Source of the DNA: an uncultured delta proteobacterium | GTDB taxonomy: Bacteria; Desulfobacterota; Binatia; UBA9968 | Assembly (NCBI GenBank): GCA_963760795.1 | Contig: CAVXEP010000022.1 | Location: 247,123-311,122 of the forward strand | DNA: 64,000 bases | Direction of reading: 5' to 3' | Shown here: piece after piece, positions 1 through 64,000 of the stretch | Layout of the letters: each line of letters starts with the position of its first letter | How positions within the stretch are numbered: position 1 is the stretch's first letter | The notes under the pieces: generated by a model | The model's input: only the letters and a program-made list of their open reading frames with translations | Database searches by the model: none | What the model was told of the DNA's origin: nothing | Program-made: the position numbers and the translations under genes

Positions 1-64
1 CAAGTCGAAATGGGATCCGGCGAATCTGTTTACGATGAACAAGAACATCGCGCCGCGGGTGTAA
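1..64 (+). CDS. C-terminal end of an FAD-linked oxidase (BBE domain), truncated by window edge
   Basis: Frame starting at base 2 reads KSKWDPANLFTMNKNIAPRV*, matching the K.kyDP.N.F..N.NI.P terminus of berberine-bridge-like domains. Confidence 0.65.
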   Translation, partial: KSKWDPANLFTMNKNIAPRV

Positions 65-197
65 CGGAATCCGGTGACTTTCCGAGCGTGAGTCTTTGCC
101 GGCTTACGTTTGGGACCCGCTATGTCCTTGCCTGTTAGCGACCCGCCGGAGCTGAAACACTGATCAGCGAACTTTCATTCGCACCAACAAAGCCACG

Positions 198-476
198 ATG
201 GCGATAAATCCCAAACAGCCGGCTGATTATATTCTGGCTTATAAACACTCGTCCGGGCAACGAGCAGAAGTCGCGGCCAGTGAAAAGTGTCGGTGCTTTT
301 ACTGTCTGGATATGTTTTCGCCCGCTGACATTATCGACGGGCTCAAAGAAGGAAACGGCACAGCTCATTGTCCGCGCTGCGGAATCGACTGAGTGATTGG
401 CTCGCAGTCCGGTTCTTCGCTCACAACTTCGTGTCTTCGCGAGATGCATCGATACTGGTTCAGCACCAAACCGTAA
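198..476 (+). pseudogene. Small Cys-rich (CxCFYC...CPxCG) conserved hypothetical protein interrupted by an in-frame TGA
   Basis: ORF 198-392 ends CPRCGID-TGA but the same frame continues VIGSQSGSSLTTSCLREMHRYWFSTKP-TAA (476), which resembles the CGIDSVIG...MH.YWF ending I recall for this family. Confidence 0.65.
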
Positions 477-535
477 AATCAGTCCTGGTCAACATTGGGG
501 CGTGAAGCCTGAGTCGAACTGGATATTTCACAACT

Positions 536-1519
536 TTACTTCCTATAGAGTTGCTCCAAAAATCCCGAGCGTTGAATCTCATCGATCAAGCTGAGATCCC
601 AATTATCTTTCTCGGTCAGCTTCTTCGCCTGCGGAAAATCGAGGGCGGCCAGCTCCAGCAACGCGCGCACCGCATCTGATTGCGGACGCAAATCTTTTTC
701 GGCGCGGCTGGAAATTTCTTCGTAGAGATAAGCCATGATTTCGAGATCCGGGTTGCGCACATACTTGGCAAAAATCTTTAAGCTCTCGTTCCTGTTCGCC
801 TTCAAGTAGTGAATCCCTTCCATATAGCCGCGCATGAATCGCAACGCTTGCGGCCGGTTCTTTTGCACGAATGCAGGCGTCGTGTTGATACCGCCGCCGA
901 CATTGGCGACATCGAGGCGGGAGAGAATGCTCATGCCGGACTTCTCGGAGATCTTATCCGAGGGCGGCGTAAACATGGTCGCGTGGATCACGCCGGTGGA
1001 CAGCGCCGCCACCCGCGCCGCCGGGCCGCCGTCGCCCACCGATAGAAACGTCACGTCTTTCGCCGCGTCCATGCCGTTGTCGCGCAGCAGCTTGACGACC
1101 CGCGCGTAGGCGGCGTCGCGCCCGGGTGTGACGCCGATGATCTTGCCCTTGAGATCGCGCACGGTCTTGATGCTCGGCTGGACGACGATGGAATATCCCA
1201 GCGTGTTGGTGGTCACGCCGACCCGCGTGAGGCTGGCGCCCTGGATGATTCCCGTCGTCACCCCAAGGTCCGAGCCAAGAATGACATCGACACTGCCACC
1301 GATCAACGCGGCGACCGTTCTCCCGCCGCCGCGCAGAAAGATCAGCTCGACGTCAAGACCGTGCTTTTTCCAAAAGCCCTTGTCGGCGGTGACCCACGAC
1401 GCGGCAAACCCGGTTGCAAGCGACGGGTAACCCACGCGCACGATATCCGCGCTCCAAAGCCTCGATGTCGGCAATAGGAACCACGCGAGCAGAGCAAATC
1501 CGATCGACAGTGATTTCAT
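536..1519 (-). CDS. NitT/TauT (SsuA/THI5-like) ABC transporter substrate-binding protein
   Basis: Signal peptide MKSLSIGFALLAW.., KGFWKKHGLDVEL, DLKGKIIGV and D.SLIDEIQRSGF motifs; ATG at 1519 preceded by GGAG. Confidence 0.9.
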   Translation of the reverse strand: MKSLSIGFALLAWFLLPTSRLWSADIVRVGYPSLATGFAASWVTADKGFWKKHGLDVELIFLRGGGRTVAALIGGSVDVILGSDLGVTTGIIQGASLTRVGVTTNTLGYSIVVQPSIKTVRDLKGKIIGVTPGRDAAYARVVKLLRDNGMDAAKDVTFLSVGDGGPAARVAALSTGVIHATMFTPPSDKISEKSGMSILSRLDVANVGGGINTTPAFVQKNRPQALRFMRGYMEGIHYLKANRNESLKIFAKYVRNPDLEIMAYLYEEISSRAEKDLRPQSDAVRALLELAALDFPQAKKLTEKDNWDLSLIDEIQRSGFLEQLYRK

Positions 1520-1574
1520 TGAAACTCCATTCGCTGAAACATATTCTCGCCCAACGATCGGCCGAGCCTCAGAA

Positions 1575-1620
1575 GTCCGAACGACTTGATTATTTTGAAC
1601 GGCTTGAACGATTTGAACGC
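1575..1620. repeat. Short TTGAACG tandem repeat cluster (intergenic)
   Basis: ttttgaacggcttgaacgatttgaacg; related clusters at ~34016-34040 and ~38746-38775. Confidence 0.6.
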
Positions 1621-1873
1621 CGCGGCTGCCGCGGTCAGCCCTAGCTAACACCCGCGCCGGAACCTGTCAAATAAACAAGGCATTTCGCGTACGGGGTCTT
1701 AACCCCGCACGCGACCAAAGGGGATGCTCGCCCCCTTTGGATTCCCCATTTGATGGCGCCCGCAGCAAGCTGCGGGGAATGTATAGATTTGAAAAGCCAG
1801 CGCGCAATTTGACATCAGCAAGGCACAACGCGTAATTTCGACGAACCAAACGATTGCCCGACGGAGGTATGAT

Positions 1874-2869
1874 TTGACAGTCGTTGCAAGTATTGCACTT
1901 ATTCTTGCGATCAATTTTCCGCGGATCCTATGGTCAGCAGATGCGCCGAAACTGGAAAAGCTCGTGATCGGCTACCCCGCGCCGGTGGCGTCCTTGGGCA
2001 TCATCGATGTCATGCGCAAAGCCGGACTGTTTAGAAAAAACGGCCTCGATGTAGATTTGGTTTTCATCCAGGGCAGCCCGATCTTAACCACGGCGATGGT
2101 CTCAGGCCAGGTGCCGCTGAGTTTCATTGGCGGCGCGGCCATTGTCGCCTCCGCCATCGGCGGCGCCGATACGGTCTATCTCGCCTGCGGCATCAACACG
2201 CTCTACTGGCGGATTTTCTCGACCCCGGAGGTTAAAACCATCGCCGACCTGAAAGGCAAGAAGTTCGGCGTCACCACCATCGGCTCGCAGGAAGACAGCG
2301 TCATCCGTTTCATCCTCAAAGAACGCGGACTCACTCCCGACCGGGACTTTGCCATGGTCGCCGTCGGTGGCGCGCCGACACGCTTGGCGGCGTTGAGCAA
2401 AGGCGTAATCCACGCGTCGACCTTCATTCCGCCTCAGGACATCGCGGCTGAGAAACTCGGACTCCATGAGTTGCTCGATCTGAGCACGCTTGGCCTGTAC
2501 AACCCCGGCAGTTGCTTCGCCAGCACCAAAAGCTATATCAAGACCCACCGCGACACGGTCATGCGAGTGATGAAAGCCTTCGTCGAGGGACTGCGCTACT
2601 ACAAAGACAATCGCGAGTTCGTTTTGAAAGTCACCGCCGACTTCGCCCAGAACCGCGACCCCGAAGTCTTGCGGCCAACCTACGAAGTCGTCACCCGATT
2701 CCAGGACCGCGTTCCCTACGTCAATATGAAAGGCATCGAGTTCATGCTCAAGACTCTGGAGCTGCGCGACCCGCGCGCCAGGACTTTCGATCCCAATAAC
2801 GTTGTCGACTCCAGCTTCATCCAAGAGCTGGACAAGAGCGGCTTCATCGACGCGGTGTGGAAGAAATAG
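1874..2869 (+). CDS. NitT/TauT family ABC transporter substrate-binding protein
   Basis: Signal peptide, GLFRKNGLDVDLVF, DLKGKKFGV, VDSSFIQELDKSGFID; GGAGG upstream. Confidence 0.9.
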   Translation: MTVVASIALILAINFPRILWSADAPKLEKLVIGYPAPVASLGIIDVMRKAGLFRKNGLDVDLVFIQGSPILTTAMVSGQVPLSFIGGAAIVASAIGGADTVYLACGINTLYWRIFSTPEVKTIADLKGKKFGVTTIGSQEDSVIRFILKERGLTPDRDFAMVAVGGAPTRLAALSKGVIHASTFIPPQDIAAEKLGLHELLDLSTLGLYNPGSCFASTKSYIKTHRDTVMRVMKAFVEGLRYYKDNREFVLKVTADFAQNRDPEVLRPTYEVVTRFQDRVPYVNMKGIEFMLKTLELRDPRARTFDPNNVVDSSFIQELDKSGFIDAVWKK

Positions 2870-2877
2870 AAAAATAT

Positions 2878-2943
2878 CGTAAGGCGTAAAGGGTGAGGCG
2901 TAAGGCGTTCCCACCCCTAACCCCTTACCCTTCACCCCTTACG
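2878..2943. repeat. Imperfect palindrome built of heptamer repeats (CGTAAGG / CCCTTAC)
   Basis: cgtaagg-cgtaaag-ggtgagg-cgtaagg ... ccctaac-cccttac-ccttcac-cccttac. Confidence 0.75.
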
Positions 2944-2951
2944 TTTAAATC

Positions 2952-4479
2952 ATGAACATCGGCGAATCCTTAACCCGCAACGCCCAACACTTTCCCGACA
3001 AGCGCGCCATCGTCGACGCGCATAGGTCGGTAACCTATGGCGAATTGCACCAGCGCACCGATCGCTTGGCTAACTATCTGCTCGATCTAGGTGTCGGCAA
3101 AGGCGACCTGGTCGGTCTTTCGGTGGGCAGCCGAGCCGAGCACTTCGAAGCGCTCTTCGCCATTGCCAAGATCGGTGCCTTGGCGATTCCGTTCGATTTC
3201 AATTGGAGCGCGCAAGAGTGTGACGCCATGGTGCGCTTCTTTGCACCCAAGGCGTTCTTCTTCGAAAAACGACCAGAGACCGAGGCCCTGCTGGGGCTGG
3301 CACGCGGTGCCATCCCTGCCGAAAAGCTCATCCTGATTGCCGCTGACGAACTGCCAGGACGGTGCCGGCATGGAAAGCGCTATCGAGCTCGGCAATCCCA
3401 AGGAGCCACAAGCCATTGTCGACGGCAAGGATCCGTTTCTCCTGATGATCACCTCCGGCACCACCGGATTCCCCAAGGCGTGCAGCATCGACCACGAGAC
3501 CTATGCGCTGCGCTGCCTCAACTACAGCGTCAGCAAAGGCATGAACCACAACGAGCGCGCCCTGATGGCGCTGCCGGTCCACTTCAACGCCGGCCGCGGC
3601 TCGGTGATGGCGATCCTGTATCTCGGCGGGACGATCATCATTCAAGAAAAATTCGACGCCGAGAGATTCTTGCAAGCCATAGAGCGGGAGCAAATCACCT
3701 ACACCATGCTGGTGCCGGTATTATGCGAACGCTTGCTGCGCTCCGAGCACTTGAACAAATATCGCACAACGTCACTCCGCTTCCTCGGCATCACCGGCGG
3801 CCATCTTTCCCAAGAACTCGCGCGTGAAGCACGCCAGCGCCTGAGCCCGGGTATCTTTGAAGCTTACGCCTCCACCGACTGCGGTCAGATCACCACCGTC
3901 GACGCCGAGGACTGGGAAACCCACGGTGACACCGTGGGCAAACCGATCTGGTGTGTGCTGGTACGCTTCGCCGACGACGACGGCAACGAAACGGCGCGCG
4001 GCGAGCCTGGAGAGATTTGCCTGCGCACGCCGCTTGCCATCCAAGGTTACTACCGAAACCCGACAGCGACAGACGAATTCTTGACCGGCGGCTGGTGCCA
4101 CACCGGCGATATCGGATTTTTGGACCAAGAAGGCTACCTGCACATCTCCGGCCGTAAGAAGAACATGGTAAAGAGCGGCGGCATCAGCGTCTTTCCCGAA
4201 GAAATTGAAGACGCGCTGCGCCGGCATCCCGCGGTTGCGGAGGCGGCGGTGGTTGGGTTCGATAGTCAGCAGTGGGGCGAAGCGGTGAAAGCGTTCGTAG
4301 TTTTGAACCCCGGCGCCGATTGCAACGCAGACAAATTGATTCAATTCTGCAAAGAGTCGCTGGCGCCGTATAAAGCGCCCAAAGCCGTGAAGTTTCTCGC
4401 CGCGCTGCCGCGCACCGGGCTCGGCAAGATCGATCGAGGCAAACTAGCGGCGCTGACAAACCAACTGGACGAGAATTGA
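2952..4479 (+). CDS. AMP-dependent acyl-CoA synthetase (class I adenylate-forming enzyme), frameshifted near 3340-3370
   Basis: TSGTTGFPK, YASTD, GWCHTGDIG, GRKKNMVKSGG..VFPEEIE and LPRTGLGKID motifs across ORFs 2952 and 3337. Confidence 0.9.
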
Positions 4480-4670
4480 AAGGGCGGGGTTTCGATGTCG
4501 CGCCGGTGAGCGGCGATACCTGGCGGCACTCGGTTTCGAGATCGAATTGAAGCGTCATTTCGCGTCGGCTTTCGCATCGCCGATGCGGCGTTATCGCCAT
4601 CTTACAGCTGCGGGAACGTCACAGCACTGCGCGTAGCGAAACCTCTCACGTTGTCAGCCTTGCCATGCCG

Positions 4671-4985
4671 TCAGGCAAACAGCACGAGCATTTTCATGAT
4701 CAGCAGCACTGCCAGGATTGAATAGACACACGCAATAATCGTCAACCCATGAACGACCACCGCCTCCACCCGTTTGCGCAGCATGAAGATTAGGATCACC
4801 AAGATGCAGCCGATCGCTTTGCTATAGAGCAATCCACCGAAGACACCCCAATGGGCGATGTAGGTGGCCACCACCGGATTTTCTTCCGGCACACCGGCGG
4901 AGAGAATCTGATAGGAAGCGAGTCCATCGACGACCTGGAGCAGTATGTTGGCGATGGCCAGCGTGACAATCGTACCCTGCCTCAT
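4671..4985 (-). CDS. Small membrane protein (DUF5658-like)
   Basis: Three hydrophobic segments with Q.VDGL.SY..L..G..EENP motif; ATG at 4985. Confidence 0.65.
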   Translation of the reverse strand: MRQGTIVTLAIANILLQVVDGLASYQILSAGVPEENPVVATYIAHWGVFGGLLYSKAIGCILVILIFMLRKRVEAVVVHGLTIIACVYSILAVLLIMKMLVLFA

Positions 4986-5037
4986 TTCAGAGTCCCCTTT
5001 CACTGAACCAACGCTAGGATTCACGCAAGCTGTTCAT

Positions 5038-5054
5038 TGCTAGAGCGGTGCCGG
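5038..5054 (-). promoter_or_regulatory. Candidate sigma54 (-24/-12) promoter
   Basis: Minus strand CCGGCACCGCTCTAGCA = GG-N10-GC about 55 bp upstream of the 4985 start; -12 box is TAGC rather than TTGC. Confidence 0.35.
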
Positions 5055-5310
5055 AACCCTTTTGGCGCGAGATGAGGATTCACATTCTTAGAAGCTCCCA
5101 GAGGGACCAAGCGGATTTGCCTGCAAGCGGAAAGACACCTTGGCACCGGGCACGGCCGACCTGCGCGGCGTCATGCTCGCTGCGTCACTGGTTAATGGGA
5201 TTTTGTCGACGAAATGAGAGTTTTTGGTGGGTTCGATCAAATTTTGTTTGACCGCTTCAGGCTTGGATTGGTAGAAGGGCTCAATCACTCTCGTTAGTAA
5301 GGAGACTCCC

Positions 5311-6442
5311 ATGAGCGAAGGCAACCTACCGAAATTTGGCATCAGCAAGAACGTGAAACTGGTCGGCCGCACCGACCTCGCCGGCGGCGGCCAAGTCGTC
5401 GTCGAAAACGGCTACGCTTACGTCGGCCATATGGAACCGCCCCATGGCACGACGATCCTCGATGTCAAAGATCCCAAGCATCCGAAAGTCATCGCCGAGG
5501 TCGAATTCCCCAGGGCGTGCACTCGCACAAGGTGCGCGTCAGCGGCGATGTCATGCTGGTGAATCTGGAACGATACCGGCCGAAAGAGAGACTGCCGACG
5601 GGTCTAAAGATTTACGACATCTCCAACCGCGAGAAGCCGCGCGAGATCGCATTTTATGAAACCAACGGCGGCGTGCATCGTTTTACCTTCGATGGCCGCT
5701 ACGCCTATCTCTCGGTGCATGTCGAAGGCTACATCGGACGTATCCCGATCATTTTGGATCTCAAAGATCCGAGCCAAGCCGGTTGAAGTCGGCCGCTGGT
5801 GGAAACCAGGACAGTGGATCGCCGGCGGCGAGAAGCCTACCTGGGAAGGCACCGCACATCAGTGCCATCATCCGATCCGCTACGGCGACCGGCTCTACGT
5901 CAGTTACTGGCATGGCGGCTTTCGTCATTCTCGATATCGCCGACATGAGCAAACCGAAATTTATCAGCGGCCTCAACTGGTCGCCGCCCTATCCTTCACC
6001 GATTCACACGACGTTGCCGATTCCGTGGAAGCTCAAGGGCCGCGACATGATGGTGGTGGTCGACGAGGAGGCCGGCAAACGCGCGCCGACACCGCCGGCG
6101 TTCATGTGGATGGTCGATATCACGGATGAAAAACAGCCGGTATCGGTGTCGACCTTCAATCCCGAGGGCGCGTGGGACATCGCTCCCGGCAATCAATACG
6201 GCGCGCACCAACCGGCCGAGCAAGTTTACGACAACAAGATGTTCGTCACCTGGTTCAGCGGCGGCCTGCGCGTCGTCGATATTTCGAATCCATACAGCCT
6301 GCAAGAGATCGGCTACTACGTGCCCAATCCAGGGCGCGGCCAGAAAACCGTCAAAAGCAACGATGTCTATCGCGACGCCAACGGCTTGCTCTACTTGATC
6401 GACCGGCTGGATGGATTGGAGATACTCGAAAGCGAAATATGA
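5311..6442 (+). CDS. LVIVD-repeat beta-propeller protein, frameshifted (~5510, ~5780, ~5920)
   Basis: Repeated GxxIxDvsdPxxP units (GTTILDVKDPKHP, GLKIYDISNREKP, GLRVVDISNPYS) spread over four overlapping ORFs; GGAG RBS. Confidence 0.85.
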
Positions 6443-6446
6443 ATTT

Positions 6447-6500
6447 GATGTCATTTCGATCGAAGGGACAAATCTTTCCCTCGCCTGCGCTCAGGATGGC
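6447..6500. repeat. Degenerate REP-like palindromic element (TGTCATTTCGA..GAAGGGA.AAATCT type)
   Basis: gatgtcatttcgatcgaagggacaaatctttccctcgcctgcgctcaggatggc directly after a stop codon. Confidence 0.45.
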
Positions 6501-6633
6501 GGATATCGGACTATCACGTTGGCGACGTTGCCGGGAAAATCCGAAAACGAAAGCATCATGCGATACCGCGGGGGCCTACTATTAGCAGCTTGCTAAAAGA
6601 AGTGTTAGCGGAGCTGAGAAAGTGATCTGAAGC

Positions 6634-8225
6634 TCACAGCGCTTCGAACACGGCCGCGCCACGATCCTCATAGCGCAACGCGAATCGCGAGTCGCTCAGG
6701 AAATGAAAATAGGCGTTAGCATCGAACTCCTTGAGCAAATAAACATAGCGCGCGCGATAGCGCTCCTTGAGCAACTTAAACGCATCCACGCCAGCCGGAT
6801 CGGCACAGTCGCCGGTGGGACAGAGGAGGGAGGGCTGGCGCGCCGCGATTTTCAAACCGGACAAATACAACTGCGGATCGAAAGCGTACTGGAAGATCGG
6901 GTCCATGCCGCTGGTGTAAACATTCTTGGTGTTCCAGAAAAACAGCTCGGGGAAATAGGACCAGCGAAAATTAAACACGACATCGCCGGGGTTGGAGTTG
7001 GCATGGAGCCAGCGTGCCGCCGGCTCAGCTTGATTGACATCCCAGCCAAGCGCGACCACGCGATGGCGCTGCGTCACGCCGTAAACCGCCAACACGCTGA
7101 ACAAACCGACAACGGCGAGGCGCGGCCAATTTTTGCCAGGCATGATCTCGCCGACCGCCAGTGCCAGCACCAGCACGCCGAAAGCCGAACAAAAATCGAA
7201 ACCGCGGCGGGCAAACAAGATCGCGACTAGGAAGAAAACCGATGACAGCATCGCGCTCAGCAGTAGCGCGGTTTTTATTGACACGGCGAACTGGGATCGA
7301 CTGGCGATGGCGCGCCACAGGAGAAACAGCAGACTTGCCAACCACAGCAGGATAAACGGCAGATAGTTGCTGTAGTAAGCGAGCACCAACGGGCGCAGCT
7401 CGGAGCCGAATTCGAGCGGCGCATGAGCGAGGTTCGCAAGCGTAAGATCGACAACTTGAACATAAGCGATCGACGCCGCGCCCAACGGATTGGGCCGCAG
7501 CAGCCAGCCGGCGACGAGCCCCGCGCAGCCCGCAACGAACTCTTGCCAGCGCAGTTCCTTATCCGTGAAAATTTTTATCGCCGGAAATAAACCGAGCAAG
7601 ATCAGCGGCGCGAAGAAAAGACTCAAATGGACCCAGGCGATGGCAAAGGCGATGACAAAGACGCCGCGAAGATTGCCGAGCACGATCTGCGCCAGTAACA
7701 GCACGGTCAGTCCGAGCGAGAGCACTTGCGGCCGCAGCATGGTGACGCGGTGCAGCAGAAACGCCGAGGATACCAGCAGTGCGAAATGGCCAGAGCCATG
7801 CCGGCTTGAGATCGAGCTTTACGCAAGCGCAATAAATCGTCAGGAGAAACGCCCAGGTCAGAACCACCCCGGCCAGACGCATGGCCAACACCGGATCGCC
7901 GATCCAGGTAAACGGTATCAAGAGGACATGAAAGCCGTACCAAATATCCGCCGAGTATTTACCGATGACCGAAAAGGGAATCCACGGAAACGCCGGCGAA
8001 AATAAATTTTCCTCGCCATAGAGCGCCGCGTGGCGGAAATGATAAAAGCCGTCGGGGTCGGCGAACTTGTCCGAGCTAAAATGCAACAGCGCCGAAACGA
8101 TCAATGCGATGAGCGCAAAGATCAGCGCTTGACCGCGCGCGCTAAGCGCGGCAACCAGGCGGCGCCGATTAATTTCGCCTTGCGCTTTCCGCGCCGCTGC
8201 GCCGCTGTTTTCGCAACTTAGCCAT
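6634..8225 (-). CDS. Polytopic membrane protein, probable GT-C fold glycosyltransferase-like; frameshifted (~7780 and 5' end)
   Basis: N-terminal TM followed by acidic DPDGFYH motif, many TM helices, and a C-terminal soluble domain (W..FPELFFWN..MDP); start position approximate. Confidence 0.6.
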
Positions 8226-8396
8226 TATCGTTGCGCCAACCGTAGCCGAGATTCTACATTCAATCAAAGCGAACGGCGTCGCAGCTGCGATTCACGCTTA
8301 TTTCGGTAAATCGTCAGCGATTCGACAATGTCGGGGCAGACTCCTGTGTTTGCCCTCTGCGCACCGGCGCCAGCGCATTCTTGCTGGCTGCATTCG

Positions 8397-8647
8397 CTAG
8401 CCCGGATTATTCATCCTACCAGGAAAGCTGACAACAGAGTGTCGATCGAGGTGGAACCCTGTAGAAGCGAAAGGCATCAGCGCCAAAGGTTCATCGTCAT
8501 GGTCAGTGCTCGGCAATATGTTTGACCTTTTCATAGGTAATTTCACGGCAGTTCGCTGCGCTTGCCGCTTCAAGGCAGAGCCGCTTTGCCTTCGCTCCGG
8601 AAGGGTTTCGCCGCGATCCCTGTTGCACCACGAATGATCCGGGCTAG
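8397..8647. mobile_element. MITE-like non-autonomous element with terminal inverted repeats
   Basis: Left end CTAGCCCGGATTATTCAT (8397-8414); right end reverse-complement CTAGCCCGGATCATTCGT (8630-8647); 16/18 identical; no transposase inside. Confidence 0.7.
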
Positions 8648-8667
8648 GTCAGTTGCCGTGCAGAGAC

Positions 8668-8760
8668 TTATTTATTGATGCCGTAGGCCGCGTAGGTTCG
8701 CTGCAAGAAGCCGCTCTCTTCGAGTTTTCTGAGCATAAATAAACCATCGAATCCCGTTTT
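8668..8760 (-). pseudogene. Orphan C-terminal fragment of a NitT/TauT-type binding protein
   Basis: Reads ..LFMLRKLEESGFLQRTYAAYGINK*, matching the ELDKSGF/EIQRSGF terminus of the intact paralogs in this window. Confidence 0.45.
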
Positions 8761-8794
8761 TATCGAACGCAAACGCATCAAGCGACTTCGCTGG

Positions 8795-9826
8795 TCAGCT
8801 AAAACCGAAGGTCTGGCGGAACGATTTCTGATGGCCGTCGATATTGCGAAAGACCGTGTCCCAATTGGAATCCCAAAAACGAATGCCTTTGAGCTTGAGC
8901 AAAGAGCCGGTGAGCTCGACATCCGCGCGCACCGGGTAGCGCAGCGCGATGTTTTGGATCGCCCGCTGCCCTTCCTGCGACAGAATAAAATCGATGAATA
9001 GTTTGCCGGCATTACTGTGGGGCGCGTTCTTGGCTAGACCGATGGCGACTGGCGGGCGGTTGTATCCGGGCTCGGCGACCACCCAGTCGAGCGGGCAGCC
9101 TTTTTGTTTAAGTCTTTCGGTGTGATGAAAATGAATGCCGATCATCAGCGGGAACTCGCCGGCGCACAAAAGCTCGATGGCGAGGCTCGGATCGCGGCCG
9201 TAGCGCAGCTCCTGCTGCGCCAGCCGGCGCATAAACTGCGGCGCCTTTTCTTTGCCCATGATTTCGACCATGGTGGCGTACCACTCGATGTCGTCCTCGT
9301 TGAGCCACATTTTCCCTCTCCACTTGGGCAAGAGAAAATCGTCATGGGCACGTGGCGCTTCGGCGCGGGAGATTTGTTTGGTGTTGAAAGCCGTGACGAA
9401 GCTCACTGTGTACGCCGCCGTCCAGTAACCTTCTTTGTCTTTTAGGTTGTTGCTGATTGTCGATCGTTCCGGCGAGGGGTATGGCGCCAACGCCCCCTTC
9501 TGCGCCAGCAGCCAAGCTTGCAGGCCGCCGATGCCGCCGTAGACATCGGCGCTAAACAGCCCGGCGCGCTGCTCGCGGAGAATTCTTTCGTAAACCGCGG
9601 TAGTTCCTTGACGGTGATAGTTGCTCTTGATCGCCGGATACTTGTGATTGAACTGCTTGATCAGCGCGTGCATATGGTCGATCTGCGTGGTGCCGTAGAT
9701 CATCAAGTTGCCTTCCTTGACCGCGGCTTTCACCAGCTCGTCAGACGCGCCGTTGGCGCCACTGTCGAACAACGCAAAAGTGACCGCCAAGGCCCCTAAG
9801 AACGCTGGTGTTTTGAATGGTACCAT
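8795..9826 (-). CDS. Extracellular solute-binding protein (iron(III)/polyamine-type ABC cluster)
   Basis: Signal peptide, AAVKEG.L.IY, KDKEGYW, APHSNAGKLFIDFILSQEGQ; ATG 9826 with GGAGG. Confidence 0.9.
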   Translation of the reverse strand: MVPFKTPAFLGALAVTFALFDSGANGASDELVKAAVKEGNLMIYGTTQIDHMHALIKQFNHKYPAIKSNYHRQGTTAVYERILREQRAGLFSADVYGGIGGLQAWLLAQKGALAPYPSPERSTISNNLKDKEGYWTAAYTVSFVTAFNTKQISRAEAPRAHDDFLLPKWRGKMWLNEDDIEWYATMVEIMGKEKAPQFMRRLAQQELRYGRDPSLAIELLCAGEFPLMIGIHFHHTERLKQKGCPLDWVVAEPGYNRPPVAIGLAKNAPHSNAGKLFIDFILSQEGQRAIQNIALRYPVRADVELTGSLLKLKGIRFWDSNWDTVFRNIDGHQKSFRQTFGFS

Positions 9827-9855
9827 CGTGCCTCCGTCGAGCACGCATTCGGCGA

Positions 9856-10995
9856 TTAGAGCAGCCAGTTGAGATCGTAGAGCCGCACGGCGTTGGCGAA
9901 CGTGAGTTTGCGCTGCAGCTCCGGCTTCAGGTGGCCCATGGTCTCGCGAATAAAAGTTTGCGAATCGGGGAAAATACCGTCGGCGTGGGGATAGTCCGAG
10001 GCCCAACAAAAACTCTCCGCGCCATATTCTTCCGCCAACAACGCTCCGACACGGTCGTCCTGAAACGTCGCCCAGACTTGCCGGTTAAAAAGCTCGGTCG
10101 GTTTGGTGCGGATCAGATCGTCGTACATGCCTTCCTTGAATTTCACGTCGAGACGCTCCAGCAAATAGGGAATCCAGCCGATGTGGCTTTCCGCCATGAC
10201 GACTTTCAGGCCGGGATGACGTTCCAGCGCGCCGCACAGCAGGATCGCCACCAGGCATTCGTCGGCCTGCATCGCCACCACCGCCTGGTGCGTCGCGTGG
10301 GAAACCCGCGGCAAATCGCCCTTGAGCTTCTGCTCGACGCTGATCGGGCCGCAGGTCGTCGTGCCATGGCCGACGCCGATGTGAAATGATAGCGACACTT
10401 GATTTTCTTCCGCCGCACTCCACATCGGCTCCCACATCTGATGCCAGATCGGCTCCGGACCGTTGAACCAGTCGATCATCGCGCCGCGCAGCCCCAAGCC
10501 ATGCCCGCCGATGCGGCGCAGCTCCTGGCTCGCCGCTTCGGCGGAAGTCGCCGGGATATTGGCGATACCGATGAAGCGGCGTGGATTGTAAGAGCAGAAC
10601 TCGGCGAGAAAATCGTTGTAAGCTTGATAGGTCGCGGCGATGACCTCGGGATTTTTGATGCTGTCCTCGACGAAGCGGATGCCGTAGATGATTTCCGCTT
10701 CGATGCCGTCCATATCCATGTCGGCGAGCCGGAGCTTCGGATCAGGCGGATGGCTCGGCTGCCAGCCGGCTTCCGCCATGCGCCGACCGCGATGGGTGGT
10801 CATTTGTCCGCGCCCCATCCACGCCGCGTGGGTGCCCATGTTGGCGCCGTCGCCGATCCAGGTGGGCTTGCCACTGACATCCTCCACGTGGGGCACGCGG
10901 TCGCGCAAGTGGGCCGGCGCGCGTGAAGTAAATGTATCAGCCGGCAGATAAAACAAATCCATATGCCCATCAGCCGAAACGATCTTGTTAGCCAT
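9856..10995 (-). CDS. Amidohydrolase family protein (Amidohydro_2)
   Basis: ISADGH, RLADMDMDGIEAEIIY, FHIG, ESHIGW and WASDYPHAD motifs. Confidence 0.9.
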   Translation of the reverse strand: MANKIVSADGHMDLFYLPADTFTSRAPAHLRDRVPHVEDVSGKPTWIGDGANMGTHAAWMGRGQMTTHRGRRMAEAGWQPSHPPDPKLRLADMDMDGIEAEIIYGIRFVEDSIKNPEVIAATYQAYNDFLAEFCSYNPRRFIGIANIPATSAEAASQELRRIGGHGLGLRGAMIDWFNGPEPIWHQMWEPMWSAAEENQVSLSFHIGVGHGTTTCGPISVEQKLKGDLPRVSHATHQAVVAMQADECLVAILLCGALERHPGLKVVMAESHIGWIPYLLERLDVKFKEGMYDDLIRTKPTELFNRQVWATFQDDRVGALLAEEYGAESFCWASDYPHADGIFPDSQTFIRETMGHLKPELQRKLTFANAVRLYDLNWLL

Positions 10996-11261
10996 CGGAG
11001 TTTCCCCCTTTCTAAAAGATAAATTCGTGAGCAGTGATCGACGCGCGGCCGGACAGAGGTTGATGCAGCGGACAATAGTTCCAATCGAGCCGCAGCGTCA
11101 AGGGGCGCGCGGTTTGACCGCGCTTGCACTTGCCGCCACCGAGTTCTAGCGAAGTTTGCACAGGCTAGGTCCCCGCGTACTGGTTTCTCGGTTTACAAGA
11201 ACCGAGTTCTTGAGATGAATTCGACGACGCTCGGCTCTTCGTCGCTTCACGGCCCACCATG

Positions 11262-12222
11262 TCAGGGCAAGCTAAAGACGATCAGTTGGTCCGTCACCCC
11301 GCCTGATCCAGGTTTCAACGATCCGGCGACGAGGTAGACACGACCGCCGGTGGTCGCGGCGGCGGTCCCGTGCCGGCCGCCGGGCATGGGGGCCAGCGTT
11401 CGCCAACTTTTGGTTTTCGGATTGTAGGCTTCGTTCTCGGCGAAGGTATTGGGCGCAAGCTCGCCGCCCAACACCAGAACCATGCCTTCGTAGAGCGTCG
11501 CGGCGAGGCCGCTGCGCGCGGTCGGCAGCGGCGGCCCCGACGTCCAGGAGTTCGGTCGCCGGGTCGTAGATGTCGTGCATATCGGTTTTGTCATTGCTCG
11601 CGCCGAAGCGTCCGCCGATCGCATGAATCTTTCCTTCGGCGGCGACCAGCGCCATATGATCGCGCGCCTTGGGCAGCGGCGGCGCGCTCACTCCAAGCGT
11701 TGGTCGCCGGATCGTAGACCTGGTGCGTCGTCGACGGTATCACCCGCCGGAGTGCGTCCACCGACCGCGTGAATCTTGCCGTCGAGCGCGGTGACGCCGA
11801 CCGAGCCCAGACCCACCTTGAGCGGGCTGAGCGCGCGCCAGCTGTCCGCGGCGGGGTCGTATTCGAGCACATGGGGTTGCCCGTCCTTGTGCGTCGAGCC
11901 GACAAAGCCGCCGACGGTGTAAATCTTGCCGTTCAATACCGCCGCGCCGATGTGGTCGAGTCCGTGCGGCAGCGGCGCGCGGGTGCGCCAGCGATCGGTG
12001 GCGGGATCGTATTCATCGTGGTAGGTCCCCGCCACGCCCTGCTACGCCGCCGCCGATCACATGAATTTTACCGCCCACCGCCGCCAGCGCCACTTCATTG
12101 CGTGGAGTCGGGATCGGCGCTTTCATCGTCCAGCTTCCCGGCGATTGCGCGTAAACCGTCGACACGCCAAGCACGATGGCGAGGGCGGCGAACTTTAAAA
12201 ATTTCCATGACCGCTTATGCAT
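11262..12222 (-). CDS. Secreted Kelch-repeat protein, frameshifted (~12030, ~11730-11690, ~11545)
   Basis: Signal peptide then repeated GKI.xxGG...YDPATD.W units over several ORFs. Confidence 0.85.
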
Positions 12223-12440
12223 CGTGTCCTCCGTTCCGCTTTCAGGGCTGTCAAATTCGCGAAAAATCCAACCGTGAAATAACGCTGCCCTAACTGCCCG
12301 AGCAGCGTACGGACAATAGTTCCAGTCGAGCCGAGCCGTCAAGACGCTACGGCATCGGTCGCTAGCGCAGCGCGCGGGCGCGCGGCGGTTTGTCGTTGGC
12401 CGATCTTTGATATAAAAAATTGACAGCGAAGATTCACCAC

Positions 12441-13676
12441 ATGACTGCACAACCGAGCCGTCTCTCGTTATTCCGCCAGCGGGATTTTTGCGTCTTCTGG
12501 ACCGGTTCGTTTCTCTCCAGCATGGGCACGCAGTTCACCACGGTGGCGATGGCCTGGCAGATCTACGAGCTGACCAATTCACCCATGCAAATCGGCCTGC
12601 TCGGCTTAGCCCGCGCTTTGCCGCAGATCGTTTTGCTGTTGGTCGGCGGCCTGCTTGCCGACGCCATGGACCGGCGCAAGCTCATGATGTGCACACAGAC
12701 CGGGCTGTTCTGCATATCGACCACCCTGGCGCTGCTCACTTATTTCGGCAAAGCTTCGCCGCATATGCTTTACGCCGCGACCATGCTGCTGGCGATCTTC
12801 ACGTCGTTGGAACAGCCGTCGCGCCAGTCGATGATTCCCAATCTGGTGCCGCGCGACCATTTGGCCCAAGCGCTGGCGCTGCAAGGCACGCAACGCTACG
12901 TGCCGGTGATCGCCGGACCGTCGCTCGCCGGCGTGGTTCTCGCCTTCTCCGGTCCAGCCGCCTGCTATGCCGTCGATGCCTGCTCTTGGCTGGCGATGCT
13001 CTCGGCCTTGCGAATGCTCCGCACCAAGATCCCCGAAGGCGGCGGCTGGAAGAGCGTCTCGCTCGCGTCGTTGCGCGAAGGCTGGGCTTTCGTCTGGTCG
13101 CACAGCGTGATTTTCCCGCTGATGCTGCTCGACTTCAGCGCGACGTTCTTTGGCAACGCGCGCGGATTATTTCCGATCTTCGCCCGCGACATCCTTTTCG
13201 TCGGGCCGGCAGGACTCGGATTGCTCTATGCCGCTCGTGCCGTCGGCTCGCTGCTCGCCGCCATCGGCATGACACTGCTTGGCCCGGTAAGACGGGGCGG
13301 CCGCTGGATCGTCATCGGCATCGGTATTTACGGACTGTCCACAGCGCTGTTCGCTCAGTCGCAGCTATTTTGGTTTTCCGTGATCATGCTCACGCTGACC
13401 GGCGCCGGCGACACCATCAGTTCGATCCTGCGCTCGACCATCAATCAGTTGAGCACGCCCGACGAATTGCGCGGCCGCATGTCGTCGATCAACAGCATTT
13501 TCACCAGCAATGGACCGCAGCTGGGGCAATTCGAATCCGGGCTCGTCGCCGCTTGGCTCGGCGCCCAGATGTCGGCGCTCACCGGCGGGCTGGCGACGTT
13601 GATGATTCTGGCGGCGGTGACGGCCGGATATCCTGTGCTGCGACGCTATCGGATGCCACAGACTGGCATGACATAG
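12441..13676 (+). CDS. MFS transporter (EntS/DHA3-like, 12 TM)
   Basis: GGLLADAMDRRK motif A, TPDELRGR and GQFESG motifs, about 12 hydrophobic segments. Confidence 0.9.
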   Translation: MTAQPSRLSLFRQRDFCVFWTGSFLSSMGTQFTTVAMAWQIYELTNSPMQIGLLGLARALPQIVLLLVGGLLADAMDRRKLMMCTQTGLFCISTTLALLTYFGKASPHMLYAATMLLAIFTSLEQPSRQSMIPNLVPRDHLAQALALQGTQRYVPVIAGPSLAGVVLAFSGPAACYAVDACSWLAMLSALRMLRTKIPEGGGWKSVSLASLREGWAFVWSHSVIFPLMLLDFSATFFGNARGLFPIFARDILFVGPAGLGLLYAARAVGSLLAAIGMTLLGPVRRGGRWIVIGIGIYGLSTALFAQSQLFWFSVIMLTLTGAGDTISSILRSTINQLSTPDELRGRMSSINSIFTSNGPQLGQFESGLVAAWLGAQMSALTGGLATLMILAAVTAGYPVLRRYRMPQTGMT

Positions 13677-13863
13677 GAGCACTACGCGGCAAGATTCTTG
13701 GCATGAGCACGGTGGAGTCGTTGACCGATATTTTACTGCGCGAAGGACTGCGCTTTAACACCCGCTCCGACAAATCCAATTTCTTTTTGCGAACTTTGCG
13801 TTCTTTGCGGTTAAGTCTTTTATCTTCTTCGCTTGCGGCGGAACTGCGCTCGGCCCTTGGTGA

Positions 13864-15346
13864 TTAAGCGTCTTTTCTCTTGCTCTTAAATATCGGCCAA
13901 ATCAAAAACGCTACCGTCAGTCCAATCAGCACGGCGCATATCGGCCGTGTCAGAAAAATGCCAAAACTGCCGCGCGAGATTAACAGCGTCTGGCGCAAAG
14001 ATGTCTCCATGATCGGCCCGAGCACCATGGCGAGAATGAATGGCGCGCCTTCGTAGCCGACGCGGCGCAGGACGAAGCCGGCGACGCCGAAGGCGAGCAT
14101 GATGACGATCTCGGCGACGTTGGCATTGAGGCTGTAAACGCCGATCAAGCAGAAAAGTAATATTAACGGGAAGAGAATCGCGTAAGGCGTTTTTAGCAAC
14201 CGCACCCAGATGCCGATCAGCGGTAGGTTGAGAATCAGCAGCATGGCGTTGCCGACGTACATGCTGGCGATGAAGCCCCAGAACAGTTCGGGATATCTGG
14301 CGATGAACAGCGGGCCTGGCTGGATGCCGTGGATCATCAGCGCGCCCATGAACAGCGCCATGATCGCGCTGGTGGGGATGCCGAGCGAAAGCAGAGGAAT
14401 GAACGAGCCGCGGTGGCGGCGTTGTTCGCCGCTTCCGGGCCGGCCACGCCTTCGATGACGCCGGTGCCGAATTTTTCCGGATAGCGCGACAAGCGTTTTT
14501 CCATGGCGTAGGAAACGAACGACGCGATCACCGGTCCGGGCCCGGGAAGAATGCCGAGAAAAAATCCGAGCGCCGAACCGCGCGCGATCGGCGCCGCGCT
14601 GTCGCGCCAATCTTGGCGATTGGGCAGCAACCCTTGGATCTTGGTTTCATAGACCGACTGCTGGCCCAGGACGACCAGATTTTCCAAGACTTCGGCGATG
14701 CCGAACAATCCCATCGCCACCGGTACCAGGCCGAAGCCATCGCGCAGCGTCAACGTGCCGTAGGTAAACCGCTCCTCGCCGGAGATCGGGTCCATGCCGA
14801 CGGTGCCGGCGAGCAGGCCAAGCACCGCCATGATCAACGCTTTGACCATCGAGCCCTGCGACAGATAGGCGACCAACGTCAACCCAGTGAGCGTGAGGGC
14901 GAAATATTCCGGCGGGCCGAAGCTGAGCGCCGCTCTACCTAGTAACGGCGCGAGCAACATCAGGCCGACCACCGCCGACGGTGCCGGCGATGAACGAGGC
15001 GAAGGCGGAAATGCCTAACGCCGCGCCGGCGCGTCCCTGGCGCGCCATCTTGTAGCCATCGAGACAGGTGACGACCGACGCGGTTTCGCCGGGAATATTG
15101 ATTAGGATAGAAGTCGTCGAACCGCCGTACATGGCGCCGTAATAAATTCCCGCGAGCATGATGATCGCGCTGGCCGGCTCCATCTTGAAGGTAATCGACA
15201 GTAAAAACGCCACCGCGCCCACCGGACCCAAGCCCGGCAACACACCAACCAAAGTACCGACCAAAGCGCCGAGAAAGCAGAACAGCAGGTTCATCGGCGT
15301 CAATGCCACCGACAAGACCTAGGGCAAAGTTTTGCAGCAGCTCCAC
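13864..15346 (-). CDS. tctA: Tripartite tricarboxylate transporter large permease TctA, frameshifted (~15315, ~14970, ~14410)
   Basis: [46 protein letters not shown] and GIQPGP motifs. Confidence 0.9.
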
Positions 15347-15347
15347 G

Positions 15348-15803
15348 CTAGATCCTGAAGATTCCGGCGGGCAGGGGCACGCCCAAGAGCCAGGCGAATA
15401 AGCCGTAAGAAAGCAGTGAAGTGACCAGTGAGACGATAAAGACTTTCGACCATCGCGGCGCCTCGATGGCGCGTAGGAGCAACACCATCAGGAAAAATGT
15501 CGCGAGCAAAAAGCCCAAGCGCTCCAGCACCAAGGCGAAGCCGAGCACGGTCGCCAGCGTAGCGCCGATGCGAATCCAGCCATCGCTGGCGATCTTGCCG
15601 GGGGCGTCAGCGGTTTCGGGCTGGCGTAACGCGCGAAACAGCTCGACCAGAGTGAGCAGGACTAATAGAACCCCAAGGATCCGCGGGAAAAAGCCGGTCT
15701 GCGGCACGCGGAAACTGCCGGCCCGGAGCTTGCTCGATTCAAACAAGACATAGGCGGCCAGACCGGCGAGCGCTGCGGCGGCGGTGATGTCGAATCGTTT
15801 CAT
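15348..15803 (-). CDS. tctB: Tripartite tricarboxylate transporter small permease TctB
   Basis: MKRFD.. start; P.TGFFP, LERLGF and LGVPLPAG motifs; 4 TM. Confidence 0.85.
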   Translation of the reverse strand: MKRFDITAAAALAGLAAYVLFESSKLRAGSFRVPQTGFFPRILGVLLVLLTLVELFRALRQPETADAPGKIASDGWIRIGATLATVLGFALVLERLGFLLATFFLMVLLLRAIEAPRWSKVFIVSLVTSLLSYGLFAWLLGVPLPAGIFRI

Positions 15804-16049
15804 GCGTTCTGGGTTGCACACCAGCAAAGCGCGAGCGAGGTGCAAGCCTGGAGTTGTGAAGACACCCAAGCGTGCGATTACATCGTCTGAGTCGTATTGG
15901 CCAAGTCGCTGTGTTGGATTCGCAGTGATTTCGCGCAGCGCAAACGATCGCCACCCACTTAGAGGCGGCAGCATGGTCTTCATGACGGCAGGGTAGCGCC
16001 TCGCTGGCAGCCTCAGTTTCAACGGCGCAACGGTGCTAAGTGAGCGACG

Positions 16050-17018
16050 CGCAATATATTGACTAATTTTGGCGGCGCGCGCCACTTCGCTCCACTTACG
16101 CTCTTCTTCGGAAAGGAACTTGGCGAACTCGCCGGCGCCGAGGTTTTCGATCAAGGCTTGCGCCTTTTCGATGTTGGCCGTGGCTTCGGGGTCTTTCAAG
16201 CTATCGCTGATCGCCGCGGCGAGTCTCTTCACCACCGCCGGCGGCGTCTTGGCCGGCGCAAAGAAGCCGACCCAAACTTTTAGATTGAGTTCCGGATGGC
16301 CCTTCTCGACGGTGGTGGGAATGTTGGGAAAGTCTTTGAGGCGGCGATTGGACGCCACCGCCAGCGCGCGCAGCGTGCCGGCTTCGACATGGCTCCGAGT
16401 CGTGCCCCGGAGTGTGCAACCCGACATTCGCACATGACCGCCCAACACCGCCGTCGCCGCCGCCGACTCGGAACCCAGGGGCACATGAGTCATGTCGATG
16501 CCGGTCTTAAGCTTCACCAACTCGCCGATGAAATGCGGCGTCGTGCCCGGACCGGCTGAGCCGTAGGTGAGTTGCCCAGGGTTCTTCTTAGCCTCGGCGA
16601 TGAACTCCTCCAAGGTTTTCCACGGCGCATCGCTCTTCACCACCGTGGTGTTCGGGCTGCTGGTGGCCAGCGCCAGCGGCGCGAAATCTTTCAAGGTGAA
16701 ACTCGAATTCTTGTTAACGATCGGGATCAGCGCGATCGGCGGCGGCGTGACCAGGATCGTGTAGCCGTCCGGCGCCGCGTCCTTCGCGGCTTGGATGCCC
16801 ACCGCGCCGCCACCGCCGGCTTTGTTGACGATCACCACCTGCTGCCCCAACGCCGCCGACATCTTGGGCGCGAGAATGCGCGCAACGATATCGGTCACCG
16901 CGCCGGGAGGAAACGGATTGATGATCTGAATCGTCTTGACCGGGTACTGCGCCTGTGCCGCCGGCACAGCGAACATAACCGCCGCCAGAGCGATAATTTT
17001 CCATTCAAGCTTGATCAT
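16050..17018 (-). CDS. tctC: Bug/TctC tripartite tricarboxylate transporter substrate-binding protein (stop codon missing in this sequence; end approximate)
   Basis: YP.K.I..I.PFPPG..TD, NKAGGGG.VG, APDGYT, YGSAG.GT and terminal EE.KW..V..AAKI. Confidence 0.9.
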
Positions 17019-17167
17019 GATGCCTCTCTTTGGCAGACTTTTGCTTGCTAGCTTTCCTCTCGCCGCACTTCCTGCTAACAGAATCGCCGGGGAAGTGTCA
17101 ATCTTTTCTCCAGGAACCTTGACAGCAACGGTCGGGTTGCCTAGAACCGACCAGAGGTTAATCGAAT

Positions 17168-17662
17168 ATGGGAACCATCGCCGGAGCGCAGAATATTTTA
17201 GCCGGCCTCAAGGGCGCGGGTATCGATCTGGTGGCGAGCGTGCCGGACATCAACATGCTCCAGCTGCTCAATCTGCTTTATCAAGACAAAGAGATCGCCC
17301 ATGTGCCGGTGGGGCGCGAAGAAGAAGGCATCGGAGTCTGCGCCGGCGCCCATCTCGCCGGCAAATTCCCCGCCATGCTGATGCAGAACGGCGGCCTGCT
17401 CAACAGCGCCAACGGACTGACCACGACCGCGCTGCAATTCGGCATTCCGGTTGTCCTGTTGATTTACTACGCCGGCGATATCGGTGACAACGCCTTCCAC
17501 ATGGTCGGTTTGGTCACCGAGCCCGTGCTCCAGGGCCTCGGCATCAAATATATCGTCATGCGCGACCCGGCCAAAGTGAAGCAGGAGATTGCCGGGGCGG
17601 TCACCTTGGCGAATTCTTCCAAACGACCGGTGGCGCTACTGTTAACCCGCGCCGTGCTGTAA
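17168..17662 (+). CDS. ThDP-dependent sulfopyruvate/phosphonopyruvate decarboxylase alpha subunit (ComD-like)
   Basis: SVPD, REEEGIGVCAGAHLAGK and LMQNGGLLN motifs. Confidence 0.8.
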   Translation: MGTIAGAQNILAGLKGAGIDLVASVPDINMLQLLNLLYQDKEIAHVPVGREEEGIGVCAGAHLAGKFPAMLMQNGGLLNSANGLTTTALQFGIPVVLLIYYAGDIGDNAFHMVGLVTEPVLQGLGIKYIVMRDPAKVKQEIAGAVTLANSSKRPVALLLTRAVL

Positions 17663-17674
17663 GCGAGAGTGACT

Positions 17675-18288
17675 ATGAAACGATTCGAATGCCTGCAAGC
17701 GATCGCACCGTTGATTAAAGACGAACTGTTCGTCACCACCGCCGGCGGCGCCACTAACGAATGGAACGCCGTGCGTCCGAGCGATGGCAACATTCAAGTT
17801 AAAACCTTGGGACTGTGTTCCTCCATCGGCTTGGCCTCGCCATCGGCTTGCCGAAACGCAAAGTCTTCGTCTTCGACGGCGACGGGGCGTTGTGGATGAA
17901 CTTGGGCTCGCTGGCGACCATCGGCCTGCACCAGCCGAAAAATCTAATTCACATCTGCTGGGACAACAAACAGTACGAGTCATCGGGCGGCGAACCGACG
18001 GCGGCCAGCGCCGGCAACATCGACTTCGCCGGCATTGCGCGCAACGCCGGCATCAAAAGCTCGCGGGCGGTAAATACGCTTGAAGAGCTAAAAGACGCGG
18101 TGAGCCACGCTCTCAAAAACGCCGGCCCGCATTTCATCGCCGCCAACATCGAAGCCGGGCGCGCCGAGTCGCCGCCGCTCAAGTACGACGAGCTGGAAAA
18201 TAAATATCGCTTCATCCGCTACGTCGAAGACACCGAAGGCGTGACTATCCTGCGTCTGCCGCAGTCGGCGAGTTATTTGCTGAAATAA
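17675..18288 (+). CDS. ThDP-dependent decarboxylase beta subunit (ComE-like), frameshift near 17835
   Basis: LG.CSSIG, DGDGALWMNLG and DN..YESSGG ThDP-binding motif. Confidence 0.8.
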
Positions 18289-18319
18289 TTCTCTTCCGTC
18301 GAAGCCGTACACCGGCTCC

Positions 18320-18595
18320 TGACCGACCGCGCTAAGAGACTAAAGATCGCGGTCAAGTATCAGCGCTGACGACACAGACTGGTTACAGCGAACCTACGAA
18401 AACTCGATCGACGAAAAGAAACTGCCGGCGAAACAATACCCAAGCGCCGAGGGGATCAAAACCATTCTAGACGAGTTTGACGTAAAAGAGCCAGAGGCGA
18501 AAGCCGTCAAACCAAGCGATTTCATCGATGCTCGCTTCGTCGAAGAATTTGACAAGAGCGGCTACACCGATAGCCTGTACGGCCGGATAAAGTAG
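18320..18595 (+). pseudogene. Orphan C-terminal fragment of a NitT/TauT-type binding protein
   Basis: KQYPSAEGIKTILDEFDVKEPEAKAVKPSDFIDARFVEEFDKSGYTDSLYGRIK*, no start or N-terminal part. Confidence 0.65.
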
Positions 18596-18667
18596 CGCTC
18601 TACGGTAATCTGCAATGGATGATTGATGAGGGGATTGCCGCACTGCACTCAGGACTCGACGCTGTCG

Positions 18668-21600
18668 CTAATCCTTCAGCCGAATGCCGATCTTGGACAG
18701 GCGATGTTTCCACATGTCGCGTCGCTCAATGCCTTGCCAGACTTCAATTTCATGGCGCGCCAGCTGGGTCTTTTTTTCTTTTAACTCGGTCACTAGATTG
18801 TGAATGAAAGTGGTCGCGCGCCTTCAATAGCTCCTCGCGTTCACTGAGTAGGGTATCTAGACCGTCGCCATCTCCATTAGTAGCATAATCTTCGTCCTCG
18901 GTCGGAATCACCGCCGGTAATCGCGGCCCACTGGACCGCGCTTCTTCAAGCAATCGTTCGGTCCGCAAAGCTTGGCCGCCTCGGACTCTTCGTCTCCCCC
19001 GCAGAGAAGCGAGGTGCTCTCGCATCGTCGCCATCTCGATGCTGCCGCTTTCGACCAGCTTATGTTTTTCCGCGAGCTGGCGCTCCAAGAACTCGAGTTT
19101 ACTCGTGAAGCGTTCCTCGACGCCGTCGACGGAGGACTCCTTGGCCTCTAATAAGGCGGTCTTTTCTCTAAGCTGCTCTTGCAGAGCACGGTCGCTGCGC
19201 TCCTTTTCGGAAGCCAAGGAGCTATATCGTTCCGATACCTCACGCACCTTGTGCATCAGCGCGTCGACTTCGCTTTCGCGGGTCGTCATTAGATTATGTT
19301 GTTCGCTCAACCTATCTTCGAGCGTCTGGATGTGGCCCTTGAATTGGATTTCAACCTTTTTAAGAGCGGCGTCCTTGGTTTGGAGCGTTTGATTGCGCAG
19401 GCGCAGTCCCTGGTCGAGCTGACGCAGCGACTCTTCTTTGCTGTTGCTCAACAAGTCGACTTGCCCGGTCAGATCTTTTAGTTTCGAACGCAGCGTCTCG
19501 ACCTCGCGGGCGCGAGTGTCAACCAGAGCCCGATTCTCGGCCAACTGGTTTTCGAGAGCGTGCAAGCGATCCTCGCTGCGTTTCTCCAGGGATATAAGTG
19601 CCGCCTCGCGGACGCGCAGTAGATCTGTCTTTTTCTTTGGCCTCGGCTTGAAACAATTGCGCCGTTTGCTCCTTGGTGGCACCCAATTCCTGCAATTGCC
19701 GCTGCACCGTTGCGAGCTCCCGCTCGCGATCTTTGAGGTTCTTCGCTTTATCGCCAAGCTGGCCTTCCAGCGCCTGTTGTTTTGCCAATAGCGCGGATTG
19801 CAGCTCTTGTGCAGCGTCATCCTTGGTTTTGAGCAGCGCGGTTTTTTCCTGGAACGCCGCTTCAAGCATTCTCTCCGTCTGCTGTTTGGCCGCGGCCCAC
19901 TCGCTGGCCTGCTGCTTCGCGGTGATGAGCTCGGCGCGCAGCGCGCTGACCTCGGCGTCACGGCTGCCGACGAGCTTTTGGTGTTCCGTGAGTTGCTGCT
20001 CGAGAGCGCTAATTTTCGCACTAAAGTTAGCCTCCAATTCGCGCAGTGCTGAATCGCTGGCGCTGAGAAAGGCTTTTTCCTTGCGGAGCTTCTCTTGCAA
20101 CAAACCGGCGGCGCGCTCTTTTGCCGAGCCCACCTTGGTGAGCTGTTCCGTCAAGGAGACGAGTTGCAGCTGCAGGGCTTCAATCTCCGCGCCGCGGTTT
20201 TGCAGCAGACCGTCGCGTTCAGTGACCTGATGCTGCAAGTGCGCCAATTCTCCGGTGTAGCGGCCCTCCAACTCCTTGTTGCCCGACTCGCGAGCTTGAC
20301 GCAGCTCTTTCTCCTTGCGCAGTTCGTCCTTGAGCGTTTGTTCCGCATTGGCGCTCGCCGCGGTATTGTTGTCCAATTTTTGCGTGAGCCCTTGCACCGT
20401 CAACCTCAGGATCTGAATTTCGCCGTCGCGAATTGTTATGAACTGCTCCTTCTCGCGTAATTGCTGTTCCAGTTGGCGCAGGGATTGATCGTAGCGTTCC
20501 TCCAAGCCACGAAGCGCGGAAGCTTTTTCGTCGATGACATGCCGGCCCTTGCTGCGCTCGGCGTCGCGCTCGGTCTCGGCATGTTCTCTTGCCTCCCTGG
20601 CTTCGTCGAACTTGGCGCTGAGCGCGTGAAATTCCGACTTGAGCGCGTTGATCTCGCCATCGCGCACCTGAACCACAAGGTCCCGTTCGTCGATTTGATT
20701 TTGCAGAGCGCGGATGTTGGTGCGCAGACGGGATTCCAGTTCCTTAAGCGCGCTGTCCCGCGCGCTGCGTTCCTTTTCAAGTTCCGCGCGGGTTACTTCG
20801 AGCAAAGTTTCAGACTGTTGTTTTGCGTCCCTCGATTCGGTCAACTGTCTATGCAGGTTAGCGAGTTCACTTTCGTGGCTCTTAAGCAGCTTCTTCCGTT
20901 CCCCGGCCTGATCCTCGAGGATGCGAATGGATTCTTGGAGGCGCTTCTCGACATTACGGTTAGCCTCGTTGCTCGCTTCGAGGACTGCTTTTTTGTTCTG
21001 AAGCTCTTTTTGCAGCAGTGCTTCGGCGCGCTGGCGGGCCACATCCAACTCTTTGACCTGGACGCCGAGGTCGCTCGCCTCGCCGTGTGCGATGACCAAC
21101 TCCGCATCGCGGCGGCTGAGTAGATCGTCCTTGGTCTGCAGCTGGCTTTCCCACAGCCGGGCTTTTGCAGTCAGCTGTTGGCGGAGCTCTTTCGCTTCGG
21201 CATCTTTGGCTTGCAACGCTTCAGCAGTCCGGCGTCAGCTCGGTGCGCAGCATTGAGTCGTCGGCGCCGGCGTTGACGATGACCTGCCCGACCTGCGCCA
21301 CCGCCAGATTTGAGCGCGCGTAATTCATCGTCGCGGGCCTTGAGCGCACGCTCTTTTTCCGTGAGCTCGCCAATCATCGCCTCGATCCGGCCGATGCTGT
21401 CTTCAAGATCGCGGGTCACACTATCTTTGGCTTGGCGCGCAGTCTTGCCCTTCCATATTCTTCCTGCAGCAGGTGTTCCGCTTCGTGTTTCGCCGCGCCC
21501 AATGCCTGCACTCGTTCCTTGAGCCACAGGACTCGGTCATCGCGGAACAACTTCAGGACAACGATGACGACGAGCAATCGAAGCCGCCGACCATGCCATA

Positions 21601-21805
21601 AAACCACGTGCTGGTAGATTCACCGGAATCGCCATTGCTGATAAAAGACGAACGGTGAGGAGAGGAATTGGCCGAGATTGCGTGAAAACAGCCAGCGGGT
21701 GTACTTCGCTTCGACTTCGTTGCCGTGCAACCAGTAAAGAATCACAGCGCCAAGGATCAAGGCGACAACAACAACGGCGATAAAGAACTTCTCCCGAGTC
21801 CGCAT
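18668..21805 (-). CDS. Large N-terminally membrane-anchored coiled-coil protein (~1000 aa) with 78/71-aa internal repeats; several frameshifts
   Basis: TM segment at 21805 ORF, then E/K/L/Q-rich helical ORFs 21171-21527, 19519-21216 and 18750-20021; C-terminus ..HEIEVWQGIERRDMWKHRLSKIGIRLKD* at 18668. Confidence 0.75.
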
Positions 21806-22110
21806 AGCTTCCTACAATCGTTTATTTGGCAGAGTTTGACGTTCCCAGATTTTAATATTGTAACGTCAGGGCAAGGGATTGCCAAAAGGAAATTCCGCTG
21901 AGATTACCGACCTAGTTTAGCGACTGGAATGAAACGATCGAATTCTTACCAAAACTGCCGTACGGCGCGATGAGATGAATTGTCTTACTCAAGCCGGCGA
22001 GCGCTAGCTGCCGGCCGGTATGTAAGCAGCGCCCAACTAGAGGGAACCTGACCGCAGATCGAATTGATCTGTGTTGTCTACGGTGGGAAATGACGACTCG
22101 TGAAACCGCT

Positions 22111-23176
22111 TTACAGCGGCGGAACCTTAACGATGGTGGAGCCGTCGATGCTCGCGATGGTCGGCCGTCCGCACTTCGCCATGGTGATCTCGATTTCTTC
22201 ACGCAGCAAATTGAGCACGCGGACAACACCCTGCTCGCCACCGACGGCGAGTCCCCAGAACAGAGGCCGGCCGATGAACACCGCCTTAGCGCCCAATGCG
22301 ATAGCTTTGACGACATCGGCACCGCGCCGAACGCCGCCGTCGAGAAATACTTCCATCTTGCCTTTGGCCGCGGCCACCGCTTCGCCGAGAACTTCCACCG
22401 TCGCCAATGTGTTATCGAGATGGCGGCCGCCGTGATTGGAAACGATCACGCCGTCGGCACCGACTTCGGCGCAGAGTTCGACATCTTCGCCGGTCATGAT
22501 ACCCTTGGCCACCACCGGCAAACTGGTCGTTACCTTGATCCACTGCAGATCTTTCCAGGTCGCCGCCGGGTCAGATCCGGCGCCGCTGCCCGCCGGCCGC
22601 GGCGCGTCGGGATGTTCGCCGCCGGTCGGATAATTGGCACCGCGAGTGCGCTGATAACGATTGCGAATATTGCGTTCGCGCTTGGGCGGCCATTGGGAAT
22701 CTAAAGTCACGATAATCGCCTTGTAGCCGTTGGCCTTGGCGCGGTCGAGCCAATCTTGGGTCATGGCTTTGTCGCGGAACGGATAGAGCTGCACCCACAA
22801 CATGCCGTTGGCCGCTTTGGCGAGATCTTCGAAGGAGGTATTAGCGTTGGCGCTCACCGCCATCGCCGTGCCGCAGGATGCGGCGGCGCGGTAGGTGGCA
22901 AGCTCGCCGTCGGGATGCGCCCGCTTGTGACCGCCGCAGGATCAACACCGGCAACGCGACCTTGCAACCCAGCACAGTGGTCGACAAGTCGAGCTTGCTG
23001 ACATCGCGCAAGACGCGCGGGCGAAACGCCCAAGAGGCATAGGCGCGCCGGTTACGGTCGACGCTGATCTCATCGGTGGCGCCGCCGGCGATGTAGTCGT
23101 ATTCCGCCTTCGGCAGCAGCTCCTTGGCGGCATCTTCGAATTCAAAAAGGTTGATCGGTTGCGCGGTGTCTGCCAT
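22111..23176 (-). CDS. FMN-dependent alpha-hydroxy acid oxidase/dehydrogenase, frameshift near 22930
   Basis: YDYIAGGATDE, RPRVLRDV, WVQLY, SNHGGRHLD, DGGVRRGADVVKAIALGA and GRP motifs. Confidence 0.92.
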
Positions 23177-23210
23177 GAAAACTCCTGATCGCTCGATCGA
23201 GCGTTATTTG

Positions 23211-23462
23211 TTATTGCTTCGCCTTCAACTGCTGGTCGTTGGCTTTGAGAAACTCGCGAATCTCATCGGCGTAGTCGAGCAATCTCGTCCACTGCTCTTT
23301 GTAGAGCGTCACAGGAAATCGCCCCAACCCGTAAATCGACAGCCCGCCCTTTTCACTTACCTTCAAGCGCAGTTCTCCGGGCTTGCGCTCGACCTGTTGT
23401 TTCAGTGCCTGATTCTCGGCTTCGAGCCGCGCCAGTTTCGCTTCGATGGATTCCTCCGCCAT
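23211..23462 (-). CDS. Small conserved hypothetical protein (83 aa): short coiled coil plus KVSEKGGLSIYGLGRFPVTLYKEQW domain
   Basis: ATG 23462 with GGAGG RBS; clean ORF. Confidence 0.8.
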   Translation of the reverse strand: MAEESIEAKLARLEAENQALKQQVERKPGELRLKVSEKGGLSIYGLGRFPVTLYKEQWTRLLDYADEIREFLKANDQQLKAKQ

Positions 23463-23647
23463 ATGTCCTCCAGATGATTTCGTCTGCCAATAACGTCCTG
23501 CCAACGTTTTATCGCAAAGCTGGCGACAACGCGAGCGCGTCGCAACAACCGCTTGAACCTAGTCCTCAAGTCGGATTATAACAAGTGACAATGCATGGCT
23601 AACAACGATCTATTTAAAATTAAAACTTTTCAGGAGGAACATTCAGG

Positions 23648-24736
23648 ATGAGCGCAAACCTCGGCACTAGAATCATCGATGGCGATGGTCACATTATGGA
23701 AGACAACGCCGGAATTATCGCGCACATGGAAGGCGCCTACCGCGAGATCGCGGCACGCAAGGGAATCTGTTTTCCGCCCTTGGACCATCTGCACTCGGGG
23801 CGCGCAGTCGAAACACCGCCGCAGCGTGACGGCCGCCCGCCCGTCGGGCCCCAAGGGCTGGCTCGAGTTTCTCGACGACGTCGGCATCGACTGGACGGTC
23901 ATGTATCCGACCGTGGCGCTTTCCTACGGCAAGATCGTCAGCCGCGACTACGCGGTCGCGGTCTGCAAAGCCTACAACGACTGGCTGCCCGAGACCTACC
24001 TCAAATTCAATCCGCGCTTCAAAGGGATGGCGATCATTCCGATGCAGGACCCCGAAGAGGCCGCCAAGGAACTGCGCCGCGCGGTCACCGAGCTGGGCAT
24101 GCTCGGGGCCATGATGCCGTCCAACGGGCTCGCCCAGCCGCTCGGCGCGAAACAGTACTGGCCGATCTACGAAGAAGCCAATCGGCTCGGCTGCTGCCTC
24201 GCCGTCCACGGCGGCGCCCACGACCGCTTCGGCATGGACCATATGAACATGTACGTGCCGGTGCACGCTCTCGGCCATCCGTGGGGCTTGACGATCAACT
24301 GCGCCGATATTGTCTACAACGGCATCTTCGAGCGCTTCCCGCGCGTGCGCATCGCCTTTCTCGAGGGCGGCATCGCTTGGCTGCTGCTCCTGCTCGAACG
24401 GCTGCACGCCTCGCACGAGACCCACTTCCAGCATATCCCCGAAGGCGAGTTCGGCATTCGCGAAGAACAGGATCCGGCCAAGGCAGCTGAAGAAAGCTGA
24501 TCAAAGACGGCCGCCTCTACCTTGGCATCGAGACCGAAGAGCTGACCATGCCCTTCGCCATCAAGACCGTCGGCAATACGCCGTTCCTCTATTCGTCCGA
24601 CTTCCCCCACGAAGTCACCAACGAAAGCTGCAAACACGACCTCGGTGAGCTGCTGGAGAGCGACGAGATCACCGAGGACGACAAAGCTGCCATGCTTTGG
24701 CGCAACGCGGAGACGTTTTACAAGCTGCCGCTGTAA
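23648..24736 (+). CDS. Amidohydrolase family protein (Amidohydro_2), frameshifted (~23855, ~24490)
   Basis: IIDGDGH, AYNDWL, AVHGG, FLEGGIAW and YSSDFPHE motifs. Confidence 0.88.
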
Positions 24737-24833
24737 ATCGGATCCGATTGGAAGACTCGGAACTGATGGAGCGGTTGGAACCGTTCAAGCGTCCGAACTC
24801 GACGTGACCGCGCGCACGTAAGGAAGGAAGAAC

Positions 24834-25915
24834 ATGGAAACCTGCAACGCCGCTGTCATCACCGAACATAACAAACCCTTGACGATTCAAAAGGTGCAAA
24901 TCCCCAATCTCGATCCGGGCTCGTTGCTGATCAAGATCACCGCCTCGACGCTGTGCGGCACCGACGTGCATCGCTGGCATGGACCACTGGGCGAGAGAGA
25001 CACTTTGCCGATCGTCACCGGCCACGAGCCCTGCGGCACGGTAGAAGATATCGCTGGTGAGCGCACCGATATCTTGGGCAACCGGTCAACCGCGGCGATC
25101 GCGTGGTCTGGAGTTATGTCGCTTGCGGTTCTTGTTATTACTGCGCGGTCGCCTGCCAGCCTTGCATCTGCCGCGGCCGCGCCTCCTGGGGCCATAATCG
25201 CAGCGATCAGCATCCCTACCTGCTCGGCAGCTGCGCCGAATACATGTACGTGCCCAAAGAATGCTTGATCATCAAAGTTCCCGACGAAGTGACCTCGGCG
25301 TCAGCAGCGGCCTCGGCCTGCGCTTACCGCACAGTCATGCATGGTTATGACCGTCTCGGCGCGATCAAGAGCCATGAGACCGTGTTGATCCAAGGCAGCG
25401 GACCGCTCGGCAACTTCGCCACCGCGGTTGCCAAAGATCACGGCGCGAAAAAAGTGCTAGTCATCGGCGCGCCGGCGAATCGTTTGGAAGTCACCAAGAA
25501 AATGGGCGCCGACGCGGTTTTGAATCTCGAAGAAGTGACCGACGAAAAACAGCGCCGCCAGTGGGTCAAGGACCATACCGACGGGCGCGGCGCCGATGTC
25601 GTCATCCAGGTCGCCAACAACATGGCGGTGCCTGAAGGGCTGACATTGCTGCGCGACGGCGGCCGTTACTTGAATATCGGCGCCGGCGGCAAAGCGAATA
25701 TCGCGGTGGAAAAGATCCCGCAAGGAAATGTTGTTCATCACGGTCCGTTCCGGCGAACCGCGCCACTGGCTCCAAGCGATTGATTTTCTGGCCTCGCGCA
25801 AAAAGACCTTTCCCTTCGAAGACATGATCAGCAAGAGCTACAAGCTCGAGCAGATCAACGAAGCCATGGCGGCGATGGCAAGCTACTCGGTGGTCAAAGC
25901 GGTGATCAATTTCTA
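24834..25915 (+). CDS. Zinc-dependent alcohol dehydrogenase (MDR family), frameshifted (~25085, ~25720)
   Basis: CGTDVH, GHEPCG, CGSCYYC......C structural zinc site and GSGPLG Rossmann motif. Confidence 0.9.
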
Positions 25916-26154
25916 TCGGCGCCGGCGGCAAAGCCAATATCGCCGTGGAGAAAATCCCCGAGATGTTGTTCATCACGGTCCGTTCGGGCGAACCGCGCCA
26001 CTGGCTCCAGGCCATCGAATTTTCTCGCTTCGCGGCGGAAGACGTTTCCCTTCGAAGAAATGATCAGCAAGAAGCTACGAGTTCGAGCAAATCAACGAAG
26101 CCATGGAAGCGATGGCAAATTCTCTGCGGTAGTAAGGCAGTGATTAATTTCTAG
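25675..26154 (+). repeat. Diverged tandem duplication (~240 bp unit) of the ADH 3' end
   Basis: Copy 1 25675-25913 and copy 2 25914-26154 both start TATCGGCGCCGGCGGCAAAGC and end GTGAT(C/T)AATTTCT. Confidence 0.9.
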
Positions 26155-26257
26155 GTTCTACAGGCTTTCATGTGGATCATCTGTCGCGTTCGATTTTGTC
26201 TTATGCGTCACAAAGAGCCTGGCGATTGGCCACGGCTAAATGGGAAAGAGTTTTTCA

Positions 26258-26316
26258 ATACGAAGGACACGAAGGGTTCGGATGGCCAAATCTCCGAACT
26301 TCATGCTCTTCGTGGT
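26258..26316. repeat. Intergenic hairpin of the ACGAAGGACACGAAG type
   Basis: acgaaggacacgaagggttcgga ... tccgaacttcatgctcttcgt; related half-sites at ~13785-13812 and ~32505-32533. Confidence 0.6.
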
Positions 26317-26376
26317 GAGTTACAGTTACTCCCGACAACGATCAACAGCGTTAGACCTAGCGCTGGAATTCTGAAA

Positions 26377-27128
26377 CTAAGAAACGATCGGAGGCTTGGT
26401 CCCACGCTCGATGACCTGCCCATTGACCGCCGCGCTTGAGCGGCTCGCTAAATAGACTATCGTCGCAGCCATGGAATCCGCCGGGCGGATCCGGCCAGAC
26501 TCCAGTGACTGTTTGACATATTCAGCGCTCTTACCGCGGCGCCACATCGGCGTATCGGTGCCGCCCGGCTCGACGGCATTGATCGTCACGTCGACGCCAA
26601 GTTGCTTGAACTCGGCGGCAACGCTCCGCGTGAATGCCTCCACCCCAGCCTTCGACGCCGAGTAGGCCGAGTTGGTCGCGTTGCCCTGCACATGGCGGAA
26701 GGAAAGATGACGATCCGGCCGTAGCCGCGCGCGATCATGCCGCGCGCCACCGCCTGCGTGCATAGAAAGGTCCCCTTCAGATTGATCCCGATCACCTGAT
26801 CCCAGACATTTTCCGGCATATCTAACAGCGGATACTTGATCATCACGGCCGCGCTGTTGATCAGGATGTCGATCTTGTCGTCTCGGCTGACGATGTCGCT
26901 GACTAGATTGTTAACCTGACCGCGATCGGTTACATCGAGTTGCGCGCCGTGCGCGGCGACGCCGCTACTGCGCAGCTCAGCCACCGCCCGTTCTATTGCC
27001 GCAGCATCGCGCGAAGCGAGCCAAACCTGCGCGCCGGCATTGCCCAGTGCCTGGGCCATCGCCCGGCCGATACCGGTCGCTCCGCCGGTGATGAGAGCCA
27101 CTTGTCCGGTCAAATCATGATTTGCCAC
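26377..27128 (-). CDS. SDR family oxidoreductase, frameshift near 26700
   Basis: TGGATGIG, LINSA, INLKG, YSASK and VEPG.TDT motifs. Confidence 0.9.
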
Positions 27129-27285
27129 TGTCCCACTCCTTCAGCTTAGGTTGCGATCCGCGCGCGGAATTTGCGAATGCTGACAATTGCCGAGCCATCG
27201 CACGAGCGATGCGATCATAGGGAGAGTGAAAAAGATTGGCAACTGGAGTGGTGCGAAAAAGGTGGTGCCGCCGCGGCAAACTTCA

Positions 27286-28812
27286 TCAACCGCTGGTGGG
27301 CAGCGGCAAAGCGAACCAAAAAATGCTGCCTTTGCCCGGCTCGCTGTCGACACCGATCGCTCCGCCCATGGCTTCAACCAGCTCTTCGGCCACCGCCGAA
27401 GCCGAGCCCGGTGCCGCCAAAGCTTCTGGTGCTCGAACCATCCACCTGCACGAAACGCTCAAAGATGACCGCTTGCTTCTCGACCGCGATACCGACGCCG
27501 GTGTCGACAATCGCGAAGCAAACCGCACCTTCAAGCTCGTGGAGACGATCGGCGCCAAAGCGCACGCCGCAGGCGCTTGGCACCATACCGCCGACGTCCA
27601 TGCGGATTTCCCCCTGTTGGGTGAACTTGAGCGCATTGCCGAGCAAGCGGTGCAGCACTTGTTTTAGACGCGTGCGATCGCCGCGCACGCGAGCCGGCAG
27701 ATCCGGTGCAATCGAAAGCGTATACCGCAGCCCCTTCTCCTGCGCCAAGCAGCGGTAAGACTCGCTCACTTCTTGCAAGCATGGGCCGAGGTCGAAGATC
27801 GATGGCTCGGCCGTCGATCGCCCCCCTGCCAAATCGCCCATGGTAAGGAGTTCCTCGATGACACCCATCAAGGATGCCGCGCAGGTTTGAATCGTTTCGG
27901 CGCAGTCGCGCTGGTCGTCGGTCAATTCGCTGTCGGCCAACAATTCTGCCATGCCGATGACGCCGTTCAACGGTGTCCGCAGTTCATGGCTCATGTTGGC
28001 GAGGAGTTCCGACTTAGCGCGACTGGCGGACTCGGCTTCAACCTTGGCACGTGCCAGCGCCAGCTCTATGCGCTTGCGCACGGTCAAGTCGACGCCATAA
28101 CCGCGGGCGATTCGTTCGCCGGCCACAGGCACGAGCTTCCATTCGTAGCAATGATCGCCGACGTTGACTTCGACGGCGCCGATTTCAGTTTGCCGGGCTA
28201 GACAGTCCGCCGTCAGCGCCTCGATATTTTCGGGCAACACCGCGGCATGCAGCCCGGCGCCGAAGCCAAATCGATCCATCAAACTCATCATCACCGGATT
28301 GGCGTGGATCAGGTTGGCGTCCTCGTTGAGTTCGACGATGGCGAGGGGACAGGCCTCGGCGATGGATGCTAGACTGCGCAAATCCTTCTCCACCGCCAGC
28401 TCGCGCGTGATGTCATGGAAAGCCAAGATTGCGCCTATGCCGCCGCTGGTAGAATAGCGCGAGCAACGGTACTCAACAGGTTTCGCCACGTCACCGCGGC
28501 AGGAGAGCCACATGCGTCCAGAGGATGCGATGCTCTCATCCTCGAGAGTGCGGGCAATCGGACAATTTTCCGGCTTGGCGGTAAGCTCCTCCAAATGACA
28601 ATCGAACCACTCATGGGCCGGCTGGCCGATTAACGTCGCCGCCGGCCAACCGAGAAAGCGCTCGGCTTGCTGATTGAGCATGAGGATTTTGCCCTTGCCA
28701 TCGGTGAGCAAGGCGCCCGACGGCAAGCCATCAAGCAAGAACTGCACAACGTCGCCGGCCTCATCGCTAGGGAGGCAAGGAAGAGCCGGTCTAAGACATT
28801 GAGGATGCTCAT
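27286..28812 (-). CDS. PAS-domain sensor histidine kinase, frameshifted (~28750, ~27400)
   Basis: PAS (NQQAERFLGW), HisKA ANMSHELRTPLNGVIG, and HATPase GNALKFT, DTGVGI, GGTGLG, GSIFWF. Confidence 0.9.
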
Positions 28813-30099
28813 GCCAACGCTCCCGGTGCCAATCTCATAAAAACCAGTGGATCGATTCGTTCCTTGACTGGGTCGAGCACGGCGACGATGCGCCGCTCGA
28901 TAGCGTCCTTAGCGCCGTCCGCTAAGCCAATGACCGGGCCATTGAACTGCATTAAGCCGCTGCGCGACATGATCACTCGCACCACCGGTTTCAACGCCGC
29001 CACACGGCTGGTCGCCACCACCACACCCCGTTCGCCGGTGTTTAGCTCCACCACACTGCCGATCGGGTAGACACCCAAACTACGGATTACTTTTTCGACC
29101 AGAGCCCGGTCGGCCGAGCCGGAATTGGCTTGCAAATAGAGCTGGCGCAGCACTTCGGTGGGTTGTCGGGGCGCAACCTGATTGCGCCCCGACAACATAT
29201 CGTCATAACTATCGGTGAGCGCGACAATCTGACTGTACAGACTCAGGTCGGCGCCGCCGGTGGGATAGCCCGAGCCATCGATGCGCTCATGGTGGGCGAG
29301 CACGATGCTCTGCGCCATCGGCGGGATGCCTGGGTTTTGCGCTAACAGTGCCGCGCCAAGAGCCGGATGCTGTTTCAGCAAATTAGCTTCAGCGTCGGTT
29401 AAATTATTGGTTTTGTGCAGCAGCGCCCTGGGCAAACGAGTCTCGCCGATATCATGGAGCAGCGCAGCTATTCCCAGCATCGCGATATCGTCGCCAAGAT
29501 TCTCGGCAAGTGCCACCACCAAAGAAAGCACGCAAACATTGATCGCATGAGTAAATAAATCCGTTTGAAACCGGCGCATCTGCATAAGAAGCAGGCTCGC
29601 CTCCGGGGAGCGCATGATGCTCGCCCGCAGCTGCGTTACCACCTGTGCGGCGATTTTGCCGTCGATGCGCGCCCCGCCACCGACGCCGTCAAATATCGTC
29701 TGCGCTAGAATCAACGCCTCGTCGTGGATCGCCCGGGCGTTTTCGAGTTCCCGCGCCAGGGGTTGAAAGGCCAACTCAGCGGCCGACGGCGGCGCCTGGG
29801 CAGGGGCCACATGGCCACCGGCGAGATGATCCTCAGTGGCGCGACTCGCCGGCGCACCGGCCTTAATGGGACTGCTGCCCAGAGCATCCGTCACATCCAC
29901 ACCGCGCGCGGTATCGATCACGACTTCGCGGGTGCCATGCTTCTTGAGCTGGTCGATCTCTTCGGTCCGTTGAATCAGCTTACGATGAAACAAAAACGGT
30001 GTCTTTAACCAGGAACGGTCCAAACCCGGCGACGTACATGCCAAGGCGCAAATCGTCGATCGCTATCCGTTTTCTCGTGAGCATGTCTTCGTCGTCCAT
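28809..30099 (-). CDS. HD-GYP cyclic-dinucleotide phosphodiesterase with DUF3391-type N-terminus, frameshift near 30035
   Basis: KRIAIDDLRLGMY..LDRSWLKTPF, LLHDIG, HHERIDGSGYP and GVYPIGS.VELNTGE motifs. Confidence 0.9.
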
Positions 30100-30331
30100 G
30101 TTGTCCTGCCTATTGAGAGTTAACAACGCGTTGCCTGGCAAGCCACAGCCAGTCACCAACAGCTAAGCTATCGGCAGGTGAACAAAGAAGTTAAATGGTG
30201 TCGGGGCGTGCTCCAGGGACACCGGCGGATAGCTGAAGCCGAAATCCGCAGTTGAAGAATGTGTCGCGGCTGTCATTCTGTGGCAAAGCTGAGGAATCTC
30301 GTCTTCGTAGGAGGCAAACAAGACGAGTCTT

Positions 30332-30361
30332 GTCGGTCGGGTTAGCATAGAATAACCCAAC
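30332..30361 (+). repeat. GTAG-family REP-like palindrome (degenerate)
   Basis: gtcggtcgggttagcatagaataacccaac; same family as the element at 32472-32499, in opposite orientation. Confidence 0.55.
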
Positions 30362-30380
30362 TCTTAGCCGGCCCGCCACC

Positions 30381-30471
30381 GACGCCAACTTCACCGTCTC
30401 GCTTGTTAATTTGAATTGAGCAGAAGAATTCTGTCCGATCGGAGTCACCCAAGTGCTCCGGCATCTCCATT
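30381..30471. repeat. Direct repeat copy A (~85-90 bp, hairpin-containing)
   Basis: gacgccaacttca....gaagaattctgtccgatcggagtcacccaagtgctccggcatctccatt; matches 32328-32408. Confidence 0.8.
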
Positions 30472-31220
30472 CTGATGAAAATTCCTGGGTTATAAACATT
30501 TCGTATCGTCTCATCCATAAATCCGGCAACTCCGCTTGTTTCCGGCTCCCTTGGGCGCAGCCTCGGAGGTTTAACAAAGCGTGAGCGTCGTGCGCAAATA
30601 TGGGCGCTCACTTCGGTCGTCACCAAAGGGTACCTCGCCATCGAGCATACCGTCCGAGAGATTATCGTTGCTTCGTGGGCGTGGCCTGCAATCTGAAACA
30701 GACTCTACATCTACTCCCTACCAGATCAGAAAACCAGCTCAAACTCGCGTCTGAGGGGGCGGCGTCGCTCGTCTTTCTGGTTGTGGCACCATCGCAGGCA
30801 AAACCTCCCATGGTGGAAAGCTAATTTGCCATCGACAGCGGTTGCTGGCGCAGACTGCAAATCGTAATCGTGGGGTTTGCAATAGAATCATTCATTAATG
30901 CTTGATTCGTATGTCTCCTTAGGTGTCTGCACTAGCAGCGCGGATTGAGTCAAGATCGTTCCGCTGACAATTTCAATGTCAATCCACCGAGGAACGCTCT
31001 CGTCAACGGCGGCCGACGAAACCTTGCTTGCGCGATAAAATTCGCGCGTATATGATGGCGAGAATTTACACCGGCAGGTTAGGATGCTGTTCTTAGCGAC
31101 GATTTCTCTTCAGTTTCGGGTCGGCTGCAGTGGCAACATGACCGCTGCCACCACCCGGAACATTTCGCATCCGCATTGAAACCGTGTTCCTAGCGCTAAG
31201 TCTTTATTTCAAAGAACATC

Positions 31221-32306
31221 GTGAAAAGCCTTCTCGCTAAAACGGCGCTCGTGCTGTTGAGCATCTTGTTTGCCTTGGGCGCTTTCGATCTTACCGTCTA
31301 TCTTTTACCGAAACATTTCTTGCCCGGCCCATTGCGAAATCTGGTTCTTCTGATGGAGGGAGACACCTACTACGTCAAGGATCCGCCAATTGGCAATATG
31401 ATCCGGCCCCAAACTGATTACTTGTTCCCCGGCGAGGAGTTCAGCTTCCGCATACAAACCCGGTTGAATTTTCCCAGCGCAGGGTTTCGCGGTGGAACCT
31501 TAGGCGGACCTGCTTGGGGAGCCGCCTTTGGAGATTCGTTCACATTCGGCGCAGGTGTCGACCAAGAGGCGACCTGGGTGGCGCAGCTGGCGCGACTGAC
31601 AAATCGCGAGATCATAAATTTTGGCGTGCCCGGCCACGGCCCGCATCAGTACACGCGAATTTTTCAAAAATATGGAGTGCGGTTGCGTCCCAAGGTTGTT
31701 TTCTATGCGTTATTCTCCAACGACCTGAGGGACGGGGTTCGTTTTGAAGCGCCGCCGGCCAATCGCAGACAACGGATGACCGCAAAAGGATTCATGAGGC
31801 GTTACTCGGCGAGCTACAATATTTTTGACAACGTGTCCCGCTCCCTTAAAAAAAGCAGGACAAATGACCGGCGAAACACAATCGGCCTCAAGCTGCTGGA
31901 TCGACGGTTGCGCGACCCGTACGCAATTGCAGATCAAAAATTCGCGTCAACCTGGGCTGGGATAGCAAGGCAGATTGAAGATGCTTACCAAGAGAGCAAA
32001 CGCACAAACGCAACCTTCATCCTGCTTTACTTTCCACAAAAAGAAGAAGTGTATTGGGAACTCGCCAAGGAACGAATAAAATCGACTGACGCCTTCAAAG
32101 AACGCGTTGATCGACTCAGAAAAACAATTGCGGCGTTTTGCGGCGCGCGCGATCTTTTGTGTCTCGACTTAACTCCAACGTTAAAAGCGCGAGGATTGCG
32201 CGGAGAAGCATTCTATTTTCCGGTAGACATTCATTGGAATGAAAAGGGAAATACTCTCGTTGCCCAAGCGATCTACAGATTCCTCCTTGAGAAAAAGCTC
32301 ATCTAA
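31221..32306 (+). CDS. Membrane-anchored SGNH/GDSL hydrolase (AlgX/AlgJ-like)
   Basis: N-terminal TM, GDSFTFG, INFGVPG, ND and D.HWNEKG blocks. Confidence 0.85.
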   Translation: MKSLLAKTALVLLSILFALGAFDLTVYLLPKHFLPGPLRNLVLLMEGDTYYVKDPPIGNMIRPQTDYLFPGEEFSFRIQTRLNFPSAGFRGGTLGGPAWGAAFGDSFTFGAGVDQEATWVAQLARLTNREIINFGVPGHGPHQYTRIFQKYGVRLRPKVVFYALFSNDLRDGVRFEAPPANRRQRMTAKGFMRRYSASYNIFDNVSRSLKKSRTNDRRNTIGLKLLDRRLRDPYAIADQKFASTWAGIARQIEDAYQESKRTNATFILLYFPQKEEVYWELAKERIKSTDAFKERVDRLRKTIAAFCGARDLLCLDLTPTLKARGLRGEAFYFPVDIHWNEKGNTLVAQAIYRFLLEKKLI

Positions 32307-32327
32307 TCTACCAGGCGGCGCCGTGTT

Positions 32328-32408
32328 GACGCCAACTTCAACCATGTTTGATAGCGTGGAAGAACTCCTGTCTTATCAGAGTCACCCAAGTGCTCCGGTA
32401 TCTCCATT
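32328..32408. repeat. Direct repeat copy B
   Basis: gacgccaacttca....gaagaactcctgtcttatcagagtcacccaagtgctccggtatctccatt. Confidence 0.8.
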
Positions 32409-32471
32409 GTGAAAAACTATCGCCGCCGCGAAACCAATAAACCGCGATCCGCGTCGCGGTTGAGAGACATA

Positions 32472-32499
32472 TCGGGTTCGCTGCGCTAACCCGACCTAC
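32472..32499 (-). repeat. GTAG-family REP palindrome
   Basis: Minus strand GTAGGTCGGGTTAGCGCAGCGAACCCGA: GTAG tetranucleotide plus TCGGGTT/AACCCGA stem. Confidence 0.7.
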
Positions 32500-32545
32500 C
32501 GAATTTGTGACCTTCGTGTCCTTCGTGTTGAACACGATCTTCGCT

Positions 32546-33979
<1,434 letters not shown>

Positions 33980-34042
33980 CGTCAATTTTCGCGATCCCGC
34001 GCTATCCGAATCAAGCTTGAACGATCGAACTTTTGAACGAAG

Positions 34043-36269
<2,227 letters not shown>

Positions 36270-36277
<8 letters not shown>

Positions 36278-36982
36278 GGCGCTTCACCCCTTCGGCGACG
36301 GCAGCGGCGATCGATGAAAAAAGCTTCGCGCCGTCGTCGCTGCCGAGCAGTTTGTTGCAGGCGTCTTCCGGATGGGGCATCAAACCGACGACGTTGCGCT
36401 CTTCGTTGCAAATCCCGGCGATATTTTCCAACGAACCGTTGGGATTGGCCGCCGCCGTGGCTTTGCCCTTGGCATCGACGTACTGCAGCAAGATCTGCCG
36501 GTTGTTATGCATGCGTTCGAGGGTGGCGGCGTCGGCGAAATAGCAGCCTTCGCCATGCTTGATGGGAATTTTCAGAAGCTGGCCTTTTTTCAGGTTGCGC
36601 GTGAACGGCGAGTCGCTCTCCTCGACGCGCAAATGCACCGGCTGGCAGACAAACTGAAGCCCAACATTGCGCACCAGCGCGCCGGGCAGCAGCCCTACTT
36701 CACAAAGGATTTGAAAACCATTGCAGATACCGAGAACCAAACCGCCGCGCCGGGCATGCTCGACGACGCCGCTCATGATCGGCGAAAAGCGCGCCATGGC
36801 GCCGCAGCGCAGATAGTCGCCGTAGGAAAAGCCGCCGGGCAAGACCAGACAATCGAAATCGCCGCTGAGCTCGTCTTTGTGCCAAAGCTGTTCGACGCTC
36901 TTGCTTCAAGTCGAGCTTGAAGCGAGTCGACGACATCTTGATCGTCGCAGGAACCGGGAAAAGTAATGACACCCCAACGCAT
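36270..36982 (-). CDS. purQ: Phosphoribosylformylglycinamidine synthase subunit PurQ, frameshift near 36900
   Basis: [33 protein letters not shown] and GLMPHPE. Confidence 0.95.
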
Positions 36983-36993
36983 GAATTCAACTC

Positions 36994-37092
36994 AATGGAT
37001 AATGGAGAAATGACAGTGAAGAATTTAAGACTTCGGAAGCGCGCTGATTGACTTCCGATTCCGATCATTTTCCATTATCCATTCTCCATTAT
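36994..37092. repeat. Heptamer-repeat imperfect palindrome (AATGGAT/TCCATT) between purS and purQ
   Basis: aatggataatggagaaatg ... cattttccattatccattctccattat. Confidence 0.7.
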
Positions 37093-37108
37093 CGATTTAG
37101 ACCGCCGA

Positions 37109-37352
37109 CTACTCTTGAATCTCGAAGCGGTAATCTTCGATCACCGGGTTAGCCAATAACTTGTCGCACATCTCGCGCACCCGAAGCTCGGCGTCCTGGC
37201 GCGACGCGGGCGCCATCTCGATCTCCAGATATTTTCCCATGCGCACATCCTGCACTTCTTTGTAACCCAACGTGTGCAGCGACCGCTCGATGGCCTTGCC
37301 CTGGGGATCGAGGACACCGGTTTTCAGCGAGACGAAATATCTTTACGCGCAT
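37109..37352 (-). CDS. purS: Phosphoribosylformylglycinamidine synthase subunit PurS, frameshift near 37335
   Basis: Shifted frame reads VSLKTGVLDPQGKAIERSLHTLGY..VRMGKY...CDKLLANPVIEDYRFEIQE*. Confidence 0.95.
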
Positions 37353-37379
37353 GATGAGTCAGCTTTCAGCCAAATGAAT

Positions 37380-38672
37380 TTATTGGAACGCCCGGCGGAA
37401 GATAAAATCGATATTGGTCAAATGGTGCTTGACGCCCCAGATCGCTTCGATCTCCTTGGGCGACAGATAGCGCCGGATCTCCCCGTCGCCGAGCAGTTCG
37501 CGCTTCATGTCGCCGCCTTCGCGGCCGACCTTGAGCGCATGGCGCTGCACCATGCGATAGGCGACGTCCCGGGCGATGCCTTTGCCGACCAAGGCGAGCA
37601 GGACTTTTTCCGAATAAACCGTGCCGCCGCTTTTTTCCAGATTGCGCCGCATGTTGTCGGGATAAACGCAAAGATTGCCGAGCACGTAGGTCATGCGCCG
37701 CAGCATGAAGTCCAAGGCGATGGTGGCGTCCGGCGCGATCACCCGCTCGACCGAAGAATGGCTGATATCGCGCTCATGCCAGAGCGGCACATTCTCCATC
37801 GCCGCCACGGCGTAGGAACGCATGAGCCGGGCTAAACCGGAGACGTTTTCGGAGAGAATCGGATTGCGCTTGTGCGGCATCGCCGACGAGCCCTTTTGCC
37901 CCTGGGTAAACGGTTCCTCCGCTTCCTGCACTTCGGTGCGCTGCAAGTGGCGAATTTCCACGGCGAACTTTTCCAGCGAACTGGCGATGATCGCCAGCGT
38001 CGCAAAATAGTAGGCATGGCGGTCGCGCTGAATGATTTGATTGGACACCAGCGCCGGTTTCAAACCCGCCTTGCGGCAGACATAGGCTTCGACCTTGGGC
38101 GAGATCTGCGCGAAGGTGCCGACGGCGCCGGAGATCTGGCCGACGCAAATATCGTCCACCGCGGCGCGAAAGCGCACCAGATGGCGCGCCATCTCTTGAT
38201 ACCAGAGCGCCAGCTTGAGACCGAAGGTGATCGGTTCGGCATGCACGCCATGGGTGCGGCCGATCTGCACCGTCCATTTGTACTTGCGCGCCTGCTGGCG
38301 CAGCGCCTTCATGAGACTTTTGATATCGTCTTCGAGGATCGCCGAAGCGTCTTTGAATTGCAGCGCCAGCGCCGTGTCCATGACATCCGACGAGGTCATG
38401 CCGACGTGGAGATGGCGCGCATCGTCGCCGATGGATTCCGCCACGCTGCTCAAGAACGCGATGATCTCATGCTTGACCTCGGCTTCGATCTCGCGAATGC
38501 GCTTGACGTCGAAGCGCGCCTTTTTGCGAATGCGCGCAATCGCGGCTTTGGGAACTTTGCCCAACTGCGCCAAGCCCTCGGCAGCGAGGATCTCCACTTC
38601 GAGCCATTTCTGGAAACTATTTTCTTCCGACCAGATACGGCCCATCTCCGGCCGCGTATAACGCGCGATCAT
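37380..38672 (-). CDS. purB: Adenylosuccinate lyase
   Basis: MIARYTRPEM, GRTHGVHAEP and GSSAMPHKRNP signature. Confidence 0.98.
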   Translation of the reverse strand: MIARYTRPEMGRIWSEENSFQKWLEVEILAAEGLAQLGKVPKAAIARIRKKARFDVKRIREIEAEVKHEIIAFLSSVAESIGDDARHLHVGMTSSDVMDTALALQFKDASAILEDDIKSLMKALRQQARKYKWTVQIGRTHGVHAEPITFGLKLALWYQEMARHLVRFRAAVDDICVGQISGAVGTFAQISPKVEAYVCRKAGLKPALVSNQIIQRDRHAYYFATLAIIASSLEKFAVEIRHLQRTEVQEAEEPFTQGQKGSSAMPHKRNPILSENVSGLARLMRSYAVAAMENVPLWHERDISHSSVERVIAPDATIALDFMLRRMTYVLGNLCVYPDNMRRNLEKSGGTVYSEKVLLALVGKGIARDVAYRMVQRHALKVGREGGDMKRELLGDGEIRRYLSPKEIEAIWGVKHHLTNIDFIFRRAFQ

Positions 38673-38694
38673 GTTCCTAAGATGCCCTGCGCTC

Positions 38695-38775
38695 GCTCAA
38701 AAGTCCAAACATCGAAGCAGCAAATTTAAAATCCGCGCATCCGACCTTGAACTTTTGAACCTTGAACCCTTGAAC
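38695..38775. repeat. TTGAAC(C/T) short tandem repeat cluster between dut and purB
   Basis: ccttgaacttttgaaccttgaacccttgaac, with a weakly complementary arm upstream. Confidence 0.6.
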
Positions 38776-39236
38776 TATTTCTTATCGGTATGTCCGAAGC
38801 CGCCCGCTTGCCGTTCCGACGATGGCAATTCGCTCACTTCCTGCCACTCGGCGCGGACGACGCGCTGGACGATCATCTGGGCGATCCGTTGGCCGGGTTC
38901 GATGACGATCGGCTCATTGCCGAGATTGATCGCGATCACTTGGATCTCGCCGCGATAATCGGCATCGATGGTGCCGGGACTATTGACCAGGGTGATGCCC
39001 TGCTTTAACGCCAAACCGCTGCGCGGCCGGATCTGCGCTTCAAAGCCCATCGGCAAGGCGATCGCGATACCCGTGGGAATCAGCGCCCGCGCCATCGGCG
39101 CCAGAGTCATGTCGCCGTCGATGTCGGCGCACAGATCCATCCCGGCGGCGCCGTCGGTCATGTAAGCCGGCAGGGCGAAAGCATGATCGCTTGGCCGCAG
39201 CCGCTTGATCTGAATGCGAATCTGTTCCACTGGCAA
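38775..39236 (-). CDS. dut: dUTP diphosphatase (start approximate)
   Basis: [26 protein letters not shown] and GGFGHT motifs. Confidence 0.97.
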
Positions 39237-39267
39237 ACCGATTGAATGGTTGAGAAACCGTCGAGCG

Positions 39268-40542
39268 CTAATGACTGGCCGTGAGGCTTTTGATTTTGCA
39301 CTCGTCTTTGAAATCACCCAACAACGTCAAAGTCATCGCTTCAGGACGAAACAGGCGGTTCGCTAAAGTCACGACATCGTCGCGCGTCACCGCACGGATG
39401 CTTTGGCAGATTTCATCCGTCGGCACCATCTTGCCGAAATAGATCTCGTTGCGCGCCACATGGCTCATCCACGAATCGGTGGACTCCAGACCCAGCATCA
39501 TACTGCCCACCAGTTGCCCCTGGGTACGGCGCAGTTCGTCGTCGGTGATGCCATTCTTCGCGAGCTTGCTCAATTCGGCGAGGATCAGCTCAACCACTTC
39601 TTCGGTGGCATCGACGCTGGTGCCGGCATAGACACCGAGATAACCGACGTCGTTGTAGGATGACGAAAACGAATAGACCGAATAGGCCTTGCCGCGCTTC
39701 TCGCGGATCTCTTGGAACAAGCGCGAGCTCATGCCGCCGCCGAGCAAGGTGTTAAGCACGTAAGCCGGATAGCGCTGCGGATCGGCCTGGGGAATACCGG
39801 CCATGCCCAAGCATATATGGGCCTGTTCCAATTCCTTCGAATGGGGATAAACGCCGCTGCCCATCTCCGGCTTGCGCTCGCCGTCAAGCATGCCGTTCTC
39901 GGATGCGCCGCGGTCGCTCACCTGGCCGAGCCTGGCGGCCATTTCCTTGACCAGTGCGTCATGACCGATTTTTCCCGCCGCCGCGACAGTCACCCGGCGC
40001 GGCTGATAGCGCGCTTTGAAAAAACTCAAAAACTTTGCCCGGGTAAAACTATTGACCGTCGCTTCCCGGCCGCAAATCGGCCGGGCTATCGGATGATCTT
40101 TGAAAAAGTCGACACTGAATAGATCATGGACGTAATCGTCCGGGGTGTCTTCCGCCTGGGAGATTTCTTGCAGGATCACCGAGCGCTCGCGCTCGATCTC
40201 CTCGGCGTCGAAACTCGAATGGAGAAAAATATCGCTGAGCAGGTCGATCGCCAGCGGCAGGTTTTCGTCGAGAACCTTGGCGTAGTAGCAAGTATGCTCT
40301 TTGGAAGTAAATGCGTTGATCACGCCGCCGACGGCGTCCATCTCTTCGGCGATCTGCGCCGCCGTGCGCCGCTCGGTGCCTTTAAAAAGTAAATGCTCGA
40401 TGAAGTGGGAGATGCCGTTCTCGGCGTCGCTTTCATGGCGCGAGCCGTTCTCGACCCAGATGCCGAGACTCACCGAACGATGATCCTGCATCTCGTAGGA
40501 AACCACGCGGATGCCGTTATCGAGGATAGTCTTGGCGAACAT
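39268..40542 (-). CDS. M16 family zinc peptidase (pitrilysin/YmxG-like)
   Basis: HFIEH inverted zinc motif, [22 protein letters not shown]; located after pnp. Confidence 0.95.
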
Positions 40543-40547
40543 AGCCG

Positions 40548-42665
<2,118 letters not shown>

Positions 42666-42731
42666 AGAAAAATCCTCTGAAGGGAGATGGATGTAACGGA
42701 GGAGTGGGAACGGCGGGCGCTCGGCGGGAAG

Positions 42732-43001
42732 TTATTTGCGTATTCCAAGCCGCTGGATCAAGCTCTGATATCTCTCGAAGCTGTTCTTCCTGAGATAGTC
42801 CAGAAGCCGCCTCCGCTGCCCAACCATCATTAGGAGGCCACGACGAGAATGGTGATCCTTCACATGAACCTTGAAGTGCCCTGTGAGATGTTCAATACGT
42901 TGGCTTAACAGCGCGACTTGCACTTCAGGAGAGCCGGTGTCCGTCTGATGAACCCTGAACTGTTCGACCTGACCTTGTTTCTGTTGTCCAGTGATTCCCA
43001 T
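42732..43001 (-). CDS. rpsO: 30S ribosomal protein S15
   Basis: [24 protein letters not shown]; 89 aa from ATG 43001. Confidence 0.99.
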
Positions 43002-43144
43002 TGCTTCGCTCTGCTTCTCTCTTTCTTTCCTTTTTAGTTGTAAAATTTCTACCATACCGAGTCCACATTGTAAAGCAGACCGGCGGTCTCGGCCCTTTAA
43101 CGCCGCCCCAAAGCCCGCCGAGCCTTGCCTAGAGATCTGCTCCC

Positions 43145-43819
43145 ATGCGTACGATGAATGATTTGAGTATCGCCCCCGCCGCCTTTATGGTAATCTCCCA
43201 TCTAAATCTCGTGAAACTTCTCACCGCATATGGCGCCGGCCTGATGTTCCAACTGGCCCTCGCCGGGCCATCTTTTAGCACCGAGTATTACCGTTGGGTC
43301 GACGCAAATGGGGTGTTGCACATTACCGATAATCTTCACAATGTGCCACCCAACCAGCGCCCCAACGCCGGTCGCATTCACGCCCCCGACCCACCCCGGC
43401 AGGCAGATTCTGATAAAAAAGCTCGACCCAGCAATAAAGCCTCCGTGCCGATGGAGCGACACGGCTCGGTGGCGTTGGTTCAAGCTACCTTGAACAATAA
43501 ACGGGCGGTCAAATTCGTCGTCGACACGGGGGCTAGCTACACGCTGATTTCCAACGCCGTCGCCTACGACCTCGGCATCGAACTCGGCGCCAATCCCAAG
43601 ACCATGCCCTTTCAAACCGCCAATGGTTTGATCAATGCACCGATCACCAACATCGAGTCGATCTCCATCGGCGGATTGGAGATCCGCAATCTCATGATCG
43701 CCATCCACGACGCCGTCCCTGACCCCGAAGTCGCCGGCCTGCTCGGGCTGAATTTTTTGAGCAACTTTAAACTGGATATCGATACCCAGAAGGGATTTCT
43801 GCATTTGGAGAAGAAGTAG
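43145..43819 (+). CDS. DUF4124 plus retropepsin-like (clan AA) aspartic protease
   Basis: [14 protein letters not shown], then FVVDTGAS and GLLGLNFL. Confidence 0.88.
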
Positions 43820-43962
43820 CCGCGCCATTCGCCAGCGAAGTGCGAGCAATATTCATTGCCGCCCCGCCCAAACTTCCCGTTGTCAAGGTAAGCATTGAGA
43901 TACCAACAAAAACTCTAAGCCCCCACCCGCGGGAGTGTACAAGGAGGGTACGCTCGTCTAGG

Positions 43963-44946
43963 ATGACGGCTATGCTCGACAACTTCCTGCGAATTCTTCC
44001 AGAGGTAATTTTCGACGCCGCCGAGAAATTGGGCGGGCGTTGCACCGGCCGTTTCTACGCGCTCAATGCGATGGAAAACCGCGTGTACGACATCGAGATG
44101 GAAGAAGGCCCGCACGTCGTCATCAAATTTTACCGCCCCGGCCGCTGGAGCCGCGCGACGATTCAGGCCGAGCACGACTTCCTGAAGGCCCTCGAAGAAA
44201 GCGAAATTCCCGTCGTCTGCCCGCTCACGGACGACAAGGGACAAAGTATTTTCGCAATCAACGAAGTGATGTTCACGATCTTCCCGAAGCGGCTGGGGCG
44301 ACTGGAGCCGGAACTGAATACGGAACAGCTCACGCGCCTGGGAAGGTTCATGGCTCGCCTTCACAACGTCGGGGCGGCGGTAAAAGGCGCCCCCCGTTTA
44401 CGGCTCGATCCGCAAACTTACGGGCGAGATCCGTTGAAGTTTTTAACCGACGGCAACTTCATTCCGCTGCAACTCGCAAGTCGCTTCGAAACCATCGTAA
44501 CGCAAATTTGCGACGCAATTACTCCTCGTTTCGAGGACGTCAAGTACGTTCTGCTCCACGGCGATTGCCACTCGGGAAATATTTTGTGGAATCGAGACGA
44601 TCCGTACTTCATCGATTTCGACGACATGCTCTACGCGCCTCCTGTTCAAGACATCTGGATGCTCACGGGCGGAGACGACGACTACGGCAAGGAGCGGAGG
44701 CAGATCTTGCTCGAGGCCTACGAACAGATCAGAACTTTCGACATGACGACCATGCAACTCATCGAGCCGCTGCGGGCGCTGCGCATGATTCACTTTTCCG
44801 CGTGGATCGCGCGCCGCTGGGAAGACAGCGCTTTCAAAATGGGGTTTCCTGACTTCGGCACCGAGCGCTATTGGCAGGAGCAAATCGAAGCGCTCGCGCT
44901 GCAATTAGAAAAAGTCCAATACCAAAGCACCGATCTCTACCATTGA
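43963..44946 (+). CDS. srkA: Stress-response kinase SrkA/RdoA (YihE)-like
   Basis: LNAMENRVY, KFYRPGRWS, EHDFL, LHGDCHSGN, IDFDD and WIARRWED.AF. Confidence 0.88.
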   Translation: MTAMLDNFLRILPEVIFDAAEKLGGRCTGRFYALNAMENRVYDIEMEEGPHVVIKFYRPGRWSRATIQAEHDFLKALEESEIPVVCPLTDDKGQSIFAINEVMFTIFPKRLGRLEPELNTEQLTRLGRFMARLHNVGAAVKGAPRLRLDPQTYGRDPLKFLTDGNFIPLQLASRFETIVTQICDAITPRFEDVKYVLLHGDCHSGNILWNRDDPYFIDFDDMLYAPPVQDIWMLTGGDDDYGKERRQILLEAYEQIRTFDMTTMQLIEPLRALRMIHFSAWIARRWEDSAFKMGFPDFGTERYWQEQIEALALQLEKVQYQSTDLYH

Positions 44947-44993
44947 ACACTGGCTCGTTGTTAAACACGGCCCTTGCTTAGTCCAGCAGGCTG

Positions 44994-46219
44994 CTACGGT
45001 TTCGCAGCGGCAACGCCCCAGTGGCTCGCGCGGACAACGCCGGCCTGCTCAAGTTCGCCAATCTCGCTGTCGCTACAGCCGATGCTATGGAGGACTTCAA
45101 CGGTGTGCTCGCCTAACACGGGCGCAAAGCGGCGAAAAGTCGGCGGCGTGTCAGACAAGCGGAATGGCGACGAAAGTTGCCGAACCGTTCCTTCCAGCGG
45201 ATGGTCCAGCTCCAGCACCATGCCGCGCTCCTTGGCAAACGGTCCTTCAAGCACTTCGTCGAATTCCAGCATCGGCACAACCGCGATCTCCTTGGGGATA
45301 AGCTCAGCCATTCATCGCGCGTCTTGGTCAGCATGTGCGCCTTGACCTTGCGGATCAAATCCTCGTTGCCGACGGGCATCGTCTCGCGCATTTCCGGCAG
45401 CCCAACTGCGTCGCAGAAGGGAGCCCAGAAATGCGCCTGTGCCGATGCCGCGCTGCTCAAGTATTTCCCGTCTTTGCATCTGAGGTTGCCGATGCTTGGA
45501 AAGCCGCGCCGGCGCACGCTCTTTTTGCGGAAGTAGTCCGGTACGTTGGCATTGACGAATGCCGTGCCGCCTTCCACCAAGGCGATGTCGACCTGCTGTC
45601 CGCGTCCGGTTTGCTCCCGCGCAAAGAGCGCGGCCTGAATCGATATCACCGCCAATGCGGCGGAATAGCTGTCCACCGGCTGGAAAAGCATGTCTGCCGG
45701 TTCGCCGTCCTGCCCCGTCGTTAACGCGCTAACCCCGGACATCCCCTGGGCGTTGCGCTCGTTGCCGGGCCATTCGGTAAAGTTGTTGCCGAAGCCGTAA
45801 CCGCTGAGCGTGGCGTAGATCAAGCGCGGGTTGATTTTGCTAAGGGTCTCGTAGTCGGCGCCCAAGCGCTTGTAAACACCGAGACGAAACGAACCAAAAA
45901 AGACGTCAGCGTCTGCCACCAGCCGATGGAAGATCGCTTGGCCTTGCGGCTTCTGCAGGTTGATCGCGATGCTGCGCTTATTTCGGTGGGTGTGGTCCCA
46001 GGCATTGGAGCGAGCTTCAGCTTCGAGCGCTTCCTGATTAGCCGATATGTTGTCCCTCGATGCACGGGCTGCCTGTTGATCGCGGTAGGCACTGCGGTCG
46101 GCGACGTCCTCGATTTTCAGAACATCCATGCCAAGATCGGCAAGCATCCACGTTGCCATCGGGCCCGGCACCAGCCTGGTCAGATCGAGCATGCGAAAAC
46201 GTTCCAGCGGAAGCGTCAT
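44994..46219 (-). CDS. Class III CoA-transferase (CaiB/BaiF), frameshift near 45305
   Basis: LDLTRLVPGP, RNKRSIAINL, INPRLIY, TGRGQQVD and APVLGEHT.EVL. Confidence 0.88.
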
Positions 46220-46487
46220 CTTAGTGTCCCCTTATTCTCTCGTCCATTTAGTTAGCTTTAACATCGCCGCGCCGAGCATCAGGCCTTTGCCGCGCCAATG
46301 GATCCATAAATAATTTCTGTTCGTTTTAGGTGGCGTCGTCGACCGAGTGGACAAAGTGTTTCTGGCTTCAAATGGGGTGCAAATAGTCGGATGGGCTTGT
46401 CCAGCGAGTCAACAACTTGCCGCAAATCCGTTCCAATTAATTTTTGGCGGCGATTGCCGAAATTTTCACATCTAAGTTATGGTCTAA

Positions 46488-47141
46488 CTACGGCGCGGCA
46501 GGCGGCCGATTGGCCGCCACCGCGCGCTGGTAAGCCACACGCGAAGTAGTGCGCGACAGGTACGCTTTCAGCGGTTCAGGCAACACAATCTCGCGCCGTT
46601 GGGCGCCCGTGAGGCAGGTAGTCAAAAGGATATCCGCGCCGGTGAAACAATCGCCCATTGCATACGGCCCCGCCCCTAGCCGCGCCATGGCCGTTTCGGC
46701 CTGCTTGGTAAAGATTTCCTTGGCCGCTTTCACCGCGTTGGGCGCCTCGCCGTAGATGGCATGCAGGTCGCCATGGCGGCGGATGATGTACATGGTGTCG
46801 GCGTCGAGTTCCATCATGCAGAAAAAGCACCACATGTCATAACGCGCGCGCTCAGCCGGATCGGCGGGCGGCTGCATGTTCTTCTCCGTGCCGTAACAGG
46901 TGGTGAGGTAGTTGACGATCGCGGCACTCTCCGAAACCACCAAATGGCCGTCCTGGACTGTCGGGATCTTCTGGCTGGGATTGAGCAGGGTGTACTCGGG
47001 CGTCACATTGCCACCGTTGCGCGATCCGATCGGGCGGCACTCGTAGTCGAGGCCCAGCTCATGCATGCTCCAGTGCGCGCGCAACGTGCGCGGCGTACCT
47101 GCACCCCAGACAACTTTCTTTGCATTGCGATCCGCTGCCAA
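46488..47141 (-). CDS. Glutathione S-transferase family protein
   Basis: LNPSQKIP, ESAAI.NYL and FTGADILL; TTG start with AGGGAG RBS. Confidence 0.92.
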   Translation of the reverse strand: MAADRNAKKVVWGAGTPRTLRAHWSMHELGLDYECRPIGSRNGGNVTPEYTLLNPSQKIPTVQDGHLVVSESAAIVNYLTTCYGTEKNMQPPADPAERARYDMWCFFCMMELDADTMYIIRRHGDLHAIYGEAPNAVKAAKEIFTKQAETAMARLGAGPYAMGDCFTGADILLTTCLTGAQRREIVLPEPLKAYLSRTTSRVAYQRAVAANRPPAAP

Positions 47142-47165
47142 ACTGCTCTCCCTGATTGAATGCTG

Positions 47166-47365
47166 TATAGGAAATTTAAACCAACTTTTTTCCGACCCGA
47201 GCAGTATCGCCGGATATGTGAGTTGTCAATCGCCTTTTCGTTTGATGAAAATACGGTGTTGCTTCGGCTGGCTTGGGCGGCGAAGCGGGCGGAGGGGCGC
47301 TACGTGTTCCAGATCGCACCGCTCGCTCGAACTCAAGCCGACCGGCATCGCCGGCTTGCGTTGAC
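47166..47365 (-). promoter_or_regulatory. Repeat element R1 (promoter/leader module) upstream of GST
   Basis: Minus strand TTGACA-N17-TACTGC; aligns with R2-R5. Confidence 0.75.
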
Positions 47366-47652
47366 AAACGGTTATCGGATCTTCAGGTCGTGTGAAATCT
47401 ATTGAATCGCGGCGCCGACGCACCCTGCGCGTGCGCGTGAGCGCTTGAGATCTCGGTTAGCGGCACAGTCACTCAAGTTTTATGCGCTGATCGGCGGCCC
47501 AGAGCACCGCCGCAGGTAAGGTGAAGCTGTGGCGTTTAGCGCACAGGCCCAGTGTGGTTGGTTTGCCCGTGCTCGGCACGCTTTGCACACTCAGGGGGAA
47601 TGGTTTGCGGAACGTCGGATTTGGCGCTGTCAATAGAGCTCCAAGGCGTTTT

Positions 47653-48198
47653 CTATGCCTTAAGGCGGGCAGGTGCGTCATCCGGCGGCGTGATATCAAA
47701 CGCGTTGGCGGTGCAACAGGTCATCGAGAACGAGCCGACCCGGGCAACCAGAGCTACCAGCTCTTCAGTGCTAAAGCATGCTTCGGCGGCGGCGTAGGTG
47801 GCATCGGATAGCCCCTTGTCGGCGAGCAGTTCGTTGGCGATCTGATGCGCGAGCAATTCGCGCTTGTCACCGGTCGGCAGCGCGCCGCGGGCGTTGATGG
47901 CGTCGATCTCTGCCTGCGTAAGTCCAACTTTAAGCCCGTTGCGGCACTGCGCCGCCCACGGGTATTTGGCGCCCCAGAACCGCGCCACGGTCAATGTAAC
48001 GATCTGCTGTTCGCGGGCGGACAGCGTGCTGTCGGCGATGCAGTCTGCCATGTTGTGGAGGCTCTGCATCAGTTTGGGATTGCGGATATAGGCCCAGAAT
48101 GGCCCGCCATACGGCTTGCCGTTGGCCTTGGACGCCGCGATCACGGCGCGCTGTTCATGGTTCATCTCGTCGAGCGTCAGAACGGCAATGCGTGTCAT
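47653..48198 (-). CDS. Carboxymuconolactone decarboxylase/AhpD-like family protein
   Basis: GPF..Y.RNP.L, LSAREQQIV.L.VAR.W.A.Y.W, and LSDATY.AA...F..E.LV.LV pattern. Confidence 0.8.
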   Translation of the reverse strand: MTRIAVLTLDEMNHEQRAVIAASKANGKPYGGPFWAYIRNPKLMQSLHNMADCIADSTLSAREQQIVTLTVARFWGAKYPWAAQCRNGLKVGLTQAEIDAINARGALPTGDKRELLAHQIANELLADKGLSDATYAAAEACFSTEELVALVARVGSFSMTCCTANAFDITPPDDAPARLKA

Positions 48199-48357
48199 TA
48201 TCTATCTCCCTGTTTCTATACTGCCTGCAGCCCGATTTACGGCAGATCGATCATGACCTCGATTGCTGCCGTGGTAATCACGGTGCGATGATCTATCGCC
48301 CGATCACGCACGTCACCGATTTCCGGCTGGTCCAACTATATGCGAGCAACCCATACG

Positions 48358-48515
48358 TATAAGAAATTTAAACAACCTTTTTTTCTGTCGCGAGCTATAT
48401 CGCCGCACCGGCGAGTCGTCAAGCGCACGAGTGTTTATTGAAATTCGCGGTTTTGCTCCGACTAGTTCAGGCGCGATCACTCAAACGCGAGACCGAGCAG
48501 CATCGTCGACCTATG
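48358..48515 (-). promoter_or_regulatory. Repeat element R2 upstream of the CMD-like gene
   Basis: Minus strand TTGACG-N17-TATAGC; 32-nt identity with R4 (cgcaccggcgagtcgtcaagcgcacgagtgtt). Confidence 0.8.
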
Positions 48516-48594
48516 CCTGCCCCCTTGTCCTCGCTGACTTTGTCAACTCAATCAACCAGTCCCCCGAATGCGTTCCTTGATAAAAGATTCACGC

Positions 48595-49848
48595 TCACGG
48601 GCGCCTCCAGGTATCCCAGCTCCGGAGGATCTGTCCGGCGATCTTGTCTGGATCGGCGCCGGGGATCGGTTCGAACTTCTGCAGCCGACCTGCGAAGCAA
48701 TCTGCCAGGTACAGATTACCGAGTTGATCCGTGGTGATCCCGTGTGAACAGTTCAGCCGACCAGGCTGCCCCCCCGGCGCGCCCCAGCCGTACAGGAAAT
48801 TCCCGTTCAGATCGAACTTGAGGATCCTACTCGTGGGCGCATCGCCGACCCAGATGAAACCTTTGTCATCAATGAAGTGATTCACCATGAGCGTGTTCTG
48901 ACCGGCGGGCCAGTGCGGCGACTTCAACGGCCATAGATCGAGGAACTTGCCGTTCTCGTCGAAGACCTGCATCCGCGCATGTCCGCGGTCGATAATGAAG
49001 AGCCGGCGGTCGGCGCTGATCGCGATGCTGTGGACCGTATTCCACTCGTTCGGTCCCGGGTTCTTCGGATCCTTGGGCGGCCCGCCCCAGTCCATGATGA
49101 AGTTGTCGTTGGCGTCGTACTTGACGACGCGTGTGCCGCCATAGCCGTCCGTGATAAAGTAGGTTCCGTCAGGCAGCCAGGCGATGTCCGTCGGCCGATC
49201 GAAGGTGTTCGGCCCGCGACCGCGGACACCGAGCTGGCCTTTGCTGTGAACCAGTTTGCCGTCGTGGGTAAAGCGATAAATCATGTGGAGCTGGTCGTCA
49301 ATGATCCAGACATGCTTGTCTTTGTCATAAGGGCTGATCTTGATCTGGTGCGGCCCACGACCGCAGGGATTCTTGGCGAACAGCTCTTCGAGGTGCGGCC
49401 ACTCGTCGATGAGGTTGCCCTGGCGATCGAACACGATGATCGAGTGTTGGAACCGACGCTCCCATCCCCGCGGTTTCTCCGGCTGGCAGGTTGCCGTCAA
49501 CCCGTCCGAGTTGCCCGTGGAGTTCCCGCGGGACGGATTGAGCGCCGCATAGGGTGTCCACGGAGCGCTGCCCTTCGGCAGCGGCAGCTCGCCGCGCATG
49601 GCGACCCAGATTCGGTCGGGGTTTTCTGCGTAGACGCCGCCAAAGGATCCCCAGGTCCATCCGTCATGTGAGTGACGAGTGTCGGGCAACGGCTTGGGCC
49701 ACCCTTCGACCACCTTGTAGTGACCCGTGGGCCAGTCCTGGTGACTCCACCGGCCTGACGGCTTAGCGCCGGTGCCACACGACACTGCACCGATCGACAA
49801 CAGCGTCCAGGCAACGATCAACCGCGGCAAAGAATGATTGCCCAACAT
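48595..49848 (-). CDS. NHL-repeat lipoprotein, peptidyl-alpha-hydroxyglycine alpha-amidating lyase-like
   Basis: Lipobox AVSC; FDRPTDIA..PDG..FITDGYG..RVVKYD, HSIA and HGI NHL blades. Confidence 0.85.
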   Translation of the reverse strand: MLGNHSLPRLIVAWTLLSIGAVSCGTGAKPSGRWSHQDWPTGHYKVVEGWPKPLPDTRHSHDGWTWGSFGGVYAENPDRIWVAMRGELPLPKGSAPWTPYAALNPSRGNSTGNSDGLTATCQPEKPRGWERRFQHSIIVFDRQGNLIDEWPHLEELFAKNPCGRGPHQIKISPYDKDKHVWIIDDQLHMIYRFTHDGKLVHSKGQLGVRGRGPNTFDRPTDIAWLPDGTYFITDGYGGTRVVKYDANDNFIMDWGGPPKDPKNPGPNEWNTVHSIAISADRRLFIIDRGHARMQVFDENGKFLDLWPLKSPHWPAGQNTLMVNHFIDDKGFIWVGDAPTSRILKFDLNGNFLYGWGAPGGQPGRLNCSHGITTDQLGNLYLADCFAGRLQKFEPIPGADPDKIAGQILRSWDTWRRP

Positions 49849-49907
49849 GCGGCCTCCACAGGAATTACTAACTGCTTTCCATCAACAATCAGGAATCCTC
49901 AATCCTT

Positions 49908-50095
49908 GGAGAAAATCTAATCCACGCTTATTTCTGACCGGAGCAATACCGCAGGCCTCGGAAAGTTGTCAATCAAATTTGCTGAAGATCCCGGTGGCTT
50001 AAGCAGCGCAGCCGTCGGTTGCGCTCAATTTGTTCCCAGTCGGCGCCCTCGCTCAAGCGCGAGACCAAGCAGCATCGTCGGCTTGCGCAGGCAAC
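49908..50095 (-). promoter_or_regulatory. Repeat element R3 upstream of the NHL gene
   Basis: Minus strand TTGACA-N18-TATTGC; shares ttctgac..gagc and cgcgagacc.agcagcatcg blocks with R2 and R4. Confidence 0.7.
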
Positions 50096-50167
50096 AGGTT
50101 CGGCCTCTTGACAGAGGCAAGACACAAAAAATGAAATGGCGCGGGCAACGTTCAAGCTGCCGGCGTT

Positions 50168-51319
50168 TCAAATACTGACTTTGCCTGGGTGCCAGTCGTA
50201 ACTGTTGACGCTATAGGCATCCGCCGGCATCAGCGTGGTCAGTCCGCGCTTGGCGAGTTCGCCTTCGAACTTCTCGCGGATCCAGGGATCTTCATCGATG
50301 TATTCGATCATGTCTTTGGCGCGGTCCTCGACCTTTTCCGCGTGGCCGCGAAACTGCCGCGGCGGATGCAGCGCCAGATAGCGCGCCGGAGTGCCGCCGG
50401 CGTTGAAGTGCTGGTGAAACCATTTGTCGGGCGGCACGAACATGCTGCCCTCGTGCCAGGGCGCGACAATCTTTTCTTTGCCTTCCTCCCAGAGCACGGA
50501 ATAGCCTTCGCCCGCCGGAATCACGATCACCCGTCCCGGGCCGTGGCGATGGGCCTTCTTGTAGGTGCGCGTGGCAAACACCGACATATGGCAAGACATT
50601 TCCGAGCTGGGAAACATGATGATCACGCTCATGCCGCCGCGCGCGTTGGTCGTGAGCTTGTCCCACGCCGCCATGTCGGGGAAAAAGTTGCCGTGCCAGT
50701 AGACGCGACTGCTGCCCCAGGCAAGCTCCGGATCGCCGTTTTCGACGAGCTTGGCTTGGGAGTAGGTTTCGCTTTCTTGGGCGAGAGCTGCGGCCTTCTG
50801 ATAGGGGTTGTTAAAGTAGAATTGCGGTTCGGTGACCAGCGAGGTGGCCAGGGGCAGATAGCTATAGCGCAAGAGTCGAACCGGCTTGTCGCCGCGCATG
50901 TTGGCCAACTGCAAATTGCTGTTGGAAGCGACGTGAAACAAGCTGCGATCTTGCCATTCAAAAGTTTTCTTCGGCGCGCCGTCGGCGCTCCAAACCGTGC
51001 TCACGCCGTAGCCTTGCAACACGTAAATCAGCTCGTCAAGAGCGAATTTCATCGGCGGCAACGATTTCCCCGGCGCAATCTCCATGACGATCGCGGAGGT
51101 GATGCCTTCTTGACCGGTCAGCTGGATGAACGCCGCGTCGCACTGGCGCTCGTCCCACCAGCCCAGCTCCACGGTGCGCAAATCTTCGATAAAGAAACCG
51201 CGGTGAATCGGAATCCCCACCGACTCCATCCAGCGGTCGTAGGTAAAGGCTTTAACTTCGTTCCGCTTTTGGTCAGCTTGATACGGGTTGGCAGTAAGCT
51301 CTGAATTCAAAGTGGACAT
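50168..51319 (-). CDS. Bicupin protein (gentisate dioxygenase-like fold)
   Basis: Two cupin modules; second has KAHRHGPG...WFHQHFN metal motif. Confidence 0.8.
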   Translation of the reverse strand: MSTLNSELTANPYQADQKRNEVKAFTYDRWMESVGIPIHRGFFIEDLRTVELGWWDERQCDAAFIQLTGQEGITSAIVMEIAPGKSLPPMKFALDELIYVLQGYGVSTVWSADGAPKKTFEWQDRSLFHVASNSNLQLANMRGDKPVRLLRYSYLPLATSLVTEPQFYFNNPYQKAAALAQESETYSQAKLVENGDPELAWGSSRVYWHGNFFPDMAAWDKLTTNARGGMSVIIMFPSSEMSCHMSVFATRTYKKAHRHGPGRVIVIPAGEGYSVLWEEGKEKIVAPWHEGSMFVPPDKWFHQHFNAGGTPARYLALHPPRQFRGHAEKVEDRAKDMIEYIDEDPWIREKFEGELAKRGLTTLMPADAYSVNSYDWHPGKVSI

Positions 51320-51399
51320 AGCGCAGCTCCTTCGTAGTCTGTTTCAATACCCCGAATGGTTTTTCTATCGCACAATTCGTCGTCAGAGCAAGTCTGTGC

Positions 51400-51600
51400 G
51401 GAAAACTTGAACAACCTATTTTCTGACGGGAGACGTAGCGACGCACCGGCGAGTCGTCAAGCGCACGAGTGTTGGGTGAAAATTGCGGTTTTGCTTCGAT
51501 TGGTTCAGGCGATGCAGCGGTCGGATACGCTTGATTTGTTTCCTGTCGGATCGTTCTCTCCACCGCGAGATCGAGCAGCATCGACGAGTTTCGTTGAAGT
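51400..51600 (-). promoter_or_regulatory. Repeat element R4 upstream of the cupin gene
   Basis: Minus strand TTGACG-N17-TACGTC; aligns with R1-R3. Confidence 0.8.
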
Positions 51601-51686
51601 GTGGTCGATTCACAATCAAATGAGCAAGATTCAAGACTTGACCCTAAATGCTTTGTTCTCATTAACGAAACTCGAAAACTTTATCT

Positions 51687-52901
51687 TTACCGCGGTGGCA
51701 ATGGATCGGGACCGAAGAGCTTTTTGAAAAGCTCGATGACTTCCCGTTCCCGCGGCAGCTCCTTGATGATTTTTTCGAGCGCCTCCCCGGTTAAAGAACT
51801 GGAATCGTCGCCCGTCTTCTTGTACTCGGCGATAAATTCCGGATCGGCAAACGTCTTGCGCATCGCCTCGCGCAGAACCTGCACGCGCTCCCTAGGCACG
51901 CCGGGCGGCAGCACGTAAGGACTTCCGCCAGCCTGGAACGCCCGGTGCAGGGAGACGAGTTTGCGCTCTCTCTCCGCGCGGGCAAAGGTTTCTAGATCGG
52001 GCACATGACTGTAAATGGAATGGGGCTTGGTTCCCTTGGGTATCTCGGTAAGGGCATGGACGTCGAGAAGATTTTCGTCGAACATCTTCTGCCGCATGGG
52101 CGTTTCCCAGTGATTGGTTCGGGCATCGATTTCACCGGCGCGGAGAGCCACGTCGAGTTCCCCTCCCGTATAACCGACTACGAACTTGGGCTCATTCATA
52201 CCCATGAGGTACGCAAACATCCGGCCGGTGTAGTAGATCGTGTGGCCCACTGCCTGAGCGCCGATGCGGACGCCCTTCGCGGCCCTGAGATTTTCTAAAT
52301 TTCGTATACCGGCGGCCCTGCGTGTCAGGAAAATATGCGCATGGCCGCTGTAAGGGGTGCCCAGATAAATAAACTTATCGATATCGTAGAGCACGCCGCT
52401 TTCGCCGAGAATGGCCGCCGGAATGAGATTGCTGCCCATCACCCCGATCGTCAGTCCGTCGGGCTGAGCCCTGGTGTAAACCTGATTCGCCGCCGCCCGC
52501 GCGCCCGCTCCTTGGCGGTAATCGACGACCATGTCCGGGCTGCCTGGAATGTGCTTCTTGAGAAAGGTCGTGACCGCGCGACCGCGCATGTCTCCCGTGC
52601 CGCCGGGCGCAAAACCAAAAACCATCGTGATCGTCTTGCCTTGGTAGAATGGGGTCTGGGCTACAACCGCCGAGGTCGCCAGCGAAAGCCAGGAGACGGC
52701 CAACATGGACAAGAATAACCACGCTCCCATAGGCCGACGAAGTCTTCGTCGTTCATCCTTCGACAAGCTGCTCAGAGCGAACGATGGGATGCGTGAAACT
52801 GAGGATTTGCCGTTTGTGCTGAGCCCACCGAGGTCCCTCGGCAGATCCTCTTCGCAACATGAATCTCTTCGTACCCGCCTGCTAGGGTTTGTGCCGTTCA
52901 T
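51687..52901 (-). CDS. Bug/TctC-like substrate-binding protein (true start may be ~52730)
   Basis: FYQGKTI...GFAPGG.GD, PDGLTI and PPGVP.ERV..LR.A...TF.DPEF motifs. Confidence 0.88.
   Translation of the reverse strand: MNGTNPSRRVRRDSCCEEDLPRDLGGLSTNGKSSVSRIPSFALSSLSKDERRRLRRPMGAWLFLSMLAVSWLSLATSAVVAQTPFYQGKTITMVFGFAPGGTGDMRGRAVTTFLKKHIPGSPDMVVDYRQGAGARAAANQVYTRAQPDGLTIGVMGSNLIPAAILGESGVLYDIDKFIYLGTPYSGHAHIFLTRRAAGIRNLENLRAAKGVRIGAQAVGHTIYYTGRMFAYLMGMNEPKFVVGYTGGELDVALRAGEIDARTNHWETPMRQKMFDENLLDVHALTEIPKGTKPHSIYSHVPDLETFARAERERKLVSLHRAFQAGGSPYVLPPGVPRERVQVLREAMRKTFADPEFIAEYKKTGDDSSSLTGEALEKIIKELPREREVIELFKKLFGPDPLPPR
52750..52832. repeat. REP-like palindromic element (CTTCGACAAGCTCAG family) inside the 5' region of the gene
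   Basis: tccttcgacaagctgctcagagcgaacg ... ccgtttgtgctgagcc; translates SFDKLLRAN...PFVLS. Confidence 0.6.
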
Positions 52902-52924
52902 GTTATCTCCAGGGATCGTTTCGG

Positions 52925-53035
52925 TTTGTCTGTGAAGGCAGACCTATCGCCGAACCGCCGACCTGTCAATCGCCCGAGCGTTTGGCGAAAGCCGCGATTT
53001 GCATCGGCTGATTCGCGTCGCGCAGCAGGCGGAGA
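52925..53035 (-). promoter_or_regulatory. Repeat element R5 (partial) upstream of the TctC-like gene
   Basis: Minus strand TTGACA-N17-TAGGTC; tatcgccg...tgtcaatcgcc...cgtttg.(c/t)gaaa...ttgc.tcggctg shared with R1. Confidence 0.7.
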
Positions 53036-53107
53036 TCGAAGAGCCGGACAGGGGGGTCAGACTTTGCTAACTGGACTTTCTTCGTTCACGTGGTCGCACA
53101 AGCTCTA

Positions 53108-53201
53108 GATTCGAATCATTTTGATCTACCGCAAGGGCATCAAAGACGACCTGACGCCCAAGGAAAAGACTGTGTTGCGCAAGATTAATGCGGGGTGGTA
53201 A
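53108..53201 (+). pseudogene. C-terminal remnant of a RelE/HigB-type toxin
   Basis: IRIILIYRKGIKDDLTPKEKTVLRKINAGW* immediately before the antitoxin; N-terminal part absent. Confidence 0.7.
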
Positions 53202-53203
53202 CG

Positions 53204-53495
53204 ATGGACAAGAAGCTGTTTAAACGATTAGTAGAGAGCATGAGTCAGATGGATGAAATCGTGCGCGGCGTTCGCGCGCCATCGCGAGAGTTCTATGTCG
53301 ATGCCGCAATGGTCAAGGAGATTCGAGCCATGACGGGCCTCAGTCAGCCGCAGTTCGCGAAGCTCCTGCACGTCGACGTTGGTACTTTGCGCAATTGGGA
53401 ACAGGGCAGACGAGAGCCGACGGGCCCGGCAAAGGCTCTGCTGACGAGCGATCAAGACTGACCCGAAGGCAGTGCTGAAGGCGTTAGCGGCATGA
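53204..53495 (+). CDS. HigA/NadS-type XRE helix-turn-helix antitoxin, frameshift near 53445
   Basis: IRAMTGLSQPQFAKLL.V.VGTLRNWEQGRREP.GPAKALL..IKTDPKAVLKALAA*. Confidence 0.88.
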
Positions 53496-54099
53496 AAGGA
53501 GGCGGCGGCTTGACCCACCTCCTTGGCAGGGCGACATGGAAGTTAGACCAAGTCTGCGCAGATCTTAACTCTGGAGCAACCGGCTCGGATACCGATGCGA
53601 CTCGGAATTCGCATGCGAAATGTTGGGCGAACCTAATCCTTGCCAGTTTTGCTTCCCTTTGCGCTATTGGGTTATTTGTCTCACGGCGGCTTGCTCTAAC
53701 GTTACACCCAGCTTGCGACCTTCTTGGATCGGTTCGTATGTTGGTTGGAAGGGATTTACCACTCACGAGAACGCGCCGACTCTTTCGAGGGCTCAGCGAA
53801 TACTCGCTCTGAGTCGTCACTGTAATATCGTATTAAGAAATTTTCCTCCGGAAATTACGTCGTTCTTCGAAAGCCCACCGAATCTCAATACAGCAATTTA
53901 GAATATATGTCCCACGCAGCCCTAAATCGCACCGCCGCAATTTGACCAATTCGCGGCAATGTTTTTTCTTCGAGATTCTTGTTAGTTTCGAGCCTGATGA
54001 TACTTTTTCGAACGTTCTTGAAGCATGAGTCCGACCTCTGTTGTCGTGCGCCCGAATTCGCTGTTGTGTTTCTTTATAGCCTCGTTCGTTTCTTTTCAA

Positions 54100-55110
54100 G
54101 AAATCTCGGGACCTGGAAACTTTTTCGATGTCGATCCAGGCCGATCATCATCGCCGCTTTAGCCCTTGTGTTAACTTGCTTGGGCGCTTTGGTGCCCTGA
54201 TACGTGCCCGAACTGTCGTCCAACGTTGCCATGCCGAGATACAGCGCAAGGCTCCTCTCGGAAAGAATCCTCGTGCGGCCGTCAATTTTCCCCATCCGAC
54301 TGTACACTGCGGATCTGTATCGACGAAGGTCTTGGGATCTTGGAGTCTTTGGCAATCTCTGCAATCTTGTTGCGTAGCCGCTTAATCTTCTCATCGAGTT
54401 CCAGACATCGCCGGGCGTCCTCTTGGATCATCTCGCCTACCCACTCTACTTCGTCACTGAAGTGGGCTCGCTTCTGCCAGTCCTCGATCTTCGCAGCACA
54501 CTTCACCCCCACCTGCGGTATCTTCATCAACGTGATGTGCCGGAGTCGGGAAAACTCGCTGAGGGTCTGCGCACTTAACAGGAAGTTTAAAAACCACTGA
54601 TTGCTCGCTTCCCCCGTGATCTCTAACAATCCCGGACACACCGCTTGGAGATCGGCCTGTAAACCGTTCACCACCCGCACCCGCTCGTTGACTAACCGGC
54701 GCCATGCGGCTCAGTCGCTTGAGTATTTCATTCTCCTGGGGCGTACCCTTTACTTCCTGCAGTACTCGTAAGCCAGCGGGTAGACGATCGCTTAGCTGAA
54801 CAGTGTAAGCCTTCGCGCACGTCGATCCGGCCAACTCTTGGGCTCCTCCGGGAGAATTTGACCTTGGGCATATGAGGTTGTTCGATTGTAGAGCCGGTAG
54901 CCGTGCTGGCGAACCATGCTGTCCAACGGCCGGGCATAGCCGTTGTAACCTTCCATGGCCACTGCCACCACGCAGCTCTTGGTCTTCTGATGCTTCTCGA
55001 TGCGGGCTCCGCAAATCCTTCGGGCCGGTGCTCGATCTCAAATTCTTCGAGCACTTCGCCGCTTGATAGTTCCCATCGCCACGCTGTCACGATTACTCCT
55101 AGTATCGATG
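54100..55110 (-). pseudogene. Decayed IS110-family transposase (DEDD recombinase)
   Basis: Fragments GEVLEEFEIEH.PEGF, RVVNGLQADLQAVCPGLL and SERSLALYLGMA.LDDSSG (catalytic-Ser SG motif region); many frameshifts; C-terminus missing. Confidence 0.8.
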
Positions 55111-55124
55111 AAACGGATTACTTT

Positions 55125-55340
55125 TTCTCCTGACAGTAGCTCCTCTTCGGTAGAAACAAGATCGTTTTGATCATCCTTCGGTCTCGTCTACTTACAGAGC
55201 CACGTATTCTGGTGAGAATATGGCACCATCCCGGTCGACGCCCTCGGATGATGCAGGCGACGAGGGCGGCATTTCAGGCTATGTGAGCCTGAATGAACAG
55301 GCCACTGACACTAAGAGCCACACCCTCGTCAGGACTTTCT
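55125..55340 (-). ncRNA. Candidate IS110 bridge RNA / structured left-end non-coding region
   Basis: Directly upstream of the transposase; several stems visible: GACGAGGG..GGC/GCCGCCCTCGTC, TTCAGGCT/AGCCTGAA, TATTCT/AGAATA, GTGGCTC/GAGCTAC (G-U pair on the minus strand). Confidence 0.55.
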
Positions 55341-55389
55341 TTACCTGATTCTTCTTTGTCCCGCTACCTGCAAATTCCGATGGTAGACA

Positions 55390-55428
55390 CTTTTGCCTTT
55401 CCCTTTTGCCTTTCCTTTTGCCTTTTGT
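55390..55428. repeat. Short tandem repeat (TTTTGCCTTTCC)
   Basis: ttttgcctttcccttttgcctttccttttgccttttg. Confidence 0.6.
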
Positions 55429-55559
55429 GCTCAGGCTAGTTAGCAGGGATACATACCCGTCAAGTGCTTGCACGTGGTATGGCATTGTCCTACAGTGTCG
55501 CTAGGTATTTGCCGGAAATTTTCGTCCCGATAGGACCAGCTGATGACCTTTTTTACACT

Positions 55560-55925
55560 TTGGATGAAAAATAGTTGATTCGACGTCTATTGTCATTGCA
55601 GCATTATGCATCAGTAGAGTAATAGTCAGGGTAGCTAGATCTTTTTGAAGCACACCGATCGTCTCTTCTTTGGAATATTTCGCACCCGTTTCAAATCCAG
55701 CGTTTACAAGGGCTTCAACAGCCCCGTAATTTTCGCTTTCACCCCACCGTCAATGTCGACCCGACCCATTACCGAAGCGTTCTCGTAGGGTCCGCACACT
55801 TCATATGAGAATTGCGACACTAACTTGAGTGCCCGTTCATCAATGAGCGCCTGTGCGAAACCGACCAGTGGGGAAAAGGCAATAATCGCAAGTAATAACA
55901 AAACCGCTAATAGTCTTGCTTCCAT
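55560..55925 (-). CDS. Lower-GC secreted hypothetical protein, probably frameshifted near 55705 (end approximate)
   Basis: Signal peptide MEARLLAVLLLLAIIAF with AGGAG RBS; shifted frame continues VNAGFETGAKYSKEETIGVLQKDLA. Confidence 0.5.
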
Positions 55926-56059
55926 GACTGACTCCTACATGATCCGCTCAACACTTACAGAGTCGGATTTTTGCAATGCTTCCATCTTGTCCAAAATGCA
56001 AAACGGGTGGCCGAATTACTTCGACCAGCCCGTTTATACGTTCTATCTGTCCTATTCAC

Positions 56060-58824
56060 TCACGAACACCCGCTCACCGCGCCGCAGTTCATGCATTTAT
56101 AGCAAGCGCCGCTGCGGATCATGATCGCGCCGCAGTCCGGGCAGGGGGCGCGTCTTGTTGATAGAGGCTGGTGACGCTGCTGATGCTTGCCACGGGCGCG
56201 CCGCCGCGCGGCGCGTGGGCGCCATCGCGATAACTTTTTTCTGCGTGCACTCGTTCGGTTGGCTCTTGCCGCTGCACAATCCCGACTTCCTGCTGCGCTT
56301 CGTCGTCGAGGAACTTGCTCGCCAGCCAGCGGAAGATGTAATCCATGATCGACTTGGCCATCGGGATATCCGGGTTCTTGGTGAAGCCCGAGGGCTCGAA
56401 GCGCATGTGGCTGAACTTATCGACCAATCCCCTAAGCGGCACGCCGTATTGCAGGGCGATGGAAATCGCCGTGGCAAAGGAGTCCATCAGACCGGAAATC
56501 GTCGAGCCCTCCTTCGACATGGTGATAAAGATCTCGCCCGGCTGGCCGTCCTCATACATACCGGCGATGATGTAGCCCTCATGGCCGGCGATGTCGAATT
56601 TGTGCGTGATCGAGCGGCGCTCGTCGGGCAGCCGGTGGCGCAGTACCAGCGGCTCCTTGTTGTCCGCGGCGCCGGCCTTTTTCTCCTCTTTGTCTTTTGA
56701 AGTGTTGAGCGGCTGCGTACGCTTGGAACCGTCGCGATAAATCGCCACTGCTTTTAGTCCGAGCTTCCACGACTCCATATAGGCGTGGACAATCTCGTCG
56801 ACGCTCGCATCCGTGGGCATGTTGATGGTCTTAGAGATAGCGCCGGAGATGAACGGCTGCACCGCGCCCATCATGCGCACATGGCCCATGTATTGAATCG
56901 ACCGGCTGCCGTTGGCGGGCTTGAAAGCGCAGTCAAAGACCGGCAGATCGTCGTCTCTTAGATGCGGCGCTCCTTCGATGGTCTCATGTTCTTCGATGTA
57001 CTCGATGATGTCTTGGATCTGTTTGACTTCGTAGCCCAGCCGCCGTAGCGCCCGCGGCACGGTGTGATTGACGATCTTCAACAAGCCGCCGCCGACCAAT
57101 TTTTTGTATTTGACCAGCGCGATGTCGGGCTCGACACCGGTGGTATCGCAATCCATCATGAAGGCGATGGTGCCGGTGGGCGCCAAGACCGAGATCTGCG
57201 AATTCTTGACGCCGAACTTTTCCGCTTCGGTACAGGTTTGATCCCAAGCCTCGCGCGCTGCGCTGACCAGGTCGAGGGGCACATGGGATGGCGAGATTTT
57301 ATAAGCCTGGGAGCGGTGCTTGTTGAGCACCCGCAGCATCGGCTGGCGGTTTACGTCATAGCCGGCGAAGGTGCCGGTGGCTGCGGCGTTACGCGCCGAC
57401 TGCAAATACCCCTGCCCCGACATCAGTGCGGTCACCGCCGCCGCATAGGCGCGCCCGCCGTCGGAATCGTAGGGCAGTCCGAGGGTCATCAGCAATGCGC
57501 CCAAGTTGGCATAACCCAGGCCGAGTTCGCGAAAGGCGTGGGCGTTGGCGGTGATCTCCGCGGTCGGATAGGACGAGTTGTCGATTAAAATGTCCTGGGC
57601 GAGAATCACGATATCAACCGCGCGACGGAACGATTCGGTGTCGAAAACGCCGTCCTCGCGCAGATATTTGAGCAAATTGAGCGATGCCAGATTGCACGCG
57701 GAGTTGTCCAGATGCATGTACTCCGAGCAGGGATTGGACGCGTTGATACGCGCGGTGTTGGAGCAAGTATGCCAGTCGTTGATCGTGGTATCGTACTGCA
57801 TGCCGGGATCGCCGCAGAAATAAGTGCTCTCGGCAATCATTTTCATCAAGTCGCGGGCCTTAAAAGTCTCGCAGACCCGTCCGTTGGTGACATACTTGGT
57901 TTGCCACTCGCGGTCTTCCTGTACCGCTTGCATGAACTCGTCGGTCACCCGCACCGAATTGTTGGCGTTTTGGAAAAACACGCTGCCATAGGCCGGACCG
58001 TCCAAACTGGAATCGTAGCCGGCCTCGATCAGCGCCCAGGCCTTTTTCTCTTCCTCGACTTTGCATTTGATGAAATCTTCGATATCGGGGTGATCGACGT
58101 TCAAGACCACCATTTTGGCGGCGCGCCGGGTCTTGCCCCCGGACTTGATCACTCCCGCCGAGGCATCGGCGGCTTTCATGAACGACACCGGCCCGGAGGC
58201 TGTGCCGCCGCCGGCGAGCTGCTCCTTGGCGGAACGGATCGTCGACAAATTGACGCCGGAACCGGAGCCGCCTTTGAAAATGACCCCTTCCTTGCGGTAC
58301 CAATCGAGAATCGAGTCCATGGTATCCTCGACCGACAGAATGAAACAGGCCGAGCACTGGGGCTTTTCTTCGATGCCGCAATTGAACCACACCGGACTGT
58401 TAAAACAGGCCTTCTGGTGCAGCATGATATGCGTCAGCTCATCGGCGAACGCAGAGGCGTCCTCGTCGGTGGCGAAGTAGCCATCTTTTTGCCCCCAGCC
58501 GGTGATCGTGCGCACCACCCGGCCGATCATCTGGCGCACGCTGGTTTCCCGCTGCGGTGTGCCCAGCGGACCGCGGAAATATTTCGACACCACGACCTGG
58601 GTCGCCATTAACGACCAAAACTTAGGGATCTCGACGTTGCTCTGTTCGAAGACTATTTTGCCCTTCTCGTTGGCGATGGTCGCGGTACGCTGCTCCCAGT
58701 CCACCTCGTCATAAGGATTAACCCCAGACCGGCTGAAATAACGCGGAATTTTCAGCCCAGCGGGCGCTCGAACCGGCTTTTGACCGGCCGCCAAATCAGT
58801 CGCCTCAGATGTCAGAATTGCCAT
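56060..58824 (-). CDS. nrdJ: Vitamin B12-dependent class II ribonucleotide reductase with C-terminal TSCPD and zinc-ribbon domains; frameshift near 56140
   Basis: FNSPVWFN, QCSACFI, GGKTRRAA, SNPCSEY..LDNSACNLAS, APTGTI, SGAISKTIN and YRDGSK; shifted tail CPDCGAIMIRSGACYKCMNCG..SGCS*. Confidence 0.97.
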
Positions 58825-58852
58825 CGCTCCATGTCTCCCTTCTCCCTGCTAT

Positions 58853-58899
58853 CGCCCATATATGGTGTGAAACGTTTAGATGTGCACTAGATTTTGTAT
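58853..58899 (-). promoter_or_regulatory. Tandem NrdR boxes
   Basis: Minus strand ACACCATATATGGGCG (58853-58868) and ATACAAAATCTAGTGC (58884-58899) fit acaCwAtATaTwGtgt; 31-bp spacing; directly upstream of nrdJ. Confidence 0.85.
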
Positions 58900-59047
58900 T
58901 TTTAGTGGCAAATCCCTTGGTTGTCAATCAAAATTTTCGGCAGCGGTATTTGTTGTGACTTTTCGCCAGTTTTGATGAAATTACTAAACTTGTGGCAGCA
59001 TCGCACCGGCTGGCATGGACGGCGCCGATCTGCTAGTTAGATTGACT

Positions 59048-59509
59048 ATGGCGCGACGAGATCCGCAGATCGAACGGTTGGGCGAGATGCTCGAAACTTC
59101 GCTCAAGCGGCTCGACTTAAACTCGCGCCTATCGGACTACGGCGTCTGGACGATTTGGAATCAAGCGGTGGGCAGCGCCATCGCCCGTAACGCCCAACCG
59201 GAAAAGCTCCGTAACGGCACCCTGATCGTCAAAGTATCCAGCCCGGTGTGGATGCAGCAGCTCCAGTTTATGAAGGAAATGATCGCCGCCAAGCTCAACG
59301 AGCAACTGAAGCGCGACGTCGTTAAGAATATTTTTTTCATGGTCGGCCGCGTAGACCCGCCGCCGGATGAGCGCACCGATCAGCCAGCAGCCACGCCGCT
59401 ACGGCTGGTCGACGCCGGATTCATTGAAACCATCGAAGATCCGGCAATCCGCGACGCCTTCAAGAAACTTTTAAATAGTTTCGCCCGCCGTCCGACCAAA
59501 CCCGAATGA
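59048..59509 (+). CDS. DUF721/DciA family protein
   Basis: W..AVG..IA..AQP......L.V.VSSPVW.QQL.F.K..I..KLN pattern. Confidence 0.85.
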   Translation: MARRDPQIERLGEMLETSLKRLDLNSRLSDYGVWTIWNQAVGSAIARNAQPEKLRNGTLIVKVSSPVWMQQLQFMKEMIAAKLNEQLKRDVVKNIFFMVGRVDPPPDERTDQPAATPLRLVDAGFIETIEDPAIRDAFKKLLNSFARRPTKPE

Positions 59510-59525
59510 TTCGGTACAACCGGCT

Positions 59526-60290
59526 CTACTCGTCGTCTGGCAGCCCGGCTCGAGCGCTCGGCTTGGCGATGCCGGCGACCATCTTGGCGACTTCCGCTGA
59601 ATACTCTTTGCCCTGGCGATAGATCACCTGCGGCGGCTCGACTTCGATGCCGCTGCGACCGCCTTTGACCGCTTCGACCAATACCAGCAGTGCCCCGTCC
59701 GTGGCGAAGGAATGGACCCAGCGCAGCCGCTTGGGCTCGAGTCCGGCGCGGCGCAGACTCACCAGCAACTCAACCGCCCGCTCGGCTGAGTAGATCAACG
59801 CCAGCCGCCCTTTTGGCCGCAGCAGATAAGCCGCGGCGGCGAGAAAATCCCTTAGATCACCGGTGATCTCATGGCGCGCGATTTGTTTCTCCCGATTGGG
59901 ACTGATCCGGCCGCTGCGGACCGGACGAAAGGGTGGATTGCTGACGACGACATGGAACGTCGACGCCGTGAAGATTGAGCCGATCTCGCGCAAGTCGCCG
60001 GCGACAATTGCCACCCGCTCGTCGAGCCGGTTGAGAGCAACGCTGCGCTTGGCCCGCTCCGCCATAGCCGGTTGCACTTCCAAAGCGGTGAGCGATGTCG
60101 AGGGATGCAAATGGCTCAACAACAGCGCGATAGCGCCATTGCCGGCGCCAAGATCGACGATCCGATCGCCGCTTTTGACCGCGACAAAGTGCGCCAATAA
60201 CAAAGCGTCGAGAGAAAAACGGTAACCCGAGCGACCTTGATAAAGCCGCAGCTTGCCGTCGATCAGCGTATCCAACGTGTCTTCGCTCAT
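59526..60290 (-). CDS. tRNA1(Val) (adenine37-N6)-methyltransferase (TrmN6/YfiC-like)
   Basis: GYRFSLDALLL, DLGAGNG, NPPF and ARHEI motifs. Confidence 0.9.
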   Translation of the reverse strand: MSEDTLDTLIDGKLRLYQGRSGYRFSLDALLLAHFVAVKSGDRIVDLGAGNGAIALLLSHLHPSTSLTALEVQPAMAERAKRSVALNRLDERVAIVAGDLREIGSIFTASTFHVVVSNPPFRPVRSGRISPNREKQIARHEITGDLRDFLAAAAYLLRPKGRLALIYSAERAVELLVSLRRAGLEPKRLRWVHSFATDGALLVLVEAVKGGRSGIEVEPPQVIYRQGKEYSAEVAKMVAGIAKPSARAGLPDDE

Positions 60291-60458
60291 GTTGCTTTAG
60301 TCATTCCCCGGATTCGCACGGCTTATTCCGCCAATGCGAATATTGCGAAAATTCGTCTTCCAGCGGCGGCGTAAATTGCTGCTCAACCTTGCAATGGTGG
60401 GCGGTTTTCTATATTTACAACGAAAATGAAATTCCATTTTGTTTCATTGTAAAAACTG

Positions 60459-61229
60459 ATGATTTCTTTCTTCGGTCGCATCGGCCAAAGCACCATCGAA
60501 CGCGTCGCCGCCATGGGGAAAATGTTTAATTTTCTCCTAACCTCGATCATGTTGGCGTTCCGCCGTCCAGCCAAGCTTAACCTGATCGTCTACCACATCA
60601 AAACCATTGGCGTGGACTCGTTATCAGTGGTCGCGCTCTCGGGGTTCTTCACCGGCATGGTGATGGGCTTCCAAGGTTATTACAGCCTGCGCAAATTTAG
60701 CGCCGAGAGTTATCTCGGTTCGGCCGCAGCCTTGAGCCTGTTGCGTGAATTGGGACCGGTGCTGTCTGCTTTCATGGTCACCGGCAGAACCGGCTCCGCC
60801 ATGGCCGCCGAGTTGGGCACCATGCGCGCCACCGAACAGATCGACGCGCTCGATTCCATGGCGATCAATCCGATCAAGTTCCTGGTTTCGCCGCGCATCA
60901 TCGCCGGTCTGATCGCCATGCCACTGCTGACTGCCATTTTCGATGTCATCGGCATCTTCGGCTCCTACTTGGTCGGGGTCGCTATGTTAGGGGTTAGCTC
61001 CGGCAGTTTTTTTGCCGGCATCGAAAACAGCGTGATATTTCACGATATCTACAGCGGCATTGTCAAATCCGTCTCCTTTGGCCTGATCATCACCTGGATC
61101 TGTTGTTACAAGGGTTTTCACGCCCCGCCCATGGCCACCGGCGTCAGCCAAGCGACCACCGAGTCGGTGGTCTTATCGTTTATCTTGATTCTGGTCTGGG
61201 ATTACTTCCTGACTTCCGTCATGCTCTAG
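60459..61229 (+). CDS. mlaE: MlaE family lipid ABC transporter permease
   Basis: RELGPVL....GRTGSAMAAELGTM..TEQIDAL motif. Confidence 0.95.
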   Translation: MISFFGRIGQSTIERVAAMGKMFNFLLTSIMLAFRRPAKLNLIVYHIKTIGVDSLSVVALSGFFTGMVMGFQGYYSLRKFSAESYLGSAAALSLLRELGPVLSAFMVTGRTGSAMAAELGTMRATEQIDALDSMAINPIKFLVSPRIIAGLIAMPLLTAIFDVIGIFGSYLVGVAMLGVSSGSFFAGIENSVIFHDIYSGIVKSVSFGLIITWICCYKGFHAPPMATGVSQATTESVVLSFILILVWDYFLTSVML

Positions 61230-61234
61230 GCGCC

Positions 61235-61981
61235 ATGATCCGAGTCGTTAATCTACACAAGAGCTTTCGCGGCCAACAGGTCTTGCGCGGCGTAAATTTA
61301 GAGTTCACCACCGGCAAGATTACCACCATAGTCGGCACCAGCGGCTGCGGCAAAACGGTATTGCTAAAACATTTGAACGCCCTCTATCTGCCCGATGCCG
61401 GAGCAGTTTTCGTCAACGGCGTCGACATTACCAAACTAAGCCAGGACGAACTCTACGAAGTCCGCACGAAATTTGGTGTGCTGTTTCAGGGCGCCGCCCT
61501 GTTGGACTCGCTGAGTGTCTTTGACAATGTCGCCTTTCCCGTGCGCGAGAAAACCAGCATGACGGAAAGCGACATCAAGAAGAAAGTCGATTATCGCTTG
61601 GAGCAGGTTGGCCTAGCCAAGATGGGCGGCAAATTCCCCGCCGAGCTGAGTGGCGGCATGAGAAAGCGCGCCGGTCTGGCGCGGGCGCTGATCATGGATC
61701 CGGAGATTGTCCTGTTCGACGAACCGACCACCGGCCTGGACCCGGTCTTGGCCACCAGCATTCATCAACTGATCGCCCGCAGCCAAGATGAGTTCGGATT
61801 TACCGGTATCATCGTCAGCCATACTATTCCGCAAGTATTTGAAATTTCGGACTGCGTTGCTATGCTCGCGGGCGGCATTATTGAAAGCATTGCCACACCG
61901 GCCGAGTTCCGTGTATCGGCGAATCCAGTGGTACAACAATTCATCCATGGAAAAACCGAAGGACCGATCCAAGTCCTCTAG
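61235..61981 (+). CDS. mlaF: MlaF family ABC transporter ATP-binding protein
   Basis: GTSGCGKT, LSGGMRKRAGLARA and DEPTTGLDP. Confidence 0.95.
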   Translation: MIRVVNLHKSFRGQQVLRGVNLEFTTGKITTIVGTSGCGKTVLLKHLNALYLPDAGAVFVNGVDITKLSQDELYEVRTKFGVLFQGAALLDSLSVFDNVAFPVREKTSMTESDIKKKVDYRLEQVGLAKMGGKFPAELSGGMRKRAGLARALIMDPEIVLFDEPTTGLDPVLATSIHQLIARSQDEFGFTGIIVSHTIPQVFEISDCVAMLAGGIIESIATPAEFRVSANPVVQQFIHGKTEGPIQVL

Positions 61982-61992
61982 GAGTTGCGCCA

Positions 61993-62478
61993 GTGAATCA
62001 TACCCGCACTGATATAGTAGTCGGCATCTTTGTCGTGATTGGCATTGCCTGCCTGGGCTATCTCGCCATCCGTCTCGGCAAGCTTGAAGTATTCGGTGCC
62101 CAAGGGTACGTGGTTTTCGCCGATTTTGCGTCAGTTGCCGGTCTAAAGCCCGGAGATCCAGTCGAGATCGCCGGTGTCAAAATCGGCCGGGTCGAAGGTA
62201 TGGGCTTGGTCGAAGATAAGGCGCGCTTGACCTTGCAGATTAACGACGGTGTCAAGCTCCAAGAAGATGTCATAGCCTCAGTTCGGGCGCGCGGCTTGAT
62301 CGGCGATAAATTTGTCTTGGTATCGCCCGGAGCATCGGATAAAATCATCCCTCCTGGCGGGAGAATACGCGAAACCGACACCCCGCCGGATATTCCCGAT
62401 TTGATCGGTAAAATAGTTGGCGGCGATCTGACGTCTAATAAAGGTGAAAGAAAAGATGAGCCCTCTAAGTCTAAATAA
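61993..62478 (+). CDS. mlaD: MlaD (MCE) family protein
   Basis: N-terminal TM, F.SVAGLK.G.PV.IAGVKIGRV and GLIGDKFV. Confidence 0.95.
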   Translation: MNHTRTDIVVGIFVVIGIACLGYLAIRLGKLEVFGAQGYVVFADFASVAGLKPGDPVEIAGVKIGRVEGMGLVEDKARLTLQINDGVKLQEDVIASVRARGLIGDKFVLVSPGASDKIIPPGGRIRETDTPPDIPDLIGKIVGGDLTSNKGERKDEPSKSK

Positions 62479-63090
62479 TCCAGCGAAGTTTCTATTGGCC
62501 CTATGGTTTGCGGCAGTCACGCTGAGCCCCTCCCAGGTCCGCGCCGGTGTGCCGACGGACCAGGTCAAGGCCACCGTCGATAAAGTATTCGTGGTGCTCA
62601 GAGATCCCCGCTTGAAGTCGGCGGCCAAGCAATCCGAACGGCGCGAACAGGTGAAGCAGGTGTTATTTGGCCGGTTCAATTTTGCCGAGATGGCCAAGCG
62701 TTCTCTCGGCTCCAACTGGGGCCGGCGCACGCCTCAAGAACAGGAAGAATTCGTGCGCCTGTTCACCGAGGTGCTAGAACGCACCTACGCCGACCTGATC
62801 GAATCCTATAGCGACGAAAAAATCATTTATTTGAGCGAAAAAATCGACGGCGGCTATGCCGACGTGGGCAGTAAAGTCGTCACCACCAAAGGCGAAAAGT
62901 ATTCGATCAACTACCGCGCCCAGTTGATCGACAATGAGTGGAGGGTCTACGATGTCGTTGCCGAGAACATCAGCCTGGTGAACAACTATCGCTCGCAGTT
63001 TCCAGCCGGGTGATTGCCAAATCCTCCTACGAAGAGCTGGTGCGCCGGCTCAAAGACAAGGGCGAATTCGTCGGCGCGCCGAAAAAGTAA
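62456..63090 (+). CDS. mlaC: MlaC/ttg2D phospholipid-binding protein, frameshift near 63000
   Basis: Signal peptide, F.EMAKRSLG..W and WRVYDV..ENISLV.NYRSQF. Confidence 0.92.
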
Positions 63091-63350
63091 CCGCGGTAGC
63101 ATTCTTTTTCCTGTCACAGCGCCCGCCGCGGCATGGGCGCAAGACCCATTGCTCCGCCCATTTGGGGTAATCACCATCCGAAACCGGTCATTCCCAGCGC
63201 CGCCAAAATTCCTTCGCAGGCGCGCGTCCGCCACCAGCTAAAGCGAAATCCGTCCCTCGGCAAGGGCCTGCACTTATCAAAGCGTGCTTGACTGTGATAA
63301 GTCAGACGCAGTATTGCCAACTCATCAACTAATCAGCGAAGGAGACCGCC

Positions 63351-64000
63351 ATGGCTAACGTAATCGACTGGCACGCCCATCATACCGCGCCGGAAGTCGC
63401 CGAGCGCATCGGCCAGCTTACCGCTAAGAAGCCCCATATCGACGCCTATGACTCCCCCGATCTGGCCAAGCGGGTCAAGGAAATGGACGCGGCCGGCATC
63501 GACATGCAGCTCATTTGCCAGGGCGCCGGCATCTACGCCGACCAGTTGACCGCCGCACAAGCACTGGAGGTTATGCATGACTCCAACGCTGTCTTGGCCG
63601 AACGCATCGCGCCGCACCAAGACCGCCTGGGCGGCATCATCGCGCTATCGCTAAAAAATATTGCCGAATCGATAAACGAAATCGACCGCATGGCCAAGCA
63701 GGGCTTTCGGCGCGGTGCTCATGTATCCCCATGTCGACGGTGAAATGCTGGTCGACACCCCGGCGATGGAACCGCTCTACGCCAAAATCAACGCGCTCAA
63801 CTTGCCGATCTTTCTGCATGGCGCCGGCACGGCCCAGAGCCCGTCGCTGAAAAAGCTTGAAGACGGCACCGGCGCCGGCGTCGCTTACGCCGTCTTGTCC
63901 GACGGCGAAGTCGCCGAATGCTGCCTGCGCATGATCGCCAGTGGAGTATTCGATCGCTATGCCAATCTGCAAATCGTCATCCGCAGCTCCGGCGGCGGCA
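63351..64000 (+). CDS. Amidohydrolase family protein, frameshift near 63705, truncated by window end
   Basis: IDWHAH, RVKEMDAAGID, PIFLHG and GVFDRY.NL. Confidence 0.85.

Follow-up and report, generated by a model that had tools for sequence, protein, structure and literature searches.

Why should five unrelated genes on the minus strand of one bacterial chromosome each be preceded by a copy of the same element? The stretch of DNA analysed here (64 kb, hereafter the window) comes from an uncultured member of the Binatia and holds five such co-oriented copies, R1 to R5. [quoted passage not shown] Judged from their sequence, R1-R5 are worn remnants of an element of this type (ISCR/IS91 family), namely of its 3' (oriIS) end region. 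The repeat family is thus of a kind already known, met here in an uncultured lineage from soil, and the ISCR-type element behind R1-R5 is widespread in the Binatia. The first-pass annotation of the window had considered an undescribed system; this idea was given up, since ISCR/IS91-type elements, with their gene capture and outward promoters at the oriIS end, have already been described (PMC6218425, in excerpt). The reading that we favour, and regard as probable, is that R1-R5 are decayed, 5'-truncated oriIS ends retained as outward promoters of co-oriented cargo.

Five copies of one element and their cargo genes

The five copies were found by nhmmer where they had first been noticed, on the minus strand, which is the coding strand for all five genes, at 47160-47376 (R1), 48352-48525 (R2), 49901-50104 (R3), 51391-51609 (R4) and 52915-53048 (R5). 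Every copy was recovered at E<=2.9e-11 by a model of the other four (E = 4e-33, 7e-32, 7e-27, 4e-40 and 3e-11), with a runner-up in the window at E of about 0.02-0.4. When the model was built from 100 copies of other genomes, it matched precisely R1-R5 (E from 1.5e-50 to 1e-14). No sixth copy was detected in the window by any of these nhmmer models, in line with the initial claim, and the 32-nt run reported as identical in R2 and R4 is indeed so (48404-48435 and 51442-51473). The initial extents had to be lengthened for three copies: family homology reaches 47627 in R1, about 50113 in R3 and about 51628 in R4. Pairwise identity among the window copies is 54-81%, and four of the five have their nearest relative in another genome.

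All features described below lie on the minus strand, and L numbers denote loci of other genomes. Comparison by nhmmer with longer references from L075, L039 and L023 identified R1 (47160..47627) as a 5'-truncated, internally deleted ISCR-like remnant that fills the CMD-GST spacer entirely. It comprises a transposase-gene fragment (about 47460-47594) and then the oriIS-end region; tblastn with the transposase remnant L023up and the full-length P0001 as queries matched 47594-47460 at 62-64% identity over 45 aa. The terminal oriIS-type motif, GGTTTAAATTTCCTATACAG (47163..47182), was delimited from the sequence, the family alignment with flanks and the comparison with the ISCR2 terminus. It forms the sharp 3' end of the element, and the start codon of the cargo, a GST-like gene (46488..47141; Pfam GST_N, 8e-13), follows 22 nt further on. 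A pattern match placed the promoter-like core, TTGACA-N17-TACTGC, at 47200..47229. R2 (48352..48525), another oriIS-end remnant, has lost about 40 nt internally; its terminal motif is nearly intact (48355-48377) and its core lies at 48393-48422. Its cargo is a CMD/AhpD-like gene (47653..48198; Pfam CMD, 6e-8) with orthologues of 80-89% amino acid identity in seven loci, and orthologous R-CMD junctions are present in L038, L002, L066, L084, L092 and L097.

R3 (49901..50113), also an oriIS-end remnant, begins roughly where the transposase stop codon would be; 12 and 6 nt are missing from its interior, its terminal motif is degenerate and its core lies at 49942-49972. It precedes an NHL-repeat protein gene (48595..49848; Pfam NHL, 2e-13); the orthologous R-NHL units of L020 and L047, with 90-91% amino acid identity in the encoded protein, align from 49975 to 48581/48582. 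R4 (51391..51628), likewise an oriIS-end remnant with a degenerate terminal motif, starts about 18 nt past the stop codon position, has its core at 51431-51460 and precedes a bicupin gene (50168..51319; Pfam Cupin_2, 5e-6, slightly under the curated cut-off). The orthologue of this gene in L060 is 93% identical at the amino acid level. R5 (52915..53048; core at 52940-52969) is the shortest remnant and consists of the middle part only, the 5' block and the 3' terminal block with the oriIS motif being absent. It precedes a periplasmic binding-protein-like gene (51687..52901). The gene identities first proposed have Pfam support for GST_N, CMD, NHL and Cupin_2, while the TctC assignment of the R5 cargo is weak (E 2.5e-4, below the curated cut-off). 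Reading of its translation suggests that the real start codon of this last gene may lie further downstream than 52901.

Homology to the end of an ISCR-type element

The repeat is not confined to one locus. Scanning genome contigs with a pattern returned 107 loci, of which 91 have a significant nhmmer match, and about 100 distinct homologous copies in about 40 MAGs, mostly Binatia; near-duplicate contigs are among the sample (QHOF/VBKE, DASQUN/CAWJBB), and these counts are not all independent. At least 14 copies reside in the Binatia genome SMAG_U3962 and at least 12 in MFD04850.bin.2.19; with flanks of 2 kb at 80 loci and 300 nt at 27, copy numbers and array lengths are lower bounds. All copies have a sharp 3' boundary, which reads ...GGTTTAAATTTCCTATAC(A/G)T or, in a second subfamily, ...AAAAATCCTATCCAT. 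Many extend 5' into the last part of a Y2 HUH transposase ORF, and the truncation points are continuous, lying between -719 and +152 when counted from the transposase stop codon. Such ragged 5' ends disagree with the suggestion of a mini element that is self-contained and delimited at both ends.

The transposase-fragment ORF of L023 (1143-1847) matched Pfam Y2_Tnp at 7e-18 and, among NCBIfam families, ISCR_clade_Ia best, at 8e-56; the match to the IS91 equivalog was weak (1e-10), unlike what canonical IS91 would give, and, the ORF being a fragment, both NCBIfam scores stay under the curated cut-offs. The best plasmid matches of this fragment, and the closest named transposase, were ISVsa3 (47.5% identity over 230 aa), which we take to be ISCR2. 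Public data contain full-length relatives (480-490 aa, up to 85% identical) that have both a Zn_Tnp_IS91 and a Y2_Tnp domain. No intact transposase gene was found in the window or in any retrieved copy or locus, and no terIS was seen in any locus examined; both absences count against the ISCR assignment. The relevant enzyme is a Y2 HUH transposase, and R1 contains a remnant of its gene.

On plasmid NZ_MT219816.1, two ISCR2 copies are identical for 235 nt beyond the stop codon, ending in ...GAAAAGGGCGTTTATTCTTCCTATACGT. The family consensus agrees with this terminus at 20 of the 26 terminal positions, a score reached by none of 500 shuffles; further upstream, beyond these 26 nt, no similarity is detectable between the oriIS regions of ISCR2 and the family. 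The distance from stop codon to terminus is about 215-220 nt in the family, compared to 235 nt in ISCR2 and 232 bp in ISCR1 (PMC6218425, in excerpt). Subterminal palindromes are short (5-6 bp) and not preserved by compensatory substitutions, and shuffled sequences fold as well as the ends do, which also counts against the ISCR assignment. The family resembles IS91, IS801 and IS1294, which have two unlike ends without terminal inverted repeats, the ori end being 3' of the transposase gene, and whose one-ended transposition can take neighbouring DNA (PMC13181058, in excerpt). It differs from these canonical elements in that no CTTG/GTTC-type target, nor any other conserved tetranucleotide, was evident beside the terminus in our reading of the family alignment with flanks.

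Orientation bias, arrays and differences between genomes

Downstream flanks of 600 nt or more were available for 69 copies. Of the downstream ORF candidates in these flanks, 44 of 65 co-oriented ones had a Pfam match (E<=1e-5), versus 4 of 55 on the opposite strand. The first in-frame start codon lies 1-373 nt (median 92) from the terminus. Adjacent copies within 5 kb form 18 co-oriented pairs as against 1 opposed.

A comparison of relatives had been put forward as the test of cassette-like behaviour. Repeat-plus-gene modules do vary in presence and neighbours among related genomes, as cassette-like behaviour would have it. The modular architecture proposed at first is likewise supported. L084 has the order bicupin-R-CMD without the NHL gene, and L066 the order R-monooxygenase-R-CMD. 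In L060 the bicupin gene is separated by 20 nt from the CMD gene, and the repeat before CMD is gone. R-CMD of L002 is followed after 180 nt by a CoA-transferase gene, the entire stretch of R1 and GST being missing between them, and in L015 a repeat stands immediately 5' of the CoA-transferase gene. How far the repeat reaches in the 5' direction at the orthologous R-CMD site varies across genomes; together with the divergence of the copies, this fits slow erosion after the association had formed.

The promoter-like core

All five copies contain TTGAC(A/G), a spacer of 17-18 nt and TA, 68-224 nt upstream of the annotated start codons, as first noted. The sigma-70 designation given to it then holds less well: the "-10" box is TA-N3-C without the usual final T, and a generic sigma-70 scan for this reason calls none of the sites. 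The description as a mobile-element-derived repeat with a conserved promoter-like core was otherwise upheld. Since the family copies were retrieved with a pattern taken from the core itself, its conservation among them is partly built in; of the core-bearing copies, only 7 came to light without the use of that pattern, six with TTGAC and one with CTGAC. By analogy with the POUT promoters of ISCR1, the present role of the repeats is likely that of a predicted outward promoter for the downstream gene.

A model for the origin of the array, and its alternatives

The order of events that we infer is the following. ISCR copies and adjoining genes would have accumulated next to one another, through rolling-circle capture, recombination of ISCR copies with one another, or a combination of the two. 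Deletion would then have removed the transposase genes and the 5' parts, down to the stop codon of the upstream gene, leaving roughly the last 85-220 nt of each element. The retained piece would carry the outward sigma-70-like promoter, TTGAC(A/G), 17-18 nt, TA-N3-C, about 60 nt from the terminus, from which the downstream gene may be transcribed. As direct repeats, the remnants could serve as substrates of homologous recombination and possibly also as trans-mobilisable origins, which would explain the module differences between genomes.

A first alternative is that the solo oriIS ends are still mobilised in trans by an intact ISCR transposase elsewhere, the array being a working cassette-stacking site. 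The full-length transposase relatives, the module differences and the homology of L060 to the bicupin leader, which ends exactly at 51392, the R4 terminus, are compatible with this. So are reports that the last 82 bp of the IS91 ori end suffice and that termination fails in 1-10% of events (PMC13181058, in excerpt). However, one-ended rolling-circle transposition moves DNA on the transposase side and not the gene downstream of ori, and it is the downstream gene that remains linked to each repeat between genomes. The window lacks an intact transposase gene, the terminal motif is degenerate or missing in three of the five copies, and these are old and have diverged jointly with their cargo; we consider such ongoing mobility unlikely, though not far-fetched.

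We are somewhat more doubtful still that the repeats are functionless ISCR remnants not yet deleted, their orientation reflecting how ISCR captures or inserts beside genes. The 5' truncation continuum, the degeneracy of the terminal motif in R3 and R4, its absence from R5, the complete loss of the repeat before CMD in L060 and the weak -10-like box would all be expected of neutral debris, and the orientation bias could be a product of the capture mechanism instead of selection for expression. Yet the 44 versus 4 bias agrees with ISCR1, whose promoters proved functional (PMC6218425, in excerpt). Moreover, in a comparison biased by retrieval, erosion at the CMD site halts about 15 nt 5' of TTGAC (L038, L066, L092), and both parts flanking the core decay in some lineages.

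An RNA leader, riboswitch or small RNA common to a regulon, the shared cis-regulatory leader of the first-pass annotation, is highly improbable. In its favour, a transcription start past the -10-like box would place a conserved A-rich and U-rich stretch in the 5' UTR. Against this, Rfam gave no match in the whole window at gathering thresholds, RNAalifold structures were weak on both strands with a covariation term of zero or unfavourable, and more than 25 unrelated Pfam families are represented among the downstream genes. That the repeat is conserved is accounted for by its homology to a transposon end.

In an integron array, an attC site follows its gene. A cluster of attC sites without an integrase would account for co-oriented, unrelated, compact and mostly single-gene units with one repeat family between them, content that varies between relatives and cargo right ends 0-39 nt from stop codons, but this reading, which had been discounted from the outset, is virtually untenable: it is contradicted by the absence of a long imperfect palindrome on either strand, by the homology of the repeat to the sequence 3' of a Y2 transposase gene (HUH, not a tyrosine recombinase), by divergent genes upstream of the repeat (L020, L043, L060, L019), not expected of attC, by a repeat tied to the gene downstream to which it brings a predicted promoter, and by the lack of any integrase among the 61 window ORFs scanned, none having been visible before.

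Comparison with known ISCR elements

A close parallel to the favoured reading, retained outward promoters, is ISCR1. Its POUT promoters (PCR1-1, PCR1-2), two functional outward promoters in the 232-bp oriIS region, lie, as in our family, in about 220-235 nt of non-coding DNA from transposase stop codon to oriIS terminus; they too are sigma-70-like with imperfect -10 boxes (predicted only, in our case), and variable genes, mostly co-oriented with them, follow directly after the terminus (PMC6218425, in excerpt). ISCR1 differs in that it keeps its transposase gene, is found behind class 1 integrons of clinical Gammaproteobacteria and mostly precedes resistance genes, whereas the window has 5'-eroded ends only, in an uncultured Binatia chromosome, with ordinary metabolic genes downstream. 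ISCR2 also forms co-oriented copies with cargo between them on one plasmid, one copy being cut by a neighbouring gene, but these arrays contain whole transposase genes and two intact copies identical past the stop codon, unlike the old, divergent copies of the window. In the ISCR28 "sandwich", a truncated ISCR with oriIS lies 5' of the cargo and a further oriIS 3' of it (PMC12772301, in excerpt, citing Yuan et al. 2024). There, one sandwich encloses a resistance gene, whereas the window has five remnants in succession and the family comprises about 100 of them across genomes.

Five repeat copies in an ordinary chromosomal setting

One and the same element stands ahead of each of five unrelated genes on the minus strand of the window. 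By their Pfam matches these genes encode a GST_N domain protein (46488-47141), a CMD/AhpD-like protein (47653-48198), an NHL repeat protein (48595-49848), a bicupin (Cupin_2, 50168-51319) and, weakly, a TctC-like binding protein (51687-52901), and the corresponding copies lie at 47160-47627 (R1), 48352-48525 (R2), 49901-50113 (R3), 51391-51628 (R4) and 52915-53048 (R5). This arrangement had been proposed in the first-pass annotation, and it was recovered alike by a repeat finder, by MAFFT alignment and by an nhmmer model. Each held-out copy was recovered by leave-one-out models with E-values between 4e-40 and 3e-11, the best non-copy match in the window standing at about 0.02 or worse, and a model built from 100 external copies alone found exactly the five window copies. 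No sixth, decayed copy was found before the CoA-transferase gene (46220-46487), the 100-copy model included. The 32-nt identical run described for R2 and R4 is present, and so is TTGAC(A/G), followed after 17-18 nt by TA, in all five copies, 68-224 nt ahead of the annotated start codons.

The copies are preserved to different extents. R1 extends to 47627 and, alone among the window copies, keeps a piece of transposase, a fragment of 45 aa (47594-47460). R3 and R4 start at about the position of the transposase stop codon, R2 carries an internal deletion, and R5 retains the middle part alone. R1 and R2 have an intact terminal motif, R3 and R4 a degenerate one, and R5 none at all; every copy retains TTGAC and the spacing from there to TA. 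The copies are 54-81% identical to one another, and four of the five are nearer to a copy in another genome, so the array did not arise by recent amplification in place.

The window is otherwise ordinary chromosome, with purine-biosynthesis genes, dut, an M16 peptidase gene, pnp, nrdJ, dciA and mla genes. Just past R5 lie an HTH_3 antitoxin-like gene (53195-53461, plus strand) and a fragment matching Transposase_20 of the IS110 family (54074-54394, minus strand, E 1.7e-4), so that the array borders other mobile-element debris. Elsewhere in the window, genes for an AMP-binding enzyme, TctA and a TPP enzyme (N-/C-terminal domains) are split into overlapping or adjacent ORFs (2952-4479, 13864-14972, 17168-18288), which suggests frameshifts from assembly errors, or pseudogenes. 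If these are assembly errors, the 1-nt indels in the repeats need careful reading.

A repeat family across genomes

A degenerate pattern was drawn from the positions invariant in all five copies and used to scan genome contigs. It retrieved 107 loci, with flanks of 2 kb at most (300 nt only for 27 of them), and 91 of these match the five-copy model significantly, well beyond the pattern itself; the other 16, from scattered taxa, look like chance matches. The family comprises about 100 distinct copies in about 40 MAGs, mostly labelled Candidatus Binatia or "uncultured delta proteobacterium"; two of the MAGs hold at least 14 and at least 12 copies, respectively. The element, first seen as a feature of this one array, is thus more widespread than could be told from the window.

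Some of the contigs are binned to other phyla (Bradyrhizobium, Udaeobacter, Fimbriimonadales), and most of these are short. The genes on one of them, L060, share 88-93% protein identity with window genes. In our view such contigs are Binatia DNA placed in the wrong bins, and the window itself belongs to a Binatia bacterium. Weaker, significant matches were also obtained on two long Nitrospirota contigs, L003 (201 kb, 47.7 bits) and L006 (Nitrospira sp. RSF5, 86 kb, 27.7 bits), and the family may therefore reach beyond Binatia.

The repeat as the oriIS end of an ISCR-type element

When 30 near-full-length copies were aligned with their flanks, similarity ended abruptly at ...GGTTTAAATTTCCTATAC(A/G)T or, in a second subfamily, at ...AAAAATCCTATCCAT; the sharp terminus between copies reads ...CCTAT(A/C)C(A/G)T. 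Inspection of the 30 sequences by eye revealed no conserved 4-mer after it, where a target tetranucleotide of ISCR/IS91-family elements would lie. At their 5' side many copies reach much further than those of the window, into the 3' end of an ORF ending ...CPNCGGALKIIAAIEDPPVIVKILSHLGLPTRAPPRAPARRVDLFQTI, and in these related copies the repeat lies directly downstream of, and on the same strand as, the end of a Y2 HUH (Rcr/TnpA) transposase ORF. The longest such ORF, at 1143-1847 of the retrieved locus L023, matches Pfam Y2_Tnp (7e-18), the NCBIfam "ISCR element clade Ia family transposase" (ISCR_clade_Ia, 8e-56) and the IS91 family (1e-10), the last two under their curated cut-offs because the ORF is a fragment. 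Its best plasmid matches are the transposases of ISVsa3 (47.5% identity), which we take to be ISCR2. Public protein data hold, as protein sequences only, full-length relatives of 480-490 aa, with both IS91-type domains and up to 85% identity. Transposase remnants precede the repeat in more than 20 loci. None of the retrieved loci contains an intact transposase: with ISCR2 and P0001, a full-length relative, as queries, at most aa 252-480 of a 480-aa relative are present. At the 5' side the copies end at points spread continuously between 719 nt inside the transposase gene and 152 nt beyond its stop codon. Since no locus exceeds this part of the transposase, the opposite end of the element, terIS, is not definable in the copies retrieved with 2-kb flanks, which concerns these copies and not necessarily the family.

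For comparison of the ends, two ISCR2 regions proved unusable, being cut off by a neighbouring gene, and a third gave two complete copies. These two intact copies, on plasmid NZ_MT219816.1, are identical for 235 nt past the stop codon and then diverge, their common part ending ...GAAAAGGGCGTTTATTCTTCCTATACGT. The Binatia family consensus ends ...GAAAAAGTGGTTTAAATTTCCTATAC, which is identical to ISCR2 at 20 of 26 positions and falls at the very terminus in both; the score of this alignment was reached by none of 500 shuffles. The last 26 nt alone align, and the nhmmer family model found no match in the ISCR2 oriIS region. From stop codon to terminus the distance is about 215-220 nt in the Binatia family and 235 nt in ISCR2; published lengths of the oriIS region are "~240 bp" for ISCR2 (PMC2725981) and 232 bp for ISCR1 (PMC6218425). 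On account of the terminus match and the stop-to-terminus distance, we identify the repeat as the region of the oriIS end, the 3' end of ISCR/IS91-family rolling-circle elements. The repeats are remnants of ISCR oriIS ends, which abut cargo genes at the terminus and stand in arrays.

The consensus contains a short subterminal palindrome, CGCCGG-T-CCGGCG, about 45-50 nt from the end. In the alignment, read by eye, R2 and R4 have CGCCG-GTG-CG(G/T)CG, R1, R3 and R5 lack the palindrome, and the arms do not covary. DNA folding of seven ori ends, that of ISCR2 included, gave none more stable than shuffles (z -0.56 to +1.30).

A likeness to an integron array had been raised in the first-pass annotation, together with the caveats that an attC-like palindrome was lacking and no integrase visible. 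An attC site is an imperfect palindrome of 50-150 nt that forms a single-strand hairpin 3' of its cassette gene. Consensus and DNA folding predicted no palindrome or hairpin of that size on either strand, and no intI or Phage_integrase-type match was found among the 61 window ORFs scanned, so both caveats stand. Moreover, the copies stay linked to the downstream gene; on the upstream side, both co-oriented and divergent genes occur, and the latter case argues against an attC-like 3' element. A leader peptide or small ORF was rejected: R2-R4 share a conserved ATG (ATGCTGCT...), but indels of 1, 6, 12 and 40 nt break the frames, and this stretch is simply part of the transposon 3' flank. A known structured RNA is very unlikely, as Rfam gave no match at gathering thresholds across the whole window and RNAalifold, run on four copies and both strands, returned weak, inconsistent helices in which the covariation that the first-pass annotation had suggested looking for is absent.

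Linkage to downstream genes and turnover of modules

For the 69 copies with at least 600 nt of downstream flank, we compared the longest co-oriented ORF starting within 450 nt with the longest opposite-strand ORF of the same stretch. Pfam matches at E<=1e-5 were obtained for 44 of 65 co-oriented candidates, against 4 of 55 on the opposite strand. The co-oriented cargo families include alpha/beta hydrolases, amidohydrolases, CMD, NHL, nitroreductase and Rieske proteins, luciferase-like monooxygenases, binding proteins and CoA-transferase. The first in-frame start codon follows the terminus at 1-373 nt (median 92). Adjacent copies within 5 kb are co-oriented in 18 pairs and opposed in one, with spacings of 620-3969 nt; not all pairs are independent, because some contigs are near-duplicates. 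Further transposase remnants lie downstream of the cargo in the loci L045 (3644-3964), L036 (3799-4044), L059 (3327-3625) and L061 (2056-2442). Each would mark the start of a next repeat unit, and the arrays are therefore probably longer than the 2-kb flanks show.

Orthologues of window genes in the retrieved loci have the repeat upstream and other neighbours, and some modules (a repeat plus its gene) are absent, which is what the first-pass annotation had proposed to look for among relatives of the locus. The CMD gene (80-89% amino acid identity) follows a copy in L038, L002, L066, L084, L092 and L097, and the 5' extent of the repeat at this orthologous site varies between genomes. This module is preceded by the NHL gene in the window, by the bicupin gene in L084, where the NHL module is missing, and in L066 by a gene for a luciferase-like monooxygenase; an R3/R2 hybrid in L084, as would arise from deletion by recombination between repeats, was looked for and not found, the repeat of L084 being simply 5'-truncated. 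In L002 the CoA-transferase gene begins 180 nt after the CMD gene, the R1, GST gene and about 215 further nt of the window being absent, and in L015 the CoA-transferase gene has a copy of its own. The NHL module has the same limits in L020 and L047 (window positions 49975 to 48581/48582) and different flanks; the right ends of modules lie 0-39 nt past the stop codons. In L060 just 20 nt, and no repeat, separate the bicupin and CMD genes, and homology upstream of the bicupin gene, in its leader, stops at 51392, exactly the R4 terminus. Each repeat is an old companion of its downstream gene, and modules have since been gained, lost or re-neighboured. At the R4 position before the bicupin gene, L060 (contig JBGQCE010000307.1) has a 5'-truncated copy in opposite orientation (1982-2062), which faces a 183-aa ORF without Pfam match.

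The putative outward promoter

All five window copies carry TTGAC(A/G)-N17/18-TA-N3-C. A generic promoter and terminator scan did not call these sites, which such a sigma-70 scan ignores because the "-10" box is TA-N3-C, and it found no excess of terminators. By eye, the upstream block fits neither an ECF-sigma nor a sigma-54 promoter, R3 lacking 12 nt of the stretch and GG-N10-GC being absent. Conservation of the core among the retrieved loci is partly circular, because the retrieval pattern was derived from it; among seven core-bearing copies found independently of the pattern, TTGAC is kept in six.

From these sequence features we infer that the retained part of the repeat acts as an outward promoter of the ISCR POUT type, driving the downstream gene. 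The precedent is ISCR1, whose 232-bp oriIS region is described as holding two working outward promoters with imperfect -10 boxes (PMC6218425). The genes downstream of ISCR1 are mostly co-oriented with these promoters (PMC6218425). The orientation bias seen here (44 vs 4) might also come from the capture mechanism.

Implications for ISCR-type gene capture

The element is of a known kind, namely an unnamed member of the ISCR family that is present only as oriIS-end fossils with putative promoters, heading single-gene modules. The original ISCR model is reportedly that of Toleman et al. in 2006. In the scheme we propose, ISCR copies and adjoining DNA would have come together through rolling-circle capture, recombination between ISCR copies, or both processes; deletion would then have removed the transposase genes down to the stop codon of the upstream gene, and the retained part would act as an outward promoter. 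Capture or recombination of this type has been put forward for ISCR1 regions and IS91-type transposons (PMC5737581, PMC13181058, PMC12772301). The idea of gene capture voiced in the first-pass annotation was right in spirit, and the undescribed system that it envisaged is explained by ISCR-family ends.

A bolder reading, which we consider rather unlikely, would make ISCR oriIS ends the chromosomal counterpart of integron cassettes in Binatia. Genes would be captured precisely at the terminus, each with its own outward promoter, stacked head to tail, and exchanged between genomes, either through recombination between repeats or because a transposase acts on the solo origins in trans; the genes for the transposase would have been purged. 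On this view the array of the window would be one place where a gene-shuffling system for accessory metabolism, common to the lineage, is at work.

Work on ISCR elements has so far dealt almost solely with clinical Proteobacteria, where they carry antibiotic-resistance genes. Here, an ISCR-type element has left about 100 end fragments, with putative promoters, before ordinary metabolic genes in Binatia, an uncultured lineage of soil and sediment. In a full-text literature search, with subscription journals outside its coverage, no paper named both Binatia and IS91, and among the matches listed nothing concerned truncated oriIS ends as promoters beyond resistance contexts. Should the promoters prove active, transposon ends would here have been co-opted on a large scale in nature, both to drive expression and as sites of recombination by which accessory genes are reshuffled. 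Gene capture of the ISCR type would then look like something that environmental bacteria do in general, and not only in the resistance era. In genome annotation, such ends, along with the genes behind them, can be flagged simply by means of the family model.

Two smaller features were observed beside the repeats. The transposase remnants of seven loci all break off at one point, about 110 nt before the stop codon (before ATCGAAGATCC...), and are joined there to a short hairpin-like sequence (CCTGTCCTGAGC...CGTCGAAGGG), which has one orientation in L056, L053, L037 and L063 and the opposite one in L082, L032 and L034; this may be another small family of repeats, or a hot spot for insertions within the ISCR. 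The 150-nt leader from the R2 terminus to the CMD start (48199-48351) is conserved across seven genomes and contains an inverted repeat (CCACGGCAG...CTGCCGT), which might be a regulatory hairpin specific to the CMD gene.
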